In this document: positions 1 to 64,000 of the stretch, one piece after another
Layout: each line of letters starts with the position of its first letter
Numbering within the stretch: position 1 is the stretch's first letter
Source of the DNA: Candidatus Parcubacteria bacterium
GTDB taxonomy: Bacteria > Patescibacteriota > Minisyncoccia > UBA6257 > HR35
Length of the DNA: 64,000 nucleotides
Assembly (NCBI GenBank): GCA_026004495.1
Contig: BPJG01000001.1
Coordinates: forward strand, 70,470 to 134,469
Direction of reading: 5' to 3'
Program-made: the position numbers and the translations under genes
Notes under the pieces: model-generated
Seen by the model: only the letters and a program-made list of their open reading frames with translations
Database searches by the model: none
Told to the model about the DNA's origin: nothing

Positions 1-1
1 G

Positions 2-235
2 CTTCAAGGCTTAGCAGATGAAAGAAATGAATCAGTCAAAAAATTAATTAGTGAAGTAATTAGAAAATGTAAAGAAAAAGGAAAATATGTAGGAATTTGC
101 GGACAAGCACCAAGTGATTTTCCAGAAATTGTTGAATTATTGGTCAAAGAAGGAATTGAAAGTCTAAGTGTTAATAGCGATGTAGTGGTTAAAACGATTG
201 AAATGGTTAAAAAATTTGAAGATGAAAATAAATGA
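2..235 (+). CDS. 3' end of a PEP-utilizing enzyme (PEP synthase / pyruvate phosphate dikinase C-terminal domain), partial at the window edge
   Basis: Frame 2 translates to ...KGKYVGICGQAPSDFPEIVELLVKEGIESLSVNSDVV..., matching the conserved C-terminal PEP-binding domain (GICGQAPSD). It ends at TGA 233-235. Confidence 0.55.
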   Translation, partial: LQGLADERNESVKKLISEVIRKCKEKGKYVGICGQAPSDFPEIVELLVKEGIESLSVNSDVVVKTIEMVKKFEDENK

Positions 236-1502
236 TATAAAAGTAAATAAAATTTTAGACTCAAGAGGAGAATGGACAATTGATATTGAAATTGAAAGTG
301 AAGGAATAAAAGAAAAAGCCTCAATCCCTTCTGGAAAAAGTATTGGCTCTCATGAAGTTGTTTGTTTAGATTGTGAAAAAATTAAAAAGAACTTAGATGA
401 ATTGTTGAAAGATATAAAAAATAATGATTTTCAAAATCTAAAAGAATTAGATGAATTTTTAATTAAAAGAGCAGGGAAGAATAAAGAAAAATTAGGAGGT
501 AACTTTACTTTAGGAATTTCAATTAGTTTTGCTCGCGTTTTGGCTAAAAGCAAAAATTTGGAGTTGTTTGAATATTTAAAGAACGAATATGCTCTAATAA
601 TAGAAGATGAATTTAGACAAATACCAAGATTAATTTTAAATATTATTGGTGGTGGAGTACATTCTTTTAATAATTTAGATTTTCAGGAATATTGGTTGGT
701 GACGCAGAACTACGCTGAACTGACGCAGAACTACGCAGACAATAATAAAACGCAAACCAATGCGAACTATAAGCTAAATAACGCTAAATTTCAGGTGAAC
801 TTATCCGAAGGAGAAAATTATTATGAAACGCAAAGCGATAAGAACTTAATGCGACTCAAAGCAAATAAATATGAATTTCTTATTTTTTTAATCATAGAAA
901 TCATAAATATTATTAATCAACTTGAAAATAAACTACCTAAACCATTAGGAAGAAATGATGAAGGAGCATTTTGTACAAACTTTAGTGATGATTATGAACC
1001 ATTTTTATATTTAAAAGAAGTTAATAATTTTGAACTTGGAGCTGATATTGCCGCTAATCAAATAACAAAGGTAGTTAATTGGGAAAATGTTTATCGCAAA
1101 CTAAAAATTTTGGGTGTTAAATATTTAGAAGATCCTTATAGAGAAAATGAATTTGAAAAATTTGCTGAACTTCGAAAAGAAGGATTTAAAGTAATTGGCG
1201 ATGATTTAACAGTGACCAATATTGAAAGATTAAAAATTGCCTTAGATAAAAATTCTGTTGATGGTGTAATTGTTAAACCTAATCAAATTGGCACCATAAC
1301 TGAAGCATTTAATTTTGTTAAATTAGCCAAAACAAATAATTTATTTACAATTTTTTCTCATCGAAGTGGAGAAACTAATGATAATTGGATAATTGATTTA
1401 GGAATTGCTTTTGGAGCAGATTATTTTAAAATTGGTGTTCCTTTACAAGGCGAAAGAGTGGCAAAATATAATAGACTTTTAGAGATTTATGGTAAAATTT
1501 AA
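198..1502 (+). CDS. eno: Enolase (phosphopyruvate hydratase) carrying an in-frame repeat insertion around 700-790
   Basis: N-terminus INDIKVNKILDSRGEWTIDIEI...SIPSGKSIG. C-terminus SHRSGETND...GERVAKYNRLLEI. Internal NDEGAF matches enolase. The likely true start is ATG 222, which overlaps the upstream stop. Confidence 0.88.
   Translation: MKWLKNLKMKINDIKVNKILDSRGEWTIDIEIESEGIKEKASIPSGKSIGSHEVVCLDCEKIKKNLDELLKDIKNNDFQNLKELDEFLIKRAGKNKEKLGGNFTLGISISFARVLAKSKNLELFEYLKNEYALIIEDEFRQIPRLILNIIGGGVHSFNNLDFQEYWLVTQNYAELTQNYADNNKTQTNANYKLNNAKFQVNLSEGENYYETQSDKNLMRLKANKYEFLIFLIIEIINIINQLENKLPKPLGRNDEGAFCTNFSDDYEPFLYLKEVNNFELGADIAANQITKVVNWENVYRKLKILGVKYLEDPYRENEFEKFAELRKEGFKVIGDDLTVTNIERLKIALDKNSVDGVIVKPNQIGTITEAFNFVKLAKTNNLFTIFSHRSGETNDNWIIDLGIAFGADYFKIGVPLQGERVAKYNRLLEIYGKI
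700..790 (+). repeat. GC-rich dispersed repeat copy, in-frame inside eno (encodes TQNYAELTQNYADNNKTQTNANYKLNNAK)
   Basis: ACGCAGA-type motif repeated. The core 731-764 (CTACGCAGACAATAATAAAACGCAAACCAATGCG) matches copies at 1976-2010 and 2551-2585. Local GC is much higher than the surroundings. Confidence 0.7.
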
Positions 1503-1552
1503 TGATTTATATTAAAATTTAATTAAGGTCGAATTAAAAAAAATTTTAAAAA

Positions 1553-1951
1553 ATGACTTCAGATTATATTCTTTTACTTTCAAGAGTGATTTTAGGTCTT
1601 TATTTTTTATTTAGTGGTTTTGCTCATTTTAAAAATTTAAATATGATGTCGCAGTATGCTCAAAGTAAAAATGTGCCAGCTCCTAAATTGGCTGTTATTG
1701 TTACAGGTCTTTTACTTTTAGTTGGTGGTCTTTCAATTTTACTTGGTGCTTATATTCAAGTCGGGGTTTTAGCTTTAACAATTTTCTTTTTACCTGTTAG
1801 TTTTATGATGCATAATTTTTGGACTGTTCAAGATCCACAAATGAAGATGATGGAAATGATTAATTTTATGAAAAATATGGCTATCTGGGCAGGAGTTTTA
1901 GCTTTACTTTTTATCCCTCAGCCTTGGCCATTCAGTCTTAGTTTGTTCTAA
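1553..1951 (+). CDS. DoxX family membrane protein
   Basis: 132 aa with 4 TM helices. LGLYFLFSGFAHF and the overall pattern are typical of DoxX. Confidence 0.65.
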   Translation: MTSDYILLLSRVILGLYFLFSGFAHFKNLNMMSQYAQSKNVPAPKLAVIVTGLLLLVGGLSILLGAYIQVGVLALTIFFLPVSFMMHNFWTVQDPQMKMMEMINFMKNMAIWAGVLALLFIPQPWPFSLSLF

Positions 1952-1960
1952 TTTACGGTT

Positions 1961-2062
1961 ATAGACTAACGCAGACAATATTAAAACGCAAACTAATGCA
2001 AGCTGATGCGGCTAATGAAGGTATTCGCAACGGTTCGCGTGAAAGTTCGCATAGGTTCGCGA
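1961..2062. repeat. Intergenic copy of the GC-rich dispersed repeat (CTAACGCAGACAATATTAAAACGCAAACTAATGCA), followed by a GTTCGCG x3 tract
   Basis: Sequence identity of the core to copies at 731-764 and 2551-2585. Three GGTTCGCG repeats at 2032-2062. Confidence 0.7.
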
Positions 2063-2072
2063 CAAATAAAAA

Positions 2073-3941
2073 ATGAAGATATTAATTTTAGGTGGAGGAT
2101 TTGGAGGTACTTATACTTTAAAACATTTGCATAAGTTTTTTCATAATAAGAAGAAAGTAAAATTGGTATTGGTAAATAAAAAGAATTATTTTATTTTTAC
2201 GCCTTTGCTTCATGAAGTCGCTACTGGTGGAGTTTCAATCGATAATGCTTTAGAACCTATAAGAGAAATTATTAAATGTTGCGATTTTGATTTTATCCAT
2301 GGAGAAGTTGAAAAAATTGATTTAGAAAATAAAGTTGTTTATATAAATAAAGAAAGAGAAAATTATAATGTTGATTACGATTATTTAGTTATTGCTTTAG
2401 GTTCAAAAACAAATTATTATAATATTACAGGCGCTAAAGAATTTACCTTTTCTTTAAAAACAGTTGATGATGCCATAAGGCTGAAAAATAGATTTGTTCA
2501 TATGTTTGAATTAGCGAGTGTAGCGCAGACCTGCGCAGACTACACGCAGACTAACGCAGACAATATTAAGACGCAGACTGATGCGAACTACACGCAGGCT
2601 GATGCAGGCAATAATGTAGTGCAGACTAATGCAGAAAACAACGAGAATTTTCTTTATGAAGATTTAAGCTATAAAATTATAGGAATAGCTTATAAAATTA
2701 AAAAGAATTTAGGATTGGGACATAAAGAAAAAGTTTATACGAATTCCCTTGAACTTGAACTTAAAAAAGAAAATATCATTTATAAAAGAGAGGAAAAAAT
2801 CAGCGTGGTATATGATGGAAAAATAGTAGGAAACTATATACCAGATTTTGTAATAGAGGATAAAATTATTGTGGAATTAAAAACACTCCCCTTAATAGAT
2901 GAGAAGACAAAAAAGCAAATCTGGAATTATTTAAAGGGAACTAAATATAGACTTGCAATTTTGATTAATTTTGGCAAGAAAGATGTGGAAATATCTAGGA
3001 TAATTTATGATAAAGCAAGAAATTCTAATAGTCAGCAAGAGTCTGCGTCCAGTCAGAAGGTTGATAATAATGAAAGTCTGCAAAAGTCCGCGTCCAGTCT
3101 GCAAAAGTCTGAGTCTAATAAATATTTAACTTTTGTCATTGTCGGAGGTGGAGCAACTGGAGTTGAACTTGCTGGTGAAATGAGTGATTTGTTTTATAAA
3201 ACATTTAGTAAATTATATTCATCAGATTTAATTTCACAAGTTAAAATAATTCTAATCGAAAAAGGCAAAGAATTAATTCCTCAATTTTCTCCAAAATTAA
3301 GACAAAAAGCACTTGAAAGGTTAAAAAAATTAAAAGTTGATATTAGATTGGAAAGAGGAGTAATTGAAGTTGGTGAAGATTTTATTAAACTTGATGATGG
3401 TAATGTTATCGAAACAAAAACAGTTATTTGGGCAGCAGGAGTTGAAACTAATTTACCAGAAATTATTGGCAAGGTTGAAAAGGATAATAAAGGAAGATTA
3501 GTTGTAAATGAATATCTACAAGTAAAAAAGAAAATAGATATGTTAAGTCAGCAAGAATCTGCGTTAAGTCAGCAAGAGTCTGCGTACGATAATGTTTTTG
3601 CCATTGGTGATGTTTGTTGTTTTATTCAAGACCAAAAGCCTTTGCCACAATTAGCTCAAGTTGCAGTTAGACAAGTAAAAACAGTTTCTTTAAATATTAA
3701 AAATTCGATTGAAAATAAGACTTTACAAAAATTTGCTTACAAACATACTGGTGATTTAATTTCAGTTGGTAGATTTTATGCCCTAGGAGAAATTAAAGGA
3801 GTTGAATTTTCAGGTTTAATTAGTTGGTTTATTTGGAAAGGAGTTTATTTAAGCAAAATTATTTCTTTTCGAGATCAAATCAAAACATTTATTGATTGGC
3901 TTTTGAATTTATTTTTACCCAGAGATATTACTGAATTATAA
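2073..3941 (+). CDS. ndh: Type II NADH:quinone oxidoreductase (NDH-2). It is interrupted in-frame by a ~200-aa insertion (2519-3122) and a 14-aa repeat insertion (3542-3587)
   Basis: N-terminus MKILILGGGFGGTY...FTPLLHEVATGG. Second Rossmann motif LTFVIVGGGATGVELAGE. AIGDV near the C-terminus. At 622 aa it is about 200 aa longer than a typical ~420-aa NDH-2. Confidence 0.8.
   Translation: MKILILGGGFGGTYTLKHLHKFFHNKKKVKLVLVNKKNYFIFTPLLHEVATGGVSIDNALEPIREIIKCCDFDFIHGEVEKIDLENKVVYINKERENYNVDYDYLVIALGSKTNYYNITGAKEFTFSLKTVDDAIRLKNRFVHMFELASVAQTCADYTQTNADNIKTQTDANYTQADAGNNVVQTNAENNENFLYEDLSYKIIGIAYKIKKNLGLGHKEKVYTNSLELELKKENIIYKREEKISVVYDGKIVGNYIPDFVIEDKIIVELKTLPLIDEKTKKQIWNYLKGTKYRLAILINFGKKDVEISRIIYDKARNSNSQQESASSQKVDNNESLQKSASSLQKSESNKYLTFVIVGGGATGVELAGEMSDLFYKTFSKLYSSDLISQVKIILIEKGKELIPQFSPKLRQKALERLKKLKVDIRLERGVIEVGEDFIKLDDGNVIETKTVIWAAGVETNLPEIIGKVEKDNKGRLVVNEYLQVKKKIDMLSQQESALSQQESAYDNVFAIGDVCCFIQDQKPLPQLAQVAVRQVKTVSLNIKNSIENKTLQKFAYKHTGDLISVGRFYALGEIKGVEFSGLISWFIWKGVYLSKIISFRDQIKTFIDWLLNLFLPRDITEL
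2519..3122 (+). mobile_element. In-frame insertion module: left ACGCAGAC-type repeats (2519-2645), a GxxExxY / PD-(D/E)XK-like domain (about 2649-3020), then right inverted GTCTGCGT-type repeats (3031-3116)
   Basis: The domain sequence FLYEDLSYKIIGIAYKIKKNLGLGHKEKVYTNSLELELKK...IPDFVIEDKIIVELKTL...KQIWNYLKGTKYRLAILINFG matches the GxxExxY family. The flanks are reverse complements of each other (ACGCAGAC versus GTCTGCGT). The host NDH-2 resumes exactly in frame. Confidence 0.5.
3542..3587 (+). repeat. Tandem 21/22-bp repeat (GTTAAGTCAGCAAGARTCTGCG x2) inserted in-frame in ndh, encoding LSQQESALSQQESA
   Basis: Direct tandem duplication. It contains the TCTGCG(T) motif shared with the 3031-3116 repeats. 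Confidence 0.65.
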
Positions 3942-3949
3942 TTAAATTA

Positions 3950-5386
3950 ATGGAGCCTCTTTATCTATTTAACACCCTAAGTCGAAAAAAAGAAAAATTT
4001 AAACCTTTGAAAGATAAGATAGTAACGATGTATAATTGTGGACCGACTGTTTATGAAAGACCACATATTGGTAATTTAAGAGCCTATATTTTTGCTGATA
4101 CCCTAAGAAGAACGCTTGAATACAATAGCTATAAGGTCAAACAGATTATAAATATTACTGATGTTGGGCATTTAACTTCTGATGCTGATACTGGTGAAGA
4201 TAAAATTGAAAAAACTGCTCGAAAAAAAAGAAAAACTGCCTGGGAAATCTCTCACTATTTTGAAAAACTTTTTAAGGAAGATATTAAAAAATTAAATATT
4301 AAAAATCCTTTTAAGTTTCCTCGAGCAACTCAACATATAAAAGAAATAATTGAGCTTATAAAGATTCTAGAAAAAAAAGGCTATACTTACAAAATTTCTG
4401 ATGGTATCTATTTTGATACTTCTAAATTTAAAAATTATGGTGAATTAGCTGGCTTAAAGAAAAAAAAATTCATTGCCGGTGCTAGGGTTGAAATAAATCC
4501 TGAAAAAATAAATCCAACTGATTTTGCTTTGTGGAAATTCTCGCCTAAAGATATTAAAAGACAAATGGAATGGAAAAGTCCGTGGGGTATCGGTTTTCCT
4601 GGTTGGCATATTGAATGTTCAGCAATGTCAATGAAATATTTAGGTAAAACAATTGATATTCATACTGGGGGTATAGATCATATTAATATTCATCATACAA
4701 ATGAAATTGCTCAATCAGAAGCAGCAACTGGTAAAAAATTTGTTAACTATTGGCTTCATGTAAATTTTTTAAAAGTTGAAGGAGAAAAAATGTCAAAAAG
4801 TTTAGGAAATATTGTTACCCTAGAAGATATTGAGAAAAAAGGTTTTCAACCGCTTGCTTTCAAATATTTAGTTTTAACCTCCCATTATCGTTCAGAAATG
4901 AATTTCACTTGGCAAGCAATGGAATCAGCTCAAAAAGCATATAATTTAATTTTAGAAACAATCTCCAGTTTTAATCTTTCTATTAATTTGTATAAATCAC
5001 TATCTATCAACAGACAACTTTCAATTCTACATAGCTCTGCATCTAGGGAAATATTAAATATTATTAATGATGATCTTGATACTCCTCGATTAATTGCTAA
5101 ATTATGGGAAGTTTTAAGACTAAATGAAAATTTAAAATTTAAAAAAATTTTTGTTTTAAAAGCTGATAAAATTTTAGGATTGGGATTCAAAGAATTTTTA
5201 GTAAAACAAAAGTTACCAGCCAAAATTAAAAATAAAGTATTATTGAGAGAAAAGCTGAGAAAAGAAGGGAAATGGCAAGAAGCTGATAAGATTAGAGAAA
5301 AAATATTAAAAGCTGGTTATAAAATTGAAGATACTAAACAAGGCCCAATTATTAAAAAAGTCGTTATTAAAAAATTAATAAAATAA
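3950..5386 (+). CDS. cysS: Cysteinyl-tRNA synthetase
   Basis: YNCGPTVYERPHIGNLRAYIFADTLRR (HIGH region) and KMSKSLGN (KMSKS). Confidence 0.9.
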   Translation: MEPLYLFNTLSRKKEKFKPLKDKIVTMYNCGPTVYERPHIGNLRAYIFADTLRRTLEYNSYKVKQIINITDVGHLTSDADTGEDKIEKTARKKRKTAWEISHYFEKLFKEDIKKLNIKNPFKFPRATQHIKEIIELIKILEKKGYTYKISDGIYFDTSKFKNYGELAGLKKKKFIAGARVEINPEKINPTDFALWKFSPKDIKRQMEWKSPWGIGFPGWHIECSAMSMKYLGKTIDIHTGGIDHINIHHTNEIAQSEAATGKKFVNYWLHVNFLKVEGEKMSKSLGNIVTLEDIEKKGFQPLAFKYLVLTSHYRSEMNFTWQAMESAQKAYNLILETISSFNLSINLYKSLSINRQLSILHSSASREILNIINDDLDTPRLIAKLWEVLRLNENLKFKKIFVLKADKILGLGFKEFLVKQKLPAKIKNKVLLREKLRKEGKWQEADKIREKILKAGYKIEDTKQGPIIKKVVIKKLIK

Positions 5387-5387
5387 A

Positions 5388-5912
5388 ATGAATAAAAATT
5401 TACAAATAACTTTGGGACTTTTGCGTCTTTCATTGGGCTGGATATTTTTTTGGTCATTTTTAGATAAACTTTTTGGTTTAGGTTTTTCTACTTGCAGAAA
5501 TAGAGAAATAAATATAGTAGATTATTTTTGCCGAGATGCATGGATAAATGGTGGCTCACCAACTTTTGGCTTTTTAAAATTTGCAGTAAAGGGACCTTTT
5601 GCTGAAATTTTTAGATCAATGGCAGGTAACCCAGTTGTTGATTGGCTATTTATGTTAGGACTTTTAGGAGTTGGCTTAGGATTAATGTTAGGAATTTTTA
5701 TTAAACTTTCAACATTCTTTGGCGGATTAATGCTTGTTTTAATATATATTGCTGGCTTTATTTTGCCGGAACATAATCCATTTTTAGATGAACATTTAGT
5801 TTATACAATTTTAATGGGCTTGCTTTATCTTTCAGATTCAGGTAATTATTTAGGCTTAGGTAATTGGTGGCAAAATACAAAATTAGTTCAAAAATATAAA
5901 ATTTTAAAATAA
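5388..5912 (+). CDS. DoxX-like membrane protein (hypothetical)
   Basis: 174 aa with multiple TM helices and a LGWIFFWSFLDK motif. Confidence 0.45.
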   Translation: MNKNLQITLGLLRLSLGWIFFWSFLDKLFGLGFSTCRNREINIVDYFCRDAWINGGSPTFGFLKFAVKGPFAEIFRSMAGNPVVDWLFMLGLLGVGLGLMLGIFIKLSTFFGGLMLVLIYIAGFILPEHNPFLDEHLVYTILMGLLYLSDSGNYLGLGNWWQNTKLVQKYKILK

Positions 5913-5931
5913 ATTTTATTACCTTATTTTT

Positions 5932-6510
5932 CTAATATTTTATATGAGGGAAATTTTCAATCCTGCCTAATATTCTAACTTTTAATTTTTTAACGCCCCA
6001 TTTTATAGCTTCATCTACGTTATCAAAATAAACATCAATCTTGTTTCCTTTAACTGCACTGCCAGTATCTAATGCTATGGCATAACCATAATCTGGAATT
6101 TCTAAAACAGTTCCTAATGGAATAATCTCAGGATCGACTGCAACAGTACCCTTTAATGCAGGTAACCCAGAATAAGTAATACCATAATCTTTTCTACCAG
6201 GCATCTTACCCGTAGACTCAGGCCCAGAGGTATAAGCAGTCGCTACTACTTCTAAGGTTTTTAAATATTCAATATTTTTTTGTGAATTTTCTATTATTTC
6301 TTCTAGATCTTTTTTAACTTTCTCATACATTAATTGTTTTTCTTTTAATTCTTTTTCTTTTTCTTCAATTTCTTGCCTAAGATTAGATATTTCTTTGTTA
6401 TCTTTTATAGTTTTTAAACCAAATAAAACAGCTAAAGTCATAAAAAAAGATTTCTTTAAAAAGTCTCTTCTAGAAATTTTTTTATCAAAAAATTTAGGAG
6501 TCTTTTCCAT
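5932..6510 (-). CDS. 3D-domain (MltA-like) cell-wall binding protein with an N-terminal membrane anchor and a coiled coil
   Basis: C-terminus ATAYTSGPESTGKMPG...GTVAVDP.IIPLGT...ALDTGSAVKGNKIDVYF matches the 3D domain. Confidence 0.7.
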   Translation of the reverse strand: MEKTPKFFDKKISRRDFLKKSFFMTLAVLFGLKTIKDNKEISNLRQEIEEKEKELKEKQLMYEKVKKDLEEIIENSQKNIEYLKTLEVVATAYTSGPESTGKMPGRKDYGITYSGLPALKGTVAVDPEIIPLGTVLEIPDYGYAIALDTGSAVKGNKIDVYFDNVDEAIKWGVKKLKVRILGRIENFPHIKY

Positions 6511-6552
6511 TTTTATATAAAATTATAATTATATCAAAAAAAATTATAAATT

Positions 6553-7227
6553 ATGTCAAAGCTTAAAAAAAAGATTTTTCAAATTATTAAAAAAATTCCA
6601 TCTGGTCAATTTTTGACATATAAACAAGTTGCGATATTAGCTCATAATGAAAAAGCTTTTAGAGCGGTTGGCAATATTTTAAAATATAAGGCTAAATTAG
6701 GGAAACAATTTATAAATATTCCTTGTCATCGAGTAATTAAAGGTGATTATACTGTTGGTGGATACTTGGGTAGAAAAGATTTAAATTGGTTAAAAGCAGC
6801 TTTACTTTTAAGAGAAGGAGCAATCGGAGTTATTCCAACTGATACAATTTATGGCATTTGTACATCTGCTTTTAATAAAAAGTCTGTTGAAAAAATTTAT
6901 AAATTAAGAAAAAGAAATCCTAAAAAGCCTTGTATAATTTTGATTTCTAACTTAAACGATTTAAAGCTTTTTAAGGTTCAGCTTGAAAATTGGCAAAAAT
7001 ATATTTTAAAGAAAATTTGGCCAAGTAGAATAAGCGTCATTTTGTCTTGTAAATCGAAGAAATTTTCTTATCTTCATCGCGGAACAGAAACTTTAGCCCT
7101 TAGATTACCCAAAGATAAATTTATACTAAAAATTTTAAAAATTTCAGGACCATTAATTGCTCCATCAGCAAATTGGGAAGGGCATGAATCAGCAAAAACA
7201 ATAAATAAAGCAAAAAAAATATTTTAA
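6553..7227 (+). CDS. Fusion protein: MGMT-like DNA-binding domain (PCHRV motif) plus a YrdC/TsaC threonylcarbamoyl-AMP synthase domain. The C-terminus is frameshifted, and the tail continues in the +1 frame to TAG 7370-7372
   Basis: NIPCHRVIKGDYTVGGY (Ogt C-terminal signature) and GVIPTDTIYGIC...KKPCIILISN (YrdC). Downstream, the +1 frame encodes NHVFYLDRGKLISDPSNLIDLTHKEIKIIRKGADNDKLDKFL, which is the canonical YrdC C-terminus. An A8 run lies at 7212-7219. Confidence 0.7.
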   Translation: MSKLKKKIFQIIKKIPSGQFLTYKQVAILAHNEKAFRAVGNILKYKAKLGKQFINIPCHRVIKGDYTVGGYLGRKDLNWLKAALLLREGAIGVIPTDTIYGICTSAFNKKSVEKIYKLRKRNPKKPCIILISNLNDLKLFKVQLENWQKYILKKIWPSRISVILSCKSKKFSYLHRGTETLALRLPKDKFILKILKISGPLIAPSANWEGHESAKTINKAKKIF

Positions 7228-8044
7228 TAACCATGTATTTTATTTAGATAGAGGAAAACTAATTAGTGACCCCTCAAATTTAATCGATTTAACTCACAAA
7301 GAAATAAAAATCATAAGAAAGGGAGCTGATAATGATAAATTAGATAAATTTTTAAATTATAAATTAGTATAGACAGAATAACCCTGGGTATCATTTCTAC
7401 ATAGACATACCTTAAAGTTTATATCAATCTGTGATATATATTTTTTAGGTTTTTTGTTTTTAAATCTTGGAATTATTTTAATTAAAAAAGTTAAAATATA
7501 AAAATTCATAATTTCATTAGATTATTAAAATTATATCTATCAACATTATTAGGTGATTTATTAGAAACGTAATATTTTAATAAACTTAGTAACTAAAATT
7601 ATAATAGTAAGCTGTTGGAAGCAGATTATAAAAATTTATTTTAATAAAGATAAAATGTTTTTTTATGTACTATTTATAATATGTATATAAAGAAAGTCAA
7701 AGATAATTTTAATCCCTCAAGTTTGAGAAAATAGAAATTAGCCCTTAATAAAAGCATAGAAAAAATAAAACCAGAACATAGATCTTTTTGACTATATTAG
7801 AACATTTAAAAATTACATCATTAAAAGTATAATTATCTTATAAAATTAACCTTTCTTTAGTAATTATTTGATAGTCTTAAAGCTTCTATTGTATTAGTTT
7901 TATATTTTTTTACTTTTTTTAATATAAGAAATATTAAAATATCATTAAAAAAGGGGAATTCATAAAAATGAAACCAAAAGATAAAAGTTAAAATAAAATC
8001 AGAATTTTAGTTCAATGAAAATTTATAATAAAAAAAATTAATTT

Positions 8045-8182
8045 TTAAGATTCATCATTATTATCCTTATCTTTATCACATTTACAACATTCTGGACATT
8101 TATTGCATAAATCACATATATCTTTTTGTAATTTATAACATACCTTACAGAAATTAGATCTCTTTAATTTTTCTTCTTCCAT
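8045..8182 (-). CDS. Possible small Cys-rich (multi-CxxC) protein, 45 aa
   Basis: Manual translation of the minus strand gives MEEEKLKRSNFCKVCYKLQKDICDLCNKCPECCKCDKDKDNNDES. It was not in the ORF track because it is too short. Confidence 0.25.
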   Translation of the reverse strand: MEEEKLKRSNFCKVCYKLQKDICDLCNKCPECCKCDKDKDNNDES

Positions 8183-8231
8183 TAAATTATTTAAATATTA
8201 TAAAGAATTAATTATCGACCTAAAAATTTAT

Positions 8232-9650
8232 CTATTTAAATATTTTTGACCAATCAAAGTTCCACGGATCATCTTTTCTATCAGTAGCTATATCTTTATG
8301 ACCTAAAATGTATTTTATCTGATAGCGAGATTTAATATCATTAATTAATTCATTTAAAGCTTGATATTGTAATTCGTTAGGTGATTCATTTTTATGATAT
8401 ATTAACTCAATTCCTATTGAATATAAATTTACATTGGTTCTATTATCGGGCAATTTACTTTTACCAGCATGATAAGCAATTTTATCTTCAGATAATAATT
8501 TATATATGTTGCCCTGTCTATCAATTAAATAATGAGCTAAAACTTCATAATTTTTGTAAATATTAATAATTTTATTTACATTATAGTGATCTTTATCTAA
8601 TGAATTATAAGAAGAATGAATAATTATCGTGTCTATAAATCTTCGGTGATCATATTTAAATCCCCAATTTATATTTGCGGTTAAATTTTTTATTTTAATT
8701 TTACTATTTTCTTTAATTTCGCTCTTTACACTTTTTTCATTATTTTTATTAATAAATTTATTGATTTCTGAAATAAACTTAAGGGGATCAATAGAAATAT
8801 TATTAACTTTAATAGAAAAATGTAAATGGGGACCCAAAGAATAACCAGTATTACCTACCTCCCCAATTTTCTGACCTTTATTTACAATTTCATTTTCGTT
8901 AACAAAAAATTTATTTAAGTGCAGGTATAAAGAATAAATTCCTCCACCATGATCTATGATTATGGTTTTTCCATAATTAATTAAATCTTTTGCCAGGACA
9001 ACCTTACCATTATTAACTGCATAAATCAAATCTCCGATTTTACCATCTAAATCAACACCTAAATGTTGGACCTCATTTTTACCGCTTTTCCTTATATTCC
9101 CGTAATCTCCAACAATTATAATTTTATCTAATGGATAAATAAATTCTTCATTAAAATAAAGCTGAGTTGTAAATTTATTAACCTTATTTTCAATAATTTC
9201 ATTTTCATTTTTTAGATTATTAATTATATTAGGGATAGTGAATCCCTTTTTTTCTAATGAAGGAGTTGTTTTAAGCTGGGTTATGGGAAAAATTCTTTTT
9301 TTAATTCTAATTATCTTTTCAATTTTTTTACCATTATTAAATTCAATAGTTAATTTATATTTTCCTCCTTCTTCTTTGGGATCTATGCCTATAAAACTAA
9401 CGAATTCACCATTTTTTAAATTAACAAAGTTAATCTGATTATTTTTAAAATAAGAATTAGTTATCTTTAAACCATTATTAAGAACTAATTTAACCATCAT
9501 AACATCTCCAGAATAGAAATTTTCTTTATTAATTTCAAGAGAATAGTTTTGAGCAAAAGTTAAATTAAATAAAATAAATAAAAATAATATCACTAAGGTA
9601 ATTGTCCTTTTTAAAATAATTATTCCTTTAAACTTACTATAGCATTTCAT
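8232..9650 (-). CDS. Peptidoglycan hydrolase: M23 metallopeptidase domain plus an N-acetylmuramoyl-L-alanine amidase (Amidase_2) domain, with a signal anchor
   Basis: HLGVDLDG...GNTGYSLGPHLHF (M23). IIIHSS...AYHAG...SIGIELI..LGHKDI (Amidase_2). Confidence 0.78.
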   Translation of the reverse strand: MKCYSKFKGIIILKRTITLVILFLFILFNLTFAQNYSLEINKENFYSGDVMMVKLVLNNGLKITNSYFKNNQINFVNLKNGEFVSFIGIDPKEEGGKYKLTIEFNNGKKIEKIIRIKKRIFPITQLKTTPSLEKKGFTIPNIINNLKNENEIIENKVNKFTTQLYFNEEFIYPLDKIIIVGDYGNIRKSGKNEVQHLGVDLDGKIGDLIYAVNNGKVVLAKDLINYGKTIIIDHGGGIYSLYLHLNKFFVNENEIVNKGQKIGEVGNTGYSLGPHLHFSIKVNNISIDPLKFISEINKFINKNNEKSVKSEIKENSKIKIKNLTANINWGFKYDHRRFIDTIIIHSSYNSLDKDHYNVNKIINIYKNYEVLAHYLIDRQGNIYKLLSEDKIAYHAGKSKLPDNRTNVNLYSIGIELIYHKNESPNELQYQALNELINDIKSRYQIKYILGHKDIATDRKDDPWNFDWSKIFK

Positions 9651-9694
9651 TTTAATTAATTTTAAATTAAATTAAATGAATTTAAAAACTTAAT

Positions 9695-10339
9695 TTAACG
9701 ACAAATTTTTTTAAAATATTCTTTTAATTCTTGTGGTATATTCTGGCATAATTTATAGCAATAAACCTTACCCTTAAATTCACTTAATTTTTTATCATAT
9801 TCAAATAAATCCAAAAACTTATTGTAGCGATAATAATTTACCCTACAAAAATCTTTACTGCTATTATAAGCAAAATAACTTGCTTGATAAATAGCCCCTT
9901 CTTCTGGTAATAACTTAATAAAAAATCCATATTTTCCACCTCCTCCTGTTCCCTGTGATAAAACTAATTTCTTAATTTCACCATTTTCAGTTTTAAAATT
10001 TAAAATTTCTACATTATTATAGATTTTTAAAATATTATTAAAAAAAGATTTTTTGGTTATAAGAATATAATTATCAATAGCAACCCCTCCAAATCCTAAG
10101 CTTACTAAAGCTTCTTTAATACCATCTCGGGTTAAATCAATTTCACTTTCTATTTTTAAATTATCTAAACCTTCTTCTGTTATTTTATTGACAATAATTA
10201 ATTTCCTAATTTTCGGGATTAATTTTTCATAAGGCAATTCAATTCTTATTATAATTATTAAATAAATAATAATAAAGATAATTAATAGAAAAAGTAATCT
10301 AAAAATATATTTAAATTTAATTTTATTAAATAGATTCAT
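9695..10339 (-). CDS. Hypothetical membrane-anchored protein
   Basis: ORF of 214 aa with an N-terminal TM segment and no recognisable domain. Confidence 0.35.
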   Translation of the reverse strand: MNLFNKIKFKYIFRLLFLLIIFIIIYLIIIIRIELPYEKLIPKIRKLIIVNKITEEGLDNLKIESEIDLTRDGIKEALVSLGFGGVAIDNYILITKKSFFNNILKIYNNVEILNFKTENGEIKKLVLSQGTGGGGKYGFFIKLLPEEGAIYQASYFAYNSSKDFCRVNYYRYNKFLDLFEYDKKLSEFKGKVYCYKLCQNIPQELKEYFKKICR

Positions 10340-10985
10340 AATATTATTATAATCTTCAACTTATAGTTTAAAATCAGAAATTAATTAACCAAAACTTAAT
10401 TTAAAATTATAATTACTAAAAATATGAATAGAAAAATTAAGATATATAAAAATAAAAAACAAGCTAAAGGAAGAATATTATTTTTTCAAATTAAAAAATA
10501 TGAAAATACTTATAATCTCTTAAAATTAATGAAAAAAATACATTTTAGTTAGACTAAAAAATATTAAATAAAATACCTTAAGGATTTATAATTTGCAAAA
10601 AAATGAATAACCGGGAGTAAATGATATTTATTATTTAGAAAATAATTTATTTAGGGTTATTGATAAAATAGATAAAAAAACATAAAAAATATAATTTACA
10701 TTATTCAGTTATACTCCCCATACTTTTAATCATCAACATTTTAGCTTTAAAAATTTTAAAATAATATTTATAATAAGTTATTTATAACTAACAAAAACCT
10801 AAAAGAATTAAATATAGAGACATTGTTTTTATTATGATGCTAGAATTTATAAAAAATAATCATTATATAGTAATAATATATAGTTTTAATTTATATAAAT
10901 ATTGGATATGTAAATATTAGAAAAATTAAAATAACAAATAACCTTATTTAAATAAATCTTAGATTTAATTTAAAATTTATTTAAA

Positions 10986-12674
10986 ATGATAGAATTGCCA
11001 TTTATATTCAAATTATCAATATTATTTTTAATCTCCTTTATTTTAGGTTTTTTATTTAATTTAATAAAACAACCTTTAATAATCGCCTATATTATATCTG
11101 GAATTATAGCCGGAAATTATTTAATTGATTCTTTAGAAACTAAAAATATTTTAAGCATATTTTCAGAAATCGGTGTAGCTTTAATGCTTTTTATTGTTGG
11201 CTTAGAGTTAAAACTAAAAGTTATTAAGGATATTGGAAAAAATGTTGCAATCATAGCTATCTTGCAAGAACTATCAGTAATTATTTTGGGTTTTGTGATA
11301 TCCTTAATTTTAGGTTTTAACCATATAGAATCTCTTTATATAGGAATTGCCCTTTCTTTTAGTAGTACAATTATTATTATTAAATTACTTTCTGATAAGG
11401 GCGATTTAGAAAAATTTTATGGTAAATTAGCTATTGGTTTTTTAATTATCCAAGATATAATATCAATAATTTTAATATTATTAATTCCATTTTTTTCCCT
11501 TAATAAAAATTTTATAAACCTAGAAAACAATTTATTAATTATTAGTTTTGTAATATTATTAATATTTTTTACGGTTCGTTATTTAATTCCTAAATTAGAA
11601 AATTTAATTACCAAAACAAATGAATTGCTATTTATTTTCTCATTCTCCTTTGTTTTATTATTATCTTCATTATTTAAATTAGTGGGAATAGGATTAGAAA
11701 TTGGAGCTTTGATAGCTGGACTAATATTAGCTAATTATCAATTTAGTTCAGAAATTAATTTTAAGTTGAGGCCAATAAAAAATTTTTTCTTAATAATATT
11801 TTTTATATATTTAGGTTTAAATATTAAATTTCCTCAAATAGAAAATGAATTGTTTAAAATCTTAACATTTTCCTTTTTTATTTTGATAATTCAACCAATA
11901 ATCAGTTTTTTCTTATTAAAATTACTTAAAATAGGTAATAGGCAAGCTTTTAAATTTAGTTTGATTTCGGCACAAATAAGTGAATTCTCTTTTATTATTA
12001 TCGGTCTTGGAAATAAATTAGGTCAAATAGAAAATAATTTATTCTCAACAATTTCTTTTATCGGAATTATAACTATATTTCTTTCAATTTATATGTTTTA
12101 TTATTCAGACAAAATATACAATTTAATTTTTAAAAAAATATTAAAAATAAAAGATAGGGTTAATATTGATGAAGAAATAAAAAATAAAAATTTTAATATA
12201 CTTCTTATTGGTTGTGATAGAACAGGTTATAGTTTCTTACTAAGTATTAAGGAAAATAAAGAAAAGATTTTAATAATAGAAAATAATTATCAAAAAGTTT
12301 TAGAATTAAAAAAAATAAATTATAATGTTATCTATGGTGATATAGATGAATTTGAATTGTTAGATGAAATAAATCTTAAGCAGTTTAAAATAATAATTTC
12401 TACAATACCTGATTTTGAAACAAATTTAATACTATTAAGAAGATATAAAAAAGACAATCCCAAAGGAATATTTATTTGTAATTCTAATAAATTTAAAGAT
12501 AATTTAGAATTATACAAAAATGGAGCAAGTTTTGTTAACTTACCCCATTCTTTGGGAGGAGAAAAAATAGCTGATTTAGTTAATAATTTTGGTTTTGAAA
12601 TAGATGAATATGAAGCTATTAAAAAAGAAAATTTTGAAAAGATATATAAAATAATTAATTATTTAAAAATTTAA
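10986..12674 (+). CDS. Monovalent cation:proton antiporter (CPA2, Kef-type) with a C-terminal RCK/TrkA-N domain
   Basis: About 12 TM helices, followed by NILLIGCDRTGYSFLL, a Rossmann-like RCK motif. Confidence 0.75.
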   Translation: MIELPFIFKLSILFLISFILGFLFNLIKQPLIIAYIISGIIAGNYLIDSLETKNILSIFSEIGVALMLFIVGLELKLKVIKDIGKNVAIIAILQELSVIILGFVISLILGFNHIESLYIGIALSFSSTIIIIKLLSDKGDLEKFYGKLAIGFLIIQDIISIILILLIPFFSLNKNFINLENNLLIISFVILLIFFTVRYLIPKLENLITKTNELLFIFSFSFVLLLSSLFKLVGIGLEIGALIAGLILANYQFSSEINFKLRPIKNFFLIIFFIYLGLNIKFPQIENELFKILTFSFFILIIQPIISFFLLKLLKIGNRQAFKFSLISAQISEFSFIIIGLGNKLGQIENNLFSTISFIGIITIFLSIYMFYYSDKIYNLIFKKILKIKDRVNIDEEIKNKNFNILLIGCDRTGYSFLLSIKENKEKILIIENNYQKVLELKKINYNVIYGDIDEFELLDEINLKQFKIIISTIPDFETNLILLRRYKKDNPKGIFICNSNKFKDNLELYKNGASFVNLPHSLGGEKIADLVNNFGFEIDEYEAIKKENFEKIYKIINYLKI

Positions 12675-12684
12675 TAAATAAAAA

Positions 12685-14100
12685 ATGAATGAAGGTTTAA
12701 CCTTTGACGATGTTCTTTTAATTCCTAAAGTGTCAAAAATTAATTCAAGAAAAGATATTGATTTATCAATAAAACTTCACTCTAAAATAAATTTAAATCT
12801 ACCTATTATATCCTCACCAATGGATACTGTTACTGAATCTGAAATGTCTATTTCGATGGCAAGAAATGGAGGCCTGGGTATAATTCATAGATTTTGTTCT
12901 ATTGAAGAACAAGTAAAACAAGTAAAAAGAGTAAAAAGAGCAGAGAATTATTTAATTGAAAATCCTATTTGCATTTCTCCTCAAGCTACCCTAAAAGAGA
13001 TAAAAAATAAATCGATAGAATATGATTTTGAAACTTTTTTAGTTGTCGATGAAAATAAAAAACTTTTAGGATTAATTTCTAAACGAGATTATTTCTTAGA
13101 AGAAAATGAAAACAAAAAAGCATTTCAATTAATGACTCCTTTTGAAAAATTAATTGTTAGTTATAAGAAAATATCCTTAGCTGAAGCTAAAAATATTTTT
13201 AGAAAGTATAAGATTGAAAAAATACCAATAATTGATAAAAATAGAAAAATTGTTGGATTAATTACTTTTAGAGACTTTAAAAATTCTTTAAATAAAAAAG
13301 CAAGTCGCGATAAAAATGGTAAATTATTAGTTGGAGCAGCAATTGGAATAAGAGGAGATTATTTAGAACGAGCTAAAGAATTAGTAAGGGCAGGAGTTGA
13401 TATTTTATGTATTGATGTAGCTCATGGACATTTAGAAAAATCAATTAAAACCATAAAAGAAATTAAAAAATATTTTCCCGATATTCCATTAATTGCCGGA
13501 AATATAGCAACAACTGAGGGAGCTAAAGATTTGATAAAAGCAGGAGCAGATATCATTAAAGTTGGCATAGGTCCAGGAAGTGCTTGTACTACAAGAATTA
13601 TAGCAGGAGTTGGAGTCCCTCAATTATCAGCTATTATTAAAGCTAAAAGTGGATCTAAAAATATACCAATTATTGCTGATGGAGGTTGTCGCAATTCTGG
13701 TGATATAGTTAAAGCTTTAGCTGCAGGAGCAAGTGCAGTTATGTTAGGTTCATTATTGGCAGGAACAGATGAATCTCCAGGAGAAATTTTTTATCTTAAA
13801 AATAAAAGAGTTAAGGCTTTTAGAGGAATGTCTTCAGCTGAAGCTTATAAAAACAAATTAAAATCTACTAATGATAACCCAGAATATGAACCAATATCAG
13901 AAGGAATAAATTATGGTTTTATTGAATACAAAGGTTCAGTTAAAGAAGTTTTAACTAATTTAGAAAAGGGAATTAGATCTGGTTTTTCATATTGTGGAGC
14001 AATAAATATTAAAGAATTATGGCAAAGAGCTGAATTTATTAAAATTTCTGATAAAGGATACAAGGAAAGCTTACCTCATACTATTAATTTTCTTGATTAA
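12685..14100 (+). CDS. guaB: IMP dehydrogenase
   Basis: [20 protein letters not shown], a CBS pair, and [11 protein letters not shown] for the catalytic Cys loop. Confidence 0.9.
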
Positions 14101-14671
14101 AATAGCTTAATAAATCTAATTTGTTTTTAAAAATTTTAATAATAGGCTTTTGGTAACTAACTAATTTATCTTTAGCTTCATTTAAATTAAAATATTGAAC
14201 TTTATCAATTTCTGGTATAGTAATTTTTTTATTAGATTTTGGTGGCCAATTAATAATTATAAATTTTCCCCTCTTGTTTAATGTACTACCAAAATCCTTT
14301 TCTAAGATAAAAATATATAAGATTTTATTTCTGCCCCTTACTTCATCTAAATATAAAATTTTATCTTTATCTTCCTGCGATAATTTAAAACTTGTTTCTT
14401 CTTCAAATTCTCTAATGGCAGTATTTTTTAAATCTTCATCATCTTTTACCTCACCCTTGGGAATACTCCAGCTATTCAAATCTCTATTATGCCAAAATGG
14501 ACCGCCGGGATGAACTAAAAGAATTTCTATATTATTAAATTGATATGAATTAGAATTATTTTTAGCTGATATTGAATTTAATAAATTTAACGACTTACCT
14601 TTTTCTTTTTTTACTGTTTCAATATAAATATTATTTTTTCTATAGACTAAAATACCAGCAGATTTTTTCAT
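14084..14671 (-). CDS. NUDIX hydrolase
   Basis: Nudix box GEVKDDEDLKNTAIREFEEETSF. Confidence 0.72.
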   Translation of the reverse strand: MKKSAGILVYRKNNIYIETVKKEKGKSLNLLNSISAKNNSNSYQFNNIEILLVHPGGPFWHNRDLNSWSIPKGEVKDDEDLKNTAIREFEEETSFKLSQEDKDKILYLDEVRGRNKILYIFILEKDFGSTLNKRGKFIIINWPPKSNKKITIPEIDKVQYFNLNEAKDKLVSYQKPIIKIFKNKLDLLSYFNQEN

Positions 14672-14717
14672 AATTTTTTATATTTTTTTTATCTAAAATA
14701 GATAAAAAAACTAATTA

Positions 14718-15113
14718 TTAAGAATAGCTTATTTCTTTTATTTTCTTAATAATTTCTTCTAGACCTGACGATTTATAAATAATTCCTTTTAATCCTAAAG
14801 ATCTAACAAATTCATCATTTATTTCTTGACCATCATCTGTATATTTAAGGTTGGTAATAATAATAATATTAGGACATTTTGATCCCAGGTCTTTTTTAAG
14901 ATGAACCAAAAATTCTAATCCACTTATTTCCGGCATTGATATATCTAATAAAACTAAATCGGGTTTAATTTCAATTATTTTAAGTAAAGCTTCTTTGGGG
15001 TCATAAAAACATTCTATTTCGAAACCTTCTTTTTTTAGAGCAAAAGAAATTAAATCACAAAATGATTTTTCGTCATCAACTAATAATATTCTATAGGGCC
15101 TTTGTTCGGCCAT
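14718..15113 (-). CDS. Single-domain response regulator (CheY-like receiver)
   Basis: ILLVDDE...DLVLLDISMP... receiver motifs. Confidence 0.8.
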   Translation of the reverse strand: MAEQRPYRILLVDDEKSFCDLISFALKKEGFEIECFYDPKEALLKIIEIKPDLVLLDISMPEISGLEFLVHLKKDLGSKCPNIIIITNLKYTDDGQEINDEFVRSLGLKGIIYKSSGLEEIIKKIKEISYS

Positions 15114-15271
15114 AAAAAAATTATAATTTATAATAGAAAAACAATTTAAACCTTTGTGGATAAATAATTAAATTTTAAATATTATTTTTTTTTAAAAAAA
15201 TTTAGTAGTAAAATATTATATTATTTGAAAAATAAGATTAAAGATTAAAAATTAAAAAATTATGGTTATTT

Positions 15272-17161
15272 ATGTATAAAGAAAAAAATAAAAAAGAAAA
15301 AAGGAAAAGTGAATCAAGAAAAAAGGAAAATTTCTCTCAATTATTAAATCAAGAAATTTTGTCATTTAAAAATTTTAATGAATTCAATCCAACGCAAAAT
15401 ATTTTTGAAGTTAATTTAATGGAAAAATATATAATTAGGGAAATAAAAGGAGAAGATACTTTATTGCTAAGAAAAATTACTGATACAGAAGATTTAATCG
15501 ATGATAAAGAAACTGAAATAATCGAAGTTTTAAGTTTAAATTTTCCTGAAAGCGAAGAATACAAATTTCCAATAGAATACTGGATAAATTTATGGATAAA
15601 ATATGGCGGATGGATAGATCTTAATAATCTACCTCAAAAAAATGAGCTTTCAATAAAAGAAGCCAGAGAATTTTTTAGTAAAATTCCTTCAAAAACTGAA
15701 GTAATTTTTGATTATTATTTTTCTACTGAAGAAACATTATATAACTTTTGTAAATATAAATCCCAGCATTATTTATCAAGATATATTAGTTTCTTAAATA
15801 TCCATTTAGAAAACTTTAATTATGATATTGTAGGGATTAATTTAGATTATGAAAGATTTTTAGCCCTAAAAAGATATAAATTATTTGGCCGACCGATTCC
15901 TCTTGAAATTCTAAGCTTAGAAGAAATGAATTATTTATTAAGAAATGAAAGATTAAAAGAAGAATACCTTAGTAAAACAACAAAAAGAACATTTAATTGT
16001 GATTTAAATATACAAAATCCAACTTCAAATCAATACGCCGGAACTACAAGAATTATATATACAAAATTAAAAAATCCAGAATATTATCCTTATCACATTT
16101 TTTTAGGAAATCCTTCTGAAGAAGAAATAATAGAATATATTAAAGTATTATTAATTAAGAACTTAGTTTCATCATTTACCCAAAATCAATTTGATGAAAA
16201 TACAATAATTCAAAATTTAATTTTCAATTGTCAATTATATAAAATTTTAAAATCTGAAGATAAAATAATTCTTTTACCAACTGTTGCTACAATTCCTACA
16301 GCTTTTTTATTTAAATGGCTATTAAGGTATACAAAAAAAGAACTTATTAAAAGAGGTAGAGAAGATTTAGCAGAAAAAATTGTTATTCCTAAATTTTTAT
16401 TCATCAATAGTGAAAGTATATACTTAAGAGAAAATCTTAGTAATGAAGGAATTATGAATCAAATATTTCAAAATTTAAAAGAAGGATTAACAACTAAAAC
16501 ATTAGATGAAAAATTACAAGAACTAAAAAAAGAAATTGAAGAGAAGGGAAAAAATGAAGAAGAAAAGAAAAAATTAAATTTTTTAAAATATATTATCGAA
16601 TTTTCTTTGAATCTAAAAAAAAGATTGTATATAGTTAATAAAGAGTTATTTGATGATCTAAATATTGATAACCTAAGACAAAAATTATCAGAATTAAAAA
16701 TTTCTTTTTTAGATGATGCCACAGGAATGAAAGCTACATATTTTTTGTCCTATACATCTGCTTATTTGGCTATCTTAGATATATTAAAAGATAAACTTAA
16801 GAATGATTGGGATAAAATAAGAGATGAAATTTATGATATTTTGGAAAGGGAAATAATGCCCATTCAATTTACAGCTAATTTAGAATCATTAGATTATCAA
16901 ACTATTTATAATCAAAGTGCTAATAGATTTATTATTACAGAAAGATTGTTTATTGAATTACTTCCAATATTTAAAAGAAAAAAAGAAAAAAAGTCAGAAA
17001 ATCCAGAAATTATTTTAGAAAAACCAGATATAAAAACAGAAAAAATTTTGCACGACTTTAATACAAAAAAAATAGAAATATTAAAAGAAATATCTAAATA
17101 TTTATCTCCATTTTTAGCTGACTATATAATCACTTACCCAAATTTAGTTATCCCGAATTAA
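15272..17161 (+). CDS. Large hypothetical protein with a K/E-rich N-terminus
   Basis: 629-aa ORF with no recognisable motif. Confidence 0.4.
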   Translation: MYKEKNKKEKRKSESRKKENFSQLLNQEILSFKNFNEFNPTQNIFEVNLMEKYIIREIKGEDTLLLRKITDTEDLIDDKETEIIEVLSLNFPESEEYKFPIEYWINLWIKYGGWIDLNNLPQKNELSIKEAREFFSKIPSKTEVIFDYYFSTEETLYNFCKYKSQHYLSRYISFLNIHLENFNYDIVGINLDYERFLALKRYKLFGRPIPLEILSLEEMNYLLRNERLKEEYLSKTTKRTFNCDLNIQNPTSNQYAGTTRIIYTKLKNPEYYPYHIFLGNPSEEEIIEYIKVLLIKNLVSSFTQNQFDENTIIQNLIFNCQLYKILKSEDKIILLPTVATIPTAFLFKWLLRYTKKELIKRGREDLAEKIVIPKFLFINSESIYLRENLSNEGIMNQIFQNLKEGLTTKTLDEKLQELKKEIEEKGKNEEEKKKLNFLKYIIEFSLNLKKRLYIVNKELFDDLNIDNLRQKLSELKISFLDDATGMKATYFLSYTSAYLAILDILKDKLKNDWDKIRDEIYDILEREIMPIQFTANLESLDYQTIYNQSANRFIITERLFIELLPIFKRKKEKKSENPEIILEKPDIKTEKILHDFNTKKIEILKEISKYLSPFLADYIITYPNLVIPN

Positions 17162-18715
17162 CAAGCTAACAAAAAATTTACTTCCCCTACCTTCGCCTTC
17201 TGATTCGGCCCAAATTCTGCCTTGATGAGCTTCAACTAAATTTTTAACAATATAAAGACCTAAGCCAGTACCTCTAATTTCTTTTTTAATTGAAGGATCA
17301 CGAACAAATTCACCAAAAAGCTTACTTTGTAATTCTTTTGACATTCCAATTCCAGAATCACTAACACAAATTATTAATTCATTATTTTGTTTATAAACAC
17401 TTACCTTAACCCATCCTTGAGGAGTATATTTAATAGCATTATCAATTAAATTTTGTATGACTTGAGAAAATCTTAATTTATCAACTTTCAAAATTATTTG
17501 CTCAAGATTAGTTTCAAGACTTAGCTCTAAATTCTTTTCTTTGGCTAAAATAGTAAAATTATTTAAGATTTCTTTAATCAAACTAATAATTTCAACTTCC
17601 TCAAAATTAAGGTCCATTTTACCTTCTTCAATTCGTCGATAATCCATAAATTGTTCAATTAAAACCAAAAGCTTATCAACTGAATCTTTAATTTTTTTGG
17701 CAAAATCTTTTGCTTGTTCCGGCACATTTTCAATTCCATCAGCAATTAATTCAGCATAGCCTTTAACAACAGCCATCGGTGCTTTTACCTGATGCGACGC
17801 AAACGAAAGAAACTCCGATTTAATTCTATTTAATTTTTCCAATTTTTCTCTTAATTCAACTTCTTTTCTTACAGATTGTATAGTTATTAAAGAAACAATT
17901 AATATGAAAATAAATATTATTATTCTAATTAAAATTTCGATAAAATTAATGCTTATTAATATTTGGAATGCTGTTAAAATTAATAATATACTAATTAAAA
18001 TATCAATTAAAATAAATTTAATATTTAAGAATTGATAACGAACTATTGCTAAAAAAGTAAGTAAAATTAGGGGTATAGAATATAAAATACCAAATTGAAT
18101 ATATTTAGCGTTGCCAAATACATTAGGAAATATAAAATTAAAAATTATATGTAAGGTGAAAGTAACCAAAGCTCCGATAAATATTAAGATGGCGGAATAT
18201 TTTAGATTTGTCTCTTTAACAGAATAAATTTTTTTAATAAAACCAACAAAAAAGCTAATTAACAAACCTATTGTGGTTATACCAAATAATACTATACCAA
18301 TATTAGTTTTTACGCTTCCTATAGTGCCGTCAGGTTTAAATGAAATAATTTTTTCGAAAACTAACGGCGTTAATGTGAGTATCGAAACAAAAATAGTAAG
18401 TGGTAATAAAACATATTTAAAAGTTTTAGAATAATTAAAAGAAATATTAGGAAAAGCATAATACAAATTAAATATTGAGAAAGCGTACCAAATAGCAAAA
18501 AACATGTGTATCCTTAAAAAAATAAGTGCAAGGTTATTTAAATGCGGTTGATTGTATAAAAAATTGAAAATACCCCATAAAATAGTGCTTAGACTTAAGA
18601 GTAAATATGCAAAATTAGTAGCACCTTTTCTATTTTGGTTATAAATTATAAAACCTAATACTCCCATAGCACTAGCTACCCAACCTAAGATTATAAATAT
18701 GAAATTTTGGCTCAT
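17144..18715 (-). CDS. Sensor histidine kinase with a ~7-TM N-terminal domain
   Basis: H-box FLSFASHQVKAPM and HATPase_c GTGLGLYIVKNLVEAHQGRIWAESEGEGRGSKFF. Its start overlaps the upstream MTase stop (ATGA). Confidence 0.8.
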   Translation of the reverse strand: MSQNFIFIILGWVASAMGVLGFIIYNQNRKGATNFAYLLLSLSTILWGIFNFLYNQPHLNNLALIFLRIHMFFAIWYAFSIFNLYYAFPNISFNYSKTFKYVLLPLTIFVSILTLTPLVFEKIISFKPDGTIGSVKTNIGIVLFGITTIGLLISFFVGFIKKIYSVKETNLKYSAILIFIGALVTFTLHIIFNFIFPNVFGNAKYIQFGILYSIPLILLTFLAIVRYQFLNIKFILIDILISILLILTAFQILISINFIEILIRIIIFIFILIVSLITIQSVRKEVELREKLEKLNRIKSEFLSFASHQVKAPMAVVKGYAELIADGIENVPEQAKDFAKKIKDSVDKLLVLIEQFMDYRRIEEGKMDLNFEEVEIISLIKEILNNFTILAKEKNLELSLETNLEQIILKVDKLRFSQVIQNLIDNAIKYTPQGWVKVSVYKQNNELIICVSDSGIGMSKELQSKLFGEFVRDPSIKKEIRGTGLGLYIVKNLVEAHQGRIWAESEGEGRGSKFFVSLLIRDN

Positions 18716-19464
18716 TTCTTTATGATTATTAAAATATACCTTGATCTGAAAGTATTTTTTAGATCTTTAAAGTCAATACCTAAATTTTTATATTTTTCTT
18801 TAATTTTTCTAGTAAGTCTTCTAATAAAGAGATAATATTTCTTGATCCCGATTTTTTTTAAAATTTTTTTTATTTCTGATGGTAAATAAGCTGCTCGAGC
18901 TGAATAATAAATTAATTTTTTACTTAGATTATCAGGCGGTATAACCATTTTTAAAAGATAATAAGGTACATCTCTTCTTAAATCTTGAATATAAATTAAA
19001 CTATTTTGTTTTGTCACCCTTAGCATTTCTTTTATTGCTTTAGAAGTATTTTTAAATTGATGCAAACTATCTTTACACACAACAATGTCAAAATAATTAT
19101 TAGGAAAATTTAATTTATGAATATCATCTGAGATAAATTTTGTATTTTTGCAACCCTTACAGTTTTTCTTTGCCAATTGAAGTGCAAATTTAGTGTTGTC
19201 TATTCCGATAATTAAAGCATTTGGAAACCTTAAAGCAAGCTCTTTGCATAAAAACCCAGGACCACAACCTACATCAAGAATTTTAATTTTTTTATTGGTA
19301 TCTATTTTTGTTTTGGCAAATTCAATTAAATTATCAACAAGCGGAATTATCCACTTTTTATAATTTATTGTTGACATTTTCTCAAATTCTTTATGCTCAT
19401 TAATACCCATTTCTTTAGGTTCGGGAATCCTCTTTTTAAAAAATAGTTTTACTTTATTACCCAT
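18712..19464 (-). CDS. Class I SAM-dependent methyltransferase
   Basis: Motif I ILDVGCGPGFLCKEL and post-I IIGIDN. Confidence 0.75.
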   Translation of the reverse strand: MGNKVKLFFKKRIPEPKEMGINEHKEFEKMSTINYKKWIIPLVDNLIEFAKTKIDTNKKIKILDVGCGPGFLCKELALRFPNALIIGIDNTKFALQLAKKNCKGCKNTKFISDDIHKLNFPNNYFDIVVCKDSLHQFKNTSKAIKEMLRVTKQNSLIYIQDLRRDVPYYLLKMVIPPDNLSKKLIYYSARAAYLPSEIKKILKKIGIKKYYLFIRRLTRKIKEKYKNLGIDFKDLKNTFRSRYILIIIKK

Positions 19465-20987
19465 TTTTGTTTAATACCTGCCTTAAAATAAATTGGATCT
19501 TCGTAGGGGTGAAGGAAAATTTCTGGTTCTAATTGTTTTTTATATTTTTCTGAAGCCGTTGAATAAAGATGATTATATTCTGTTGAATGTTTAATTAAGG
19601 AGTTTACTACTTCTTTTTTAATTCGTTCTTTTAATTTAAAAGCCGGTTTTATATTCTTTTTCATCTCTATATGAATATGCAATTTTTGATTGTAATTTTT
19701 ATCATAGACAACTTGCATTGTAAATTTACCTGTAATATATTTTTGTAGTTCTGATTTTAATAAAGCTTGTCTAATATATTCAGGATATAAAATAATTCCA
19801 AACAAGGATACAGTAAAGTCAGATCTTTCATAAACATATACGAATGGCAATTTAAGAATTTTATCTTTTATTTTCAACTTCTCAGATTCTTTAAAGATAT
19901 CGATGCCTACTTCTTTTAATCTTTTTATCATTTCATCAAAATAAATAACCCCTCCATAATCAGGGAAACTATATCTTAGAATAGGAATTGAATCTCCATG
20001 TCCCGAGGCCAAGATTAAGCCATCTTTTTCTTCAAACCAAACAATATAAGGATGGTATTGAGCTAAAGTAGGAGTTCTGGTAGCGTCTCTAAAGAGATTT
20101 CTAAAAACTTTATCTTTTTCAACAGCAATGTGCCTTATTAGGTTGGAAAAAGCTGTTTCATGTGCCATAGTTCCAAGTTCAACTGTACCATAAATATTGA
20201 TATTATCATTAAGCATATTTTCAAGATTGACCTTATTAGCGATATACTTTCTAAAGCTTTCAGGAAAGCTTTCAGCAGCATTTAAGATTCTTATTTTGAA
20301 TTTTTTAAATTGAACCCCGGCTGATACTGCTTCGTCGACTAAATCCTTGACAGAAGGAGGATAACCAACAAGAATTATTTGATCGTAATAAAATGATAGT
20401 TTTTGGAAAGTTTTTAATATTAATTCTTTATTTACTCCTATAGGAGCAACTGTTAATGGATATTTTTCGCTGAGTCTGTAGTAAACATAATAATTATGTA
20501 ACCCCCCAATCCATATACCTAATCCAAAGCTCAAAATAACTAAAGTATTAAATTTATTAATACCCCATTGATTTAAAAAGGCAGTTTCTAGTACATACAA
20601 TCCCTGTTCATCCAAATTTTCTCCTCTAATAAAATAAAAAGGCTCACCAGTAGAGCCCGAAGTTGCTGAAATTGTTGTTAGATTTAAATTTTCATTTGGA
20701 TAGAGTTGTTGATAAGGATATTGGCGAAGATAATTATTTTTATTCATAATTGGTAATTTAGCTAAGTCTCTAAAACCAGTAATTTCTCGATAATTAATTC
20801 CATTTTCTTTTAAGAATTGTTTATAAGCTGGTGTTGTTTCAATGGTAAATTTTACTAGTCTATCTATTTGTTTTTTGCCTAAATTCAACCAATAATCAGG
20901 TGGTCGTGTTTTTAATTCCTTCAATCTTTTATCTATGTTTTTGGGATATTTAAAATATATAAATTTTTTGTCCATTATGTTTCCCAT
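19449..20987 (-). CDS. PaaK / coenzyme F390 synthetase-like adenylate-forming ligase
   Basis: TISATSGSTGEPFYF (the SSGTTG-type AMP-binding loop) and PaaK-like N-terminal context. Confidence 0.65.
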   Translation of the reverse strand: MGNIMDKKFIYFKYPKNIDKRLKELKTRPPDYWLNLGKKQIDRLVKFTIETTPAYKQFLKENGINYREITGFRDLAKLPIMNKNNYLRQYPYQQLYPNENLNLTTISATSGSTGEPFYFIRGENLDEQGLYVLETAFLNQWGINKFNTLVILSFGLGIWIGGLHNYYVYYRLSEKYPLTVAPIGVNKELILKTFQKLSFYYDQIILVGYPPSVKDLVDEAVSAGVQFKKFKIRILNAAESFPESFRKYIANKVNLENMLNDNINIYGTVELGTMAHETAFSNLIRHIAVEKDKVFRNLFRDATRTPTLAQYHPYIVWFEEKDGLILASGHGDSIPILRYSFPDYGGVIYFDEMIKRLKEVGIDIFKESEKLKIKDKILKLPFVYVYERSDFTVSLFGIILYPEYIRQALLKSELQKYITGKFTMQVVYDKNYNQKLHIHIEMKKNIKPAFKLKERIKKEVVNSLIKHSTEYNHLYSTASEKYKKQLEPEIFLHPYEDPIYFKAGIKQKWVIK

Positions 20988-22072
20988 TGTATAAAGGGTG
21001 GTTTTTTAACCGAGATGGCCGATGGTGGATCAGCTTTTCCTATTCTCATTACTGCGGTTAAAATATAATTATTTTTATCTACTTTAAATAATTCACATAA
21101 TTTTTGATAAGAATTATTAATAATGTTTAGCTCTTCTTCATTAAAAATATTTTTGTTTCCAAAATTAGCCTGTTGCCAAAAGAAAAATATTCCTGTAATT
21201 AGATGACAAGCTAAGTTTAACTTTGTAGCTCTAAGCCAAATATTTTCTATAAGCCTACCAAGATTTATAAATTCCTTATCATTATTAATAATAGAAAAAC
21301 CAATCATTGTGTTAGTAGCTGAATACATTTTAACTGTGTCTTTATAAATAGTTCTTACGATTCCTAATTTCTTCATTAATTTAAAGAAAGTAGTATTCCT
21401 TAAAAGTTTAATCATTAATATTTGAGGTGGTTTAAACTCCATTGTTTTGATATATAATCCCCTTTCTCCCTTTTGAGCTTTTTCTTTATCAAAAATGATC
21501 TCATTAAAAAGCAATTTTCTAAGATGGTCATTGTTAAAATTCAAATAAGTGTCATAAGCCAATAAACTGCCAATTTCATTTATTAAATCACCTTCAATTA
21601 TTGAAACCTTACAATTAGAGAAAAAATTAACTTCATTTAATAAATATTTTTTTTCTTCTTCTGTTAAGGCCTCTTTTTTGTAATGGTTTCTATTGGTTGT
21701 TCTTTTTTTAATATATTCATATAAGTCATCTTTCTCTTCAACGCCTGACTTTTCTAAAATAATTGAGGCTATGATATTATTTTCAAATTTCTCATTTATT
21801 GTTATTATGGGATTTAATTTATAATGCTTGGCTGTAATTACTATATTTTCAATTAAAGCCCCACAAGCAATTAAAGTACCTCTATTATTGTAATTTAATA
21901 TTGGATGATCTTTTTCTGGTAAATATCTTATTTTTATCGTATTTTGAGAAGCAATAAATTCCCATGGTTGAGAATTGCTTCCAGATGGAGCATTTAAGCT
22001 TTCTTTTAAAATATTTTCTATTAAAGATTTTTCAGGCATTTTTATTAATAATATTTTACAGCATATAATCAA
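20975..22072 (-). CDS. Nitroreductase-superfamily protein, double length (SagB/ThcOx-like dehydrogenase candidate)
   Basis: LNAPSGSNSQPWEF near the N-terminus and a second RTTNR-type motif mid-protein. 365 aa against ~200 aa for a simple nitroreductase. Confidence 0.6.
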   Translation of the reverse strand: MIICCKILLIKMPEKSLIENILKESLNAPSGSNSQPWEFIASQNTIKIRYLPEKDHPILNYNNRGTLIACGALIENIVITAKHYKLNPIITINEKFENNIIASIILEKSGVEEKDDLYEYIKKRTTNRNHYKKEALTEEEKKYLLNEVNFFSNCKVSIIEGDLINEIGSLLAYDTYLNFNNDHLRKLLFNEIIFDKEKAQKGERGLYIKTMEFKPPQILMIKLLRNTTFFKLMKKLGIVRTIYKDTVKMYSATNTMIGFSIINNDKEFINLGRLIENIWLRATKLNLACHLITGIFFFWQQANFGNKNIFNEEELNIINNSYQKLCELFKVDKNNYILTAVMRIGKADPPSAISVKKPPFIQWET

Positions 22073-22075
22073 TAT

Positions 22076-23188
22076 TTACAATTTTTTTAATTTTTTGAGG
22101 AAATATTTTTGTTGTTTTTTAAAATCTTTAGGTAAAATCGATAACATTTTATCAATATTTAATAAAATTCTTCCTTCTTTAATTTTTCCACCAAGAATAA
22201 TTTTTTTTGATAAATAAGAAACAGCTACACCGCATAAAGTTGCAGCATTACCTAATTGTGGCCAAGAATAAATTGTTTTTCCAACTTCTATTAATGAATA
22301 TAACATTCTTGGCGTTGCTAAATTAGCGCCTGCAATTTTGGCTGTAATCTTTATCATATCTTGAGGATTTAAATTTTTTAGATTTTCGGAAGATAAATTT
22401 CCCAAAAGACCATGAAGAATAGGATAATTAGGATTTAAATCGTATCTTTCGATGTCAATTAAAATATTATCGGCATGGTCTGTTGCCATAATTACAGGAA
22501 TTCTATATTTTTTAGCTTTCTCTCTTATTTTTATTTTGAGATAGAGATTATCCATTTCTTCAATTAAAACATCAATTTTAGGTTTAAGTAAAAAATTATC
22601 TATATTTTTATAAGTAATACCTTCTGAATAAATTTTCAAGCTTGCATAAGGATTTATTTCATAAATTTGTTGAGCACAATAAATTGCTTTATTAATTCCA
22701 ATCGACGAAATAGGATAACGTAATCTATTTAAATTAGATAAAGAAATTTCATCATTATCAGCTATTTTCATATATCTAGCTCCACCTATCATTGCGAGTG
22801 TTAAGGCTATATGAGAACCCACACTAAGACCTGCTATCCCTATTCTTGATTTATAAAACTTTATTTGTTCATCTTTGGTTAGAAGGTAAATATTTCTCGC
22901 AGTTTTAGTTTCAAAAAATTCTTTTTCATCTAAACAGTGAATTAATTTTTTATTCCAGGGGAAATATATCCATTTACCAACTTTATCTAATGTTTTATTT
23001 TTTAATTTTTTCTTTAAAAAATTTTCAAAATCTTGTTGATATTCTTTGATAAATTTATATTTAGGATTTTTAATTAAAAAATAATCTTCTAATTGTTTTT
23101 CGTAATTATCTATGATTTCTGATGGGTTTAATCTCTTTTTTAATAGCTCTAAACTTATATGATGAGCGTTAAAAATTAATGGCTTCAT
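22076..23188 (-). CDS. E1-like ThiF/MoeB/HesA family adenylyltransferase with a ~100-aa N-terminal extension
   Basis: IGIAGLSVGSHIALTLAMIGGARYMKIADNDEISLSNLNRL, a Gly-rich nucleotide loop plus the D-x-D...SNLNR motif. Confidence 0.75.
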   Translation of the reverse strand: MKPLIFNAHHISLELLKKRLNPSEIIDNYEKQLEDYFLIKNPKYKFIKEYQQDFENFLKKKLKNKTLDKVGKWIYFPWNKKLIHCLDEKEFFETKTARNIYLLTKDEQIKFYKSRIGIAGLSVGSHIALTLAMIGGARYMKIADNDEISLSNLNRLRYPISSIGINKAIYCAQQIYEINPYASLKIYSEGITYKNIDNFLLKPKIDVLIEEMDNLYLKIKIREKAKKYRIPVIMATDHADNILIDIERYDLNPNYPILHGLLGNLSSENLKNLNPQDMIKITAKIAGANLATPRMLYSLIEVGKTIYSWPQLGNAATLCGVAVSYLSKKIILGGKIKEGRILLNIDKMLSILPKDFKKQQKYFLKKLKKL

Positions 23189-23212
23189 TGTCTAATTTGA
23201 ATATTATTTTAA

Positions 23213-23223
23213 ATTATATCACA
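23213..23223 (-). promoter_or_regulatory. Extended -10 element (TGATATAAT on the minus strand), about 25 nt upstream of the E1-like gene start
   Basis: Reverse complement of plus-strand 23213-23223 is TGTGATATAAT. Confidence 0.4.
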
Positions 23224-23272
23224 ATCAATATAGTTTTTAAAAAATTATTTATTTTTTACTTATTTATTTCTC

Positions 23273-23288
23273 AATTTCTTAAGAAATT
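23273..23288. promoter_or_regulatory. 16-bp perfect palindrome AATTTCTTAAGAAATT, a candidate operator upstream of the operon promoter
   Basis: Perfect dyad symmetry read directly from the sequence. Confidence 0.35.
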
Positions 23289-23427
23289 AAGAAAAACAAA
23301 ATTTTCTAATTTAATACATACGATGTCTTATTAATTTTTTTCATTATTCATCTCTATAGCAGAAAATAATGAAAATGCTTTGGAGTTTTGGAAAAATAAT
23401 AAAAACTTTGAATAAGGAGGTAAGACC

Positions 23428-23580
23428 ATGAGAGCCGTTCGAGTTGAAGAGCTAGAAATAATTTGTCACGAAGTAAGGCGCCGGATGTTCCAAACCATCC
23501 TCAATGCGGGAAGCGGTCATCTCTGTAGTTCGTCTTCCTCTGTGGAATGCATTTTTAGAAGTCTACAGAAATTTATAAAT
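23428..23580 (+). pseudogene. Transketolase / DXP-synthase N-terminal fragment (~45 aa of homology) behind a strong AAGGAGGT SD, then degenerate
   Basis: MRAVRVEELEIICHEVRRRMFQTILNAGSGHLCSSSSSVECIF resembles the SGHxGxSLSxxEI motif of transketolase N-termini. The ORF stops after 76 aa. Confidence 0.4.
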
Positions 23581-23893
23581 CTATATGTCTTCTGTTTAAT
23601 TTGTTTTGGTAATGTAAAATCCCATTCAGAATCTATACCCGGAGAACTGAAAGTATAAAGAAGTGATAGTCTGCTGTTTATAGAACTAGTAATTTCAAGA
23701 AGATGAGATAGAGTCATCCCATATCCGATAGAAGCAGAAACTGGTTTCTGGCTATTGTAATTGATCCCAAAAAGAAGTATTCTGCTGTCGATAAATTGTG
23801 TGGTAGTAAAATTGCTTCCGTGTATATTCTTTTGCCTACCCAGTTTTGTAGATGCCTCTCGACAAAAAATATATCAACGGCTAAAATTTATTG

Positions 23894-24723
23894 CTAAATT
23901 GAATAAAGCTCGTTGGCAATTGATGAAACCTTTTCATTTGGGTTTTTTATTTTGTGTAAAAACTCCTTGAAAACACCTCGCGCATTTGACTGATTGATTT
24001 CTAAATTTTTTAAGTAAGGGTATATTGCATTAAAAATACTAAGAAATTCTGAGTCAAACATTTGATCTATAACGCGGTCGCTCATGTTTGTACCAATTCA
24101 ATTATATCTCTCAAATGACCATTCGTCGTCTAGTTTTTCTAATGAGTCAGCAACCATGGCTTTTGCACCTGGAGGCGAAAATTTTTTTCATTTAGTTGCT
24201 TTACAGCTGGATCTTTGAATAACGGGTTAGGATAATTTAATGATTTTTCTCCGTTATGTTTAACGATAAATCTTTTCTCCTTGTAGATATCAAAGACCGA
24301 ACGAACGAATTCCTGATACAATTTGTTGTTTGTATTGAAGTAATTGTCGTAATCACAGCTTATCTGAATACTTTTCAAATCTTTCAGAATTACATCGCTA
24401 AAATAATTCAGAACGCTTATTGGTTCAGTAAATTTATACAAGTGACTTTTCGGGATCTTATAAAAATTGAAAATAAGATCTAATGTTCTTTGATCTGTAT
24501 CATTTAGTTTTCGTTTTTGTAGAAAATTTGATACTGCATTGGCAATTTTAAAAACGGTAGAACCGCTATAATGCATGCAAATTGGGAATCGAACAGAAAA
24601 TCCCTGTTTTCGTTTCCATCTAGCCCAAACGTCAGCCAATACAAAAATCCTTGCATGACTTAAACTCAGCGGGCACACCGGATGCATGTGAGCAATATCA
24701 ATAAAATATTTTTTATCTTCCAT
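23894..24723 (-). pseudogene. N-terminal fragment of a class I aminoacyl-tRNA synthetase (MetRS-like), split by a frameshift/stop near 24086-24139, with a degenerate HIGH motif
   Basis: LADVWARWKRKQGFSVRFPICMHYSGST matches MetRS ADVWVRYQRMRGHEVNF. CDYDNYFNTNNKLYQEFVRSVFDIYKEKRFI matches MetRS YDNYHSTHSEEN...GFI. Only ~260 aa are present, against more than 500 expected. GC is higher than the surroundings. Confidence 0.5.
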
Positions 24724-24726
24724 AGC

Positions 24727-25341
24727 TTATATAAATAACGGTTTTATTTTTTCAAAAATTTTTCGGTGCCCAATTTCGTTAGGATGAATACCATCTTCGG
24801 AAAGCAACCCTAGATAATCAGACCTTAGCCATTCTTCAGCAATACTCAAAAAGGCGATATTCTTTTTTTTACACTCATCGCCAATGATCTTTTCATACGT
24901 TACGATTTTTTCATTCAAAAAATATACATTGTCCAATGGTGTTGTTTTTCGTTCGTCAACCGGGGTTAAACCAACGAAAATAATGTGATTGGTGTATTTA
25001 CTTGCGTTCTTAATGAGAAGTCTTATATTGTTTTTGAAGCCTTCTGCATTTGTAATAGGGTTGTCTATGGATTCGACGCATTTTGTATCGTTGATACCTA
25101 CTGCGAAAATGATAGAGGAATGATCGTCGGGATAAATTTTTCTACATCTTGCTTCAGCCTCAATTGGAAGTCGTTTAATAACTTCATTGGTTGATTCACC
25201 CGAGATGCTTAAATTATGGGTAAGAGTAAAATCTTTATCTTTTTTATCAAATTGTTGAATTAAAAGAGAGGGCCAAGATTTTATTTTTTCCACTTTTCTA
25301 CCCGCCGCTATGCTGTCTCCAAAAATTAGTATGTTGTACAT
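24727..25341 (-). CDS. SGNH/GDSL-family hydrolase
   Basis: N-terminus IFGDSIA (GDS motif) and C-terminus DGIHPN (catalytic His block). Confidence 0.68.
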   Translation of the reverse strand: MYNILIFGDSIAAGRKVEKIKSWPSLLIQQFDKKDKDFTLTHNLSISGESTNEVIKRLPIEAEARCRKIYPDDHSSIIFAVGINDTKCVESIDNPITNAEGFKNNIRLLIKNASKYTNHIIFVGLTPVDERKTTPLDNVYFLNEKIVTYEKIIGDECKKKNIAFLSIAEEWLRSDYLGLLSEDGIHPNEIGHRKIFEKIKPLFI

Positions 25342-25412
25342 TAATTATTTTAAATTAAGTTTAATTTTTTATTTGTACGAATTATCTAATATAATAATGA
25401 CCTAATTATAAC

Positions 25413-26177
25413 TTAAAAATCAATAAATTTAAAAAGGAAAGGGAAAGATGGTGATCCAAGAAATATAGAAGTGCGTAAGTCCTCAAATCGCACCCCTTTT
25501 TCATTACTTTGAATGATTAACTTATATTTTTTGAGGTTCCAATAAGTCTTTATAAAGTTTCTTATTGCTTCTCGTCTGATTTGTTCTATAATCTTTTCAT
25601 AATAATTATCTAGAAATAATTTCTTAAAATAAAATAAAGCGTAAAGATTATCAAGAAAATAATCTCGAGGATCATCCATAACCAAATTGTTTCTATTAAT
25701 CAAATATTTTTTAATTAACTTAATTTCTTCAACTTCAGGTAGAATTTTTATTTCATTAAAAATAATATTTAAAATCTCCCTAATATTTTTTAGATCACTG
25801 CTAAATTCTATATAAACATAACCAAAATTATTGCCAGCTAGATAAGATCCAGAATAAACATCATAAATCAGACCATTTTCTTGTCTTAAAATTTTAAATA
25901 ATCTACTATTTTGCGGACCAGCTAATGTATTTAAAATAACCCCTTGTAAAATTGAATTCTCAACCCCAGTTTTTCTACTAATAGAAGGAATAATTAGACT
26001 AACACTTATGGTTTTTAGGTTGTGGTTGTGATTAAAAGCAAAATTTTTATTAAACCAATCTTTAGAATTAATGTGGATATCAATAGCTTTGGGATTTTTC
26101 TCAATATTATCAAATTGTTTATTCAATATATTTTTTAATTTATTAATCTTAAAGCCCCCTGTTATTGCTAAAATCAA
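25413..26177 (-). pseudogene. C-terminal (inactive-domain) half of an M16 family peptidase. It starts at TTG and the N-terminal catalytic half is absent
   Basis: ILNTLAGPQNSRLFKILRQENGLIYDVYSGSY..GNNFGYVYIEFSSDLKNIREI matches the M16 C-terminal domain consensus (GGGMSSRLFQELRE..GLAYSVYS). Confidence 0.45.
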
Positions 26178-26497
26178 TTGACTTCTCGAAATAATCTAAT
26201 ACAGTTACTACTGTCCCTTCTTTCGCCATCAAGGAAGATTCGTAACCTCCGCCACAACCGCATTCTATGCATTTTAAATTTATAAAATTTCCTATTATCG
26301 ATTTATAGTGATTATTTAATGCTTCGTTACAATAAAAATCCCATTTATCATTAATTTCAAATATATCGCCATGTTTTTTATAATAATTTAATCATTTTTT
26401 CCCAGTGATTATCCCAAAAGCGTCTTTCATCTAAAGCAAAGTCTTTTCGATGAAAAAATAATAAATCTATTATTTTTGTTAGCCATCTGTTAATCAT
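26170..26497 (-). pseudogene. Frameshifted N-terminal fragment of a class I SAM-dependent methyltransferase
   Basis: Two frames together read MINRWLTKIIDLLFFHRKDFALDERRFWDNHWEK... and ...CIECGCGGGYESSLMAKEGTVVTVLDYFEKSI (motif I), then terminate. Confidence 0.4.
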
Positions 26498-26860
26498 TTT
26501 TTTATTAATCTTTTTATTATTTTTAGGGGCCTAAAATTTCTACTTATTTCTTCAAAATTTTTTTTACATATATCTCTATTATCTTTTGGGTAGTTACAAA
26601 GATAAATATCTAAAGTAAGGTAATTCAATTCAGGCCAAGTATGAATAGTAATGTGAGATTCAACCAAGCTAATCGGATCAGTGAAACCACCAGCAGAAAA
26701 TTTATAATAAAAGGATCCTAATTCGTGTATATTATATTTTTTAACAATGTTGTGAATGTATTTTTTCGTTTGATTTAAAGATTTCAGTTCTTCAACTTCT
26801 TTTGTGGTAATTTCTCCTAATATATGAAGTCTGGTAAATGGTCCGTTCTTGTTTTATTCA
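26494..26860 (-). pseudogene. Second S-adenosylmethionine decarboxylase (speH-type) copy with a 1-nt frameshift near its 5' end
   Basis: LVESHITIHTWPELNYLTLDIYLCNYP carries the AdoMetDC signature. The ATG at 26858-26860 is in the +1 frame relative to the body (MNKTRTDHLPDFIY* versus NGPFTRLHILGEITTKE). Confidence 0.5.
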
Positions 26861-26885
26861 TACACATCCTTTTATTGAATGATAA

Positions 26886-27920
26886 CTAATGTGTTCCTTT
26901 TTCTACAATTTCAAAAAGGTTTTTTGAGCAATCAATTACGGCCTTAACACCTAATGGTATTGTAAGTATAGGATCAGTATGGCCTATATCAACATTAGCA
27001 AGAATTGGAAATTTATAACCAGTAGTTCTTATTTTAACTAATCTTATGGCTTCTTTTTTTTCTTTATCAGAATAACCAAAAAACCTTCCAATTATCATTC
27101 CTTTGACTTTTTTAAAAATACCAGATAACTCAAGATCAGTTAAATAAGAATCTATATTTTCTATTCTTTCTCCTCTTGTAAAGTCATTATCACTCTCTGG
27201 TATCTCCCAAAAAAGAATTTTGTTAGTAAAATCAGGCCAATATTTTGTCCCTCTTAAATGCATCATTGAAGTAATACAGCCACCCAAAATTGGTCCTTCT
27301 ACTTTACCTTGTTTTAACCATTGCCAACCTTTGTTCTTTTTCATTTTTCTTGGTCTTCTTAGATCTTCTTTTTTAAACCAATCAAGAATTTCATAGGTCC
27401 AACAAGAAGAAGGCTTAATCACACCGATAGGTTTGTCTTCCATTAATGCTTTTTTAAAATATTCTTCAGTATAAGGGAGTATTCTTGGGTTTTCTGCAAA
27501 TTGAGTAAGAGCTGCTGGCCCATAAAATGTTATTAAATTTGCCTGGGTATAAAACGCAAAATGTAAAACTGTAGCGTCGGAATAACCAACAAAAATTTTT
27601 GGGTTTTTCTTTATGAGATTAAAATCTAAATATTTTAAAACTTGATTAGAGTGATTTCCTCCTATAAAACAAATTATTGCTTTAACTTCTTTATCTTTAA
27701 AAAATAAATTAATATCTTCTGCTCTTTCCTTAGGCGAACCGGCAGTATAACCAGTAATATTTAAAGCATTTTTACCAATTTTAACTTTAAATCCCATATT
27801 GTTTAACATTTTAATAGCTCTTTTTGTTCTGTGTGGTACTAAACCAGCAAGTGGGGCTGATGGACTTATTAATCCGATTGTATCTCCTAATTTAAGTTTT
27901 GGTGGTTTAATTAATTTCAT
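26886..27920 (-). CDS. LD-carboxypeptidase (peptidase S66, LdcA/MccF family)
   Basis: LKLGDTIGLISPS... layout and length (344 aa) are typical of S66. Confidence 0.75.
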   Translation of the reverse strand: MKLIKPPKLKLGDTIGLISPSAPLAGLVPHRTKRAIKMLNNMGFKVKIGKNALNITGYTAGSPKERAEDINLFFKDKEVKAIICFIGGNHSNQVLKYLDFNLIKKNPKIFVGYSDATVLHFAFYTQANLITFYGPAALTQFAENPRILPYTEEYFKKALMEDKPIGVIKPSSCWTYEILDWFKKEDLRRPRKMKKNKGWQWLKQGKVEGPILGGCITSMMHLRGTKYWPDFTNKILFWEIPESDNDFTRGERIENIDSYLTDLELSGIFKKVKGMIIGRFFGYSDKEKKEAIRLVKIRTTGYKFPILANVDIGHTDPILTIPLGVKAVIDCSKNLFEIVEKGTH

Positions 27921-27933
27921 ACCTATTTTAAAG

Positions 27934-28227
27934 CTATTGGAAAATTATGGATGAATTTGACCCTCTACACATAGGAATGGTTTTGTTTCCCAGATAAAAG
28001 GTAATTTTAAAATTACCTGGATAAATCTTTCTATCCCCATTCCCCAACCGCAGTGAATTTTTTGTTTTTTTACTACTCTTGAATCGATATATGGTTGATA
28101 ATCTGTATAACATAGCCCCTTTATATATAACAAAATCTTTGTCTTTAATAATATCTAAAATTACTCCTCTTAATTCATTGTAGGCTATATCAGTGCAGTC
28201 AGTTATAAAAACAATTCGCTTTTTCAT
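27934..28227 (-). pseudogene. Chimeric remnant: DUF62 (SAM hydroxide adenosyltransferase) N-terminus in one frame and a class II aaRS (Asp/Asn/Lys-type) motif-3 C-terminus in the overlapping frame
   Basis: MKKRIVFITDCTDIAYNELRGVILDII resembles DUF62 TDFG..D.YVG..KGVIL. The overlapping 62-aa frame has HCGWGMGIERFIQVIL, matching class II motif 3 (GGFGLGLERLV). Confidence 0.4.
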
Positions 28228-28229
28228 AA

Positions 28230-29027
28230 TTAAATTAAATTTAAATTAATTATTCGTTTTTTATCAAAAAGTTTTTTAAAATCGTGTCCAATCTTGTCCA
28301 TCAAAAAAACTTTTGCTTTAGAACATTTTGTTCTTTGAAAAAAAATAGAACTGGTGTAGTTAATTGTTTCATCTGATTTACCGTGAAATATAATGATGTT
28401 AGGGTAATTTTTATCCATTTTGATAAAAGAGTCAGCCTCCTTGCCGGAAAAATATTTATCCCAACATTTATTTTCTATTCCCCTGAAAGCAAATTTATAA
28501 CCTCTTCTAAGAAATTCGAGGAAAGATATATTGAATTCATAAAATGCTTCTATATTTTTTGGGTTTTCTAGATATGCTAAAACCTCTTTTTTATGTAAAA
28601 ATAGTAAAGGAGCAAATAATAAAACATTCTTTACATCATTTTTGGATACTTTTGCAGAGATAACCGGATTACCAGCAAAACTGTAACCAATTAAATGTAG
28701 ATTTTTGTAATTCCAATATATCTCTTTATTGTCAAAAGTTTTTATCCCTTTTTTCTTTTTTACGAACTCAACTGCTAATTCTACAGTTTTTTTGCAGTTC
28801 TTATAGGTAAAACTGCCTCCACTTAACCAGCTTCCCAGATAATAAACGCTGAAGAAAGCAGTTTTTTTATCTACCTTATCAATAAAAAAATCTTTATCGA
28901 TTATTTGCGGTAACCCAGGGAAATAAATAAAAATATTTTCGACATTTACCTTGCCATTGTTAAAACTATCTTTTGTATAGTAGAAATGCAGTGCTACATT
29001 TTTATAGATAAAAAGTTCTAATTCCAT
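28230..29027 (-). CDS. Alpha/beta-hydrolase fold protein
   Basis: GYSFAG nucleophile elbow, FHGKSDE and GHDF blocks. Confidence 0.6.
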   Translation of the reverse strand: MELELFIYKNVALHFYYTKDSFNNGKVNVENIFIYFPGLPQIIDKDFFIDKVDKKTAFFSVYYLGSWLSGGSFTYKNCKKTVELAVEFVKKKKGIKTFDNKEIYWNYKNLHLIGYSFAGNPVISAKVSKNDVKNVLLFAPLLFLHKKEVLAYLENPKNIEAFYEFNISFLEFLRRGYKFAFRGIENKCWDKYFSGKEADSFIKMDKNYPNIIIFHGKSDETINYTSSIFFQRTKCSKAKVFLMDKIGHDFKKLFDKKRIINLNLI

Positions 29028-29890
29028 ATTTTTTTAAGCTAATAAATATTTTTCCCTTTACCGCATCGATAATAATTTTTTTATTTCTATAGTTATCAAT
29101 TTTTCCTTTGATTATTTTTGATTCTACAAGACAAAAAATATTAAACTCTCTCGCTATGACTGCTATGTGTAAAAGAATGCCTCCAGTTATTATTAATCCA
29201 TTAATAAATGGAATTTTTTTAATCAACGAAATGTCCAGATTGCGTTTTACTAAAACAATATCATTTTATATTTATTTTATCATAATCTTCAATGTTTTTA
29301 ATTATTTTTAAAAATCAACTTGCGATACCCTTGTAAGCAATATTTCCTGTTCCTATGATTTTACTTTTGTCAAAAGTATAATTTATAATTTGGGGATATT
29401 TGTTCAGAGTTGTAATATTTCTACTTTGGAAAATATAAATTTCCTTACCGTCCCATCCCCATTCAATATCTAAGTATTCCCAAATATACCTTCAAGATTT
29501 AATGCTATCTTTGACAATTTTTTCAAAAATTTAGATTTCAGGTTATTTATTTTGGCTTTTTCAATTACCTTGATAATTGGTTTTTTATGACAACTAACAA
29601 CAGAATCTCCCAAGTCTTGGGTATATTCTACAATCATCTTATTGATATTTTGATTAAATGGATCGGCAGTAAATATCACTCCCGCAACACCTACGGGAAT
29701 CAATTCTTGAATGGCAATAGCCATACTTTCAAATTCCAGTCTGATATCATTTATTCGCGCGTATATTTTAGCATTATCACTAAATAAAGATCGATAACAT
29801 AATATAATTGCCTTTATAATATTTTCTTCCCCTTTTATATTTAAGAAGCTTGAATATTGACCAGCAAAGCTGAAAAAAGGGGGGATCCTC
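29002..29890 (-). pseudogene. PEP synthase (ppsA-like) N-terminal and phospho-His region, broken by several frameshifts
   Basis: SFAGQYSSFLNIKGEENIIKAIILCYRSLFSDNAKIYAR (PpsA SFAGQQETFLNV...ASLFNDRAISYR), MAIAIQELIPVGVAGVIFTADP (PpsA MAVGVQRMV..SGVMFS) and GGILLHIAVIAREFNI (phospho-His loop GGRTSHAAIIARE) lie in three different frames. Confidence 0.5.
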
Positions 29891-30073
29891 TACCCACACT
29901 TTTCTTTGATTATTTTTATTTTTTTGGATTTAGTTCCTACTTCTAAATTATCATAATCTTCTATAAGTTTTATATTATGGTAAATGAAATGTTTATCACA
30001 CATTAGCTTTAAAACCTCTTCTTTTAAAAAGTTCCTTTCATCTTGGATTAATCAAATATTATTTTATAGGTCC

Positions 30074-30163
30074 TTATTTTTCCCAACGATAAATAGTAAT
30101 ATATCTAACATTAAGTAATTTCGCTATTTCAATTGTGGTCAAATAAACGTTCTTATTTTTCAT
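30074..30163 (-). CDS. Very small HTH protein (AlpA/Xis-like), 29 aa
   Basis: Manual translation gives MKNKNVYLTTIEIAKLLNVRYITIYRWEK, which matches the excisionase-type HTH signature ...LLxVxxxTIYRW. Confidence 0.3.
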   Translation of the reverse strand: MKNKNVYLTTIEIAKLLNVRYITIYRWEK

Positions 30164-30558
30164 ACAATTCATATCATTAAATGACTTTGTTATACTTATA
30201 ATATAATTGCTGAACACTTTGCTAATGGTTTAGTATAATAATAGTAAAGGTCGAACACATCACAAACTATCTACTAAAACAGTTATCATAACTAATTATA
30301 ATAAAAAAGCTTTTATTCAAGAACAAGGGTCAAATGTTCTTGACATGGGCGGATTAAAAATAAAAATCAAAAATTAGAAGAAATAGAGAGATTAGAAGAA
30401 ATAGAGAGATTAGAAATCAAATATCTTTACATCAGACCTTGACGACCTCATAACGAGTTTAATAAAAGGGCTATCTAAATATGGAAAAAGATATTTTAGA
30501 TATGTTTTATTAGTTTTAGATGATAAATAGTTTTATATAATAAAATATTTATATACAA

Positions 30559-31020
30559 ATGAATGATTACTATAAAATATATAATTATTTTTTGACCGCC
30601 ATTAAAAAAGATAATCCTTATGGTACTCCCCCAAAAATTAGTGGAGGAAATACAAAAAATATTAAAAATGCTTTATTAAAATTTTTAATTACCCTCGAAA
30701 AAATAACAACTTCGTCAAAATTAAAATATCAAGATATTTCTATATTTGTTTTAACTGACCCCAAATTTTTCTTTCCTCATAAAAAATCGAACATTACATT
30801 AGATGATTATGGAGCGCATTTAAAAGTAAGTACCAAGGGTTTGTTGTATCAAATCTTTCAAGCTTTGGATTTATCTAGACATTTTAATTTAGTCATAAAA
30901 TTATATAATCTACTTTCAGATTTACATTTATACTTATCAATGAATGATATCCCCTCAGTAGAAATATATAAAAATAAAACTTTGAAATTATTGAAAAAGT
31001 TAAAAGAATTGGTAATTTGA
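30559..31020 (+). CDS. Hypothetical protein
   Basis: 153-aa ORF with no motif. Confidence 0.35.
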   Translation: MNDYYKIYNYFLTAIKKDNPYGTPPKISGGNTKNIKNALLKFLITLEKITTSSKLKYQDISIFVLTDPKFFFPHKKSNITLDDYGAHLKVSTKGLLYQIFQALDLSRHFNLVIKLYNLLSDLHLYLSMNDIPSVEIYKNKTLKLLKKLKELVI

Positions 31021-31308
31021 GAGTTGTTCTAATGAATTTTCAAGAAATTTTACAAAATTTAAACTTGACGGAGGAGTATTTTGATATTCAAAGAAGGATA
31101 AAAAAATTTAAGAGTTGATCAAATTTGTTCTTTAAGTGAATTGGTTGGGGGTCAAATTTAAAAGGTTAAATTTAAAAGAGAAGATTTAGAAAAGATAGCA
31201 AAATTAATTAAAGAAACAGACTCTGTTAATTTAGATACTATAATAACAGAAGCAAATTCAATTAAAGATCTTATTTTTTGGTTAGAAATTTTTGAAAAAT
31301 ATAAATAA

Positions 31309-31878
31309 ATGTATATTTCTCAGGGTAGATTTTGTTATATTGAAGAACTAACAACAGCCAATGATAAAGAATTATTTGAATTAATGAAAGAAAATGAAGA
31401 AGAGTATAGAAATTTAATTAGTGATCAACCCCTACCTCAAACTTATGAAGAATTTCGGGAAACATTGAAAACTTGGTTTACTCATGGAAGAAATTTTCAG
31501 TTTTTAGTCAGAAAAAGAGAAGGAGACAAAGTTATAGGTACTTTTTTCTTTTATTTTTGGGATCAAGAAAATAAAACAACTAAAATATCAGCCTATTTTA
31601 TTCCTGAAGTAAGAAAGACACCATTAATTGAAGAAGCATTAGGATTAGCTTTGATGTTTGCTTATAAAATAATGCATGTAGAAAAAGTAGAATTTTATGT
31701 TTATAGAGAAAACACTGAAATGCTTAACTTAGTTAAAAAATATAAGATTAATAAAGTATGTGAATCTCAAAGCGAAGTTAATCCTGAAAGAACATTAATA
31801 AACTTAGAAATCTCAAAAGAACAATTACAAGAAATATATAAAAAATTAAGAAGATTTTATGAGAGAAAGATAAGGTAA
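31309..31878 (+). CDS. GNAT-family N-acetyltransferase (probable)
   Basis: Length and pattern (VIGTFFFYFWD..., ALGLALMFAYKIMHVEKVEFYVYRENTEMLNLVKKYKI) resemble RimJ/RimL-like GNATs. Confidence 0.5.
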   Translation: MYISQGRFCYIEELTTANDKELFELMKENEEEYRNLISDQPLPQTYEEFRETLKTWFTHGRNFQFLVRKREGDKVIGTFFFYFWDQENKTTKISAYFIPEVRKTPLIEEALGLALMFAYKIMHVEKVEFYVYRENTEMLNLVKKYKINKVCESQSEVNPERTLINLEISKEQLQEIYKKLRRFYERKIR

Positions 31879-32140
31879 AAACCTGAATTTTTCTTAAATT
31901 TTTAACCTCCATCCAACCCCTGATAAATTGATTCTTGACCCGAATCCCATTAGAAGAAGCAAAAAAATTTATTCCATTTTGAAATTAAATTTAAAATAAA
32001 AGGTTATAAATAAAGAAAATTCTTGAATTAAAAAGTTTGATTTTAAGTAAAAAATTAAAAAAAAGAAGTATATAATATATAAAAAATTTTTCAGTTGATT
32101 AAAAAAGATTAAGAAAAGAAATTATTTGAATCAGTTATTT

Positions 32141-32309
32141 ATGGAAAAAAGAAACATTCTCAATAAATATCAAAAAAGATATATTTTCTCAAGATAACTT
32201 AAGTAAAAATTTCTATTTAACTGGTGGAACAGCCTTATCAAATTTATTAGTAACTTTTTATTTAAATAATAAAATTGATGAAAATTTAGATTTTTATATC
32301 AGAAATTGA
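32141..32309 (+). pseudogene. Frameshifted N-terminal fragment of an AbiEii/AbiGii-family nucleotidyltransferase toxin
   Basis: Two frames read MEKRNILNKYQKRYIFS / QDNLSKNFYLTGGTALSNLL...DENLDFYIRN*, matching the FxLKGGTAL and SEDIDF motifs of AbiEii. Confidence 0.35.
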
Positions 32310-32362
32310 TTTTACGTGATAAAATAATTACATATATTTTTTTTAATAAATTATAATTTTTT

Positions 32363-33409
32363 ATGATAAAAGAATTTAAAAGAGATCAACATAAAAATCA
32401 AACTTTATTTGAAAGATTCTTTGAATATAGACAACAAATAAAGAATTTATTTTTTCTATTAAAAAGAATTTTAACGATACCTATTATATACTATGATTAT
32501 CCGAGTGAAAAGATAAAAAATAGTCTTCAAAGAATTATTGACAACTTAGAAAAGAAGTACCCAGGTGATCAATGTCGTAAATATTTAACCTATCTTTTAC
32601 TAAAAGAAAATATAATTGGAGAAAGGGGAATAGTTCCTAAAAAAAGTGAGATTGAAAAGTTTGATTTTAAAGGCGAAGATTCTATTATTTATCAACTACA
32701 ATTATTTATTAAAAACTGGCAAAAAGAAAATGAGGAAATAATAAAACTTAGAAAAGAAAAAAATTTTAAGTCATATTTAGAATTATTAAAATTAACCGAG
32801 AATAATTTAAAAAATAAAAAAATTTTAGATATTGGAACAGGAGAAAATTATTTTATTGACTATTTATATGATAAAGAATTAACAAGTGGTTCTTATGGGT
32901 TAGATATTAAACCTCCAATATTAAATGAGGGACATTTTTTTATTGGTAAATTAGAAGAATTATCTTTTCAATCGGAATCCTTCGATTTGGTCACTTGTGT
33001 AAGTTCTTATCCTGGAATTTTTGTTTTTGAACTAATAGAATCAGAAGAAGTAAATGAATTAAATGAAGAAAAAATAAGAGAATTAATTAGGCAAGGATTA
33101 GAAGAAATGCTAAGAGTAACTAAAAAAGGTGGTGAAATAAGAATTACTCCATTTGCAAAAGAAATTATTTTTGATGAAGAAAAAATTAAGAAATACAAAA
33201 AAATTTATGAAAGATTAATTAAACAAAAAAAGCTAAATGAAATTATAATAGAGGAAATTGAAAATTATTGTAAGGAAACTCAAGCAAAATTAGAAATGGA
33301 ATTTCTTAAAAAAGAAAAATGTCCTATTTATATTAATAAAGATAACCAACCATTTAAAACAAAAAATTATTATATTGCTAATAATTATGTAATTATCATT
33401 AAAAAATAA
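32363..33409 (+). CDS. SAM-dependent methyltransferase-domain protein with a K/E-rich C-terminal extension
   Basis: ILDIGTGENYFIDYL (motif I), GLDIKP and FDLVTC. Confidence 0.55.
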   Translation: MIKEFKRDQHKNQTLFERFFEYRQQIKNLFFLLKRILTIPIIYYDYPSEKIKNSLQRIIDNLEKKYPGDQCRKYLTYLLLKENIIGERGIVPKKSEIEKFDFKGEDSIIYQLQLFIKNWQKENEEIIKLRKEKNFKSYLELLKLTENNLKNKKILDIGTGENYFIDYLYDKELTSGSYGLDIKPPILNEGHFFIGKLEELSFQSESFDLVTCVSSYPGIFVFELIESEEVNELNEEKIRELIRQGLEEMLRVTKKGGEIRITPFAKEIIFDEEKIKKYKKIYERLIKQKKLNEIIIEEIENYCKETQAKLEMEFLKKEKCPIYINKDNQPFKTKNYYIANNYVIIIKK

Positions 33410-33428
33410 AAAAAGAATAAATTTACTC

Positions 33429-33456
33429 TTGACAAATTTTTTTATTGAGGTATAAT
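33429..33456 (+). promoter_or_regulatory. Sigma70-type promoter for tandem unit 1 (TTGACA, 16-nt spacer, TATAAT)
   Basis: Both hexamers match the consensus: 33429-33434 and 33451-33456. Confidence 0.55.
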
Positions 33457-33462
33457 TATTAT

Positions 33463-33527
33463 CGGCTCTAACCCCTATGTCCTCGTCTCTGATATGGAAT
33501 GGAAGCTCCTGCTTCCATTTTTTTTTA
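33463..33527 (+). ncRNA. Candidate small RNA, unit 1 (a ~60-nt transcript ending in an intrinsic terminator)
   Basis: Consensus promoter, then a ~37-nt unique core, then a GGAAGC-TCCT-GCTTCC hairpin and a T9 run (33501-33526). Confidence 0.35.
33495..33527 (+). terminator. Rho-independent terminator (hairpin GGAAGCTCCTGCTTCC plus T-run)
   Basis: A 6-8 bp GC-containing stem with a 4-nt loop, followed by TTTTTTTTT. Confidence 0.6.
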
Positions 33528-33576
33528 TTCGTGTATTAAATTTAGATTTTCATGATATAATAATTAAAAAAATATC

Positions 33577-33604
33577 TTGACAAATTTTTTTATTGAGGTA
33601 TAAT
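33577..33604 (+). promoter_or_regulatory. Sigma70-type promoter for tandem unit 2 (identical to unit 1)
   Basis: TTGACA 33577-33582 and TATAAT 33599-33604. Confidence 0.55.
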
Positions 33605-33610
33605 TATTAT

Positions 33611-33672
33611 TAGTCTTGCCATAACCGTATCCGAATCACCTAAATTTGGAAGCTCCTGCTTCCATTTTTTTT
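33611..33672 (+). ncRNA. Candidate small RNA, unit 2 (diverged core, identical terminator)
   Basis: Same architecture as unit 1. The core is TAGTCTTGCCATAACCGTATCCGAATCACCTAAATT. Hairpin 33648-33663 and T-run 33665-33672. Confidence 0.35.
33642..33672 (+). terminator. Rho-independent terminator of unit 2
   Basis: GGAAGCTCCTGCTTCC followed by T8. Confidence 0.6.
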
Positions 33673-33767
33673 ATTCGTGTATTAAATTTAGATTTACATG
33701 ATATAATAATTAAAAAATAAAACTTTTTATGTTTTTAAATAAATTTTATAATATAAAAAAATAGAAA

Positions 33768-34502
33768 ATGGATAAAACTTTAAGGAATTCAATCATAGTT
33801 TTTTTATTTTCCTTTTTAATAATATGTTTTTGGTTTGCTTATGAATACTCAAAAAATGTTAAAGTCAAAAGATTAATTACTGTAATCGGCGAAGGGGAAG
33901 AAATTGTTACGCCTAACATTGCCGAAATAAGAATTGGAATAATTACGAAGGGTGAAGATTTAAAAACTATTCAAGAAGAAAATGATAATAAAATAAATAA
34001 AATTATAGATTTTATAAAGTCAAATGGAATTGATAGTAAAGATATTAAAACAGAAAATTATACAATTCATCCAGATTATGATTATAATACTTATCCTTCT
34101 CAAATTATTGGCTATAGCATAAGTCAAAATTTGAAAGTTAAAATTAGAGATTTGAATAAAATAAGCAATATTTTAAAAAAAGTAGTGTCTGAATATGGTG
34201 CTAATGATGTTTATGGACCTGATTTTACTGTTGACGAAATAGAAAATTATTTAGAAAAAGCAAAAGAAAAAGCAATTTTAAATGCCAAAGAAAAAGCTGA
34301 AAAAATTGCAAAAACAGCTGGAGTTAAATTAGGTAGAATAATAAGTATAAGCGAATCTTCAATATCTGGTAGAGACTTAAGTTCATTTTATAATTCCGCT
34401 GGTCGAGGAGGTGGTGAGTATATTATACAATCATCTCCCAAAATAGAACCTGGGTCTCAAGAAATAAAAACTCAAGTAAGCGTAATTTTCGAAATTAAAT
34501 GA
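33768..34502 (+). CDS. SIMPL-domain (DUF541, BP26/OMP28-like) protein with a signal anchor
   Basis: The pattern ...IHPDYDYN...YSISQNLKVKIRDLNKISNIL...AKEKAILNAKEKAEKIAK is typical of the SIMPL family. Confidence 0.65.
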   Translation: MDKTLRNSIIVFLFSFLIICFWFAYEYSKNVKVKRLITVIGEGEEIVTPNIAEIRIGIITKGEDLKTIQEENDNKINKIIDFIKSNGIDSKDIKTENYTIHPDYDYNTYPSQIIGYSISQNLKVKIRDLNKISNILKKVVSEYGANDVYGPDFTVDEIENYLEKAKEKAILNAKEKAEKIAKTAGVKLGRIISISESSISGRDLSSFYNSAGRGGGEYIIQSSPKIEPGSQEIKTQVSVIFEIK

Positions 34503-34551
34503 ATATTCTTTAAAAAAATAAATATTTTAAAATAGTAACCTAAATAATTAT

Positions 34552-35388
34552 TTACTTATATTTGCTTTTATAAAGTAAAGGGGCGGCTAAAAAAATAGAA
34601 GAGTAGGTACCAATAACAATTCCAATCTGAATTGATAGAATAAAAGGTCTTAAATCTTGAATTAGAATAGATAGAGGTACAATAGATATAATTGTAGATA
34701 GTGAAGTAAAAATAGATCTTCTTAATGTCTGATTAATACTTAAATTGAATATTTCAGCAGTATTTTTGCCTGTCTTTAAAATATTTTCCCTCAAACGATC
34801 GAAAACAACAATTGTATCATGTACAGAAAAACCAGCAATAATTAATAAGGCAGTAATAAATCTAAAATCTAAATCAAAATTATAAAACTTAGAAAGAAAA
34901 ATATAAAAACCAGTTGTAGCTATAACATCATGAAAAAGAGTAATAATAACAATAAAACCCAAGAAGAAAGGGGAAAATTGATTTTTTAATTTATAGAAAG
35001 AAAAAGAAACATAAGAGCCAATTGCTAATAAAACCAAAACAATCATTAAAAATGCCTTACGTCTTAACTCTGAGCTTAAGCTACTACTAATAGATTCAAA
35101 TTTTATCTGTTCACTTTGATTATCTCGATTTTTAATTTCTTGCCAAACAATATTTAAATCTTGTTGACTCTTAATTATATATCCCTCTTCAGTTGGATAA
35201 TAAATTGCCTTTAATTTTAAATTATTAATAATTAAAGGAACATCAGCTTTGGTTTTAATTTCAAGAATATTGCCACCAACTAAATCAATACCTAAATTAG
35301 GATTAAAAAGATAAAAACTTAAAACTCCAAAAATAACTAAAATTAAACTTAAAAAATAAAAATAATAACGATATTTAATAAAGTCCAT
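34552..35388 (-). CDS. secF: Protein translocase subunit SecF
   Basis: GIDLVGGNILEI and ITALLIIAGFSVHDTIVVFDRLREN (SecF signature). Confidence 0.8.
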   Translation of the reverse strand: MDFIKYRYYFYFLSLILVIFGVLSFYLFNPNLGIDLVGGNILEIKTKADVPLIINNLKLKAIYYPTEEGYIIKSQQDLNIVWQEIKNRDNQSEQIKFESISSSLSSELRRKAFLMIVLVLLAIGSYVSFSFYKLKNQFSPFFLGFIVIITLFHDVIATTGFYIFLSKFYNFDLDFRFITALLIIAGFSVHDTIVVFDRLRENILKTGKNTAEIFNLSINQTLRRSIFTSLSTIISIVPLSILIQDLRPFILSIQIGIVIGTYSSIFLAAPLLYKSKYK

Positions 35389-35899
35389 ATTATAAATTTA
35401 ATTTAACATATAAGAAAATTTAATTATAACTTAATTCTAAATTATTTTAAATGATTTCAAAAATTTTTATAATTAAAATAATTTTAAAAAAATCGATAAA
35501 AATGATTATAAAAAAATTAAAATAATTATCAACAATTATTAGTTAGTAAATTAAATAAATAAATAAATATGTAATTTTTTTATTTTATATAATTAATACA
35601 ACATTAACCATAATACTCTATAGAGTTTACACTTCCAAAAAAAGCTTTAAATATTTTTTAAATAGACGGGTTTAATCAACTAAAAAAAGAAGAGAATGTA
35701 GGGCGAATAATTAATTTCTAAATTAAAAGAAGACTTAAAAAACCTAAAATCAGATTAAGAAATAAATTAAAAAATAAAATATACTTCATTATTTGGTTAA
35801 ATCAATAAAAATTTTTATTATAGAATAGTTGAAAAATAAAAATAGTAAAAATAAAAATAATTCTCATTAAAATGAATATAAACAAAGAAATGACATAAT

Positions 35900-36289
35900 T
35901 CAGATTATTTTTAATATAATTTCTCTTTCTCTTGGTCCGTCAAATTCAATTAAAATTACTTTTTGCCAAGTTCCCAAAATTAAGTTCTTGTTTTCAAATG
36001 GAATAAAAAGAGAAACACCAATAAGTGAAGATAAAAAATGATCGGGAAAATGTTCAGGATTATGAGGATGAATATAATTTGCTCGAGGGGTAATTTTTTC
36101 AAAGGCAGTTAAATAATCTTTATTAGCACCAGGGTCTAGATCAGCAACAGTTAAAGCGCAGGTTGTATGTAGGGCAAAAAGGAAAACTAAGCTATTTTCT
36201 TTTTCTTGGTTGGTTAAAATTTTATTTATTTCTTCAGTAATATCAATAATTTCTTTTTTTTTATTAGTTCTAATAATTAATTTAAACAT
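35900..36289 (-). CDS. YjbQ/UPF0047 family protein (secondary thiamine-phosphate synthase-like)
   Basis: HTTCALTVADLDPGANKDY...HPHNPEHFPDHFLSSLIGVSLFIPFENKNLILGTWQKVILIEFDGPRER. Confidence 0.72.
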   Translation of the reverse strand: MFKLIIRTNKKKEIIDITEEINKILTNQEKENSLVFLFALHTTCALTVADLDPGANKDYLTAFEKITPRANYIHPHNPEHFPDHFLSSLIGVSLFIPFENKNLILGTWQKVILIEFDGPREREIILKII

Positions 36290-36843
36290 TACTGATTTAT
36301 CTCTTCATTAATTTCAATAATTTTAAATTTTAATTTATCAGGATCAATATTTAGAACTTCAATAGATTTAGGCAGATTAATTAGATTATTTCTATTAATA
36401 GAAATATTATAATTACTAGGCTCTAAATCAGATAAATCAATTACTGCTTTAATATTTTCAGTTTTAAAATTTTTAAAATCAAGTTCATTGCCAGAAATTA
36501 AAACTTTTATTTTTGAAATATTTAAATTAGACACACTTAAATTATCTTTAAGGTTAATAAATTCAATTGGAACTTCAACGATTTTTTGAATCTTTGTTTT
36601 GTTATAATTATTAACTATCCAAATTGAAAAAGAAATAAATAAAGCTAAAAAGCCAAAACCAATATTTTTTATTATTTTGCTATAATCAGACTTAAAAAGA
36701 TCATTAAAGGAATTTTGAAAATAATAATTTTTTAATTCTTTTATAATCTTGTCTTCGCTAATATTAAAAAATAATTTAGTATCTTTAACAAAAGAAATTT
36801 TTCCAGTTTCTTCAGAGATAATAATAATTAAAGCATCAGATGA
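36289..36843 (-). CDS. CdaR/YbbR-like regulator region, in the same reading frame as cdaA but separated from it by one in-frame TAA
   Basis: The continuation of the cdaA frame reads SSDALIIIISEETGKISFVKD... (CdaA C-terminus), then a TM segment and YbbR-like repeats (...KIKVLISGNELDFKNFKTENIKAVIDLSDL...). Confidence 0.45.
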   Translation of the reverse strand, partial: SSDALIIIISEETGKISFVKDTKLFFNISEDKIIKELKNYYFQNSFNDLFKSDYSKIIKNIGFGFLALFISFSIWIVNNYNKTKIQKIVEVPIEFINLKDNLSVSNLNISKIKVLISGNELDFKNFKTENIKAVIDLSDLEPSNYNISINRNNLINLPKSIEVLNIDPDKLKFKIIEINEEINQ

Positions 36844-37491
36844 TTAAGATAAACCTATGGCTGATCTATGACGAGTGCCTAATCTTTGATTATAATCATA
36901 AAAATCAGGCAACGGTAAATGAGCTGAAGCATATTTAATTTTATCATTTTTAATAATAATTGCGCCATCATGGAGCGGTGAGTTTTTATTGAAAATAGTT
37001 ATTATTAGTTCTGTGCTTATTTCACTGTTAAGTAGCTTTGCACCTTGGATAATAGAATCTAGAGTGATATTTTTTTCAAAAACTAAGATGGCTCCTATTT
37101 TATTTTGAGACAAATATTTTATAGCATTTAAGATGTTATCAATTAAAACATCTTTATTATTGAGATTTTTCTTTCTTTTTGGTACAATAATAGCAATCTG
37201 TTCTAAAAAAATCCTAAGCTCTCTCTGAAAAATTACGATTAAACTTAAAATTACAAAAGGTAGATAAAATTGAAGCAAATTTTTAGTTAGAGTAAGGTTT
37301 ACCCAATTAGCTACAAGAAATAAAAATACAAGAATTGAAAAACCAAAAATGATTTTATAAGAACGTGTTTTATTAATTATAGATATAGTAAAAAATACAA
37401 GAATACTTAATAAGAAAATATCTATAACATCTTTAATATAGATATTTTTAATTAAATAAATTAATTTTTGATAATCAATAAAATTATTCAT
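36844..37491 (-). CDS. cdaA: Diadenylate cyclase CdaA (TM plus DAC domain), terminated prematurely by an in-frame TAA at 36844-36846
   Basis: Motifs HDGAIII, AAHLPL and LGTRHRSAIGLS. The stop replaces the conserved E of ...GLSE.TDA... Confidence 0.72.
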   Translation of the reverse strand: MNNFIDYQKLIYLIKNIYIKDVIDIFLLSILVFFTISIINKTRSYKIIFGFSILVFLFLVANWVNLTLTKNLLQFYLPFVILSLIVIFQRELRIFLEQIAIIVPKRKKNLNNKDVLIDNILNAIKYLSQNKIGAILVFEKNITLDSIIQGAKLLNSEISTELIITIFNKNSPLHDGAIIIKNDKIKYASAHLPLPDFYDYNQRLGTRHRSAIGLS

Positions 37492-37521
37492 TTTAAATTA
37501 TATTATAATTAAAAAATTGAA

Positions 37522-38325
37522 ATGCCTGAGCTTCCTGAAATTGAAACTATTAAAAGATATTTAGAAAAAGAAATTATAGATCAAAAAATAAAAAATATTG
37601 AAATTTTTAATAAAAGAAGTTTTAAGGGTAATAAGAAAAATATTCAAGGAGCGAAAGTTATAAGACTCGAAAGAAAAGGCAAAGTGTTAGTTTTTGTTTT
37701 AAGTAATGGTTATAATCTGATGTTTCATTTAAAGATGACAGGACAAATTTTATTTTTCAATTTCTTAAAAAAATTAGCAATAGACAAATCAACGAGAGTT
37801 ATTTTTATTTTAGATAATAGCTATCTTGTTTTTAATGACATTCGTAAGTTTGGTTGGGTAAAAGTTGTTGATGATAAAAATTTAAGAGAAGAGATAAAAA
37901 GGTTGGGCATTGATGCTTTAAATTTAACTTTTGATAATCTGAAAAGAATTCTAAATAACACTAAAAGGCCAATTAAATTGGTTTTAATGGATCAAGCAAA
38001 AATCGCTGGAATTGGAAATATTTATGCAAACGAATCATTATTTTTAGCTAAAATTAATCCTCAAACTCCAGCAAATAAAATATCTGAAGAAAAAATAAAA
38101 GAATTATTAAAGGCAATTATAAAAATTTTGAAAAAAGCAATTAAATATGGAGGGACAAGTTTTAGTCTTTACCTCAAACCAGATGAGTCTAAAGGAAAAT
38201 ATCAAGAAAAATTTTTAGTTTATAAAAGAGAAGATAAAAAATGTTGGCGATGTCATAAAAATATAAAAAGAATAATTTTAGGAGGAAGAAGTACTTTCTA
38301 TTGCCTTAATTGTCAAAAATTATAA
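37522..38325 (+). CDS. mutM: Formamidopyrimidine-DNA glycosylase
   Basis: MPELPEIETIKRYL at the N-terminus and a C-terminal zinc finger CWRC...CLNC. Confidence 0.85.
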   Translation: MPELPEIETIKRYLEKEIIDQKIKNIEIFNKRSFKGNKKNIQGAKVIRLERKGKVLVFVLSNGYNLMFHLKMTGQILFFNFLKKLAIDKSTRVIFILDNSYLVFNDIRKFGWVKVVDDKNLREEIKRLGIDALNLTFDNLKRILNNTKRPIKLVLMDQAKIAGIGNIYANESLFLAKINPQTPANKISEEKIKELLKAIIKILKKAIKYGGTSFSLYLKPDESKGKYQEKFLVYKREDKKCWRCHKNIKRIILGGRSTFYCLNCQKL

Positions 38326-38368
38326 TTTAAATACTGCAATTAATTAATTTTTTCAATTAATCTTTGTT

Positions 38369-38695
38369 TTAATCTAAACCTAATTCTTCTATAGTTTTAT
38401 CTAAATATTGTTCAATTGAATCTTCACCAGGGAGATCAATATCTTTAATTTGTTCCTCAATTGGCGTACTGCCTATTAAGATATGGTAAGCCGAGTATTT
38501 TAATAATTCATCTTGTCCATATTTTTCTTCAAGTTTCTTACAAAATTGGGTTATTATTCTATGATATTCTTCTCTAAAGTTTTTAGATTGTAATATATGT
38601 TTATTAAAAATAATTTCTATTTTTTTTCTAATCCGCTCATTGATTTCTTTGTTATTGTCATTTCTTTCTAAATTAAAATTAAATTTATCTTTCAT
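38369..38695 (-). CDS. Hypothetical protein
   Basis: 108-aa ORF. Confidence 0.35.
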   Translation of the reverse strand: MKDKFNFNLERNDNNKEINERIRKKIEIIFNKHILQSKNFREEYHRIITQFCKKLEEKYGQDELLKYSAYHILIGSTPIEEQIKDIDLPGEDSIEQYLDKTIEELGLD

Positions 38696-38765
38696 TATTT
38701 TTATTAATTTATAATAATTTAAATATTATTATAAAATAATAACTTAAAATATTAAAATTATAATT

Positions 38766-39155
38766 ATGCCAGGTGAAAAACATAGACAACCTGAAAGAAA
38801 AAGACAAGAAAAAGAAGAATATAACAAAGAAAGAAGAGAATTTTTAAAATATTTATTAGGTTTTGGTTTAACTAGTACATTAACATTAGGAGGTTTATTT
38901 CTTCTATTGAAAAATTTACCTAAAAAAGAAAGAAGAAAATTTATTTTAAAAGAAATAATAAAAAAAAGACAAGAAAATATCAATAAAATAGAGAAAATTA
39001 GTAAATTTAATCCTAATGAAAAAATTAAAGTAGAAATAAATTCTGAATTAAAGAAATTCTTGAAAGAAACAAAAATAAGTGGATTAATAGAATATTATTT
39101 TCCTGAGACAATTGACGATAAAATATCTCCTAGGCTTATTTTAGATAATTTATGA
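38766..39155 (+). CDS. Hypothetical K/E-rich membrane protein
   Basis: 129-aa ORF with one TM segment. Confidence 0.35.
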   Translation: MPGEKHRQPERKRQEKEEYNKERREFLKYLLGFGLTSTLTLGGLFLLLKNLPKKERRKFILKEIIKKRQENINKIEKISKFNPNEKIKVEINSELKKFLKETKISGLIEYYFPETIDDKISPRLILDNL

Positions 39156-39344
39156 GAAGAAAAAAATAATAAATTTAGTGAAAATAAAGAATTAGAAGAA
39201 TCTTTTCGAGAATTAAAATTAGATATCTTAGAAAATTATGAAAAAGAACCAGGTGAAAAAACTAATATTGAAAATTTCATTAATTATCTTATTTTTTGTC
39301 TCATTAAAAGTATATTAATTTTAAATATAAAAAAATTATCTGAC

Positions 39345-40106
39345 TTGTTTATATTTCCTAAAAAAGAAGAGAATTTATCAACCGAAGAAAGAAATTTACT
39401 AAAAGAAAAGAGGGAATTATTAGAATTTATTTTAAACGATGATTCATTTTATCAATATTTATTACTAACTTTAGTTGTTATTATTTTAAATGAAATATGT
39501 TTTGCCTCCGAAAATAATCCTGAAATAAATTTAAATATCTTAGAATATTTGATTTCAAATTTTGGTATTAATTTTATAAGCTGTATCCCTGCAATTTATG
39601 ATAAAAGGTTATCATTTGGTCCGTTTCAATTAACTGATTTAGTTGTCGGCAAAAATACGGCTGAAAAAATATATCCTATTACTACAATTAATCTATGTTT
39701 ATCAGATAAATTTGAAGATTACAAATTACCCAATAATTTAGCTGAATTTAGAAACCAGGATCATTATCAAGGAGTGATCTTTTTATGTATTTATTATTTA
39801 TGTAAATATATAAAAAACCTAGATGAAACGAAAATTAAAGAATTAAAAGACTTAACAAAACAAACTGCTCATATAAGAGAAGAATTCTATAAAAAATTAT
39901 CGTTAATGTTTTGTAGTTGCCATCATAATGGTGAAGCACAAATTAAAAAATTTATAGAAGATAGATTAGAATTAGATAAAGATGAATACCTAGAACGTTC
40001 AATAAAGAATTTCGAAATCGTTGAACAAAATTTGAGAAAAAAAGTTAAAGAATTAATTAATAAAATCATGAAAGAAATAAAGGAAGAAATGAAATCATTT
40101 GAATAA
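39345..40106 (+). CDS. Hypothetical protein
   Basis: 253-aa ORF. Confidence 0.35.
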   Translation: MFIFPKKEENLSTEERNLLKEKRELLEFILNDDSFYQYLLLTLVVIILNEICFASENNPEINLNILEYLISNFGINFISCIPAIYDKRLSFGPFQLTDLVVGKNTAEKIYPITTINLCLSDKFEDYKLPNNLAEFRNQDHYQGVIFLCIYYLCKYIKNLDETKIKELKDLTKQTAHIREEFYKKLSLMFCSCHHNGEAQIKKFIEDRLELDKDEYLERSIKNFEIVEQNLRKKVKELINKIMKEIKEEMKSFE

Positions 40107-40135
40107 ATAAATTATAATTATTAAAAATAACTAAA

Positions 40136-40960
40136 ATGAAAAATAAAGAAATAAAAACGAAAACTTTATTAGATTTTTCTATAAAAACAGCTCATAGTGT
40201 TGGAATTATATTAGAAAAACTTTTTAGAAAAGAAAATCCATTTATTCGTGGCACTTCAAAGGAAATAAAAACATTTTATGATGAATTAACAGATAAAATT
40301 ATTAAAAAATCAATTGAGAAAAATTTTAAAAATCATTCCTATTTAACTGAAGAAACTGGCTTAGTTGATAAACATTCAGATTATCTTTGGATCATTGATC
40401 CATTAGATGGAACTGGTAATTTTGTTAATCATAATCCATTTTTTTCTGTTTCTATTGCTTTATGGTATAAAGGTGAGCCATTATTAGGAGTTATCGAAGC
40501 CCCAATATTAAAAGAAAGATTTATTGCTATAAAAAATAAAGGTTCTTTTCATTATGATTTAAATAAAAAAAATAAAAAAAATGAAGCGAAATTATCAGAT
40601 ATAAATCATTTAAAAGAAAGTTATGTTGTCTACTGTGAAGGCAGTGAAAAAAATAAATTAAGGATCGTCAATTTATTTGATAAAATTTATCCTCAAGTAA
40701 AAGAAGTTAGAAAATTAGGTTCGGCTGCTCTCGAATTAGCCTGGATAGCCTTAGGTAGGGCAGATATATATTTTACTACCCAAATTTCGCTTTGGGATAT
40801 AGCAAGTGGATTAATTTTTACTTCTGAAGCTGGAGCAAAATTATTTAAGTTTAACGGAGAAGAATATAAATTTAAAGAATTTTACAATAACTTATTAAAT
40901 AAATTTGATTTGATTGCAGGTAAAGATTTTTTAGTAAAAAAATTTTTAAAGTTGATTTAA
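40136..40960 (+). CDS. Inositol monophosphatase family protein
   Basis: WIIDPLDGTGNFVNHNPFFSVSIAL. Confidence 0.8.
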   Translation: MKNKEIKTKTLLDFSIKTAHSVGIILEKLFRKENPFIRGTSKEIKTFYDELTDKIIKKSIEKNFKNHSYLTEETGLVDKHSDYLWIIDPLDGTGNFVNHNPFFSVSIALWYKGEPLLGVIEAPILKERFIAIKNKGSFHYDLNKKNKKNEAKLSDINHLKESYVVYCEGSEKNKLRIVNLFDKIYPQVKEVRKLGSAALELAWIALGRADIYFTTQISLWDIASGLIFTSEAGAKLFKFNGEEYKFKEFYNNLLNKFDLIAGKDFLVKKFLKLI

Positions 40961-41358
40961 ATATCTAGAGAAAGTTGATCCTCATTATTTTGCTGATTTT
41001 CAGCTCGTAATCTTCTTTGGTAATCTTTGTAAATTGCTAAAGCTCGGTTGAGCATATCTTTAAAACATTTGTTAGAAATCTCAGTATAAGCCTTAAAATC
41101 ATTAGAAATATTTACACCAACAGGACTCTCGCTTGAGATTATTTTTGTCGATACCCTTCCTTCATTATTAAAAATAAACCTTTTAACTATAACTACATTA
41201 TGCCTATTAATTACCTCAAAGTCAACAATAAAATTATTGTTATAATCATAGCCAATATATTTAGGTTGCCTTTTAACTTTTTCAAAAGGAGTAATCTGAT
41301 CCCAGCCTTCGAGTTCATCAGAATTGTCATAAAAATTAAATCTAAGTTGTTCTCTCAT
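40957..41358 (-). CDS. Hypothetical protein
   Basis: 133-aa ORF. Confidence 0.35.
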   Translation of the reverse strand: MREQLRFNFYDNSDELEGWDQITPFEKVKRQPKYIGYDYNNNFIVDFEVINRHNVVIVKRFIFNNEGRVSTKIISSESPVGVNISNDFKAYTEISNKCFKDMLNRALAIYKDYQRRLRAENQQNNEDQLSLDI

Positions 41359-41410
41359 AATTAATTAATTTTATAATATAATTAATAATTTTAAAAATTA
41401 ATTTTTAATT

Positions 41411-42226
41411 ATGAAATTTTTTGACACTCACTGTCATCTTAATATTCCACCATTAAGAGAAATTTATAAAGAAATAATTGAATCAGCACAAAAAAATAAT
41501 ATTGACTATATAGTTATTCCAGGTACCAATTATGAGGACAGTATTTTTGCCATAGAAATTGCTAATAGTTTCAATAATATATATTGTGCCTTAGGATTTC
41601 ATCCTAATGAAATTATAGAATTATCTTTAAAGGAGATAATAATAAAATTAGATAAGTTAAAAAATAATTTAAATGAAGATAAAGTAATAGCAATTGGAGA
41701 AATAGGTTTAGATAAAAAAGCGGGAAATTTTGATTTTCAAAAAGAAATTTTTATTTTACAAATAAGATTAGCTAAAAAATATAACAAACCTTTAATAATT
41801 CACAATCGAGAATTAAGCAATGATTTATTAAAAATATTAAAACAAGAATGGAACGATTATTTTGAAAATAATATAGTCTTCCATTGCACTGAGCCAAATG
41901 AAGAAATATTAGAATTTGCTAAAATTAAAAAATTATATTTAGGTTTTGATGGTGATTTAACTTATAGAAAAGATAAACAGGAATTTATAAAAAAAGTTCC
42001 ATTGGATTTGATAGTGATGGAAACAGACTCACCATTTCTTCTGCCTGAACCATTAAGAACATTTATTAAACACCAAACTCGTAATAAGGAAGAAAACTTT
42101 TTCCCTAATAAGCCTGAAAATTTAATTTTAATCTTCAATAAGATTGTCGAGATTTTAAATCTTGATAAAGAAATATTAGCTCAAAAATTATTAGAAAATA
42201 GTCTAAGATTGTTCAATTTAAAATAA
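41411..42226 (+). CDS. TatD family metal-dependent hydrolase
   Basis: FDTHCHLN, AIGEIGLD and IIHNRE. Confidence 0.85.
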   Translation: MKFFDTHCHLNIPPLREIYKEIIESAQKNNIDYIVIPGTNYEDSIFAIEIANSFNNIYCALGFHPNEIIELSLKEIIIKLDKLKNNLNEDKVIAIGEIGLDKKAGNFDFQKEIFILQIRLAKKYNKPLIIHNRELSNDLLKILKQEWNDYFENNIVFHCTEPNEEILEFAKIKKLYLGFDGDLTYRKDKQEFIKKVPLDLIVMETDSPFLLPEPLRTFIKHQTRNKEENFFPNKPENLILIFNKIVEILNLDKEILAQKLLENSLRLFNLK

Positions 42227-42312
42227 ATATTCTTTTAAAGAATTATTAAGCAGTTAATATTTCAAGAGATTAATAATTAATTTATTTTTAATTTATATTT
42301 ATAATAATTTTT

Positions 42313-43518
42313 ATGAGAAAAATAATATTTATTCTAATAGATGGATTAGCAGACATCGCAACCAAAAATACTCCTTTAAGATTGGCATCAAAAATATTTT
42401 TGGATTCACTCAAAGGTAGAATTCATTTATCATATATTTATCCTTTAAAAAAAGAGTATTGGCCTAAAGGTGGTAATTATAGTGTTAGTGGATTAGCTAA
42501 TTTTCACTTGTTAGGATATAAATTAAAGATTAAACAATTTAAACGTGGCCCTTATGAAGCAATTGGAAGTAATATTAAGTTTAAAAATGGTTGGTTAGCC
42601 TTTAGAGTTAACTTTGCAACAGTTGATGAAAAATCATATGTTATAGATAGAAGAGCAGGAAGAAATATTTATGGTTTAGAAAAATTAACTAAAGAAATAA
42701 ATTCAATCAAATTTAAAATACCCTTTGAACTTTATCACATTGCTGGCCATCGAGGAGTTTTAATTTTTAAAACCAAACTTTCAGAAAATATTTCAGAAAA
42801 TGATCCTTATAAAACAAATTTAAGAATAAAAAAGATTAAACCCTCAAAAAAAGATTATTTATCAAAAAAAACAGCTGAATTAATTAATAATTTTTTAGAG
42901 ATAGCTTATGAAAAAATAAAAATTAGCAAAATAAATTTAGAAAGGCAAAAAAGAAATATTTTACCCGCAAATTATCTTTTAATAAGAGAGCCAGGAAATA
43001 AAATATTGAAGTTAAAAAATTTTTTTAGAAAATATAGCTTTAAAAATGGCCTTATAATAGCAACTAATGGAGTTGATAAAGGAACTTGCTTAAGTGTAGG
43101 TTTTAAAAAGTATGACCTTAATTATCCTAACAGTATTATTAATGAATTAAATAATTTAACTAAAGCTATATTTAATTTAGGAGATAAATATCAATTACTC
43201 TATTGTCATCTTAAAAAGGCAGATGAATTAAGTCATGATAAAAATTTCAATGGTAAAAAAGAATTTTTTGAAAAATTTGATGATTTTTTAAAAAAGATAT
43301 TCGCTAAATTTAAAAATGATATTTTTGTTATCACCGGTGATCATATTACTAATACTCAATCCGGCGAACATATGTTTGGTCCAGTACCTTTAATTATTAT
43401 TAACTCAAATCTAATTAATAAACCCAAAGAGATTAGTGAAATTGAAGCTATAAAATTGGGCGAGTATTTTAAAAATACTAATGATTTATGGAAATTTTTA
43501 AAACAAAATGTTAGCTAA
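42313..43518 (+). CDS. apgM: Cofactor-independent phosphoglycerate mutase, archaeal-type (ApgM family)
   Basis: ILIDGLADI at the N-terminus, VITGDH at the C-terminus, and a length of 401 aa. Confidence 0.7.
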   Translation: MRKIIFILIDGLADIATKNTPLRLASKIFLDSLKGRIHLSYIYPLKKEYWPKGGNYSVSGLANFHLLGYKLKIKQFKRGPYEAIGSNIKFKNGWLAFRVNFATVDEKSYVIDRRAGRNIYGLEKLTKEINSIKFKIPFELYHIAGHRGVLIFKTKLSENISENDPYKTNLRIKKIKPSKKDYLSKKTAELINNFLEIAYEKIKISKINLERQKRNILPANYLLIREPGNKILKLKNFFRKYSFKNGLIIATNGVDKGTCLSVGFKKYDLNYPNSIINELNNLTKAIFNLGDKYQLLYCHLKKADELSHDKNFNGKKEFFEKFDDFLKKIFAKFKNDIFVITGDHITNTQSGEHMFGPVPLIIINSNLINKPKEISEIEAIKLGEYFKNTNDLWKFLKQNVS

Positions 43519-45169
43519 AAGAATAGAAAACAGATTAAAAATTTTAGGCAGAAAATTAATTGATAAAGATTTTAATGATTTGAAAAAAAATTTATTTATT
43601 TCTCACTGCGATAATTTAGATCATGGTGACTACTATTCTAATTTTATATTTTTATTAGCAAATAAAACAAAATTAAGCGCTAGGGAAATATTTGAAAAAA
43701 CTAAAGATTATTTAGAAAAACTATCCTATATTAAAAAGGTTGAACTTATTAACGGTTATCTTAATATTTTTATTCAAAAAAAAGTTTTTTTTGAAGACTA
43801 TAAAAAAGTTTTATTAAAAAAAGAAAATTTTTTAAAGAATAACTGGGGAAGAAATAAGAAATTAATAATTGAATATATTTCAGCTAATCCAACTGGACCT
43901 TTACACATAGGTAATGGTAGAGGAGCAGTTTTAGGAGATATTTTAACTAATGTACTTAAACTATCAAACTTTAGGGTAACTAAAGAATATTATGTTAACG
44001 ATAGAGGTAATCAAATAGATTTATTGGTAAAATCTGTTTTACATTATCTAGGTAAAATTTCAAATGAAGAAAATATTTATAAGGGTGATTATCTTAAAGA
44101 ATTTGCCTTTAAATATAAGAAAGAATTAGAAAATATGTCAATTGAAGAAATTAAAAAATTTACCGTTAAATATATCTTATCTAAATTAATTAAACAAACA
44201 TTAAAAAATTTTGGCACTAATTTTGATAATTTTTATTTTGAAACTGATCTTTATTCTAAAAATACAGATAAAGAAGTAATAAAAATTTTAACTAAAAAAG
44301 GATTAATTTATGAAAAAGATGGAGCTACTTGGCTTAACTTAAAAAAATTTAATGAAGCTAAAGATGAAGTATTAATTAAAAATAATGGCGAACAAACTTA
44401 TTTTTTATCTGATATTATTTATAACTATGATAAATTTTTTATCAGAAAGTTTCACTATTCAATTATGATTGTCGGTAGTGATCATCATGATCATATTAGA
44501 AGATTACAAAAAACATTTGAATATATTTTTAATGTTGAAGCCAAAAGATTTAAATTTATTGAATATCAAATGGTTCATCTGTATAAACAGGGTGAAAAAA
44601 TTAAAATGTCAAAAAGAAAGGGTGAATTTGTAACCCTTGATGAATTAATTAAAGAAGTAGGAGTTGAACCAATAAGATTTTATTTTGCTAAATATTCACC
44701 TGAAATTACTATTAATTTTGATTTAAATGTGGTCAAGAAAGAAAATATTAATAATCAAATTTGGTATTTAATGTATACCTACGCCAGATTTAATAAGATT
44801 TTAGAAAAAGCAAAAGAAAAAAAATTTAAATTTGATTATCGACAAAACTTAAAAACTAATCTAACTAAAAGTTTCATTTATTTAATAAATCAAGATAATT
44901 ACTTAAAAATATTTAGAAGAATAAATCAATTTCCTTTAGTAATTTTAAATTCAGCAATCAATCTAAGGCAAAATTATGTAATTAGTTATTTACTAAAATT
45001 AGCAGATGAACTTAATAGTTTTTATGAAAAAGAAATAATAATTAAAGGCGATTCAAAAGAAATTAGATATAAACTTATTTTTATCTATTATCTCAAAAAT
45101 ATTCTTGATTTAGGCCTTCATCTTATTAATATAAAGCCTAAAAAAGAATTGCATAACCCGATAAGTTAA
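43508..45169 (+). CDS. argS: Arginyl-tRNA synthetase
   Basis: SANPTGPLHIGNGRGAVLGD and KMSKRKG. Confidence 0.9.
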   Translation: MLAKRIENRLKILGRKLIDKDFNDLKKNLFISHCDNLDHGDYYSNFIFLLANKTKLSAREIFEKTKDYLEKLSYIKKVELINGYLNIFIQKKVFFEDYKKVLLKKENFLKNNWGRNKKLIIEYISANPTGPLHIGNGRGAVLGDILTNVLKLSNFRVTKEYYVNDRGNQIDLLVKSVLHYLGKISNEENIYKGDYLKEFAFKYKKELENMSIEEIKKFTVKYILSKLIKQTLKNFGTNFDNFYFETDLYSKNTDKEVIKILTKKGLIYEKDGATWLNLKKFNEAKDEVLIKNNGEQTYFLSDIIYNYDKFFIRKFHYSIMIVGSDHHDHIRRLQKTFEYIFNVEAKRFKFIEYQMVHLYKQGEKIKMSKRKGEFVTLDELIKEVGVEPIRFYFAKYSPEITINFDLNVVKKENINNQIWYLMYTYARFNKILEKAKEKKFKFDYRQNLKTNLTKSFIYLINQDNYLKIFRRINQFPLVILNSAINLRQNYVISYLLKLADELNSFYEKEIIIKGDSKEIRYKLIFIYYLKNILDLGLHLINIKPKKELHNPIS

Positions 45170-45634
45170 ATAAAAACATATAAAGGCTATAATAATTCCA
45201 AAAATTATATCAATTGGCCAATGCATTAATGATAACCAACTTAAAATTGCTATCAAAATTGATAAAATAAATAAAAAGAATCCTAATTGAATATTAGAAA
45301 TTAAAGTTACGAATGAAATAGCAAAGGATAAGGTTGTGTGTCTTGAGGGGAAACTATCTAATCTTTGCTCCTCAAAAGGAAAAAAATAACTTATTGGCCT
45401 TAAGGACTTAAATTGACCATTGATTAAAATAATAAAAATAAAAGAAAAGAAAAGAACTATTACTAACTCTAAAAGGTAGATTTTATTTAATTTTTTATTA
45501 TGAATAAAAGATAAAATAATATTACCAAAAGAAAAAATGAAAACTAATCCAAGTAAAAAATCTCTTAAAACATCAAAAAAGTATATTAAGTTATAATTAT
45601 CTTTTAAAATTAAAAAAATGAATTCTGTGGCCAT
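45110..45634 (-). CDS. PAP2-family phosphatase (membrane)
   Basis: SFPSRHTT and the later H..D block. Confidence 0.62.
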   Translation of the reverse strand: MATEFIFLILKDNYNLIYFFDVLRDFLLGLVFIFSFGNIILSFIHNKKLNKIYLLELVIVLFFSFIFIILINGQFKSLRPISYFFPFEEQRLDSFPSRHTTLSFAISFVTLISNIQLGFFLFILSILIAILSWLSLMHWPIDIIFGIIIAFICFYLTYRVMQFFFRLYINKMKA

Positions 45635-47108
45635 TAATAAAATTATAAATATATTTTTAAAAAATTTAACTTTTAATCAAACAATAATTAAAAATAGTTT
45701 TTGGCTTATTGCTGGTAAATTAATAAGTGGAATATTAAGGGCTTTATTAGTTATTTTTTCAGCCAGATTATTAGGAACAAGTGAATATGGAAGTTTTTCT
45801 TTGGCAATGAATTTTGTTCTCCTATTTTCATTCTTGCCCGAATTAGGATTAACCTCAATTTTAACTAGAGAATTATCTAAAACTGAAGACAAAAAAGAAA
45901 GACAAATTATTTTTAATAATATATTCATAATCTCTTTAATCTTAAGCTTCATATCTTATTTATTGATATTTTTTTTAGGACAATTATTTTTAAAAGACGA
46001 ATTAGCTAAAATAATTTTACCCATATTATCTTTAATGTTAATTTTTGATATCTTTAGGGAATTTTCTTATGCTATTTATAGATCAGAACTAAAAAGTGAA
46101 TTACAAGGAATTTTTCATTTTCTAACAAATCTTTTGCTTTTTATTGGTGGTTTAATAAGCTTATATTTATTTCGGAAAGCAATTTATTTATCGTGGGCCT
46201 ATTTAATAACCATAACTATTGGATTTATAATAAGCAATATTTTTCTTATTGACTACTTTAAAAAATTTAAATTAGTTCTTGATTATAAAAAATGGATATA
46301 TTATTTTAATTCATCCTGGCCAATCGCTATTGCTAATGCTTTATACTTATTATTACTTTTTATAGATTCAATAATATTAGGTTGGTATTTTCCCAGTAAC
46401 ATAGTGGGAATTTATACCTCTTCAGTCAAAGTAAATGAATTTTTAATAATTTTTCCCACAGGAATTTCGTTAGCTCTTTTACCTATATTTTCAAAAAATA
46501 CTCTAGATAAAGAAAAATTAAAAACTACTTTAGAGCTAGGCCTAAGATTAACCTATATTTTAATTTTACCAATAATATTTGGCGGCATTTTACTTTCTGA
46601 AAATTTAATTAATTTTATATTTGGAAAAGAATACTCGGATTCACATTATGCCTTTAAAATTTTAATTCCTTCACTAATAGCTACTTCAATTTTTATGATA
46701 TTATCCCAACTATTAATTGCTCTAAACAAAAGAAAAGAATTATTAATATACGAGTTTTTTATATTTTTGATCAATCTAATAGGTAATATAATATTAATTC
46801 CATCTTTAAGCTTTATGGGTGCTGCCTATATGACAACCATAAGTAATTTCTTAGGGCTAATATTAATCATTTTAATAACCAATAAATATTTAAATTTTGA
46901 TATCTATTTCGGTATAAAAAAACCCTTTTTAGCTTCGGTTTTGATGAGTTTAATAATTTTAGCTTTAAATAAAATTAACTTTTTATTAGCAATTATAGTG
47001 GGCAGCATTTTATATTTTATAGTACTAATTTTAATAAGAGAAGAACTTATAATTAAAATAATTAATAACATTATAACTATCATTAAGTTTAAAAAATATG
47101 ATAATTAG
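45618..47108 (+). CDS. Wzx/MurJ-type polysaccharide or lipid-linked oligosaccharide flippase
   Basis: About 14 TM helices and 496 aa, with an N-terminal pattern typical of polysaccharide biosynthesis proteins. Confidence 0.6.
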   Translation: MNSVAINKIINIFLKNLTFNQTIIKNSFWLIAGKLISGILRALLVIFSARLLGTSEYGSFSLAMNFVLLFSFLPELGLTSILTRELSKTEDKKERQIIFNNIFIISLILSFISYLLIFFLGQLFLKDELAKIILPILSLMLIFDIFREFSYAIYRSELKSELQGIFHFLTNLLLFIGGLISLYLFRKAIYLSWAYLITITIGFIISNIFLIDYFKKFKLVLDYKKWIYYFNSSWPIAIANALYLLLLFIDSIILGWYFPSNIVGIYTSSVKVNEFLIIFPTGISLALLPIFSKNTLDKEKLKTTLELGLRLTYILILPIIFGGILLSENLINFIFGKEYSDSHYAFKILIPSLIATSIFMILSQLLIALNKRKELLIYEFFIFLINLIGNIILIPSLSFMGAAYMTTISNFLGLILIILITNKYLNFDIYFGIKKPFLASVLMSLIILALNKINFLLAIIVGSILYFIVLILIREELIIKIINNIITIIKFKKYDN

Positions 47109-48666
47109 TTTATTATTATCCTTAATATTTTTTTTAGTTATTGGTATAAATTTTTTAAGATTAGTCCAAATAAAAGATTATTTTTTTCCATCAATCTTAG
47201 CCTATTTTGATTATCCTTCAAATTATCGTCATTTTTTTAGACTATATGAATTAATTTTAATTATAATTTGGTTATTTTTAATTTTTTTTTCTTTTAAAAA
47301 TGGGAAGATATATATTAATGAAAATATTTTATTGTTAATTTTATTAATTTTTGGCATTTTAATATATTTAAGAAAAGATCAAATAAAAAAAATAAGGTGG
47401 AATCTTAAAGGTTTATTTATTTTTTATTTAACTACTTTAATTAACTACAGAATTTTATCAGCAACCAATAATGATTTAACTATTGTCATCATTCTTTTAA
47501 CATCAGCAATTCAATTTTCAATAGTAATTTTTTCGACTTTTATAGCTAATATTATTACTAAAGTTTATGCTGAATATTTATTTAAGATAACAAAAAATAA
47601 AATTTCAAAATGGCTAAAAAAAGATAAAAATAGATTAGTTATTGGTATCTCAGGTAGCTATGGGAAAACATCGACTAAAGAAATCTTATCACAACTTTTA
47701 GAAGAAAAATTTAAAGTTTTAAAATCACCACTTAGACTTAATGCCGAAATAGGTTTAGCAAAATTTATTTTAAAGAGTCAATTAAAAAATTATGATATCT
47801 TAGTTTTAGAATTAGGATCCAGAAAGCTGGGTGAAATTTCAAAAATGGTAGATATTTTTCAGCCTAAATGTGTTTTTTTAACAGGCCTAGGTCCACAACA
47901 CATTGCTACTTTTGGCTCCTTTGAAAATATGATTAAGGGAGAAACTGAAATATTTAAAAAAATAGATGATAGTGGGATAGCATTTTTAAATATTAAGGAT
48001 AGATGGATAAAAGAATATGAAAAAAAATTGAATATAAAAAATAAATATCTTTATGGTGACAAGGATGGGAATTTTTATTTTAAAGAAGAAATTTTAACTT
48101 TAGATGGCTCAGAATTTATTTTTGTCTATCCCGAAGGAGAAGAAAAATTATTTACCAATATCGTTGGTAATCAATTTTTAGAAAACTTATGTGGAGCCTT
48201 GGGATTGTGTTATATATTAGGCATTCAACCCTATCAATTAAAAGAAAAATTAAAAAATCTTAAATTACTTTCAAATCAATTTGAAATCGTAAAAAGAGCC
48301 AATCCTTTAATTATTAATGATTCTTATAATGCTAATTTAATTGGGGTTCAAAGGGGAATTGAATTTTTTAATAAAATTTTTAAGGGTAAAAAAATATTAT
48401 TTTTTGGAGGAATATTAGAATTAGGAGAGGAAACAGAAAAAATTTACCAACAATTAATAGAATATTTTAAAATATTTGATTTGATAATTTTAACTTTTAA
48501 TGATTTTAGTGAAATATTCCTTAAAAATATTGAAAATGAAAAAATTTTAATTTATGATAATCAAGAATTAGATAAAATTATAAAATTTTATGATTTAAAC
48601 GATTTGGGATTATTAATTTTAGGAAGAATTCCAGAAAAATTATTAAATAGAATTAAAGAATTATGA
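47098..48666 (+). CDS. Mur ligase family protein (MurF-like) with a ~170-aa N-terminal membrane domain
   Basis: LVIGISGSYGKTSTKEIL (P-loop) and IINDSYNANLIG (MurF C-terminal motif). 4-5 TM helices precede the ligase domain. Confidence 0.62.
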   Translation: MIISLLLSLIFFLVIGINFLRLVQIKDYFFPSILAYFDYPSNYRHFFRLYELILIIIWLFLIFFSFKNGKIYINENILLLILLIFGILIYLRKDQIKKIRWNLKGLFIFYLTTLINYRILSATNNDLTIVIILLTSAIQFSIVIFSTFIANIITKVYAEYLFKITKNKISKWLKKDKNRLVIGISGSYGKTSTKEILSQLLEEKFKVLKSPLRLNAEIGLAKFILKSQLKNYDILVLELGSRKLGEISKMVDIFQPKCVFLTGLGPQHIATFGSFENMIKGETEIFKKIDDSGIAFLNIKDRWIKEYEKKLNIKNKYLYGDKDGNFYFKEEILTLDGSEFIFVYPEGEEKLFTNIVGNQFLENLCGALGLCYILGIQPYQLKEKLKNLKLLSNQFEIVKRANPLIINDSYNANLIGVQRGIEFFNKIFKGKKILFFGGILELGEETEKIYQQLIEYFKIFDLIILTFNDFSEIFLKNIENEKILIYDNQELDKIIKFYDLNDLGLLILGRIPEKLLNRIKEL

Positions 48667-49901
48667 ACAAAAAATTGATTTCGACAGATTTTTTCCCAAA
48701 TTTTGAAGATGATGATTATTTATTGATAAAAAAAATTTTAAAAAATAAGAACAGCTGGCAAGAGGGAAGGGAATTAGAAATTTTAGAATATGAATTAAAA
48801 AAATTTTTTCCCAAAGGAGAAATATTTTTATTTACTACCGAAAGAGGTGCCTTAGAATATTTTTTGAAATTTTATTTAAAAAAAACAAAACATAAAAAAG
48901 TAGCTACCCAAGCCTTTACTTGTTTTGTAATACCCAAATCAATTATCAATGCTGGTGGAATTCCTATTTATATTGATATATCTGAAGGTTATTTAAATTT
49001 TACTCAAAAAGAATTAGAAAAAGTATTTAAAAATAACCAAGATATTTCAGTGATTATTCTACAAAATACATTTGGGGTTCCTAACGATTTAAATAAAATT
49101 TTAGGCTTTTTAAAAGACAAAAATTGTTTAATTATTGAAAACTTAGCTCATAGTTTTGGAGCTAAATTTAACAGTTATTATTTAGGAAATTTTGGTGATA
49201 TTGCCTTAATTAGTTTTGGTAGAAGCAAGGTTATATCTTCAATTTTTGGAGGCGTATTAATAATTAATGACAAACAATTAGCTGAGGAATTTAAAAACTA
49301 CTATAAAGAATTAGACTATCCTTCAAAATCATTCATTATTAAATGCTTGATCTATGCCTTAAATATGGGACATTTAAGGAATAATTTTACTATTTATGGT
49401 AAATATTTAATGTATTTAATTAGAAAATTAAATTTAGCTGTTTTAGAAATTTCAACAAAAGAAAAAAATGGTTTAACAGAAAATTATTCAATTAAAAAAT
49501 TACCTAATTCTTTTGCTATTATAGCGCTCAATCAATTAAAAAAAATTTTTAAATTCAGTGATCATCGTAAAAAAATTTCTAAAATTTATATTAAAGAAGG
49601 GTTAATACCTTATGGCGAAGTTTATAATGAAGCTGAATATTATTACTTAAGATTACCCCTAACAAATGTTAAACCACAAAAATTAATTGATAGCCTTAAA
49701 AAATATAACATCTATTTAGGTAATTGGTATAATTCAGCCCTAGCTCCACTTACACGAAGATTAGACAGATTTGGTTATTATTATGGAATGTGTCCTAATG
49801 CAGAAAAATTAGCTTTATCAATTTATAATTTACCTACCAACATTTTAACAACCCCAGATGATGCTTATTTAATAGTAGAATTAATTAAAAAATGGAATTA
49901 A
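48663..49901 (+). CDS. DegT/DnrJ/EryC1/StrS-family PLP-dependent aminotransferase
   Basis: ISFGRSKVIS (the Lys-containing block) and the general layout. Confidence 0.72.
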   Translation: MNKKLISTDFFPNFEDDDYLLIKKILKNKNSWQEGRELEILEYELKKFFPKGEIFLFTTERGALEYFLKFYLKKTKHKKVATQAFTCFVIPKSIINAGGIPIYIDISEGYLNFTQKELEKVFKNNQDISVIILQNTFGVPNDLNKILGFLKDKNCLIIENLAHSFGAKFNSYYLGNFGDIALISFGRSKVISSIFGGVLIINDKQLAEEFKNYYKELDYPSKSFIIKCLIYALNMGHLRNNFTIYGKYLMYLIRKLNLAVLEISTKEKNGLTENYSIKKLPNSFAIIALNQLKKIFKFSDHRKKISKIYIKEGLIPYGEVYNEAEYYYLRLPLTNVKPQKLIDSLKKYNIYLGNWYNSALAPLTRRLDRFGYYYGMCPNAEKLALSIYNLPTNILTTPDDAYLIVELIKKWN

Positions 49902-50905
49902 AAGATATATCAGAAAAAGATTATAAAAATTTTATTAAAGAACAGAAACCAATATCTTTTCTCCATAATTATGAATGGGGTGAGGTAGAAAAAAAATTAG
50001 GTAAAGAATTTTTTAGATTTGGAATTTATAAATCTCAAACTCTTATTGCTGTAGTTCAAATTATAGGTCATAAATCTAAGAGAGGTAATTTTTTAACAAT
50101 TTCTCATGGTCCTATAATTAATCCAAATTTTAAAGAAAATTTCTTAGAAATAATTGATTTAATTATAGAAAAAATTAAAAAATTAAATTTGAAAAAAAAA
50201 TATTCATTTCTAAGAGTAAATTTTTTATTTGAAAATTCAGAAGAAATTTTAAAAAATTTGATAGTCAGAAAATTTAAATTAGCTCCACGCTGGTTTGTAA
50301 GTGAAAATTTTTGGATTAAAGAAATAGATAAAACAGAAGAAGATTTACTAAAAGAAATGGATAATAATCACCGAAAGCAAATTTTAGATTCACTAACAAA
50401 GCCATATTTAGAAATAGAGAAATCAGATAAAATTGAAACAATAAAAATATTTTGGGATTTATATAAGAATTTAGCTAAAGAAAAAAATTTTATTCCGTAT
50501 AGCTACAATCTTATAAAAAATGAATTTGAAATATTTACTAAAGAAGATAAAGCCCTCTGGTATTTAGGTAAAATTGAAAATAAGTATTATTCAGCAGCTC
50601 TAATAATTTTTGATAATAATTTTGCCTATTATCATCATTCTGCTTCTATAAAAATAAAAGAGCCATTAAACTATAAATTGCAATGGCAAATTATCTTAGA
50701 CGCTAGACAAAGAGGGTGTAAATTTTATAATATGTGGGGAATAACAAATCAAGGTAAAGAACATCCTTGGTATGGTTTAACTCAATTTAAAAAAGGTTTT
50801 GGTGGAAAAATGATTAATTTCTTGCCGACATTAGATTTTCGCTTAAACTGGAAATATTATTTAACTTATGCTTACGAAAAAATATATAAAAAAATAAAAA
50901 ATTAA
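49892..50905 (+). CDS. FemAB-family peptidyltransferase (peptidoglycan interpeptide bridge formation)
   Basis: ...YYHHSASIK...LQWQIILDARQRGCKFYNMWGI...LTQFKKGFGG. Confidence 0.72.
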   Translation: MELKDISEKDYKNFIKEQKPISFLHNYEWGEVEKKLGKEFFRFGIYKSQTLIAVVQIIGHKSKRGNFLTISHGPIINPNFKENFLEIIDLIIEKIKKLNLKKKYSFLRVNFLFENSEEILKNLIVRKFKLAPRWFVSENFWIKEIDKTEEDLLKEMDNNHRKQILDSLTKPYLEIEKSDKIETIKIFWDLYKNLAKEKNFIPYSYNLIKNEFEIFTKEDKALWYLGKIENKYYSAALIIFDNNFAYYHHSASIKIKEPLNYKLQWQIILDARQRGCKFYNMWGITNQGKEHPWYGLTQFKKGFGGKMINFLPTLDFRLNWKYYLTYAYEKIYKKIKN

Positions 50906-50953
50906 TATTAAAAATAGATTATGGTATAATAATATAAAAATTGTAAATTTTCT

Positions 50954-51038
50954 GCCCGGGTGGCGGAATTGGAAGACGCGTATGACTCAAAATCATATGG
51001 GTGAAAACCTGTGTGGGTTCGAGTCCCACCCCGGGCAA
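50954..51038 (+). tRNA. tRNA-Leu (anticodon CAA), long variable arm, no encoded CCA
   Basis: Manual cloverleaf: acceptor GCCCGGG/CCCGGGC, anticodon loop CUCAAAA, T-arm GTGGG-TTCGAGT-CCCAC. Confidence 0.85.
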
Positions 51039-51091
51039 TTAAATTTTAATTTTTAAAATAACATTGATAAAATAAAAAATAGTTAATAAAA

Positions 51092-51164
51092 GCCCCCATA
51101 GCTCAATTGGTAGAGCAGCTGGCTCTTAACCAGAAGGCTGGAGGTTCAAATCCTCCTGGGGGCA
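51092..51164 (+). tRNA. tRNA-Lys (anticodon CUU)
   Basis: Acceptor GCCCCCA/TGGGGGC, D-arm GCTC-AATTGGTA-GAGC, anticodon loop CUCUUAA, T-arm GGAGG-TTCAAAT-CCTCC. Confidence 0.85.
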
Positions 51165-51182
51165 AAGTAGATTAAGAATAAA

Positions 51183-52190
51183 ATGGAAAATAAATTTAAA
51201 AATATAAAAAGACAATTAGAAAATATTATTAAAAAAAATCCCTACTTAGGTAGTCTTTATGATTATTTTCTTAATTTAATCTACAAAGAAAGAAGAAATA
51301 TAGAAGAAGCTCAAGATATAGCAAATGTCATTAGATATTTATTTAACCCTCTTGAAAGTCATATAAAAGATTTAAATATTATATTAGAAAATTTTAGTAG
51401 TCTACCATACTTCAACGAGCAAGAAAAATTAATTATAAATAAATTAAAAAATGATTTACAAATTATATATCCACCAACTAAAATCTTGAAATTTATTACT
51501 AATTTTTCTGAAAAAATTTATTTTCTTTTTAGAAAATATGAAGATGAAATAAATAAAATTAATCAAGAAACTATTCCTTGGAGTGAATTTTATCCAACTT
51601 TAAATAACTTGATAGACGATTATTTTAAAGATTTAGATAGTATAGTTAAAAATGAACTTCAAAAAGAAAGGCGGTGTATATATATCGTTTATAGGTTATT
51701 AAAAAATACAATTCAAGAAATAAAAAATTTATTTAATTCAAAAAATGCTGAAGTTAAAAATATTTTAAGACAACAAATAGAAGCAATAGAATTAGAATCA
51801 AACGATTATTTAACTTTAAACATTATTGAAAATAATTTTAAAAATAGAATTGATGATCTTTTAAAGGAGCCTATAAATTATTTAATTTTAGATAAAGCAT
51901 TAGAAAATGAAACTATTGGACCATCCCAAGAGCATCTTTTTAGTTTAATCAAAGAAGGTAAAGATTTAGAAATGGATCAAGAATATCTAGATAAGCTAAG
52001 AATTGAATCTAATATTGAAGAAAATTTAAGACAATTGAATGTTTCTTATATAATTGATAAAATAAAAGATGAATTCTTAATTATACAATCTTATTTTTGG
52101 TATGGCACGGATTTAGATACATTCAATGACATTACATATATAACATTAGATCAAAAATTAAGATTATTAAAAGAATTAATAGAAGAATAG
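51183..52190 (+). CDS. Hypothetical protein
   Basis: 335-aa ORF. Confidence 0.35.
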   Translation: MENKFKNIKRQLENIIKKNPYLGSLYDYFLNLIYKERRNIEEAQDIANVIRYLFNPLESHIKDLNIILENFSSLPYFNEQEKLIINKLKNDLQIIYPPTKILKFITNFSEKIYFLFRKYEDEINKINQETIPWSEFYPTLNNLIDDYFKDLDSIVKNELQKERRCIYIVYRLLKNTIQEIKNLFNSKNAEVKNILRQQIEAIELESNDYLTLNIIENNFKNRIDDLLKEPINYLILDKALENETIGPSQEHLFSLIKEGKDLEMDQEYLDKLRIESNIEENLRQLNVSYIIDKIKDEFLIIQSYFWYGTDLDTFNDITYITLDQKLRLLKELIEE

Positions 52191-52216
52191 AAAAACAATA
52201 ATTTATTTTAATTAAT

Positions 52217-53026
52217 TTATAAACCTAAAACTTTAATTTCTTCTATTATTTTTTTAATTTTATTGGTATCTATTTTTGTTTTCTGAGAAATATTTTCTAT
52301 ACTATCTCTTAGTAAATCATTTGTTAAAACATAATGATTTTCGATAAATTTCTTTATTATAAATTTATTGGCATTGAGAATTATAGTTACTGGATATAAA
52401 TTTTTATCTTCTATTAATCTTTCTAAAGATTCGTCTGGGGGGTAATGCCAGGCAGTTAATCTTATATTTCGACAATTAGCGAAATTAATTGCCTCGGCTG
52501 AAATTTGAGTATTGGTAACTAACCATGGAATCAAATAGGGATACTTTTCATTTATATCAATCCATCTACCATAAATATATAAAACATTTTTTAGGTCTGA
52601 TCTTATTTCAAAAGAATTGTGAAATTTACATTCAATTATATATTTTTTTTCTTCTTTAATAGCAACTATATCTATTTCGTAATTTAAACATTTACCTTCA
52701 ATAAATTCGTTAATTATGGTATCATAACCATATTCAGCCAAAATTTTAGCAAAATACTGCTCAAAGGGATAGCCCGTAGGTCCCAAATCAAAAATGGCTC
52801 TCTTTAAATTATAACGAAGTGCATAATAATGATTAATTTTTTTTAATTCTTTTATGGTCAATTTGAAAATATCAGAACTTTTAGATACTAAAGGTAATTT
52901 ATTATAGATTCTACGACAAATATTATTAGCAGCTGGATAATCAATCCCGATCCTGCTTAAACTATTACAAAATTTTTCTTCATTAAAAATTTCTTCTTCG
53001 CCAAATTTTTTAATTATTTTTTTCAT
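52217..53026 (-). CDS. ATP-cone domain fused to a PD-(D/E)XK (Mrr-like) restriction-endonuclease-like domain
   Basis: The N-terminus (GEEEIFNEEKFCNSLSRIGI) is ATP-cone-like. The core EIDIVAIKEEKKYIIECKF has a D...E.K nuclease motif. Confidence 0.55.
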   Translation of the reverse strand: MKKIIKKFGEEEIFNEEKFCNSLSRIGIDYPAANNICRRIYNKLPLVSKSSDIFKLTIKELKKINHYYALRYNLKRAIFDLGPTGYPFEQYFAKILAEYGYDTIINEFIEGKCLNYEIDIVAIKEEKKYIIECKFHNSFEIRSDLKNVLYIYGRWIDINEKYPYLIPWLVTNTQISAEAINFANCRNIRLTAWHYPPDESLERLIEDKNLYPVTIILNANKFIIKKFIENHYVLTNDLLRDSIENISQKTKIDTNKIKKIIEEIKVLGL

Positions 53027-53784
53027 TTTTTTTTAAAAATAAAAAACATATCGAAAATTTCTTTGAGCGATAAATTTCTTGGTCTTTTTAAAAGTAAATT
53101 TTTATCTTTAATTTTATATATTTCTTTTGAATAAAATCTTTTTAAATTATTGAGAACAGTTCTTTTATTATTAATAAAAAATCTTTTAAGAAACATTTCA
53201 AAATCTTCAACTTCTGAAATGAGAGGCTGTGAATAAAAAGAAAATTTAAGAGCTATTGAATCAACCTTGGGGGTAGGGAAGAAATATTTATTTTTGATTA
53301 CCATAATTTTTTTTATTTCAGTAAAATTTCTTATAAAACAGTGTAAAAAATTATTACCATTTTCACCTAAAATTTTTTGACCATATTCTTTCTGTAAAAC
53401 CAAAACAGCTATTTTAGGATGATTATCTTTATTAAATATTTTTCTTAAAATCTTGCCAGTAATAAAATAAGGTATATTACCTATGAGCAAAAAATCATTA
53501 TTAAATTTCTTTAAATTGCTTTTTAAAAAATCTTTATTAATTATTTTTACATTTTTATAGTTCTTAAATCTTTCTTCTAAAAATTTTGATAAATTTTTAT
53601 CAATTTCATAAACTATTAATTTTTTTGCTGATAATAAAAATTGAGTTAAATTACCACTACCACCTCCTATTTCAATAATTGTTTCGTTGTGGATAACTCC
53701 CAAGCTATTAGCTAAAAACATCAAAAATTTAGTATTTTTTAAAAAATATTGACCCAATGTTTTTTTTAACCTAAATCTTATCAT
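53023..53784 (-). CDS. rsmA: 16S rRNA (adenine1518/1519-N6)-dimethyltransferase
   Basis: LGQYFLKN... and IIEIGGGSGNLTQFL. Confidence 0.85.
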   Translation of the reverse strand: MIRFRLKKTLGQYFLKNTKFLMFLANSLGVIHNETIIEIGGGSGNLTQFLLSAKKLIVYEIDKNLSKFLEERFKNYKNVKIINKDFLKSNLKKFNNDFLLIGNIPYFITGKILRKIFNKDNHPKIAVLVLQKEYGQKILGENGNNFLHCFIRNFTEIKKIMVIKNKYFFPTPKVDSIALKFSFYSQPLISEVEDFEMFLKRFFINNKRTVLNNLKRFYSKEIYKIKDKNLLLKRPRNLSLKEIFDMFFIFKKK

Positions 53785-54144
53785 AAATTAATTATATGTT
53801 ATAATAGTATTTATCAGAAAATTTTAAATAAAATTAATAATATTTTAATTATAGGTAATTGTCGAAATTAAATTCTAAGAATAAAGAAAATTAGTAGGTT
53901 ACTAGTTTTTATTTTAATTTTAACAATCTATTTTACAATTAATTTTGATAAAGAATCATCTTTACCTGATGAAAATATAAGTTATTCGAGTAATAATTAT
54001 GAAAATTTTATTATAGATAGTAATTTTAACAACGATTTAATATCAATAGATAACCAATCTATTGAAATTAGTTCAGATATTGCTTATTTAGTTAATAGCA
54101 ATATAAATAATAATTATTTTATTGAAAATAAGAAAAAATTAGAA

Positions 54145-54759
54145 ATGTCAATTGCCGAAAATCTAGTCATTAATAATAATAAATATTTAAAGTATATGGT
54201 TAAAAAGGGAGATAATTTAGAAAAAATAGCTAAATCATTTGGTTTAAGCGTAAAAGAAATAAAAAATATTAACAATTTAAAAAATGATAAGATAATAGCA
54301 GGAAAAATATTATTAATACCATCAAACGTAAAAATAACGGCTAAAATTAATAATAATGAAAAAAAGTATAAAATTAAACCAGAATATGTATCAGCCCTAA
54401 CAGAAATTAATGGTTTATTAATACCAACAGATGGTATTAACCAAAAACATGTCCATTCCAACAATGGAGTAGATATTTCAACAGATTGTGGAATGCCAGT
54501 ATATTCAGCTGCAGATGGAATAGTTATTAAAGCCGAATCAAGCGGTTATAATGGTGGTTATGGAAATTATATACTTATCCAACACAGAAATTTTGAAACA
54601 TTATATGGTCATTTGTCAAGAGTTTTTGTAAATTCAGGAGATAATGTTTCTAAGGGAGAATTAATAGGATTAGTAGGCAATACAGGATATACAATTGGAT
54701 TAACAGGTTGCCATCTTCATTTTGAAACCCGTGGCTTAAAAAACCCTTTATCTAAATAA
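54145..54759 (+). CDS. LysM-domain M23 peptidase. The true start is probably upstream: an in-frame TM segment lies at 53872-54144 without a canonical start codon
   Basis: LysM YMVKKGDNLEKIAKSFGLSVKEIKNIN. M23 HSNNGVDI...GNTGYTIGLTGCHLHFE. Confidence 0.72.
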   Translation: MSIAENLVINNNKYLKYMVKKGDNLEKIAKSFGLSVKEIKNINNLKNDKIIAGKILLIPSNVKITAKINNNEKKYKIKPEYVSALTEINGLLIPTDGINQKHVHSNNGVDISTDCGMPVYSAADGIVIKAESSGYNGGYGNYILIQHRNFETLYGHLSRVFVNSGDNVSKGELIGLVGNTGYTIGLTGCHLHFETRGLKNPLSK

Positions 54760-54775
54760 TATAAAATAAATATTT

Positions 54776-54846
54776 TGCCCTCGCCAGGAATCGAACCTGG
54801 ATCTTAACCTCCGCAGGGTTACGTTTTTCCGTTAAACTACAAGGGC
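54776..54846 (-). tRNA. tRNA-Arg (anticodon GCG as read)
   Basis: The reverse complement folds as acceptor GCCCTTG/CGAGGGC, D-arm GTTT-AACGGAA-AAAC, anticodon stem TAACC/GGTTA with loop CUGCGGA, and T-arm CCAGG-TTCGATT-CCTGG. Confidence 0.7.
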
Positions 54847-55081
54847 TATTATTTTAAAATTAGAATTAAATTAATTATAAATTATCTCTTATAATCATAG
54901 AATTTTAACTAATTAAATTATAAATTTTTATAAATTTAAATTATAAATTAATTTTAGAATTAAATAGTTAAATATTTAAATATTTTTTATTTTTATTTTT
55001 TAATAATTTTAATTATAATTTAATTATATTTTAAAAAAATAATTAAAAATATTAATAAAAAATAATAAATTATCGAATAAT

Positions 55082-55152
55082 CGGGGTGTAGTATAGCGGC
55101 AGTACGCACCCTTGGGGTGGGTGTAGGCCGGGTTCAATTCCCGGCACCCCGA
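55082..55152 (+). tRNA. tRNA-Pro (anticodon GGG)
   Basis: Acceptor CGGGGTG/CACCCCG, anticodon stem CACCC/GGGTG with loop UUGGGGU, T-arm CCGGG-TTCAATT-CCCGG. Confidence 0.8.
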
Positions 55153-55308
55153 AAAATATTAGTAAAAAGATAAAATAGTAAATATATATAAAATATAATA
55201 AAAATATAAATATAAAATAAGATATTTTTATTAATTATTTTTTAGTTCGCAAAAGATATATTTTGCGAACTAAAAATTAAAGCTAAAATTAAATAAAATA
55301 TCCCTTGA

Positions 55309-56166
55309 TTAAACATAATAAAATAATCTCTGGTAAAGTATTATTTTTCTTTTTAATTTTTCTATTATCTTATCTAAAATTTTATAAGGAATAACAGTTT
55401 TTTCTTTAATCAATTTTGATAATTCTTCTTTCCAAATTTTTCTAAATTCGGTATTAATATGAATAATAGAAATACCATTATTAATTGCCTTAATAAAATC
55501 TTTTTTTGTTAATCCAGAGCCTCCATGTAAAACTAACGGTAGATTAACTTTATTTTTTATTTCTTTAATTAAATTAAAATTTAAAGTTATTTTTTTAAAT
55601 TCTTTATTTTTAAATTTTATTTTTTGGGGTATACCATGGACATTACCTACTGATATTGCCAGTAAATCAACTTTAGTTTGATCGACAAATTCTTTGGCTA
55701 AATCAGGTGAAGTAAAATATTCTTCTTTTAATTCAATAGTATTTTCAATATCTGAGTGGCCAGTTAAATAACCCAATTCTCCTTCAATTAAACTTTTTTT
55801 ATTATTTTTATTCCTATAATTAACAACTTTTTGAGTAATCAAAATATTTTTTTTAAAACTTAATTCGCTACCATCAAATAAAACAAAATCAAAATCATAA
55901 TCTATAGCTTCGTAAGCTTTTTTAATATTTTTAGTGTGATCAGCATTTGAATAAACTTTAATTCCCCTTTCTTTCGCTTCATCAATTAAATCTTCAAAAT
56001 AATTTATACCCCAAAACTTTCTTTCACCTTCAGAAACTCCAATAATTAAGGGAATCTTTGATTCTTTAACAGCTTCAATCCCTGCCTTAAATTGTTCAAA
56101 GGTAGAAACATTAATATGTAAAATGGCTTTCTTTTTTTTGCCTTGAAAAATATTTAAAACTTCCAT
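55309..56166 (-). CDS. fba: Class II fructose/ketose-bisphosphate aldolase
   Basis: NADHTKN (zinc-ligand block), GELGYLTGHS and VLHGGSG. Confidence 0.8.
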   Translation of the reverse strand: MEVLNIFQGKKKKAILHINVSTFEQFKAGIEAVKESKIPLIIGVSEGERKFWGINYFEDLIDEAKERGIKVYSNADHTKNIKKAYEAIDYDFDFVLFDGSELSFKKNILITQKVVNYRNKNNKKSLIEGELGYLTGHSDIENTIELKEEYFTSPDLAKEFVDQTKVDLLAISVGNVHGIPQKIKFKNKEFKKITLNFNLIKEIKNKVNLPLVLHGGSGLTKKDFIKAINNGISIIHINTEFRKIWKEELSKLIKEKTVIPYKILDKIIEKLKRKIILYQRLFYYV

Positions 56167-56376
56167 TTATTTTCTAAATATAATCCACAATATTAATGAA
56201 ATAAATAAACTTATTATTAAACTCGTAGCCAAAGGAAAATAAAAAGTAAAATTTTCCTTTTTAATTAATATATCCCCAGGAAGTAGGGGCAAGTTTATAA
56301 TTTTTGATTCAATCAACTTAATTAAAATTCCTATTCCTAATAAAATTAAAGAAAAATAAATTATTAAATTACCCAT
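56167..56376 (-). CDS. Small two-TM membrane protein (hypothetical)
   Basis: 69-aa hydrophobic ORF, adjacent to and co-directional with fba. Confidence 0.3.
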   Translation of the reverse strand: MGNLIIYFSLILLGIGILIKLIESKIINLPLLPGDILIKKENFTFYFPLATSLIISLFISLILWIIFRK

Positions 56377-56384
56377 TATTTTGT

Positions 56385-56753
56385 TTATGTTATCCTAATA
56401 ATTTTTTTAAAAATAGTTTTTTTAGGTTTTAATAATTTTTTAAAGTCTTTATAAGAATTTAATATCTGCTGATGATAATTTTTAGTAAAATTACAAATAA
56501 ATAAATCTAAATTAACTAAATTTTTTTCGGGCCAAGTATGAATTGAAAGATGAGAATTAGACAAAATAAATACTATTGTTGTTCCATTATTTTTTTTAAA
56601 TGTATGATAAAGATATTTAATAAATTTTATTTTGTTTATTTTGAGAATTTTTTTTATTTCTGTTAAAAAATAATTAAATTTAACTAAGTTAAAATCACAA
56701 TTAATAAAATCTACAGAAATTTGATAACTTCTTGAAAACTTTGTTGTTTTCAT
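56385..56753 (-). CDS. speH: S-adenosylmethionine decarboxylase proenzyme (SpeH/SpeD type); the intact copy
   Basis: ILSNSHLSIHTWPEKNLVNLDLFIC carries the AdoMetDC signature (ESHxSIHTWPE). Confidence 0.7.
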   Translation of the reverse strand: MKTTKFSRSYQISVDFINCDFNLVKFNYFLTEIKKILKINKIKFIKYLYHTFKKNNGTTIVFILSNSHLSIHTWPEKNLVNLDLFICNFTKNYHQQILNSYKDFKKLLKPKKTIFKKIIRIT

Positions 56754-56883
56754 ACAGTGTTAAGTTAAAATTAATTATATAAATAGTTTAAATATTAATT
56801 TAAAAAATTTAACTGAAATTAAAATAACCACTAAATTAGAATTATAATTTAAAAAAAATTAAAAAGCAAATAAAAATTTAAAA

Positions 56884-57375
56884 ATGCTAGCAGGAAGTCA
56901 TATTATTTTTGCTAATGCAATTTTTTCCAATTTAACTCAAAATAATTTTTCTGCTTTTATTTTAGGAATTATTTCTCATCATATAGCCGATAGATTACCT
57001 CATTTAGATTTAAATTTAATTAGACATACAAAATTTAATAATTTAGATTTTTTTAAACTTCCTCTCAAAATCCAATTAATTGTTTATGCAGAATTTTTAT
57101 TAGGTATATTTTTTGTTTATTATTATTTCATTGATAATTATAAAATAAACAATTTAATAGTATTTTATTTAAGCTTAGGAGCCATTTTCCCAGATCTAAT
57201 TAATATTTTTTTAAAAAATAAATTAGAAAAAATTCCGTTGATAAATTATTATGTAAAATTTCATAAAAATTTCCATTTTAAGCTAAAGGAAAATAGTAAA
57301 ACTAAAATTCTATTTTTACAAATAGTAGTTTTGTTATTTTCATTGTTTTTCTTCAGGTTAACATTAACTAATTAA
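56884..57375 (+). CDS. YdjM/DUF457-like membrane-bound metal-dependent hydrolase (probable)
   Basis: MLAGSHIIFANAIF...GIISHHIADRLPH. Confidence 0.45.
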   Translation: MLAGSHIIFANAIFSNLTQNNFSAFILGIISHHIADRLPHLDLNLIRHTKFNNLDFFKLPLKIQLIVYAEFLLGIFFVYYYFIDNYKINNLIVFYLSLGAIFPDLINIFLKNKLEKIPLINYYVKFHKNFHFKLKENSKTKILFLQIVVLLFSLFFFRLTLTN

Positions 57376-58351
57376 TATAATTTTTTACAATATTTAAACA
57401 ATCATTTTTATTTTTTACCCAAATTAAATCTTTCATTTTTATTAACTCTCTATACTGTTTGCGAGCAAATCTTCTTATATCACGATAGCAATTTTCGAAA
57501 ATATTTTGATAAAAATTATCTCTTTTTAGAATTATGAATTTATTATAATCAAAACTTTTTATTTCTAAATTTTTTACTAATAAACCAAACCAACGATATT
57601 CAAGACCAAAATTAATTATTCTTTCAAAACTTAATCCCCTTCTCTTTAATTTTAAAATCTCTAAAATTATTCTAAAGCTTCTTACCTTTAATCTTTTTTT
57701 TATTTTATTTTCTAATTTATTCCAATCAAAATCTGGAGCTATAGTTAAAATATTATATTTAGGTGTCTTAACTAATTCTGGTATTGATCCTTGTTGTTTT
57801 ATTATTTCAATAGCTCTAATTAGTCTTCGCTTATTATTTTTGTCTATATTTTTAGCTCTTTCTTTATTTAAGCTGATCAAATATTTATAAAGTTCATCAA
57901 CTGATAATTTTTCCAATTCTTTTCTTAGATTATAATTAGGTTTTACCTTAGGTAATTGCCAGCCTTCTTTTAATGCCCTTAAATAAAGTATAGTTCCCCC
58001 ACAAATAATTATCTTTTTTGCTTTATTGTTTATATATCCTATTAATAAATCAATGTCTTCTAGCCATTTACCTAAGGAATAATTATATTTAGGATGTTGT
58101 TGGGAAATTAAATAATGAGGAATATTAAATTTTTTTGAATAACAGATAATAAACTTTTTATTTTTAAATCTAATTTCTTTTAGTTTATCTATTTCTATTT
58201 TTCCGCTTCCAACATCTAAAAATTTATAAACTTGCCTTGAATCTGCATTTATAATTTCTCCATCTATTTTTTTAGCCAACCAAATGGCTAAATCTGATTT
58301 GCCACTTGCTGTTAAGCCTGTAATAAAAATTAAATTAATATTATTCATCAC
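57368..58351 (-). CDS. miaA: tRNA dimethylallyltransferase
   Basis: IFITGLTASGKSDLAIWLAKKIDGEIINADSRQVYKFLDVGSGK. Confidence 0.85.
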   Translation of the reverse strand: MMNNINLIFITGLTASGKSDLAIWLAKKIDGEIINADSRQVYKFLDVGSGKIEIDKLKEIRFKNKKFIICYSKKFNIPHYLISQQHPKYNYSLGKWLEDIDLLIGYINNKAKKIIICGGTILYLRALKEGWQLPKVKPNYNLRKELEKLSVDELYKYLISLNKERAKNIDKNNKRRLIRAIEIIKQQGSIPELVKTPKYNILTIAPDFDWNKLENKIKKRLKVRSFRIILEILKLKRRGLSFERIINFGLEYRWFGLLVKNLEIKSFDYNKFIILKRDNFYQNIFENCYRDIRRFARKQYRELIKMKDLIWVKNKNDCLNIVKNYIN

Positions 58352-60153
58352 TTTATTTTTAAAACTTTTATTATTACATCATTAGGTACCTTGACTCTAC
58401 CCTTGCCTAATATTGTTAATTTTTTCTTGCCTTCTTTTTGTTTTTGCCATAATTTCATTTTTCTCGTAATGTCTCCCCCGTATAGCCAACCAGCAACATC
58501 TTTTTTAAGTGCTGGTATTGTCTCTCTAGCTATTATTTTACCCCCTATAGCTGCTTGAAGTTTAACTGGAAATTGTTGTTTGGGTAATATTTTTTTTAAT
58601 TCTAAAATTATTTTTCTTCCAACCTCTTCTGCCTTTTCTTTTACTACTAATCTACTTAAGGAAGAATGAATTTCTTCAGCTATTAAGATATCTAATTTTA
58701 CTAAATTTGATTTGCGATAATCTAAAAATTTCCAATTAAGACTTGCGTAACCCGAGGTAATTGATTTTAAATCATCATAAAAACCCGAAACTAACTCTTC
58801 GAGTGGCATTTCGGCTTTAATTATTAAAAAAGAAGATAACATATCTTGACTTTTTATTGTTCCCCTTCTCTTTTTTATTAAATTAGAAACAAGCTCAACA
58901 TAATTAAATTGAGTAAATATCTCAATTTCTAACCATGGCTCATTAATTTCTAAAATTTTAGAAAATTCAGGCAGTTCATTAATATTTTCGATTTCAATTT
59001 TTTGTCCATTTTTCAAAATAACTTGATATTTTACTGAGGGTGAAGTTATAATAACCTCAGTATTAAATTCTCTTTTTAATCTTTCATAAAATATTTCTAA
59101 ATGAAGTAATCCTAAACAACCAACCTTATAACCCCTACCCAAAATATTTGAAAAGCATGGTTCTATTTTTAATGACCAATCATTTAATTTTAATTTAAAC
59201 ATATTATCTTTGAATTTTTCATAACTTATTTCTTCTGAGGGATAAACATTAGCAAAAACTACTGCTAAGGGTTCTCTATAACTATTAATTGCCTGAATTT
59301 CTATATCATTAACTATCGTATCGCCTATTTTAACAAGGCTTGATATCTTATCTTTATCACCAAATAATTCTTTTATACCTGTAGCAATATAACCAATTTC
59401 TCCTACCTTTAAAGAATCAACTTTTTTTATTTCAGGAGTAAAAAATCCTACCTCAAAAGATTTAAAGCTATAATTATTTGATTTAAAAAAATAAATATTT
59501 CCAGCCTTAAATTCCCCACTTATAACTCTAATGTATGCTAAAATACCCTTATAGGGATCGAAATAAGAATCAAAAATTAAAGCTTGACATTTATTATTAA
59601 CAGATAAGATACGAGGTGAGGGTATTTTTTTAATAACTCCATCTAATAATTCTTCAACTCCTAAACCAGTTTTAGCAGAAATTAAATAAATATCTTTCTC
59701 CTCACAACCAACCAGCTTCTTTATATCATTAATAAGATAATCTAAATCAATAATATTCAAATCTATTTTATTTATAGCTGGAATAATTATTAAACCTAAA
59801 TCTTGAGCTAATTTGAGATTATAGAAAGTTTGAGCCTGTATTCCTTGCGTTCCATCAATTAATAAAATAACACCCTCAACACATGACAAAGCGCGAGAAA
59901 CTTCATAAGAAAAATCACTATGTCCCGGAGTATCAATTAAATTTAAAACATAGCCATTATATTCCATTCTTACCGGTTGCATTTTAATCGTAATTCCCTT
60001 CTCTCTTTCCAATGATAATCTATCTAAATATTGTGGGATTAACTTATCTTTAGGAACAGTTTTGGTAATTTCTAAAAATCTATCCGCTAAAGTTGATTTG
60101 CCATGATCAATATGTGCAATGATAGCAAAATTTCTTATTTTGTCTATATTCAT
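58348..60153 (-). CDS. lepA: Elongation factor 4
   Basis: IRNFAIIAHIDHGKSTLADR, the GTPase motifs, and a length of 601 aa. Confidence 0.93.
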   Translation of the reverse strand: MNIDKIRNFAIIAHIDHGKSTLADRFLEITKTVPKDKLIPQYLDRLSLEREKGITIKMQPVRMEYNGYVLNLIDTPGHSDFSYEVSRALSCVEGVILLIDGTQGIQAQTFYNLKLAQDLGLIIIPAINKIDLNIIDLDYLINDIKKLVGCEEKDIYLISAKTGLGVEELLDGVIKKIPSPRILSVNNKCQALIFDSYFDPYKGILAYIRVISGEFKAGNIYFFKSNNYSFKSFEVGFFTPEIKKVDSLKVGEIGYIATGIKELFGDKDKISSLVKIGDTIVNDIEIQAINSYREPLAVVFANVYPSEEISYEKFKDNMFKLKLNDWSLKIEPCFSNILGRGYKVGCLGLLHLEIFYERLKREFNTEVIITSPSVKYQVILKNGQKIEIENINELPEFSKILEINEPWLEIEIFTQFNYVELVSNLIKKRRGTIKSQDMLSSFLIIKAEMPLEELVSGFYDDLKSITSGYASLNWKFLDYRKSNLVKLDILIAEEIHSSLSRLVVKEKAEEVGRKIILELKKILPKQQFPVKLQAAIGGKIIARETIPALKKDVAGWLYGGDITRKMKLWQKQKEGKKKLTILGKGRVKVPNDVIIKVLKIK

Positions 60154-60250
60154 TTTATTTTTTTTAGTTTATTAACCCTTAGCTTACTTTTAGTATTAAC
60201 TAAAGTAAAACTAAGGATAATTTTAAAAAATTATATTAAAATTTTATTAA

Positions 60251-61111
60251 ATGTATGATGGGATAAAAAAACCTTTATTAAAGATATTTTTAATATTAGA
60301 AAATATTTTAATATCTGTATTAATATTCTACTTTATTATAAATAATTTTAAAGATTTTAATAAGAGTTTTTTTTACTATTTATACATTTTCGATATATTT
60401 ATCTCAGAAAATTATTTATTTTTCTTCATTAGTTTGCTCTTTTCTATTTTAGTTTTATTATCCCAAGCATTATTATGGAAAAAAATCTTTGAAATTAACA
60501 ATATAAATATAAAGTACTTATCTTCTTTAAATTTATTTTCTCTTATTCATTTTAAAAGATTATTTTCCCCTTTTGGTCCAATTTCACCTATTTTAAATAT
60601 AGGCGGAGATATTAAAAAATCTACTTTTATATATTCTACTTATATAATTTTTATAACATTAGGTTCGATATTTTTTTTCTTTTCAGCCCTTGCTTCAATT
60701 TATCCTAATTTAATTATTCTTTTTTCTTTATTATTTTTTTTAATCTTAAAATTATTAACCAAAAGAAAATTAGGTAATTTAAACTTTAAAAATTTTTTTA
60801 TCTTAATCTTCCTATCTTATCTGAATGAATTTTTTAGTTACGCGACATTTTTATTTTCTTTAAAAATTTTTTCATTAAACATTGATTTCTATAACAGCTT
60901 GTTTATATATTTAACCTGGGTAATAGTAAGTAGTTTATTTCCCTTCCTTTATGGAACTGGTTCAAGTGAATTAACTTCTATCTACCTGGCTAATTATTTA
61001 GGTTATGATAGTGCTTTATTTGCCTTAGGAATTATTTTTTATAGAATTATAATCACTTACTTCCCTATATTATTTTTAATACTAACAAAAATTATTAAAT
61101 TAAGAAAATAA
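60251..61111 (+). CDS. Hypothetical polytopic membrane protein
   Basis: 286 aa with about 8 TM helices. Confidence 0.4.
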   Translation: MYDGIKKPLLKIFLILENILISVLIFYFIINNFKDFNKSFFYYLYIFDIFISENYLFFFISLLFSILVLLSQALLWKKIFEINNINIKYLSSLNLFSLIHFKRLFSPFGPISPILNIGGDIKKSTFIYSTYIIFITLGSIFFFFSALASIYPNLIILFSLLFFLILKLLTKRKLGNLNFKNFFILIFLSYLNEFFSYATFLFSLKIFSLNIDFYNSLFIYLTWVIVSSLFPFLYGTGSSELTSIYLANYLGYDSALFALGIIFYRIIITYFPILFLILTKIIKLRK

Positions 61112-61256
61112 ATTTATTTATTTAGAATTTTTAAAATTAAATTTATCTTACAAAATTTAGAAATTAAAATTCCCACAATTAAAATAATTCTCACTTAAGG
61201 TAGGAATTATTTTATATATTTTGAAATTTTAAAAAATAATTTTAAAATTAAAAATT

Positions 61257-63053
61257 ATGAAAATTGATAAATTATATAAAATTCGTCATTCTCTAGCACA
61301 TCTTTTGGCAACTGCTATCCTAGAAATAGATCCTAAAGCAAAATTCGGTATTGGCCCAGTTACTGAAAATGGATTTTATTATGATTTTTTACTATCGAAA
61401 AAAATCGAGCAAAAAGATTTACCATTAATTGAAAACAAAATTAAAGAATTAATTAAAAAGAATATAAAATTTGAAAGAAAAAAAATAAGTTTAACTAAAG
61501 CTAAAAAATTTTTCAAAAATCTTAATCAACCATTTAAGTTAGAATTAATTAATGATTTACAAAAATATAGCACAACTGAATATGAAAAAATTTTAGATAT
61601 CAAAGACAAAAAAATAAAACCTAAAAAAATAAATTATGTAACTTTATATAAAACTTATAAATTTATAGATCTTTGTCGAGGTGGACACGTATCCAAGTCA
61701 TCAGAAATAAACCTTGAATCTTTTAAATTAACTAAAATAGCTGGAGCTCATTGGAGAGGAAACGAAAATAATCCAATGTTAACTAGGATCTATGGAGTTG
61801 CTTTTGAAACTAAAGAACAATTAGAAAGCTATCTTAAATGGGAAGAAGAAGTTCAAAAAAGGGATCATCGTATATTAGGTCAAGAATTAGAGTTATTTAC
61901 CGTTGATGAAAATGTAGGATCAGGTTTAATTTTATGGCTACCCAAAGGAGCAATAATTAGACAAACTATTCAAGAATTTATAATAGATATTTATAAAAAA
62001 AATAATTATCAATTAGTATTTACCCCTCATATTACTAAACAAAAATTATTTGAAATTTCAGGTCACCTTTCTTATTATCAAGAAAATATGTATTATCCTA
62101 TAAAAATTGAGGGAGAAAATTATTATCTTAAACCAATGAATTGTCCTTTTCATTTAACTATTTATAAACAAAAAACTAAAAGCTATCGTGATTTACCAAT
62201 TCGTTATGCTGAATTGGGAACTGTTTATCGTTACGAAAGATCAGGTACCCTTTCAGGTTTAACTCGAGTTAGAGGTTTTACCCAAGATGATGGTCATATA
62301 ATTTGCACCTTCAATCAGCTACCGGAAGAAATACATAATTGCTTAAATTTAGTTAAATTTATTTTAGAAAAATTTGGTTTTAAAGATTTTAAGGTCTTTT
62401 TAAGTATCTGGGATAAATCAAATAAGAAAAAATATTTAGGCACAAATAAAGAATGGCAATTTGCTATTGAAAGTTTAAAAAAATCGGTTGAAAAATTAAA
62501 TTGGCAATATGAAATAATGAAGGGAGAGGCAGCTTTTTATGGACCTAAAATTGATGTTGTTGTTAAAGATGCCCTCGGAAGAGATTGGCAAATTTCAACT
62601 ATTCAATTAGACTTTAACTTAACCAAAAAATTTGATTTAGCTTATATTGATAAAGATAATAAAACCAAGAAGCCTTATTTAATTCACCGAGCTTTATTAG
62701 GTTCAATTGAAAGATTTATTGGTTTATTAATAGAGCATTATGAAGGAAATTTACCCTTTTGGCTTTCGCCTATTCAAATTGCTATCATTCCCGTGAATAT
62801 AAATCATCTAAGTTACGCAGAAAAATTATTAGAATTATTAAAGGAAAAAAATTATCGTGTAAAAATATTAGAAGCAACAGAAAGTTTATCTAAAAGAATA
62901 CTTATTGCTGAAAAAGAAAAAATTCCCTATATGATTATAATCGGTGATAAAGAAATAAAAGAAAATAAAATATCTATTAGAAAACATAAGATAGGTAATA
63001 TTGGAACATTAAGTTTAAATAAATTTTTACAAATTATCAGTAAAGAATATTGA
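61257..63053 (+). CDS. thrS: Threonyl-tRNA synthetase lacking the N-terminal TGS domain
   Basis: RHSLAHLLATAILEI, class II motifs (FRYERSGTLSGLTRVRGFTQDDGHIIC) and a C-terminal anticodon-binding domain. Confidence 0.9.
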   Translation: MKIDKLYKIRHSLAHLLATAILEIDPKAKFGIGPVTENGFYYDFLLSKKIEQKDLPLIENKIKELIKKNIKFERKKISLTKAKKFFKNLNQPFKLELINDLQKYSTTEYEKILDIKDKKIKPKKINYVTLYKTYKFIDLCRGGHVSKSSEINLESFKLTKIAGAHWRGNENNPMLTRIYGVAFETKEQLESYLKWEEEVQKRDHRILGQELELFTVDENVGSGLILWLPKGAIIRQTIQEFIIDIYKKNNYQLVFTPHITKQKLFEISGHLSYYQENMYYPIKIEGENYYLKPMNCPFHLTIYKQKTKSYRDLPIRYAELGTVYRYERSGTLSGLTRVRGFTQDDGHIICTFNQLPEEIHNCLNLVKFILEKFGFKDFKVFLSIWDKSNKKKYLGTNKEWQFAIESLKKSVEKLNWQYEIMKGEAAFYGPKIDVVVKDALGRDWQISTIQLDFNLTKKFDLAYIDKDNKTKKPYLIHRALLGSIERFIGLLIEHYEGNLPFWLSPIQIAIIPVNINHLSYAEKLLELLKEKNYRVKILEATESLSKRILIAEKEKIPYMIIIGDKEIKENKISIRKHKIGNIGTLSLNKFLQIISKEY

Positions 63054-63056
63054 TTT

Positions 63057-63656
63057 TTATTTTCTTTGATAAATTCTTACAGTAGCCGAACCCCAAGAAA
63101 AAGGATATAAACCTTCGTTAATCATTTCAAAATTTGAATTATCATTTATTTTCTTGGTTAAAATTATCAACCTGCTACCCTTCTTAAGCTCTAATGACAT
63201 ATTGACAATCCTTTCTAATTGTTCATCATTAAAACAAGTTGAATTAACAAAAACCAAATCACCATCACTAAAATCATTATCAAAAATATCACCCTTAATA
63301 AATTCGATAGAATTTTCGTCTTTTAAATTAAAAATATCTTTAAATCTACTATAGGCTAATTGACTTGCTTCTATAAGAGATTCAAGATACTCTATACCGA
63401 TTGATTTTTTAACATCAAAAATCAATTTAGCTAATATTACTGCCTTGCCAGTGCCAGAACCTAAATCATAAAAGATAGAATATTTATCTGCATGAGCTTT
63501 TTCTAATATTTCACAAAAACCTTCTGGTATTATTTCTCCATAAACAAAAGATTTATCATTAATGCCCCTTTTACTTCTTTCTGACAATGAAAGACTAAAA
63601 CCATCAATATCTTTATATATTTCGTTAAAAATTTTAATTTTTTCTTCCTTAGTCAT
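63057..63656 (-). CDS. Class I SAM-dependent methyltransferase (DOT1-like fold)
   Basis: FYDLGSGTGKAVILAKLI (motif I), IGIEY and GDIF. Confidence 0.55.
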   Translation of the reverse strand: MTKEEKIKIFNEIYKDIDGFSLSLSERSKRGINDKSFVYGEIIPEGFCEILEKAHADKYSIFYDLGSGTGKAVILAKLIFDVKKSIGIEYLESLIEASQLAYSRFKDIFNLKDENSIEFIKGDIFDNDFSDGDLVFVNSTCFNDEQLERIVNMSLELKKGSRLIILTKKINDNSNFEMINEGLYPFSWGSATVRIYQRK

Positions 63657-63800
63657 TTTTATATTATTATAATTATTTAATTAAATTATATTGAAAGAAT
63701 ATTTAGTGATATGATATAATATTATAATCTATTGTCAATATTAAGGTCGTTAATTTAATTAAATTATTAATTTAAATTTAAGATATTAATAAGAAATACA

Positions 63801-64000
63801 ATGCAAAATTTTTTAAATCTATTATTTATTTTAATCTTGTTATCTCTTTTAATAAGTGGTTTTTTTAATATTATACCTTGGAAATTTAATATTTCAGCTT
63901 TAATTGTAGGAATTATTCTCTGGTTGATTTTGATTTACAATTCATTTATATCGCTTAATCAAAGAGTTAAAGAAGCTGAAAGCGATATTGAGGTTCAAAT
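63801..64000 (+). CDS. LemA family protein, 5' part (runs off the window)
   Basis: An N-terminal TM segment followed by LNQRVKEAESDIEVQ, the LemA signature. Confidence 0.55.
   Translation, partial: MQNFLNLLFILILLSLLISGFFNIIPWKFNISALIVGIILWLILIYNSFISLNQRVKEAESDIEVQ

What the first reader, a model, noticed from the sequence alone, without database searches (positions are those of the whole stretch)
700..2586. Dispersed GC-rich repeat family that inserts in-frame into housekeeping genes (eno, ndh) and into intergenic DNA
A ~35-bp core recurs three times in 2 kb with near identity: CTACGCAGACAATAATAAAACGCAAACCAATGCG at 731-764 inside eno, CTAACGCAGACAATATTAAAACGCAAACTAATGCA at 1976-2010 (intergenic), and CTAACGCAGACAATATTAAGACGCAGACTGATGCG at 2551-2585 inside ndh. 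In eno the element adds about 30 aa (TQNYAELTQNYADNNKTQTNANYKLNNAK) at a position where canonical enolases have none, and the frame stays open. The repeats are about 50% GC in a ~25% GC genome. This resembles Rickettsia palindromic elements that colonise ORFs in-frame. It is possibly a new family in this lineage.
Basis: seen in the sequence. Interest (0 to 1): 0.7.

Follow-up and report, generated by a model that had tools for sequence, protein, structure and literature searches.

The report
Nuclease-carrying repeat element inserted inside genes
The GC-rich repeats in enolase, NDH-2 and the spacer between them are the arms and leftovers of a selfish DNA element that carries a small nuclease gene and sits in frame inside essential genes of tiny "candidate phyla" bacteria, apparently translated with its host protein and not spliced out, a way of living inside genes that I could not find described.

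Summary
In detail: ACGCAGAC occurs 7 times in the window against 0.02 expected, all within 700-3600. The repeats are arrays of 10-11-nt units. In ndh they form two inverted arms (2514-2639 and 3021-3122) around a complete, catalytically intact GxxExxY PD-(D/E)XK nuclease domain (PF13366). This 609-nt cassette is in frame with NDH-2.

A syntenic relative (L006) has none of the four inserts, and other relatives carry different inserts at the same loops. Of 75 GxxExxY genes from many phyla, 51 are flanked by such inverted arrays, against 0 of 68 control flanks.

The relatives closest to the window's nuclease form one clade on a rough tree. They sit in frame inside RecG (8), LepA, LeuRS and others, and 0 of 12 have a stop codon after the domain. 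The core is read in all three frames, which points to conservation at the DNA level. The cysteine-coding frame is absent.

The architecture matches 23S rRNA intervening sequences such as Coxiella's (AGAAG terminus, tandem repeats, ORF, inverted stem). My best reading is an IVS-like selfish element adapted to translated, non-splicing, in-frame residence, with arm-only derivatives that behave like Rickettsia palindromic elements. How it moves is inferred, not shown.

The parts
222..1502 (+). Enolase gene (host gene 1). The likely start is the ATG at 222; the mechanical ORF starts at the TTG at 198.
   Evidence: Pfam Enolase_N and Enolase_C and TIGR01060. It is 77-79% identical to the L005 and L006 enolases. 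The PDB alignment breaks at aa 162 and resumes at aa 300.
702..878 (+). In-frame insert in enolase, 177 nt or 59 aa, where the relative L006 has 7-8 aa. Bases 702-789 are a forward-only array of about 7 units (ACGCAGAACT type). Bases 790-878 are unassigned sequence with 2 degenerate units.
   Evidence: D4; period 10, 3.7 copies. The second half has no significant similarity to the nuclease.
1963..2066 (+). Intergenic copy between DoxX and ndh. It has a forward half (ACGCAGAC, ACGCAAAC) followed by reverse-type units (GTTCGCG x4). It is a decayed hairpin with no ORF.
   Evidence: D1, D13, I25; orientation ++----. The spacer is 3 nt in L006 and holds a different, well-folding hairpin in L005. 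The window copy folds no better than shuffles (z -0.34 and 0.10).
2073..3941 (+). NDH-2 (type II NADH dehydrogenase) gene, 622 aa, host gene 2. Orthologues without inserts are 404-411 aa.
   Evidence: Pfam Pyr_redox_2 and NDH2_C. Identical to P0067 of MAG KatS3mg094. Orthologue alignment A1.
2514..2639 (+). Left arm of the ndh cassette: about 9 forward units ([AT][CG]GCAGAC at 10-11-nt spacing), translated as VAQTCADYTQTNADNIKTQTDANYTQADAGNNVVQTNAENN.
   Evidence: AF2 pLDDT 53-60, coil. It pairs with the right arm.
2640..3020 (+). GxxExxY / PDDEXK_3 nuclease domain in frame with NDH-2. It has no start or stop codon of its own, and the family's conserved residues are intact (GHKEKVY, PDF, ELK).
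   Evidence: PF13366 E 8.7e-34 and TIGR04256 E 4e-35. Invariant columns of A3 and A5. AF2 pLDDT 97-99. Foldseek matches to lambda-exonuclease and Cas4-like PD-(D/E)XK folds are weak.
3021..3122 (+). Right arm of the ndh cassette: reverse-complement units (GTCTGCGT, GTCCGCGT, GTCTGCA), translated as NSNSQQESASSQKVDNNESLQKSASSLQKSESNK.
   Evidence: (D2, D3, I1, I4, I15). Left arm plus right arm folds at -76.7 kcal/mol, z -5.1.
3530..3584 (+). Second in-frame ndh insert (site D): a reverse-type array only, 2 x 21 nt (LSQQESA x2). It is shared with the 88%-identical orthologue P0068, absent in L003 and L006, and replaced by a full hairpin in L005.
   Evidence: D2, D3; period 21, 95% matches.

Best explanation
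The repeats are the arms, and the arm-only derivatives, of a selfish DNA element. Its complete form is [array of 3-9 tandem 10-11-bp units with core ACGC(A/G)GAC] - [GxxExxY PD-(D/E)XK nuclease ORF] - [the same array inverted]. This is the architecture of bacterial 23S rRNA intervening sequences, with a nuclease as cargo in place of the four-helix-bundle S23p protein.

One clade of these elements, to which the window's ndh copy belongs, has adapted to living inside protein-coding genes. It has lost its own start and stop codons. Its arms are open in the host frame and encode hydrophilic, probably disordered linkers (T-Q-T, N-A-D on the left; S-A, S-x-R on the right). The whole cassette is translated as a looped-out extra domain in a loop of the host protein, with no RNA or protein splicing.

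The eno insert, the intergenic copy and the second ndh insert are non-autonomous or decayed copies: hairpins, single arms or footprints. They behave like RPEs or MITEs.

Shown: the anatomy, the insertion polymorphism, the link between arms and nuclease, strict frame continuity and DNA-level conservation.

Inferred: the nuclease binds the one-per-helical-turn arrays and drives spread, by homing into arm-only or empty sites or by a transposition-like step. It is also inferred that the host proteins stay functional.
For: - Anatomy in the window: an intact GxxExxY domain between inverted arrays, in frame in ndh. The arms pair in register, z -5.1.
- True insertions: the syntenic L006 has enolase of 377 aa, NDH-2 of 411 aa and a 3-nt DoxX-ndh spacer. 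NDH-2 orthologues of 60-88% identity carry presence/absence inserts of several sequence flavours at 4 loop sites.
- Arms and nuclease are one unit: 51 of 75 GxxExxY loci from many phyla have the same 6-mer at least twice on each flank in inverted orientation, against 0 of 68 control flanks. Unit spacing peaks at 10 (66 cases), 11 (25) and 9 (20). Sister nucleases on the tree share core motifs.
- An in-frame clade: the loci closest to the window's nuclease sit inside RecG (8, all at one site between helicase motifs II and III), LepA, LeuRS and a glycosyltransferase-like ORF, with host sequence in frame on both sides. On a rough NJ tree they form one clade.
- Lost start and stop: 0 of 12 embedded copies have a stop within 15 codons after the domain and 2 of 12 have an ATG near its start. 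For stand-alone copies the figures are 64 of 68 and 61 of 68.
- Many hosts: 66 long proteins chosen from the best 150 of 8101 library hits (nearly all listed hits of 196 aa or more with one matched stretch) carry the domain together with host families such as GTP_EFTU, RecG/DEAD, GT1, transketolase and GatB; 44 families matched in all, related host families counted separately.
- DNA-level conservation with peptide-level filtering: the forward core is read in all three frames (24, 17 and 6 cases). The reverse core is read in two frames (20 and 19), and the frame that would give V-C-V is absent.
- Linker behaviour: AF2 gives pLDDT 97-99 for the nuclease core and 53-67 for the arms.
- Tolerated in coding DNA: 27 of 28 array clusters in loci of this lineage are spanned by an open frame of at least 150 codons. 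L005 has 10 clusters in 21 kb and L006 has none. Further in-frame hairpins occur in UvrB-like, ValRS-like and NifS-like genes, as judged from their sequence motifs.
- IVS link: the Coxiella 23S IVS has AGAAGA followed by tandem GACAGAT repeats upstream of the S23p ORF, and inverted repeats (PMC4990558). Stand-alone GxxExxY elements end in (T)AGAAGCG on both sides. A PF05635 ORF in L003 is flanked by inverted TAGCTAGTAG arrays.
Against: - There is no transcript or protein evidence that the cassette is translated or that the host enzymes work.
- One lepA copy (L002) has an in-frame TAA inside the nuclease while the host frame is preserved. That fits a pseudogene or a sequencing error, but also removal of the insert before translation.
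- The arms can form a long stem like those RNase III cuts in rRNA IVSs.
- None of 40 stand-alone GxxExxY loci lies in an rRNA gene, so the IVS link rests on architecture only.
- No target-site duplication or defined cleavage site was found, and nuclease activity and specificity are untested.
- Many arrays are single-orientation (eno; L003 site A; L008 site B), which a simple hairpin-MITE model does not predict.
- Within this window the family is confined to 3.6 kb. The rest of the 634-kb genome could not be scanned.
- Only about 9 of 120 metagenome contigs with triple CGCAGAC arrays have a GxxExxY gene within 400 nt.
Confidence: 0.7

Rival explanations
1. RNA-level intervening sequence. The arms pair in the transcript, and the stem is cut (by RNase III as in rRNA IVSs, or by the encoded PD-(D/E)XK enzyme acting on RNA). 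The exons are then re-joined, or the host protein is made in two pieces. In either case the insert is absent from the mature protein.
For: The arms form a stable in-register stem (-76.7 kcal/mol, z -5.1). Hairpin copies in relatives fold with z -6.3 to -2.3. The architecture matches the Coxiella IVS, which RNase III excises. L002 has a stop codon inside the nuclease while the host frame is kept. The PD-(D/E)XK superfamily includes tRNA-splicing endonucleases (PMC3424549 abstract; weak Foldseek hits).
Against: Splicing would not require frame continuity, yet 12 of 12 embedded copies are open and in frame on both sides. None has a stop after the domain, against 64 of 68 stand-alone copies. Frame usage in the arms avoids the Cys/hydrophobic frame and under-uses the Arg-rich one, which implies the arms are translated. 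Single-arm inserts cannot form the stem. To my knowledge no bacterial pathway that re-ligates mRNA in this way has been described.
Confidence: 0.12
2. A plain RPE-like or MITE-like palindromic repeat family. The repeats are the mobile unit, they are moved by some unrelated transposase, and the nuclease in ndh is incidental cargo or a coincidence.
For: Arm-only copies outnumber nuclease-bearing ones. In-frame insertion into unrelated housekeeping genes is what is described for RPEs (PMC10969869). Hairpin copies fold significantly.
Against: Inverted arrays flank 51 of 75 GxxExxY genes against 0 of 68 controls, and the core motif tracks nuclease relatedness. The same left arm - nuclease - right arm layout recurs in RecG, LepA, LeuRS and NDH-2. 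Many copies are not palindromic.
Confidence: 0.1
3. Host-beneficial protein insertions. The low-complexity hydrophilic segments and the extra nuclease domain are adaptive features of these proteins, for example in thermophilic CPR bacteria, and arose by slippage or domain fusion, not from selfish DNA.
For: The inserts sit in loops next to conserved motifs and keep the frame. A nuclease domain inside RecG could conceivably have a function.
Against: The same DNA core occurs in intergenic DNA, in both orientations and in all three reading frames. The inserts are presence/absence polymorphic among close orthologues. The same nuclease sits in functionally unrelated hosts: NDH-2, LepA, LeuRS, glycosyltransferases and GatB.
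Confidence: 0.04
4. A local event only: a duplication or gene conversion confined to the eno-ndh neighbourhood of this genome, or an assembly artefact.
For: In the 64-kb window all copies lie within 700-3600.
Against: Related arrays occur in other genes and genomes: L001, L002, L003, L005, L008, L010-L021, and at least 120 metagenome contigs. The ndh protein with its insert is identical in the public MAG record.
Confidence: 0.02
5. An intein-like element removed by protein splicing.
For: It is an in-frame nuclease-containing insert next to conserved motifs of essential genes, which is the classic niche of inteins. A true intein sits in the PPDK gene of relative L005.
Against: Pfam finds no Hint or intein-splicing domain in the ndh protein. 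The junction residues are variable linkers with no conserved Cys/Ser/Thr or His-Asn. Arm-only inserts have no protein domain at all.
Confidence: 0.02

Closest known systems
Rickettsia palindromic elements (RPEs), and prokaryotic MITEs that insert in frame
   Same: Short, non-autonomous, DNA-level repeats found inside unrelated housekeeping genes in frame as well as in intergenic DNA. They add a peptide segment in places the host protein tolerates (PMC10969869). Hairpin copies in relatives are palindromic.
   Different: RPEs are about 150 bp, specific to Rickettsia, and each is described as encoding a conserved peptide. No cognate enzyme gene is mentioned in the review consulted. Here the unit is a 10-11-nt tandem repeat read in all three frames. 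Copies may be one-armed. An autonomous version carries a PD-(D/E)XK nuclease between the arms.
Bacterial 23S rRNA intervening sequences (IVS) with an S23p / four-helix-bundle ORF (Coxiella, Leptospira, Xanthomonas, Brucella)
   Same: Same architecture: an AGAAG-type terminus, tandem short repeats (GACAGAT x3 in Coxiella), a small ORF, and inverted repeats that form a stem. Distribution is sporadic and copy number of the repeats varies (PMC4990558). A PF05635 ORF with the same kind of flanking arrays occurs in relative L003.
   Different: IVSs lie in rRNA helices and are excised by RNase III without re-ligation. Their ORF is S23p and was reported as probably not expressed in vivo. Here the cargo is a GxxExxY nuclease, the host is a protein-coding gene, the element is in frame and apparently translated, and none of 40 stand-alone GxxExxY loci was in an rRNA gene.
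Inteins with homing-endonuclease domains
   Same: A nuclease-containing insert in frame, expressed only through its host gene, located next to conserved motifs of essential genes (between RecG motifs II and III; before the DTPGH motif of LepA; before GGGATG of NDH-2), and recurring at the same site in different lineages.
   Different: There is no Hint or splicing domain and no conserved junction residues, so the insert most likely stays in the protein. It is bounded by DNA repeat arrays and has arm-only derivatives.
REP/REPIN elements and their RAYT transposases (from my own knowledge, not tested here)
   Same: Many short non-autonomous repeats, plus a cognate enzyme gene flanked by the same repeats in inverted orientation.
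   Different: RAYTs are HUH/Y1 transposases acting on single-stranded hairpins in extragenic DNA. Here the enzyme is a PD-(D/E)XK nuclease, the repeats are tandem arrays with one unit per helical turn, and the copies live inside coding DNA.
Mobile GC clusters of yeast mitochondria, including in-frame clusters in var1 and the translationally bypassed 'byp' elements of Magnusiomyces (from my own knowledge, not tested here)
   Same: GC-rich short mobile inserts inside protein-coding genes of a very AT-rich genome.
   Different: Those occur in mitochondria, have no associated nuclease cassette, and byps are skipped by the ribosome. Here the frame stays open and the peptide-level frame bias argues for translation.

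Membership tests
GxxExxY protein family (TIGR04256 / Pfam PF13366 PDDEXK_3) | Full-length match to the family profile above the curated cut-off | tested here: met
   PF13366 116.8 bits (cut-off 22), profile positions 2-117 of 117. TIGR04256 120.7 bits (cut-off 35), positions 2-116 of 116.
GxxExxY protein family (TIGR04256 / Pfam PF13366 PDDEXK_3) | Conserved G-x-x-E-x-x-Y, P-D and E-x-K residues present | tested here: met
   GHKEKVY, IPDF and VELK are present. They fall in the invariant or near-invariant columns E30, Y33, D69, E79 and K81 of A3.
GxxExxY protein family (TIGR04256 / Pfam PF13366 PDDEXK_3) | PD-(D/E)XK fold | tested here: met
   The AF2 core has pLDDT 97-99 with alpha-alpha-beta4-alpha-beta2 order. 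The best Foldseek matches are lambda-exonuclease-like, Cas4 (SSO0001) and RecE-like nucleases, but they are weak (TM about 0.35, E 3e-4). No solved structure matches by sequence.
Rickettsia palindromic elements (RPE) | Sequence membership in one of the RPE families of Rickettsia | not testable with these tools
   No RPE consensus sequences were available. The source is a Parcubacteria MAG, not Rickettsia.
Rickettsia palindromic elements (RPE) | A palindromic element of about 100-150 bp that folds as a hairpin | tested here: inconclusive
   Hairpin copies in L005 fold with z -6.3, -5.1 and -3.1. The window's intergenic copy does not (z -0.34), and the eno copy has forward units only.
Rickettsia palindromic elements (RPE) | Each element encodes one conserved peptide (one reading frame) | tested here: not met
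   The forward core is read in all three frames (24, 17, 6) and the reverse core in two (20, 19).
Rickettsia palindromic elements (RPE) | In-frame insertion into unrelated housekeeping genes | tested here: met
   Enolase, NDH-2, PPDK, Sua5, DUF72, a MetRS-like ORF, and UvrB-, ValRS- and NifS-like ORFs judged by their motifs.
Bacterial rRNA intervening sequence (IVS) | Located in a 23S (or 16S) rRNA helix | tested here: not met
   The window copies lie in eno, in ndh and in a spacer. There is no rRNA in the window, and none at 40 stand-alone GxxExxY loci.
Bacterial rRNA intervening sequence (IVS) | Terminal inverted repeats that form a stem enclosing the ORF | tested here: met
   The ndh arms pair at -76.7 kcal/mol, z -5.1. 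Inverted arrays flank 51 of 75 loci.
Bacterial rRNA intervening sequence (IVS) | AGAAG-type terminus followed by tandem short repeats upstream of the ORF (as in Coxiella) | tested here: inconclusive
   Seen in stand-alone relatives L020, L022, L028 and L030 and comparable to Coxiella. Not seen at the junctions of the in-frame copies.
Bacterial rRNA intervening sequence (IVS) | ORF of the S23p / four-helix-bundle family (PF05635) | tested here: not met
   The cargo here is PF13366. A PF05635 ORF with analogous arrays exists in relative L003.
Bacterial rRNA intervening sequence (IVS) | Excision from the transcript by RNase III | not testable with these tools
   This needs RNA data.
Intein | Hint / splicing domain with conserved N- and C-terminal splice residues | tested here: not met
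   Pfam finds no intein or Hint domain in the 622-aa protein. Junctions are variable low-complexity linkers.
MITE / transposon with a cognate enzyme | Terminal inverted repeats shared between autonomous and non-autonomous copies | tested here: met
   The same core units occur in the nuclease-bearing copy (ndh site C) and in arm-only copies (eno, spacer, site D; L005, L008).
MITE / transposon with a cognate enzyme | Target-site duplications | tested here: inconclusive
   Filled and empty sites were compared and no clear duplication was seen. The junctions are blurred by replaced loop codons and possible footprints.

The most novel reading that the evidence does not exclude
These are a previously unrecognised class of gene-resident selfish element: nuclease cassettes bounded by tandem-repeat arms that colonise loops next to conserved motifs of essential genes (RecG, LepA, LeuRS, NDH-2, GatB, glycosyltransferases and others). 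They persist by being translated through as a looped-out domain. This would be a third way for a homing-type nuclease to live inside a gene, alongside introns and inteins, and it needs no splicing. The abundant arm-only inserts would be its non-autonomous progeny, and 23S rRNA intervening sequences would be the same element family landing in rRNA.
Probability: 0.5. Interest if true: 0.9.

Novelty: new variant of a known kind. Interest (0 to 1): 0.85.

Why it matters
If this reading holds, four things follow.

- It gives the widespread GxxExxY/PDDEXK_3 family a biological context. The family had 8101 hits in the representative library and its function is listed as unknown (PMC3424549).
- It offers a unifying picture for the long-unexplained rRNA intervening sequences, as one landing site of a broader family of repeat-armed cassettes.
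- It shows that essential enzymes of genome-reduced CPR bacteria may tolerate inserts of 200 aa. That bears on annotation, since these genes look over-long or fused. It also bears on using insert presence or absence as strain markers, and on protein engineering, since the sites are naturally validated permissive loops with natural linkers.
- It raises a testable question: how can a nuclease spread into coding DNA without a splicing mechanism?

Tried and rejected
- Exact look-up of the ndh protein found no contig. The source was identified through the homology search instead.
- Folding the window's intergenic copy gave no signal (z 0.10 and -0.34). I treat it as a decayed hairpin.
- I compared the second half of the enolase insert (790-878) with the nuclease cassette, the L005 insert and the L001 element. 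Scores were at the level of shuffles, so it remains unassigned.
- An HMM search of the six-frame translations of the window and of loci L001 and L003-L008 for further GxxExxY domains found only the ndh copy and the L001 copy. A phmmer search with the L003 four-helix-bundle protein matched only L003 and L004 convincingly; one window ORF gave a marginal hit (E 0.001) that I did not pursue.
- A combined alignment of NDH-2 and GxxExxY sequences for a full-length structure prediction misaligned the nuclease homologues (17-23% identity). I abandoned it and modelled only the 203-aa insert.
- A profile search of PDB sequences for GxxExxY found nothing.
- Rfam found only 4 tRNAs in the window, and no rRNA context at 40 stand-alone loci.
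- CysRS next to ndh was checked for hidden inserts and has only a 7-aa indel.
- A script computing arm duplex energies timed out. I replaced it with strand folding.
- The metagenome scan for triple CGCAGAC arrays returned a mixed set. Many are solo or intergenic arrays in mid-GC contigs, and a few are unrelated coding tandem repeats such as L138. I did not use it for frame statistics.
- Literature searches for GxxExxY, PDDEXK_3, and in-frame insertions or inteins in CPR or Parcubacteria found no description of this phenomenon.
- Intein, group I/II intron and ribosomal-bypass readings were considered and rejected. There is no Hint domain, some inserts are as short as 54 nt, and the frame stays open.

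Full report
**Observation**

The window is 24% GC. Its NDH-2 protein is identical to hypothetical protein KatS3mg094_069 of a Candidatus Parcubacteria MAG, on a 634-kb contig.

ACGCAGAC occurs 7 times against 0.02 expected from shuffles. A 42-nt family has copies at 727-768, 1963-2004, 2548-2589 and 2596-2637. The arrays are 46-47% GC.

Several corrections are needed.
- The intergenic copy lies about 10 nt upstream of the stated position.
- The repeating unit is 10-11 nt, with TRF periods of 10, 11 and 21.
- Reverse-complement copies (GTCTGCGT) exist at 3021-3122 and 3530-3584.
- All copies in the 64-kb window lie between 700 and 3600.

The ndh ORF (2073-3941, 622 aa) contains a complete GxxExxY / PDDEXK_3 nuclease domain. 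It scores E 8.7e-34 against PF13366 and E 4e-35 against TIGR04256, over the full profile length.

The forward array at 2514-2639 and the inverted array at 3021-3122 flank this domain exactly. Together they make a 609-nt in-frame cassette. The two arms can pair in register: -76.7 kcal/mol, z -5.1 against shuffles. The family's conserved residues are intact (GHKEKVY, PDF, ELK).

An AlphaFold model of the 203-aa insert gives pLDDT 97-99 for the nuclease core and 53-67 for the arms. Its nearest solved folds are lambda-exonuclease-like and Cas4-like PD-(D/E)XK nucleases, but the matches are weak. No solved structure matches by sequence.

**The inserts are insertions, not conserved loops**

A syntenic relative, L006 (GCA_017880035.1), has the same PPDK-eno-DoxX-ndh order. 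Its enolase is 377 aa, its NDH-2 is 411 aa and its DoxX-ndh spacer is 3 nt.

Against this reference the window has four inserts.
- A 59-aa insert in enolase (702-878).
- A roughly 105-nt insert in the spacer.
- The 203-aa cassette in ndh.
- An 18-aa insert at 3530-3584.

NDH-2 orthologues of 60-88% identity range from 404 to 622 aa. They carry presence/absence inserts of several sequence flavours at four loop sites.
- The 88%-identical P0068 lacks the cassette, shares the LSQQESA insert and has its own forward array at another site.
- L005 has a full hairpin where the window has only a reverse arm.

Solved homologues have 8 residues where the window's NDH-2 has 199. The enolase alignment also breaks at the insert.

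A scan for clusters of core units found the following.
- 5 family clusters in the window, plus one small hairpin at 55245-55270 that is probably unrelated.
- 10 in 21 kb of L005, in PPDK, enolase (3), the spacer, ndh (2), Sua5 (2) and DUF72.
- 2 in L003, 3 in L008 and 3 in L001.
- None in L006.

27 of these 28 clusters are spanned by an open frame of at least 150 codons. Hairpin copies in L005 fold significantly (z -6.3, -5.1, -3.1, -2.3). The window's spacer copy does not (z -0.34).

**The arms and the nuclease are one unit**

I fetched 80 genomic loci encoding GxxExxY relatives from many phyla. Of the 75 with enough flanking sequence, 51 have the same 6-mer at least twice on each flank in inverted orientation. 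Control flanks shifted by 400 nt gave 0 of 68.

Unit spacing peaks at 10 nt (66 cases), 11 nt (25) and 9 nt (20), which is about one helical turn. The core differs between clades: CGC[AG]GA[CAT], CACGAAT, CGCTAAT, GCGAAA, CACAGAT and ACGAAT. Sister nucleases on the tree share the same core. Stand-alone copies end in (T)AGAAGCG on both sides.

**A clade adapted to living in frame**

The loci closest to the window's nuclease are embedded in long host ORFs, with host sequence in frame on both sides.
- RecG in 8 loci, always between DEQHRFGVxQR (motif II) and MTATPIPRT (motif III).
- LepA just before LNLIDTPGH, the same site as P0002, P0003 and P0004.
- LeuRS.
- A glycosyltransferase-like ORF that carries two nuclease inserts.

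On a rough NJ tree without bootstrap support, all embedded copies plus L001 form one clade, and the LepA copies cluster together.

Embedded copies have lost their own translation signals.

| Copies | Stop within 15 codons after the domain | ATG near the domain start |
|---|---|---|
| Embedded | 0 of 12 | 2 of 12 |
| Stand-alone | 64 of 68 | 61 of 68 |

A search of 1.84 billion representative proteins gave 8101 hits. Most of the best 60 or so are long proteins with the domain inside them. I took 66 long proteins from the best 150 hits, nearly all listed hits of 196 aa or more with one matched stretch, and scanned them with Pfam. Their host families include GTP_EFTU/LepA (8), GT1 (8), RecG/DEAD (8), transketolase (3), GatB (2), GT2 and Wzy_C. 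In all 44 families matched, with related host families counted separately.

**Translated or removed?**

Several points favour translation through the insert.
- Frame continuity on both sides in 12 of 12 frame-blind tblastn hits is not expected for an intron-like element.
- The forward core is read in all three frames: 24 as T-Q-T, 17 as N-A-D and 6 as R-R. The conserved feature is therefore the DNA, not a peptide.
- The reverse core is read in only two frames, 20 as S-A and 19 as S-x-R. The frame that would give V-C-V is never used. This bias towards small hydrophilic residues is what selection on a translated linker would produce.
- Unit spacing in embedded copies is almost only 10 or 11 nt, which keeps shifting the frame from one unit to the next.

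Three points count against it.
- The lepA copy L002 has an in-frame TAA inside the nuclease while the host frame is preserved.
- The arms can form a stem like those that RNase III cuts.
- There are no RNA or protein data.

**Comparison with what is known**

The Coxiella 23S rRNA IVS is described as AGAAGA followed by three tandem GACAGAT repeats upstream of the S23p ORF. It has inverted repeats, is excised by RNase III and has an unexplained origin (PMC4990558). That is the same layout as the stand-alone elements here.

In relative L003, a PF05635 four-helix-bundle ORF is flanked by inverted TAGCTAGTAG arrays. However, none of 40 stand-alone GxxExxY loci lies in an rRNA gene, so the link is architectural only.

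RPEs share the in-frame behaviour, but they are described as about 150 bp and as each encoding a conserved peptide (PMC10969869).

Inteins share the niche but require a Hint domain, which is absent here.

PDDEXK_3 is listed with unknown function (PMC3424549). Six literature searches found no description of in-frame GxxExxY cassettes. That library lacks most subscription-journal papers, so this absence is not proof of novelty.

**Mechanism**

Shown:
- The anatomy of the cassette.
- The insertion polymorphism.
- The coupling of arms and nuclease.
- Frame continuity.
- DNA-level conservation with peptide-level filtering.

Inferred:
- The nuclease recognises the phased arrays.
- It promotes spread, either by cutting arm-only or empty sites and copying the cassette in through arm homology, or by a transposition-like step.
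- The arms act as flexible linkers that let the nuclease loop out of the host fold.
- Single arms and short remnants are decay products. Examples are TCGCAGAG at site C of L003, forward-only arrays in eno, and site A of L003.

I found no target-site duplication.

**Unexplained**

- The second half of the enolase insert (790-878) matches nothing.
- The family is confined to 3.6 kb of this window.
- Many arrays have a single orientation.
- At least 120 metagenome contigs carry three CGCAGAC units at 10-11-nt spacing. Only about 9 have a GxxExxY gene within 400 nt. Some of the others are in-frame hairpins in UvrB-like, ValRS-like and NifS-like genes, as judged from their sequence motifs.

**Verdict**

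The RPE analogy is right about behaviour but wrong about anatomy.

The best-supported reading (confidence 0.7) is an IVS-like, nuclease-bearing selfish element adapted to translated, in-frame residence in housekeeping genes, together with its arm-only derivatives. I rate it a new variant of known kinds of element (in-frame MITEs and RPEs, rRNA IVSs, and gene-resident homing nucleases), with high interest.

Noticed in passing
window 33430-33700: Two tandem units of about 143 nt. Each has a TTGACA...TATAAT-like promoter followed by a short transcript that ends in the hairpin GGAAGCTCCTGCTTCC plus a T-run. This may be a pair of small RNA or leader genes.
   Followed up: no
window 55244-55272: A hairpin AGTTCGCAAAAGATATATTTTGCGAACT downstream of the tRNA at 55082-55152. 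It looks like a terminator but uses the same TGCGAAC core as the eno and spacer arms.
   Followed up: partly
L005 1-3476 (GCA_026004515.1): The PPDK gene of this relative carries a true intein (Pfam Intein_splicing plus LAGLIDADG) and, separately, an in-frame hairpin array of 8+4 units at 2536-2675. Two kinds of gene-resident element share one gene.
   Followed up: partly
L003 15600-16070 (bacterium HR35): A four-helix-bundle '23S rRNA IVS protein' ORF (PF05635) sits directly upstream of a 1154-aa gene. It is flanked by inverted tandem arrays TAGCTAGTAG / CTACTAGAT, the same architecture with a different cargo and core.
   Followed up: partly
L014 1879-4464: One glycosyltransferase-like host ORF carries two nuclease inserts: the GxxExxY cassette and, upstream, a second more divergent GxxExxY-like domain with different linkers.
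   Followed up: no
L002 159-1028 (ENA lepA fragment): A lepA cassette has an in-frame TAA (702-704) where relatives have Tyr, while the host frame is preserved beyond it. This could be a pseudogene, a sequencing error, or a hint that the insert need not be translated.
   Followed up: partly
P0002 (LepA fragment, aa 205-261): The right junction is duplicated: QRNSAQVEGVILNLID ... QRNSAQIEDYVLNLID. This may be a tandem or target-site event at the cassette's right end.
   Followed up: no
L001 7005-7360: Directly after a stand-alone GxxExxY element at the 3' end of rbfA lies a 102-aa ORF with no Pfam hit. It is followed by an array of ACGAAT units (AACGAATACC AACGAATTTACT AACGAATGGC AACGAAT), which may be a second, different cassette.
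   Followed up: no
L003 versus L004 (same organism, two assemblies): Gene lengths differ between the two assemblies: ATP synthase subunit a is 229 aa against 264 aa, and an unannotated ORF is 429 aa against 529 aa. This may be further insert polymorphism.
   Followed up: no
L090-L209 (metagenome contigs): At least 120 contigs carry three CGCAGAC units at 10-11-nt spacing, where my own rough estimate of the chance expectation is about 2. Most are in mid-GC contigs, outside long ORFs and with no GxxExxY gene nearby, so the arrays are far more widespread than the nuclease-bearing copies.
   Followed up: partly

What the first reader, a model, noticed from the sequence alone, without database searches (positions are those of the whole stretch)
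2519..3122. In-frame insertion in ndh carrying a complete GxxExxY nuclease-like domain bounded by inverted repeats
The NDH-2 gene is about 200 aa too long. Exactly between its first Rossmann domain (...FELAS) and the second FAD/NAD motif (YLTFVIVGGGATG) lies a 604-bp in-frame block that does not disrupt the host frame. The block consists of GC-rich ACGCAGAC-type repeats (2519-2645), a full GxxExxY / PD-(D/E)XK-like domain (about 2649-3020), and reverse-complement GTCTGCGT-type repeats (3031-3116). The inverted flanks around a nuclease-like cargo that leaves the host frame intact suggest a mobile parasitic domain insertion. This is analogous to homing elements or in-frame palindromic elements, but there are no intein signatures. 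The host enzyme would be expressed as one polypeptide with an extra surface domain.
Basis: partly seen in the sequence, partly recalled or inferred. Interest (0 to 1): 0.85.

Follow-up and report, generated by a model that had tools for sequence, protein, structure and literature searches.

The report
In-frame selfish nuclease cassette in ndh
A respiratory enzyme gene of a hot-spring Parcubacteria bacterium carries, in frame and unspliced, a small nuclease gene bracketed by inverted arrays of short repeats. The same cassette sits inside many unrelated genes across this bacterial group, so it looks like a selfish element that lives inside proteins without an intein.

Summary
The ndh ORF (2073-3941, 622 aa) carries a 201-codon in-frame block (2520-3122). 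It has a left array of ACGCAGAC units, a complete GxxExxY/PD-(D/E)XK domain (TIGR04256, E=1.5e-34) and a right array of the reverse-complement units. The nearest NDH-2 relatives (88% and 82% identity) have only a 7-9-codon loop there.

The module is not unique. It lies in frame inside LepA, RecG, GatB, aminoacyl-tRNA synthetases, P-type ATPases, glycosyltransferases, DHFR, RtcB and others in Patescibacteria. All 24 closest DNA-level relatives are open in frame on both sides. More distant relatives are free-standing genes of 124-188 codons, and a third of these have the same kind of inverted arrays.

- The catalytic residues are invariant in 49 of 49 sequences.
- The arrays are held at the nucleotide level against the genome's AT bias.
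- The array motif differs between elements, but the two arms stay complementary.
- Cargo-less arrays are in-frame mini-inserts, like Rickettsia palindromic elements.
- At the LepA site, full, cargo-deleted and empty alleles coexist, and insert divergence does not track host divergence.

Best reading: a selfish nuclease cassette translated as part of the host protein. The mobility mechanism (homing or array-directed transposition) is inferred. I found no published description.

The parts
2073..3941 (+). Host gene ndh (type II NADH dehydrogenase), 622 aa, intact apart from the insertions
   Evidence: Pfam Pyr_redox_2 at E=7e-42 and NDH2_C. It is 88% identical to the insert-free P0002. PDB relatives are NDH-2 enzymes. 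In the AlphaFold model the host parts score pLDDT 90-98.
2520..2639 (+). Left array: about 8-10 units of (A/G)CGCAGAC(T), mostly 10-11 nt apart, translated as VAQTCADYTQTNADNIKTQTDANYTQADAGNNVVQTNAEN
   Evidence: GC is 0.49 against 0.28 for the host gene. It uses rare GC-rich codons. It is predicted disordered, with pLDDT 47-57.
2652..3014 (+). GxxExxY / PD-(D/E)XK nuclease domain (cargo). It has no ATG of its own and no stop codon. The catalytic E70, P108-D109 and E119-x-K121 (insert numbering) are intact.
3021..3122 (+). Right array: units AGTC(A/T)GCAA(G/A)AGTC(T/C)GCGTCC. These are the reverse complement of the left units, in 10+11 = 21-nt double units. Translated as NSNSQQESASSQKVDNNESLQKSASSLQKSESNK.
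   Evidence: (families D2, D3, I12). In the RNA fold of 2505-3135 it pairs with the left array, with z=-3.66.
3537..3590 (+). Second, cargo-less remnant in ndh: two right-type units (AGTCAGCAAGAATCTGCGT, AGTCAGCAAGAGTCTGCGT), read as IDMLSQQESALSQQESA
   Evidence: It is shared with P0002, longer and two-armed in P0004, and absent in HR35 and most other relatives.
1963..2063 (+). Intergenic cargo-less element upstream of ndh: left-type units (ACGCAGAC, ACGCAAAC) followed by units of a second motif (GGTTCGCG / AGTTCGCA)
   Evidence: (D1, D2). Its fold is no better than shuffles.
699..870 (+). In-frame insert in the enolase gene. It starts with left-type units (ACGCAGAA, ACGCAGAC, ACGCAAAC; 702-774), read as TQNYAELTQNYADNNKTQTNANYK... 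No recognisable right arm.
   Evidence: tblastn E=8e-4 to the ndh left flank; D1, D4. It lies between the Enolase_N match and the recognised part of Enolase_C. The 3' limit is approximate.

Best explanation
The block is one copy of a selfish DNA cassette. The cassette consists of an array of a 7-8-bp motif phased at 10-11 bp, a roughly 115-aa GxxExxY PD-(D/E)XK nuclease, and the same array in inverted orientation.

In most bacteria the cassette is a free-standing mini-gene whose start and stop codons abut the arrays. In a Patescibacteria sublineage the nuclease has lost its own start and stop. The whole cassette sits in frame in a loop beside a conserved motif of a host protein. Here that loop lies between the helix ending ...MFELAS and the NADH-binding strand LTFVIVGGGATG of NDH-2.

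The host promoter and ribosome-binding site express it. The ribosome reads through, the arrays become disordered hydrophilic linkers, and the nuclease folds as an extra domain, so the host enzyme keeps its fold.

Shown:
- the architecture of the cassette;
- its recurrence in many host genes;
- strict in-frame status on both sides;
- conserved catalytic residues;
- nucleotide-level constraint on the arrays and covariation between the two arms;
- cargo-less derivatives;
- full, cargo-deleted and empty alleles at one site;
- disagreement between insert and host divergence.

Inferred:
- The nuclease drives spread by cutting insert-free or array-bearing DNA, and recombinational repair then copies the cassette. 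This would give homing at established sites such as LepA and RecG, and rare jumps to new loops such as this ndh site.
- The arrays are the DNA or RNA feature the element needs in cis, either as nuclease binding sites or as a hairpin.
- Cargo-less arrays are deletion derivatives, analogous to MITEs.
For: - **Insertion, not ancestral.** Only the window's protein among the 120 listed NDH-2 relatives has PF13366. Relatives at 88%, 82% and 73% identity have a short loop at the site.
- **Recurrence in unrelated hosts.** The same left flank, domain and right flank occur in LepA, RecG, GatB, LeuRS, ValRS, RtcB, DHFR, the transketolase C-terminal part, P-type ATPase, GT2 and GT4 glycosyltransferases, AsnB and others.
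- **In frame without gene-calling bias.** All 8 closest genome loci are open in frame on both sides. So are 16 metagenome loci (L060-L074, of which L061 and L062 look like the same sequence, plus L083). More distant relatives are ORFs of 124-188 codons.
- **No ATG at the embedded domains.** Embedded copies begin with no methionine (..NFLYEDL..HLLYEDL). Free-standing relatives start MEKNNLIYEDL.
- **Conserved active site.** D109, E119 and K121 are invariant in 49 of 49 sequences, of which 43 are embedded. E70 is present in 48 of 49.
- **Structure.** With an alignment, the domain core scores pLDDT 96-99 and the flanks 47-61. The fold is Cas4/RecB-like. The host parts score pLDDT 90-98.
- **Strand-asymmetric, phased arrays.** In 23 loci the left flanks hold 89 GCRGA against 1 TCYGC. 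The right flanks hold 63 TCYGC against 5 GCRGA. Unit spacing is 10-11 nt in 45 of 67 left gaps and 36 of 42 right gaps.
- **The two arms covary.** The pairs are GCGAAC/GTTCGC in L003 and CCGAAT/ATTCGG in L140. In the window and L141 the pair is CGCAGAC/GTCTGCG. Free-standing genes carry CACGGA, CACAGA, GCGAAT, GCGGAT and others.
- **Nucleotide-level constraint.** Flank GC3 is 0.49 against a background of 0.15. The codon log-likelihood is -1.57 against a simulated -0.79 +/- 0.07. The cargo has drifted to host composition, with GC 0.26.
- **Arrays are family-wide.** 23 of 72 free-standing loci have at least 2 units on each side. None of the displaced control windows does.
- **Turnover at the LepA site.** About 55 of the 120 closest LepA proteins carry the insert. 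Full, cargo-deleted (P0343, P0391) and empty (P0344, P0346) alleles occur among LepA proteins 81-86% identical to the query.
- **Insert and host divergence disagree.**
  - The Mantel correlation is only r=0.24.
  - Inserts are 87-88% identical where the LepA C-terminal parts are 60-65% identical.
  - In other pairs the inserts are 46% identical where the hosts are 70% identical.
- **Not a known defence or phage family.** There are no PADLOC or PHROGs hits.
Against: - There is no expression, proteomic or enzymatic evidence. Nuclease activity and its target are inferred from conserved residues only.
- This window holds a single GxxExxY copy, and no second NDH-2 in the databases carries one. For ndh itself there is therefore no direct sign of homing or recent movement. 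The copy could be old, since its cargo composition matches the host.
- No target-site duplication or clear footprint was found.
- The role of the arrays is unknown. Their pairing potential would also fit an RNA-level function.
- An in-frame GTG lies 12 codons upstream of the domain core (in GTA GTG CAG, about 2616), so internal initiation cannot be excluded.
- The domain tree is neighbour-joining on about 115 residues without support values. The incongruence test uses p-distances.
Confidence: 0.6

Rival explanations
1. Array-directed transposition, like a MITE with its autonomous partner or a RAYT with its REPINs. The nuclease recognises its own inverted arrays, as binding sites or as an extruded hairpin or cruciform, and mobilises array-bounded DNA to new places, including cargo-less copies in trans. 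The elements we see in genes are those that landed in frame in tolerant loops. This differs from the best explanation only in how the element moves.
For: - The arrays are inverted, phased at one helical turn, and covary between arms and between elements.
- Cargo-less elements carry the same motif as the resident cassette in the window, in L003 and in L001.
- NDH-2 has at least 3-4 insertion hot spots, occupied by two different motif families.
- There are many different host genes.
- All array sites of the 64-kb window lie within 3 kb of each other.
Against: - No target-site duplication was seen.
- A 115-aa PD-(D/E)XK domain alone is not a known transposase.
- The repeated use of exactly one site in LepA and one in RecG, with insert and host divergence in disagreement, fits site-specific homing better.
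- There is only one nuclease copy in the window.
Confidence: 0.2
2. Immobile relic. The ndh insert is an old, now neutral insertion that the enzyme tolerates. The nuclease is no longer active or needed, and the cassette is slowly decaying into a mini-insert.
For: - Cargo GC and GC3 match the host genome.
- It is the only GxxExxY in the window, and no close paralogue turned up in the database search.
- Cargo-deleted and one-armed remnants are common.
Against: - All catalytic and family-invariant residues are intact, and the HMM match is full length.
- The arrays are still GC-rich in a genome of 24% GC. That argues for ongoing selection or recent arrival.
- The closest relatives lack the insert, so it is younger than the 88%-identity split, or else it was lost repeatedly.
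Confidence: 0.1
3. Removal at the RNA level or during translation. The paired arrays form a long stem that is cut out and the ends rejoined (as in an rRNA intervening sequence, followed by a ligase), or the ribosome bypasses the insert. The host protein would then be made without the insert.
For: - The left and right arrays pair in the predicted fold, with z=-3.66.
- GC-rich stems in an AT-rich thermophile suggest structured nucleic acid.
- From established knowledge: 23S rRNA intervening sequences are repeat-bounded, ORF-carrying elements excised by RNase III (PMC4990558).
Against: - All 24 closest DNA-level copies are in frame and stop-free on both sides, which excision or bypass would not require.
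- Embedded domains have no ATG of their own yet keep their catalytic residues, so they must be translated through the host frame.
- No Rfam intron or ribozyme match was found.
- No mRNA cut-and-rejoin pathway of this kind is known in bacteria.
Confidence: 0.05
4. Adopted functional domain, or an assembly artefact. Either the host uses the nuclease domain for its own function, or the fusion is a chimeric contig.
For: RecG, one of the most frequent hosts, acts on DNA.
Against: - Hosts include NDH-2, LepA, DHFR, glycosyltransferases and ATPases, which have no DNA-related role.
- Presence is sporadic among close relatives.
- The same architecture appears in dozens of independent assemblies, and the cargo composition matches the host.
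Confidence: 0.03

Closest known systems
Rickettsia palindromic elements (RPEs) and other intragenic MITEs
   Same: They are short palindromic repeats that insert in frame into unrelated housekeeping genes and are translated as extra peptide segments compatible with the protein fold (review PMC10969869). The cargo-less arrays here behave the same way: ndh 3537-3590, enolase 702-774, and NDH-2 sites 1-3 in L140 and L141.
   Different: - RPEs have no associated enzyme.
- Here a full-length nuclease sits between the arms in some copies.
- The arms are arrays of 7-8-bp units phased at 10-11 bp, not a single imperfect palindrome.
- The host group is Patescibacteria.
ShiLan-type non-splicing homing insertions (phage methylase)
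   Same: It is an insertion that stays open in the host frame, is neither an intein nor an intron, carries an endonuclease, shows homing-like evolution, and is thought to loop out of the host protein (PMC11855218).
   Different: - The ShiLan nuclease is an HNH enzyme encoded out of frame with its own GTG start.
- Here the nuclease is a PD-(D/E)XK GxxExxY domain in the host frame with no ATG of its own.
- Here the insert is bracketed by inverted arrays and is found in many host genes.
Inteins carrying homing endonucleases
   Same: They are in-frame selfish elements in or beside conserved motifs of conserved proteins. They are expressed from host signals, are sporadically distributed, and spread by nuclease-driven homing.
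   Different: There is no Hint domain and no splice-junction residues. The insert is predicted to stay in the mature protein. It therefore sits in loops next to conserved motifs rather than inside them.
23S rRNA intervening sequences with an internal ORF (Coxiella, Leptospira)
   Same: They are small selfish elements bounded by inverted repeats. They carry one small ORF and are inserted at tolerant loops of an essential conserved gene (PMC4990558).
   Different: The host there is an rRNA and the element is cut out by RNase III without rejoining. The ORF belongs to a different family (S23p). Here the host is a protein-coding gene and the frame constraint argues for translation.
RAYT transposases and their REP/REPIN repeats
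   Same: A single nuclease-type gene is flanked by its own inverted repeats, repeat variants go with particular gene lineages, and gene-less repeat copies are dispersed in the genome. This comparison rests on my own knowledge and was not checked in a paper here.
   Different: RAYTs are HUH/Y1 enzymes acting on single-stranded hairpins, and REPs are extragenic. Here the enzyme is PD-(D/E)XK and the repeats are often intragenic and translated.
GC clusters and 'byp' elements of yeast mitochondria
   Same: They are GC-rich palindromic mobile elements in AT-rich genomes that land inside protein-coding genes. This comparison rests on my own knowledge.
   Different: Byp elements break the frame and are skipped by the ribosome, and they carry no nuclease. 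Here the frame is always kept.

Membership tests
GxxExxY protein family (TIGR04256 / Pfam PF13366 PDDEXK_3) | HMM score above the curated cutoff over the full model | tested here: met
   TIGR04256 scores 118.8 bits against a cutoff of 35, over positions 2-116 of 116. PF13366 scores 115 bits against a cutoff of 22.
GxxExxY protein family (TIGR04256 / Pfam PF13366 PDDEXK_3) | G-x-x-E-x-x-Y motif and the PD...(D/E)xK catalytic core | tested here: met
   GHKEKVY and IPDF...VELK are present. D, E and K are invariant in 49 of 49 aligned sequences.
GxxExxY protein family (TIGR04256 / Pfam PF13366 PDDEXK_3) | PD-(D/E)XK (restriction-endonuclease-like) fold | tested here: met
GxxExxY protein family (TIGR04256 / Pfam PF13366 PDDEXK_3) | Small stand-alone protein of about 125 aa | tested here: not met
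   It is embedded at residues 197-311 of a 622-aa NDH-2, with no ATG or stop of its own.
Inteins | Hint/splicing domain blocks | tested here: not met
   No Hint or intein Pfam or NCBIfam hit at E<=0.01.
Inteins | Splice-junction residues: Cys/Ser at the insert's first position, His-Asn at its end, and Cys/Ser/Thr immediately after it | tested here: not met
   The insert begins V-A-Q and ends ..S-N-K, followed by Y-L-T.
Group I/II introns or other known structured RNA | Match to an Rfam covariance model | tested here: not met
   At gathering thresholds the window yields only four tRNAs. The permissive scan of 1900-3700 yields only a chance CRISPR-DR hit at E=0.38.
In-frame palindromic elements (RPE-like MITEs) | Inverted-repeat arms | tested here: met
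In-frame palindromic elements (RPE-like MITEs) | In-frame insertion into unrelated ORFs, read through | tested here: met
In-frame palindromic elements (RPE-like MITEs) | Short and non-autonomous (no enzyme) | tested here: not met
   The ndh copy is 603 nt and carries a nuclease domain. The cargo-less copies do meet this feature.
In-frame palindromic elements (RPE-like MITEs) | Sequence homology to the Rickettsia RPE families | not tested
   No RPE sequences were compared. The host phylum and the repeat structure both differ.
Homing endonuclease elements | Encodes a nuclease with intact catalytic residues | tested here: met
Homing endonuclease elements | Sporadic presence at a fixed site among close relatives | tested here: met
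   Shown for LepA. For ndh there is a single occupied allele.
Homing endonuclease elements | Element phylogeny disagrees with host phylogeny | tested here: met
   At the LepA site the Mantel correlation is r=0.24. Inserts are 87-88% identical where hosts are 60-65% identical, and 46% identical where hosts are 70% identical. These are p-distances, not maximum-likelihood trees.
Homing endonuclease elements | The nuclease cleaves the insert-free allele | not testable with these tools
   This needs biochemistry.
Transposons with terminal inverted repeats | Target-site duplication | tested here: inconclusive
   None is evident at the ndh junctions. The native loop was replaced, which blurs the boundaries.
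Transposons with terminal inverted repeats | A recognised transposase | tested here: not met
   Only the PD-(D/E)XK domain is present.

The most novel reading that the evidence does not exclude
GxxExxY genes, a large family of unknown function, may be the enzymes of a previously undescribed class of mobile cassette defined by inverted, helically phased arrays of a short motif. A Patescibacteria branch of it would be an intein-independent way for a homing nuclease to live inside proteins, translated through as an extra domain. Its decay products would be the in-frame low-complexity mini-inserts that lengthen many CPR proteins. That would also offer a candidate mechanism for RPE-like in-frame repeats, whose mobility enzyme has never been found.
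Probability: 0.4. Interest if true: 0.9.

Novelty: new variant of a known kind. Interest (0 to 1): 0.8.

Why it matters
- It gives a concrete, testable role as a mobility nuclease to the GxxExxY/PDDEXK_3 family, whose function is listed as unknown (PMC3424549).
- It suggests a selfish nuclease may persist inside essential and housekeeping proteins without protein or RNA splicing. It would do so by sitting in loops next to conserved motifs with disordered linkers. That adds to the two known in-frame arrangements, inteins and the ShiLan-type out-of-frame HNH.
- It may explain a practical annotation problem in CPR genomes:
  - proteins come out 40-200 aa too long;
  - they contain odd TQT/NAD/ESA low-complexity stretches;
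  - some are misnamed. One 757-aa LepA is labelled 'GxxExxY protein'.
- It links in-frame palindromic mini-inserts to a candidate autonomous partner.
- The sharply phased, covarying arrays are a clean substrate for biochemical work on how a minimal PD-(D/E)XK enzyme recognises DNA.

Tried and rejected
- **Intein.** No Hint domain and no junction residues.
- **Known structured RNA, intron or intervening sequence.** Rfam found nothing in the window beyond four tRNAs. It found no rRNA or other family within 3 kb of 20 free-standing GxxExxY loci.
- **Defence-system or phage family.** No PADLOC or PHROGs hits.
- **Solved structure by sequence.** None found.
- **Arrays open in all three frames, so that gain or loss of a 10- or 11-nt unit could retune the frame.**
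  - Rejected.
  - The coding frame has 0 stops, but the other two frames have 13 and 25 stops in the left arrays.
  - They have 0 and 16 stops in the right arrays.
- **Flanks as mere peptide linkers.** Rejected as the sole role. Their codons are far from genome usage, and free-standing genes have the same arrays outside the ORF.
- **Target-site duplication.** None was recognisable.
- **Structure in the intergenic mini-element 1955-2070.** Its fold is no better than shuffles, with z=0.03.
- **One alignment combining NDH-2 and GxxExxY sequences for AlphaFold.** MAFFT misaligned the short proteins. I therefore modelled the insert and the full-length protein separately.
- **DNA for P0123, a LepA fusion.** Not on record.
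- **Other GC-rich islands of the window.** These are tRNAs or ordinary coding sequence, not further arrays.
- **Literature.** None found a description of this element. Subscription-only papers are not covered.
Full report
**1. What is in the window**

The window has 24% GC. Its ndh product is identical to a protein of 'Candidatus Parcubacteria bacterium KatS3mg094', carried on a 634-kb contig.

The ORF 2073..3941 (+) encodes 622 aa. Pfam finds Pyr_redox_2 in two stretches, NDH2_C, and between them PF13366 PDDEXK_3 at residues 197-309. NCBIfam finds TIGR04256 'GxxExxY' at 198-311. For the insert alone this scores 118.8 bits against a cutoff of 35, E=1.5e-34, and covers the full model.

The extra block is 2520-3122, or 201 codons. 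It has no stop in frame, against 32 stops in the adjacent frame.

ACGCAGAC occurs 7 times in 64 kb against 0.02 expected. All copies lie in 733-3585. They are on the + strand left of the domain and on the - strand right of it.

A DNA alignment with the insert-free ndh genes of the two closest relatives shows that the block replaces a native loop of 7-9 codons. That loop lies between ...HMFELAS and (N/Q)KYLTFVIVGGGATG.

**2. It is an insertion, not an old architecture**

Among the 120 best NDH-2 relatives, only the window's own protein carries PF13366. Relatives at 88% (P0002), 82% (bacterium HR35) and 73% (P0004) identity lack it.

Many relatives in this clade carry cargo-less low-complexity inserts at four recurrent positions. 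One of those positions is the site used here.

At the DNA level these inserts are [motif]n directly followed by [reverse-complement motif]m. In L140 this is CCGAAT x4-6 followed by ATTCGG x5-7. In L141 it is ACGCAGACT xN followed by AGTCTGCG xN.

The window holds three such cargo-less pieces:
- a right-arm remnant in ndh (3537-3590), shared with P0002 and two-armed in P0004;
- an intergenic element (1963-2063);
- an in-frame left-arm insert in enolase (702-774).

**3. The same module lives in many other proteins**

I searched with the insert in three ways:
- against 5.8 billion proteins;
- against 1.84 billion cluster representatives (32 hits below 1e-30, nearly all internal to long proteins);
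- by tblastn against species-representative genomes and metagenome contigs.

The closest relatives all have the same three parts:
- a left flank reading T(Q/R)T(D/N)A(D/E)N;
- the domain, with no methionine at its start;
- a right flank reading (P)R(E/Q/K)SA..S(Q/P)R(E/K)SA.

They sit inside these hosts:
- LepA, always between VRMxY and YxLNLIDTPGH;
- RecG, always between DEQHRFGVxQR and PHxLxMTATPIPRT;
- GatB, LeuRS, ValRS, RtcB, DHFR and the transketolase C-terminal part;
- P-type ATPases;
- GT2 and GT4 glycosyltransferases;
- an O-antigen-ligase-like protein, AsnB and an alpha/beta hydrolase.

One host (L007) carries two such domains.

The tblastn samples do not depend on gene calling. In them, all 8 closest genome loci are open in frame on both sides. 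So are 16 metagenome loci (L060-L074, with L061 and L062 apparently the same sequence, plus L083). More distant relatives are ORFs of 124-188 codons. If frame were irrelevant, about 1 locus in 9 would be in frame on both sides.

**4. The nuclease looks functional and depends on the host frame**

In 49 aligned sequences, 43 of them embedded, the P-D...E-x-K core is invariant. The E of GxxExxY is present in 48 of 49. Q133, Y137, N150 and R160 are invariant or nearly so.

The full-length model keeps the NDH-2 parts at pLDDT 90-98. The insert scores low there only because that alignment has no sequences covering it.

Embedded domains have no ATG of their own, whereas free-standing close relatives do. 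In the window an in-frame GTG 12 codons upstream of the domain core cannot be excluded as an internal start.

**5. The flanks are nucleic-acid features, not just linkers**

In 23 loci the left flanks contain 89 GCRGA and 1 TCYGC. The right flanks contain 63 TCYGC and 5 GCRGA. Successive units are 10-11 nt apart in 45 of 67 left gaps and 36 of 42 right gaps.

The motif differs between elements, but the two arms always match as reverse complements. The pairs seen are:
- CGCAGAC/GTCTGCG in the window and L141;
- GCGAAC/GTTCGC in L003;
- CCGAAT/ATTCGG in L140;
- CACGGA, CACAGA, CACGAA, GCGAAT and GCGGAT with their complements around free-standing genes.

In the window the flanks have GC 0.49 and 0.40 and GC3 0.49, against a background GC3 of 0.15. 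They use ACG, CAG and GCG, which are rare codons in this genome. Their codon log-likelihood lies about 11 SD below simulations that keep the same amino acids. The cargo, in contrast, has host-like composition.

Among free-standing GxxExxY genes of many phyla, 23 of 72 have at least 2 units on each side. None of the displaced control windows does. In those genes the arrays abut the start and stop codons.

The left and right arrays pair in the predicted fold of 2505-3135, with z=-3.66. That is expected for any inverted repeat and does not separate a DNA role from an RNA role.

**6. Evidence of turnover and horizontal movement**

About 55 of the 120 closest LepA proteins carry the insert. Three states occur among LepA proteins 81-86% identical to the query:
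- full (L004, P0340, P0341);
- cargo-deleted, with the arms retained (P0343 at 641 aa, P0391 at 638 aa);
- empty (P0344, P0346, P0369 at 598 aa).

Across 47 insert-bearing LepA proteins, insert divergence barely tracks host divergence (Mantel r=0.24).
- P0377 and P0398 have domains 87% identical but LepA C-terminal parts 60% identical.
- P0351 and P0400 show 88% against 65%.
- P0361 and P0393 show 46% against 70%.

A neighbour-joining tree of the domains shows partial clustering by host gene, with intermixing. It has no support values. This pattern fits repeated invasion of the same site, as in homing, plus occasional jumps to new hosts.

For ndh itself only this one occupied allele is known. 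Movement is therefore inferred from the family, not from this locus.

**7. Mechanism**

Shown:
- the architecture and its recurrence;
- the frame constraint;
- the conserved catalytic residues;
- nucleotide-level constraint on the arrays and covariation between arms;
- deletion derivatives;
- disagreement between insert and host divergence.

Inferred:
- the cassette is expressed as part of the host polypeptide;
- the nuclease starts the element's spread by cutting empty alleles (homing) and/or array-bounded DNA (transposition-like);
- repair then copies the cassette;
- the arrays are the site required in cis.

I put 0.6 on the selfish, translated-through cassette with nuclease-driven spread. 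Within that, homing and array-directed movement are not resolved. The rivals are a purely array-directed transposon, an immobile relic, RNA-level removal, and adoption by the host or an artefact. They are weighed in their own sections.

**8. Comparison with what is known**

- The cargo-less forms work like Rickettsia palindromic elements (PMC10969869).
- The cargo-bearing form works most like the ShiLan in-frame, non-splicing homing insertion. There, however, the HNH nuclease is out of frame with its own start (PMC11855218).
- It occupies the same niche as inteins but fails every intein membership test.
- It shares the 'inverted repeats plus one small ORF in a tolerant loop of a conserved gene' logic of 23S rRNA intervening sequences (PMC4990558).

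PF13366 is listed with function 'Unknown' (PMC3424549). No paper in the searchable library describes GxxExxY cassettes, their arrays or their in-frame insertion. The proteins themselves have been in public databases since the first CPR genomes.

**9. Verdict**

It is a new variant of a known kind: in-frame selfish DNA, or a non-splicing homing insertion. It reaches across a whole protein family and a whole bacterial radiation. Interest is 0.8.

Noticed in passing
window 699-870 (enolase ORF 198-1502): The enolase carries an in-frame insert of about 57 aa (TQNYAELTQNYADNNKTQTNANYKLNNAKF...). It starts with the same ACGCAGA-type left units as the ndh cassette but has no recognisable right arm. 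Pfam recognises Enolase_C only from residue 295 onward.
   Followed up: partly
window 1963-2063: The intergenic cargo-less element upstream of ndh combines left units of one motif (ACGCAGAC) with units of a second motif (GGTTCGCG). That second motif is the variant used by the cassette in L003. It may be a hybrid or two adjacent elements.
   Followed up: partly
window 700-3600 versus the rest of the 64 kb: Every array of this family in the window lies within about 3 kb (enolase, the intergenic region, and two sites in ndh). None was found in the other 60 kb. I have no explanation for this clustering; local hopping or gene conversion are possibilities.
   Followed up: partly
NDH-2 relatives: alignment A1, L140, L141: NDH-2 of this thermophilic Parcubacteria clade has four recurrent insertion positions: after FFH, after VYV, after MFE(K/L)A, and after LQVK. 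They are occupied by cargo-less arrays of at least two motif families, which lengthen the protein from about 405 aa to as much as 590 aa.
   Followed up: yes
L007 1909-4467: One membrane glycosyltransferase carries two GxxExxY domains. PF13366 matches in two stretches. The first domain is more divergent and is flanked by a different repeat (..YSADSDTFGNSDYV..).
   Followed up: partly
L001 4419-4727 and 4730-4890: Directly after a free-standing GxxExxY cassette lies a 102-aa ORF with no Pfam match and a D...D..QxK-like pattern. It is followed by another inverted array pair, ACGAAT x4 then ATTCGT x5.
   Followed up: no
L011 and L077, upstream of the GxxExxY gene: Here the left array sits within a longer tandem repeat (ggggagattccACGGATtatgtt, about 5 copies). 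This shows the arrays can expand as larger units.
   Followed up: no
P0405: A 757-aa LepA is named 'GxxExxY protein' in its NCBI record. This is a naming error caused by the embedded domain.
   Followed up: no
window 23189-24138: This stretch of about 950 nt has no long ORF. It contains a 76-aa ORF (23428-23658) whose start resembles the N-terminus of a transketolase N-terminal subunit (..ILNAGSGHLCSSSSSVE..) and then breaks off. It may be a gene remnant. The region is locally GC-rich and has no Rfam match.
   Followed up: partly
L056 (bacterium HR35) ndh site, about 3460-3490: The insert-free native loop of HR35 reads ATATCGCAGAGTGAAGCAGCG. It contains a CGCAGA unit. This could be a footprint of a lost element, a preferred target, or chance.
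   Followed up: no

What the first reader, a model, noticed from the sequence alone, without database searches (positions are those of the whole stretch)
3542..3587. Third in-frame repeat insertion in ndh: a tandem 21-bp unit of the same motif in opposite orientation
GTTAAGTCAGCAAGAATCTGCG followed by TTAAGTCAGCAAGAGTCTGCG encodes LSQQESALSQQESA just before the conserved AIGDV block of NDH-2. It shares the TCTGCGT motif (the reverse complement of ACGCAGA) with the right flank of the large insertion. This suggests the repeat family proliferates within the same gene, possibly as a target-site preference or a footprint of excision and reinsertion.
Basis: seen in the sequence. Interest (0 to 1): 0.5.

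Follow-up and report, generated by a model that had tools for sequence, protein, structure and literature searches.

The report
Solo arm of nuclease-linked heptamer repeat
The 2 x 21-bp repeat in the NADH dehydrogenase gene is real and inherited: it is one end-piece of a repeat element that elsewhere flanks a small nuclease gene and sits, translated and in frame, inside essential genes of these tiny bacteria.

Summary
Confirmed. Window 3543-3584 holds two head-to-tail 21-nt units with one mismatch, in frame in an NDH-2 gene of a 24% GC Parcubacteria MAG (KatS3mg094). With five junction codons (3528-3542) it replaces a single codon that 117 of 120 NDH-2 homologues have there.

It is not an artefact or a fresh local duplication. 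A relative assembled from at least five samples has the same two units. A third relative (P0004) carries a 138-nt hairpin element at the same codon.

On the minus strand the repeat reads CGCAGAC-tct-TGCTGAC-ttaa-CGCAGAT-tct-TGCTGAC: four 7-nt cores spaced 10-11-10. That is the standard module of a dispersed family. In full form the family is [4 cores]-GxxExxY PD-(D/E)XK nuclease gene-[4 inverted cores]. One such cassette lies 520 nt upstream in the same gene. Others sit in frame in lepA, recG and a glycosyltransferase of other CPR bacteria.

Best reading: a solo right arm, probably left over from a hairpin element, translated as a flexible surface loop.

Same family, opposite orientation and local proliferation hold. 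But the insertion predates the upstream cassette, and excision and reinsertion is not shown.

I found no published description of this cassette architecture.

The parts
3543..3584 (-). The finding: two 21-nt units, equal to one four-core module. On the minus strand it reads CGCAGAC tct TGCTGAC ttaa CGCAGAT tct TGCTGAC (spacing 10-11-10). On the + strand it is translated as LSQQESA LSQQESA.
3528..3542 (+). Junction codons AAG AAA ATA GAT ATG (KKIDM). They are part of the insertion relative to the empty site (HR35 has one codon, AAT). The junction is identical in P0002 (AAG AAA ATA GAT) and similar in P0004 (AAG AAA GTA AAT).
2073..3941 (+). Host gene: type II NADH dehydrogenase (NDH-2), 622 aa against about 405 aa in uninterrupted homologues.
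2520..2640 (+). Left arm of the full cassette at ndh 'site 3': forward CGCAGAC cores (2524, 2534, 2545, 2555, 2572 and more), translated as AQTCADYTQTNADN...
2643..3020 (+). GxxExxY / PDDEXK_3 nuclease domain, in frame with ndh. The family-invariant residues E29, Y32, D68, E78 and K80 are present. AF2 model pLDDT 95.4.
3030..3115 (-). Right arm of the cassette: reverse cores GTCAGCA/GTCTGCG..., translated as SQQESASSQK...SLQKSASSLQKSES. Its first 18 nt are identical to unit 2 of the finding.
1960..2065 (.). Intergenic (DoxX-ndh) copy: a forward array (1963-2004, 88% identical to 2548-2589) followed by a degenerate reverse GTTCGCG array (2033-2061). It has no significant fold.
703..774 (+). Forward array in frame inside the enolase gene (TQNYAELTQNYADNNKTQTNANY). 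It is the start of a roughly 55-aa insertion that splits the Enolase_C match.

Best explanation
The 42-nt repeat is a solo, reverse-oriented terminal array (a 'right arm') of a dispersed repeat family.

The family's unit is a 7-nt core, CGCNGAC, repeated four times at 10-11-10 nt spacing. That is roughly one DNA helical turn per core. The 21-nt super-period equals 7 codons, so a module does not shift the reading frame.

The complete element is [forward array]-GxxExxY PD-(D/E)XK nuclease ORF-[reverse array]. Derivatives lacking the ORF occur as tight hairpins or as single arms.

The copy at 3528-3584 entered a turn just before the FAD-binding GD motif of NDH-2, in an ancestor of this genome and of its nearest relatives. 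Most likely it entered as a hairpin element like the one still present in P0004, and it later lost its left arm by an in-frame deletion. It is transcribed and translated with the host gene as a hydrophilic, probably disordered loop (LSQQESA x2). It is tolerated rather than useful. The two units are kept alike by occasional slippage or gene conversion.

Shown:
- It is an insertion relative to orthologues.
- It belongs to the family.
- It is inherited.
- The reading frame is preserved.
- The arrays are associated with GxxExxY genes.

Inferred:
- The hairpin-to-solo-arm history.
- That the nuclease recognises the heptamer arrays and mobilises or copies the elements.
- That the peptide is neutral for the enzyme.
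For: (1) Insertion and inheritance.
- The site is empty in HR35. P0002 has the same 19-codon insertion in contigs from at least 5 samples.
- P0004 has a 46-residue (138-nt) element at the same codon with a similar left junction.
- Only these 3 of 120 homologues are filled, and all are in one clade.

(2) Canonical module.
- Four cores at 10-11-10 spacing recur at window 703 and 2524, L001 378 and 3911, L008 9906, and in L014, L027, L051, L092, L124 and L143.

(3) It matches cassette right arms in register, spacers included.
- 18/18 nt with window 3030-3047.
- About 81% over 42 nt, by my own count, with the right arm of a cassette in an unrelated 47% GC MAG, L051.

(4) Array-nuclease association.
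- tblastn with the window's domain finds GxxExxY homologues in 8 of the pattern-selected loci, and 7 of them lie next to an array.
- Two stand-alone GxxExxY genes chosen from a protein search are also flanked by arrays.
- In-frame cassettes split LepA, RecG and a glycosyltransferase.

(5) A second cassette in L051 uses a different heptamer (ATTCGGA). This suggests each nuclease variant has its own cognate repeat.

(6) Translation.
- 31 of 37 arrays in CPR loci lie in read-through ORFs. They give stereotyped peptides: TQTxADx forward, S(L/Q)(R/Q)xSA reverse.

(7) Solo arms read in the reverse sense are rare. This one and its P0002 orthologue are the only ones seen. That fits derivation from a two-armed element.

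(8) Folding.
- The P0004 element folds at -53 kcal/mol, z = -7.6. The window copy alone does not fold, z = -0.13.

(9) AF2 of the whole protein places residues 495-501 at pLDDT below 50, between confidently predicted strands.

(10) All arrays in the 64-kb window lie within 2.9 kb around the single GxxExxY copy.
Against: - No target-site duplication or defined element ends could be identified.
- HR35 lies closer to the window than P0004 does in the NJ tree. A single ancestral insertion therefore requires a clean loss in HR35. The alternative is two independent insertions at the same codon.
- Mobilisation by the GxxExxY nuclease rests on association only. No activity, binding or cleavage data exist, and the literature lists the family's function as unknown.
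- Solo forward arms are common, so single modules may insert on their own rather than being remnants.
- The full-length AF2 model is poor (mean pLDDT 61), so the 'surface loop' statement is soft.
Confidence: 0.65

Rival explanations
1. A single four-core module inserted on its own, in reverse orientation, at this codon. It was never part of a hairpin or cassette. The P0004 hairpin is then either a separate insertion or a later addition of a left arm.
For: Many arrays in relatives are solo, for example L001 378 and 3911, L008 5082 and 9906, L014, L027 and L052. HR35, which groups with the window and P0002, has a clean empty site.
Against: Solo arms elsewhere are almost always read in the forward (TQTxAD) sense. 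P0004 and the window share the inserted junction codons AAG AAA RTA RAT and an alternating CTGCG/CAGCA/CTGCG right arm in register. Only one small clade of 120 homologues has anything at this codon.
Confidence: 0.2
2. Intragenic copying from the cassette 520 nt upstream. In this reading the array at 3543-3584 was made by ectopic gene conversion or repair templated on the right arm at 3030-3050, or it is the footprint left when that cassette moved from site 4 to site 3.
For: There is an 18/18 exact match between 3030-3047 and 3567-3584. That 18-mer variant was found in array context nowhere else in JGI metagenome contigs except the orthologous P0002 site. The nuclease domain looks intact.
Against: P0002 has the site-4 array but no cassette at site 3, so the array does not depend on the present cassette. 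The direction of copying cannot be told; site 3's arm may derive from site 4.
Confidence: 0.1
3. An ordinary coding minisatellite: a 21-bp stretch duplicated by replication slippage, unrelated to any mobile family. Alternatively, an assembly duplication artefact.
For: There are two nearly identical head-to-tail units. Both units differ in concert between the window (TTA) and P0002 (TCA), which hints at slippage or conversion within the array.
Against: The unit is not local sequence. The whole 57 nt is absent from orthologues, and the unit matches dispersed cassette arms in other genes and other phyla-level lineages. The same two-unit structure is assembled independently in at least 5 samples for P0002. 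No copy-number variant was found. At 42 nt it is far shorter than a sequencing read.
Confidence: 0.04

Closest known systems
Rickettsia palindromic elements (RPEs) and other intragenic MITEs
   Same: Both are short dispersed repeats that form hairpins. Both are repeatedly inserted in frame into unrelated housekeeping genes, translated as extra peptide segments at positions compatible with protein fold, and variably present among relatives (review PMC10969869).
   Different: RPEs are single palindromes of about 150 bp with no known dedicated enzyme. Here the arms are arrays of a 7-nt core at helical spacing. The full form carries a PD-(D/E)XK nuclease ORF in frame with the host. The copy in question is a single arm with no hairpin. 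No sequence relationship was tested or is expected.
REP/REPIN sequences with their RAYT genes (own knowledge: Nunvar 2010; Bertels and Rainey 2011)
   Same: In both, a small nuclease-type gene is flanked by inverted copies of the very repeat that is scattered, without the gene, through the genome. Each enzyme variant goes with its own repeat variant.
   Different: RAYTs are HUH/Y1 transposase-like enzymes. REPs are extragenic imperfect palindromes of 20-40 nt. Here the enzyme has a PD-(D/E)XK fold, the repeats are four-core arrays, and most CPR copies are inside ORFs.
Inteins and other homing-endonuclease elements
   Same: Both place an endonuclease-coding insert in frame next to highly conserved motifs of essential proteins: before GGGATGVE in NDH-2, before LIDTPGH in LepA, and between DEQH and SATPIPRT in RecG.
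   Different: Pfam finds no Hint or splicing domain in the insert, only PDDEXK_3. The insert is flanked by low-complexity repeat-encoded linkers and is presumably retained in the mature protein. The same arms occur in many different genes, which looks more like transposition than allele-specific homing.
Heptamer direct repeats: cyanobacterial STRRs and TAACTGA repeats of Beggiatoaceae, Cyanobacteria and Bacteroidetes
   Same: Both have a specific heptamer repeated in short arrays, a patchy distribution across distant phyla that suggests horizontal spread, and no known mechanism (PMC4679880).
   Different: Those repeats are contiguous heptamers, mostly intergenic and close to start codons. Here the cores are separated by 3-4 nt spacers (period about 10.5), occur as inverted arms, are linked to a nuclease gene and are mostly translated.

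Membership tests
CGCNGAC heptamer-array / GxxExxY cassette family (defined here) | 7-nt core CGCNGAC (reverse GTCNGCG) | tested here: met
   Minus strand of 3543-3584: CGCAGAC, TGCTGAC, CGCAGAT, TGCTGAC. These are 0-1 mismatches from CGCNGAC, with the same A/T alternation as other right arms.
CGCNGAC heptamer-array / GxxExxY cassette family (defined here) | Four cores at 10-11-10 nt spacing (21-nt super-period) | tested here: met
   The spacers are tct / ttaa / tct. The same layout occurs at window 703 and 2524, L001 378 and 3911, L008 9906, L051 2714 and 3134, and L124 1195 and 1258.
CGCNGAC heptamer-array / GxxExxY cassette family (defined here) | Direct adjacency to a GxxExxY (PDDEXK_3) ORF with an inverted partner arm | tested here: not met
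   This copy is a solo arm. The nearest GxxExxY ORF ends 520 nt upstream and has its own right arm. The element at the same codon in P0004 has both arms but no ORF.
CGCNGAC heptamer-array / GxxExxY cassette family (defined here) | Read through in frame, giving the S(L/Q)(R/Q)xSA heptad for reverse arms | tested here: met
   This copy gives LSQQESA x2. Compare SQRKSALSQRESA (L051), SLRQSASSLRQSA (L123) and FQRLSASSQRLSA (L124).
MITE / RPE-like in-frame palindromic element | Terminal inverted repeats or a stable hairpin | tested here: not met
   Window 3528-3590 folds at -8.7 kcal/mol, z = -0.13. The P0004 element at the same codon does fold (-53.1 kcal/mol, z = -7.55).
MITE / RPE-like in-frame palindromic element | Multi-copy, dispersed, and variably present at orthologous sites | tested here: met
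   Arrays occur in enolase, an intergenic spacer and ndh in the window, and in several other genes of relatives. Presence and absence vary across four ndh sites among orthologues.
MITE / RPE-like in-frame palindromic element | Target-site duplication | tested here: inconclusive
   Filled and empty sites were compared at ndh sites 1-4. The flanks are AT-rich and diverged, and no consistent duplication was seen.
Coding minisatellite / VNTR | Copy-number variation between strains or populations | tested here: not met
   Both lineages that carry it have exactly two units. The P0002 protein cluster has one member sequence, found on 12 contigs. The metagenome scan found no 1- or 3-unit version. Reads were not available.
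Intein / homing-endonuclease element | Hint (protein-splicing) domain bounding the insert | tested here: not met
   Pfam and NCBIfam on the whole ORF report only PDDEXK_3/GxxExxY inside the insert, and nothing at 3528-3584. The finding itself encodes 19 residues.
Known RNA families (Rfam 15) | Match to any covariance model | tested here: not met
   Only two sub-threshold chance hits were found in 500-4000, and none is at the finding.

The most novel reading that the evidence does not exclude
The heptamer arrays are the cis-acting ends of a so far undescribed class of mobile element, driven by the small GxxExxY PD-(D/E)XK nuclease. This class colonises conserved sites of essential genes in CPR bacteria in frame. 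It would occupy the niche of inteins without any splicing domain, surviving because its 21-nt-periodic arms encode flexible linkers. Solo arms such as 3543-3584 would be its decay or excision footprints. The same element type, with three cores at 10-10 spacing and mostly intergenic, pervades Desulfobacterota.
Probability: 0.4. Interest if true: 0.8.

Novelty: new variant of a known kind. Interest (0 to 1): 0.6.

Why it matters
On its own the 42-nt repeat is a small, probably neutral relic. It matters for three reasons.

1. It is the simplest visible trace of an element family that inserts a complete nuclease domain, or just its repeat arms, into the reading frames of core enzymes (NDH-2, enolase, LepA, RecG) in bacteria with extremely reduced genomes.

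2. The family gives a testable function to a large protein family of unknown function (PF13366/TIGR04256): binding or cutting arrays of a heptamer spaced one helical turn apart.

3. It offers a concrete explanation for the many unexplained low-complexity insertions and length differences in CPR proteins. That affects annotation, alignment-based phylogeny and structure prediction for these lineages.

Tried and rejected
- Exact-protein look-up of the window's NDH-2 found nothing. The protein search later identified the source MAG.
- A literature search on the raw motifs CGCAGAC/GTCTGCG returned only primer noise. Searches on GxxExxY, PF13366, CPR in-frame insertions and Patescibacteria endonuclease repeats found no description of this architecture. 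PDDEXK_3 is listed as function unknown.
- The metagenome scan for the exact 18-mer gave 15 loci, of which 14 are isolated chance matches in unrelated DNA. So there is no evidence of copy-number variants.
- Rfam gave no family. blastn of the cassette against phage genomes gave no match.
- A sequence search of the PDB with the nuclease domain gave nothing significant. Foldseek gives only generic PD-(D/E)XK neighbours (Cas4, lambda exonuclease family, Hjc, tRNA-splicing endonuclease; TM about 0.5). The fold therefore does not discriminate between resolvase-like, restriction-like or RNA-endonuclease-like action.
- The search for target-site duplications was inconclusive.
- RNA-level removal of the inserts (a BHB-intron-like idea, prompted by the fold's kinship to splicing endonuclease) was considered and rejected as the main reading. 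31 of 37 arrays keep the host frame open with stereotyped peptides, which makes sense only if they are translated.
- The other GC-rich peaks in the window that I checked are tRNA genes, not repeat arrays.
Full report
**What is there**

The window comes from a 24% GC Parcubacteria MAG. The 622-aa ORF 2073..3941 is 100% identical to 'KatS3mg094_069', which lies on a 634-kb contig. The ORF is a type II NADH dehydrogenase (Pyr_redox_2, NDH2_C) carrying an internal PDDEXK_3 / GxxExxY domain.

At 3543-3584 there are two head-to-tail 21-nt units, TTAAGTCAGCAAGA(A/G)TCTGCG, 20/21 identical. TRF scores them 81. They encode LSQQESA twice, just upstream of YDNVFAIGD. The 18-mer AGTCAGCAAGAGTCTGCG recurs exactly at 3030-3047, in the right flank of the large insertion, with none expected by chance.

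**It is an insertion, and it is inherited**

- I aligned 120 NDH-2 homologues. In 117 of them a single residue lies between EYLQVK and Y(D/E/N)NVF. Only P0001 (the window), P0002 and P0004 have more.
- At the DNA level, 'bacterium HR35' has GTA AAA AAT TAT at this point.
- The window has GTA AAA AAG AAA ATA GAT ATG + 2 x 21 nt + TAC. Nineteen codons replace one.
- P0002 is 90% identical at nucleotide level in the C-terminal half of ndh. It has the same structure with TCA instead of TTA in both units.
- P0004 comes from GCA_026004515.1, where the gene order DoxX-ndh-cysS is the same as in the window. It has a 138-nt (46-codon) element at the same codon that starts with similar junction codons, AAG AAA GTA AAT.
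- P0002 was assembled identically in contigs from at least five samples. An assembly artefact is therefore very unlikely. No 1- or 3-unit version turned up in the protein clusters or in JGI metagenome contigs.

**What the repeat is**

Read on the minus strand, the 42 nt are CGCAGAC tct TGCTGAC ttaa CGCAGAT tct TGCTGAC. That is four 7-nt cores at 10-11-10 nt spacing. The same layout recurs in several places:

- in the window at 703 (inside enolase) and 2524 (left flank of the nuclease domain);
- in relatives, in ndh at other positions and in unrelated genes (L001 378 and 3911; L008 9906; L006 has similar but less regular arrays at 9398 and 9835).

The 21-nt super-period equals seven codons, which is why the arrays are frame-neutral. 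So the '21-bp tandem duplication' is one standard module of a dispersed family, not a fresh duplication of local sequence.

The two units are, however, more alike within each genome than between genomes (TTA/TTA against TCA/TCA). This hints at occasional slippage or conversion inside the array. With 42 nt the signal is not statistically strong.

**The family in full**

In the window the forward array (2520-2640) and a reverse array (3030-3115) bracket an intact GxxExxY domain. The family-invariant residues E29, Y32, D68, E78 and K80 are all present. The AF2 model has pLDDT 95.4 and a generic PD-(D/E)XK fold.

They fall into two main groups:

- **CPR lineages.** Saccharibacteria, Pacebacteria, Zambryskiibacteria and unnamed MAGs have the four-core 10-11-10 form.
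- **Desulfobacterota.** These have three cores at 10-10 spacing, often as inverted pairs 100-500 nt apart.

A third group of hits, in high-GC Actinobacteria with uniform 11-11 or long 10-10 runs, looks like unrelated tandem repeats.

tblastn with the window's nuclease domain hit eight of these loci, and seven of the hits lie next to an array. Two stand-alone GxxExxY genes picked from a protein search are also flanked by the arrays.

In CPR genomes the whole cassette sits in frame inside housekeeping genes, next to conserved motifs:

- LepA, before LIDTPGH (L123);
- RecG, between DEQH and SATPIPRT (L124);
- a glycosyltransferase with two cassettes (L051);
- NDH-2, before VGGGATGVE (the window).

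The cassette right arm in L051 is GTCAGCGtaaGTCTGCGttaaGTCAGCGagaGTCAGCG. It aligns in register with the finding at about 81% identity over 42 nt, by my own count, although the two organisms differ by 23 points in GC content.

L051's other cassette uses a different heptamer (ATTCGGA). The same kind of 'FGxNSG' insertion is seen in other NDH-2 homologues. This suggests that each nuclease variant has its own cognate repeat.

**Are the arrays translated?**

In the CPR loci examined, 31 of 37 arrays lie in ORFs that read straight through them. The peptides are stereotyped: TQTxADx for forward arms and S(L/Q)(R/Q)xSA for reverse arms. That pattern only makes sense if they are translated. It argues against removal at the RNA level.

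The full-length AF2 model is weak overall (mean pLDDT 61). It does place residues 495-501 of the finding below pLDDT 50, without regular secondary structure, between confidently predicted strands. Sequence matches to solved NDH-2 structures were found, but none was examined at this position.

**History of this copy**

- Hairpin-type elements fold very strongly: the P0004 site-4 element at -53 kcal/mol (z = -7.6), and the L059 and L071 palindromes at z = -8.6 and -7.1. The window's copy alone does not fold (z = -0.13).
- Solo arms in other genes are nearly always read in the forward sense. This one and its P0002 orthologue are the only reverse-sense solo arms I saw.
- The junction codons are similar, and the right arm aligns in register with the right arm of the P0004 hairpin.

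Together these observations favour one ancestral two-armed insertion that later lost its left arm in the window/P0002 lineage.

The weak point is HR35. It groups with the window and P0002 in an NJ tree yet has a clean empty site. The history therefore needs either a precise loss or a second independent insertion. No target-site duplications were recognisable.

Local proliferation is supported. All arrays in the 64 kb lie within 2.9 kb around the single GxxExxY copy. The forward arms in enolase, the spacer and ndh share 83-88% identity over 42 nt, spacers included. The exact 18-mer variant was seen in array context only at ndh sites 3 and 4 of this small clade.

However, P0002 carries the site-4 array without any cassette at site 3. 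The array is therefore not a recent by-product of the present cassette, and the direction of any copying between the two sites is open. 'Footprint of excision and reinsertion' remains possible but unproven.

**Comparison with known systems**

The behaviour is closest to Rickettsia palindromic elements and other intragenic MITEs, which are in-frame, translated and variably present (PMC10969869). The gene-plus-cognate-repeat architecture resembles REP/RAYT (own knowledge). The choice of conserved sites in essential proteins resembles inteins, but no Hint domain is present. Heptamer arrays with a patchy cross-phylum distribution recall the TAACTGA repeats (PMC4679880).

None of these matches on defining features. 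I found no paper describing heptamer-array-flanked GxxExxY cassettes or their in-frame insertion in CPR genes. The library searched is incomplete, so this is absence of evidence only.

**Verdict**

The finding itself is a small, probably neutral relic. It is nonetheless a bona fide member of an apparently undescribed variant of selfish in-frame repeat elements, linked to a nuclease family of unknown function.

- Interest: 0.6.
- Novelty: new variant of a known kind.
- The mobilisation mechanism (nuclease recognition of the arrays) is inferred, not shown.

Noticed in passing
window 2520-3115 (ndh site 3): A complete cassette: forward CGCAGAC array, an intact GxxExxY/PDDEXK_3 nuclease domain in frame with NDH-2, then a reverse array. 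It adds about 200 residues just before the NADH-binding GGGATGVE motif.
   Followed up: yes
window 703-870 (enolase ORF 198..1502): A forward four-core array followed by about 35 further inserted codons, in frame inside enolase. It splits the Enolase_C match, which resumes only at residue 295. The downstream part may be a decayed reverse arm. Orthologues were not compared.
   Followed up: partly
window 1960-2065 (DoxX-ndh spacer): An intergenic copy with a forward array, 88% identical to 2548-2589, then a degenerate GTTCGCG reverse array. It has no significant fold (z = -0.05). L006 has a comparable repeat-rich spacer at 4850-4990.
   Followed up: partly
L051 1900-2420, and NDH-2 homologues P0019, P0037, P0040, P0057 and P0064 (alignment A1): A second cassette family with a different heptamer (ATTCGGA / TCCGAAT; peptides FGxNSD / PNxxPN) and its own GxxExxY variant (35% identical to the window's nuclease domain). 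The same repeat type fills ndh site 3 in other lineages.
   Followed up: partly
L053 2416-2653, L067 2088-2254, L009 225-376, L077 1386-1910 and about 10 more Desulfobacterota loci: Three-core CGCAGAC arrays at 10-10 spacing form inverted pairs. They enclose 100-250 nt that contain a GCGAAGC mini-hairpin or, in L077, a GxxExxY gene. The form looks like a non-autonomous version, abundant in Desulfobacterales MAGs.
   Followed up: no
alignment A1 /: NDH-2 sites 1 (after HKFFH), 2 (after VVY) and 3 (after HMFE): NDH-2 of this Parcubacteria clade ranges from 404 to 622 aa, because up to four loops carry repeat-encoded insertions in different combinations. Among the 120 homologues, 35 have an insertion at site 1 and 14 at site 2.
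   Followed up: partly
L008 (HR35) 9906-9943 and 10666-11013: A forward four-core array lies inside a 429-aa ORF. About 700 nt downstream is a 23S_rRNA_IVP / bAvd-like four-helix-bundle gene, another small gene family known for sitting in intervening sequences. Any link to the arrays was not examined.
   Followed up: no
L001 378-415 and 1047-1088 (P0002 ndh): In the closest relative, a solo forward arm (site 2) and the solo reverse arm (site 4) bracket about 640 nt of ndh coding sequence. This gives a cassette-like arrangement with host sequence as 'cargo'. Its significance is unknown.
   Followed up: no
window 50953-55153: Four of the other GC-rich peaks in the window are tRNA genes (Leu-CAA, Lys-CTT, Arg-GCG, Pro-GGG), not repeat arrays.
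   Followed up: yes
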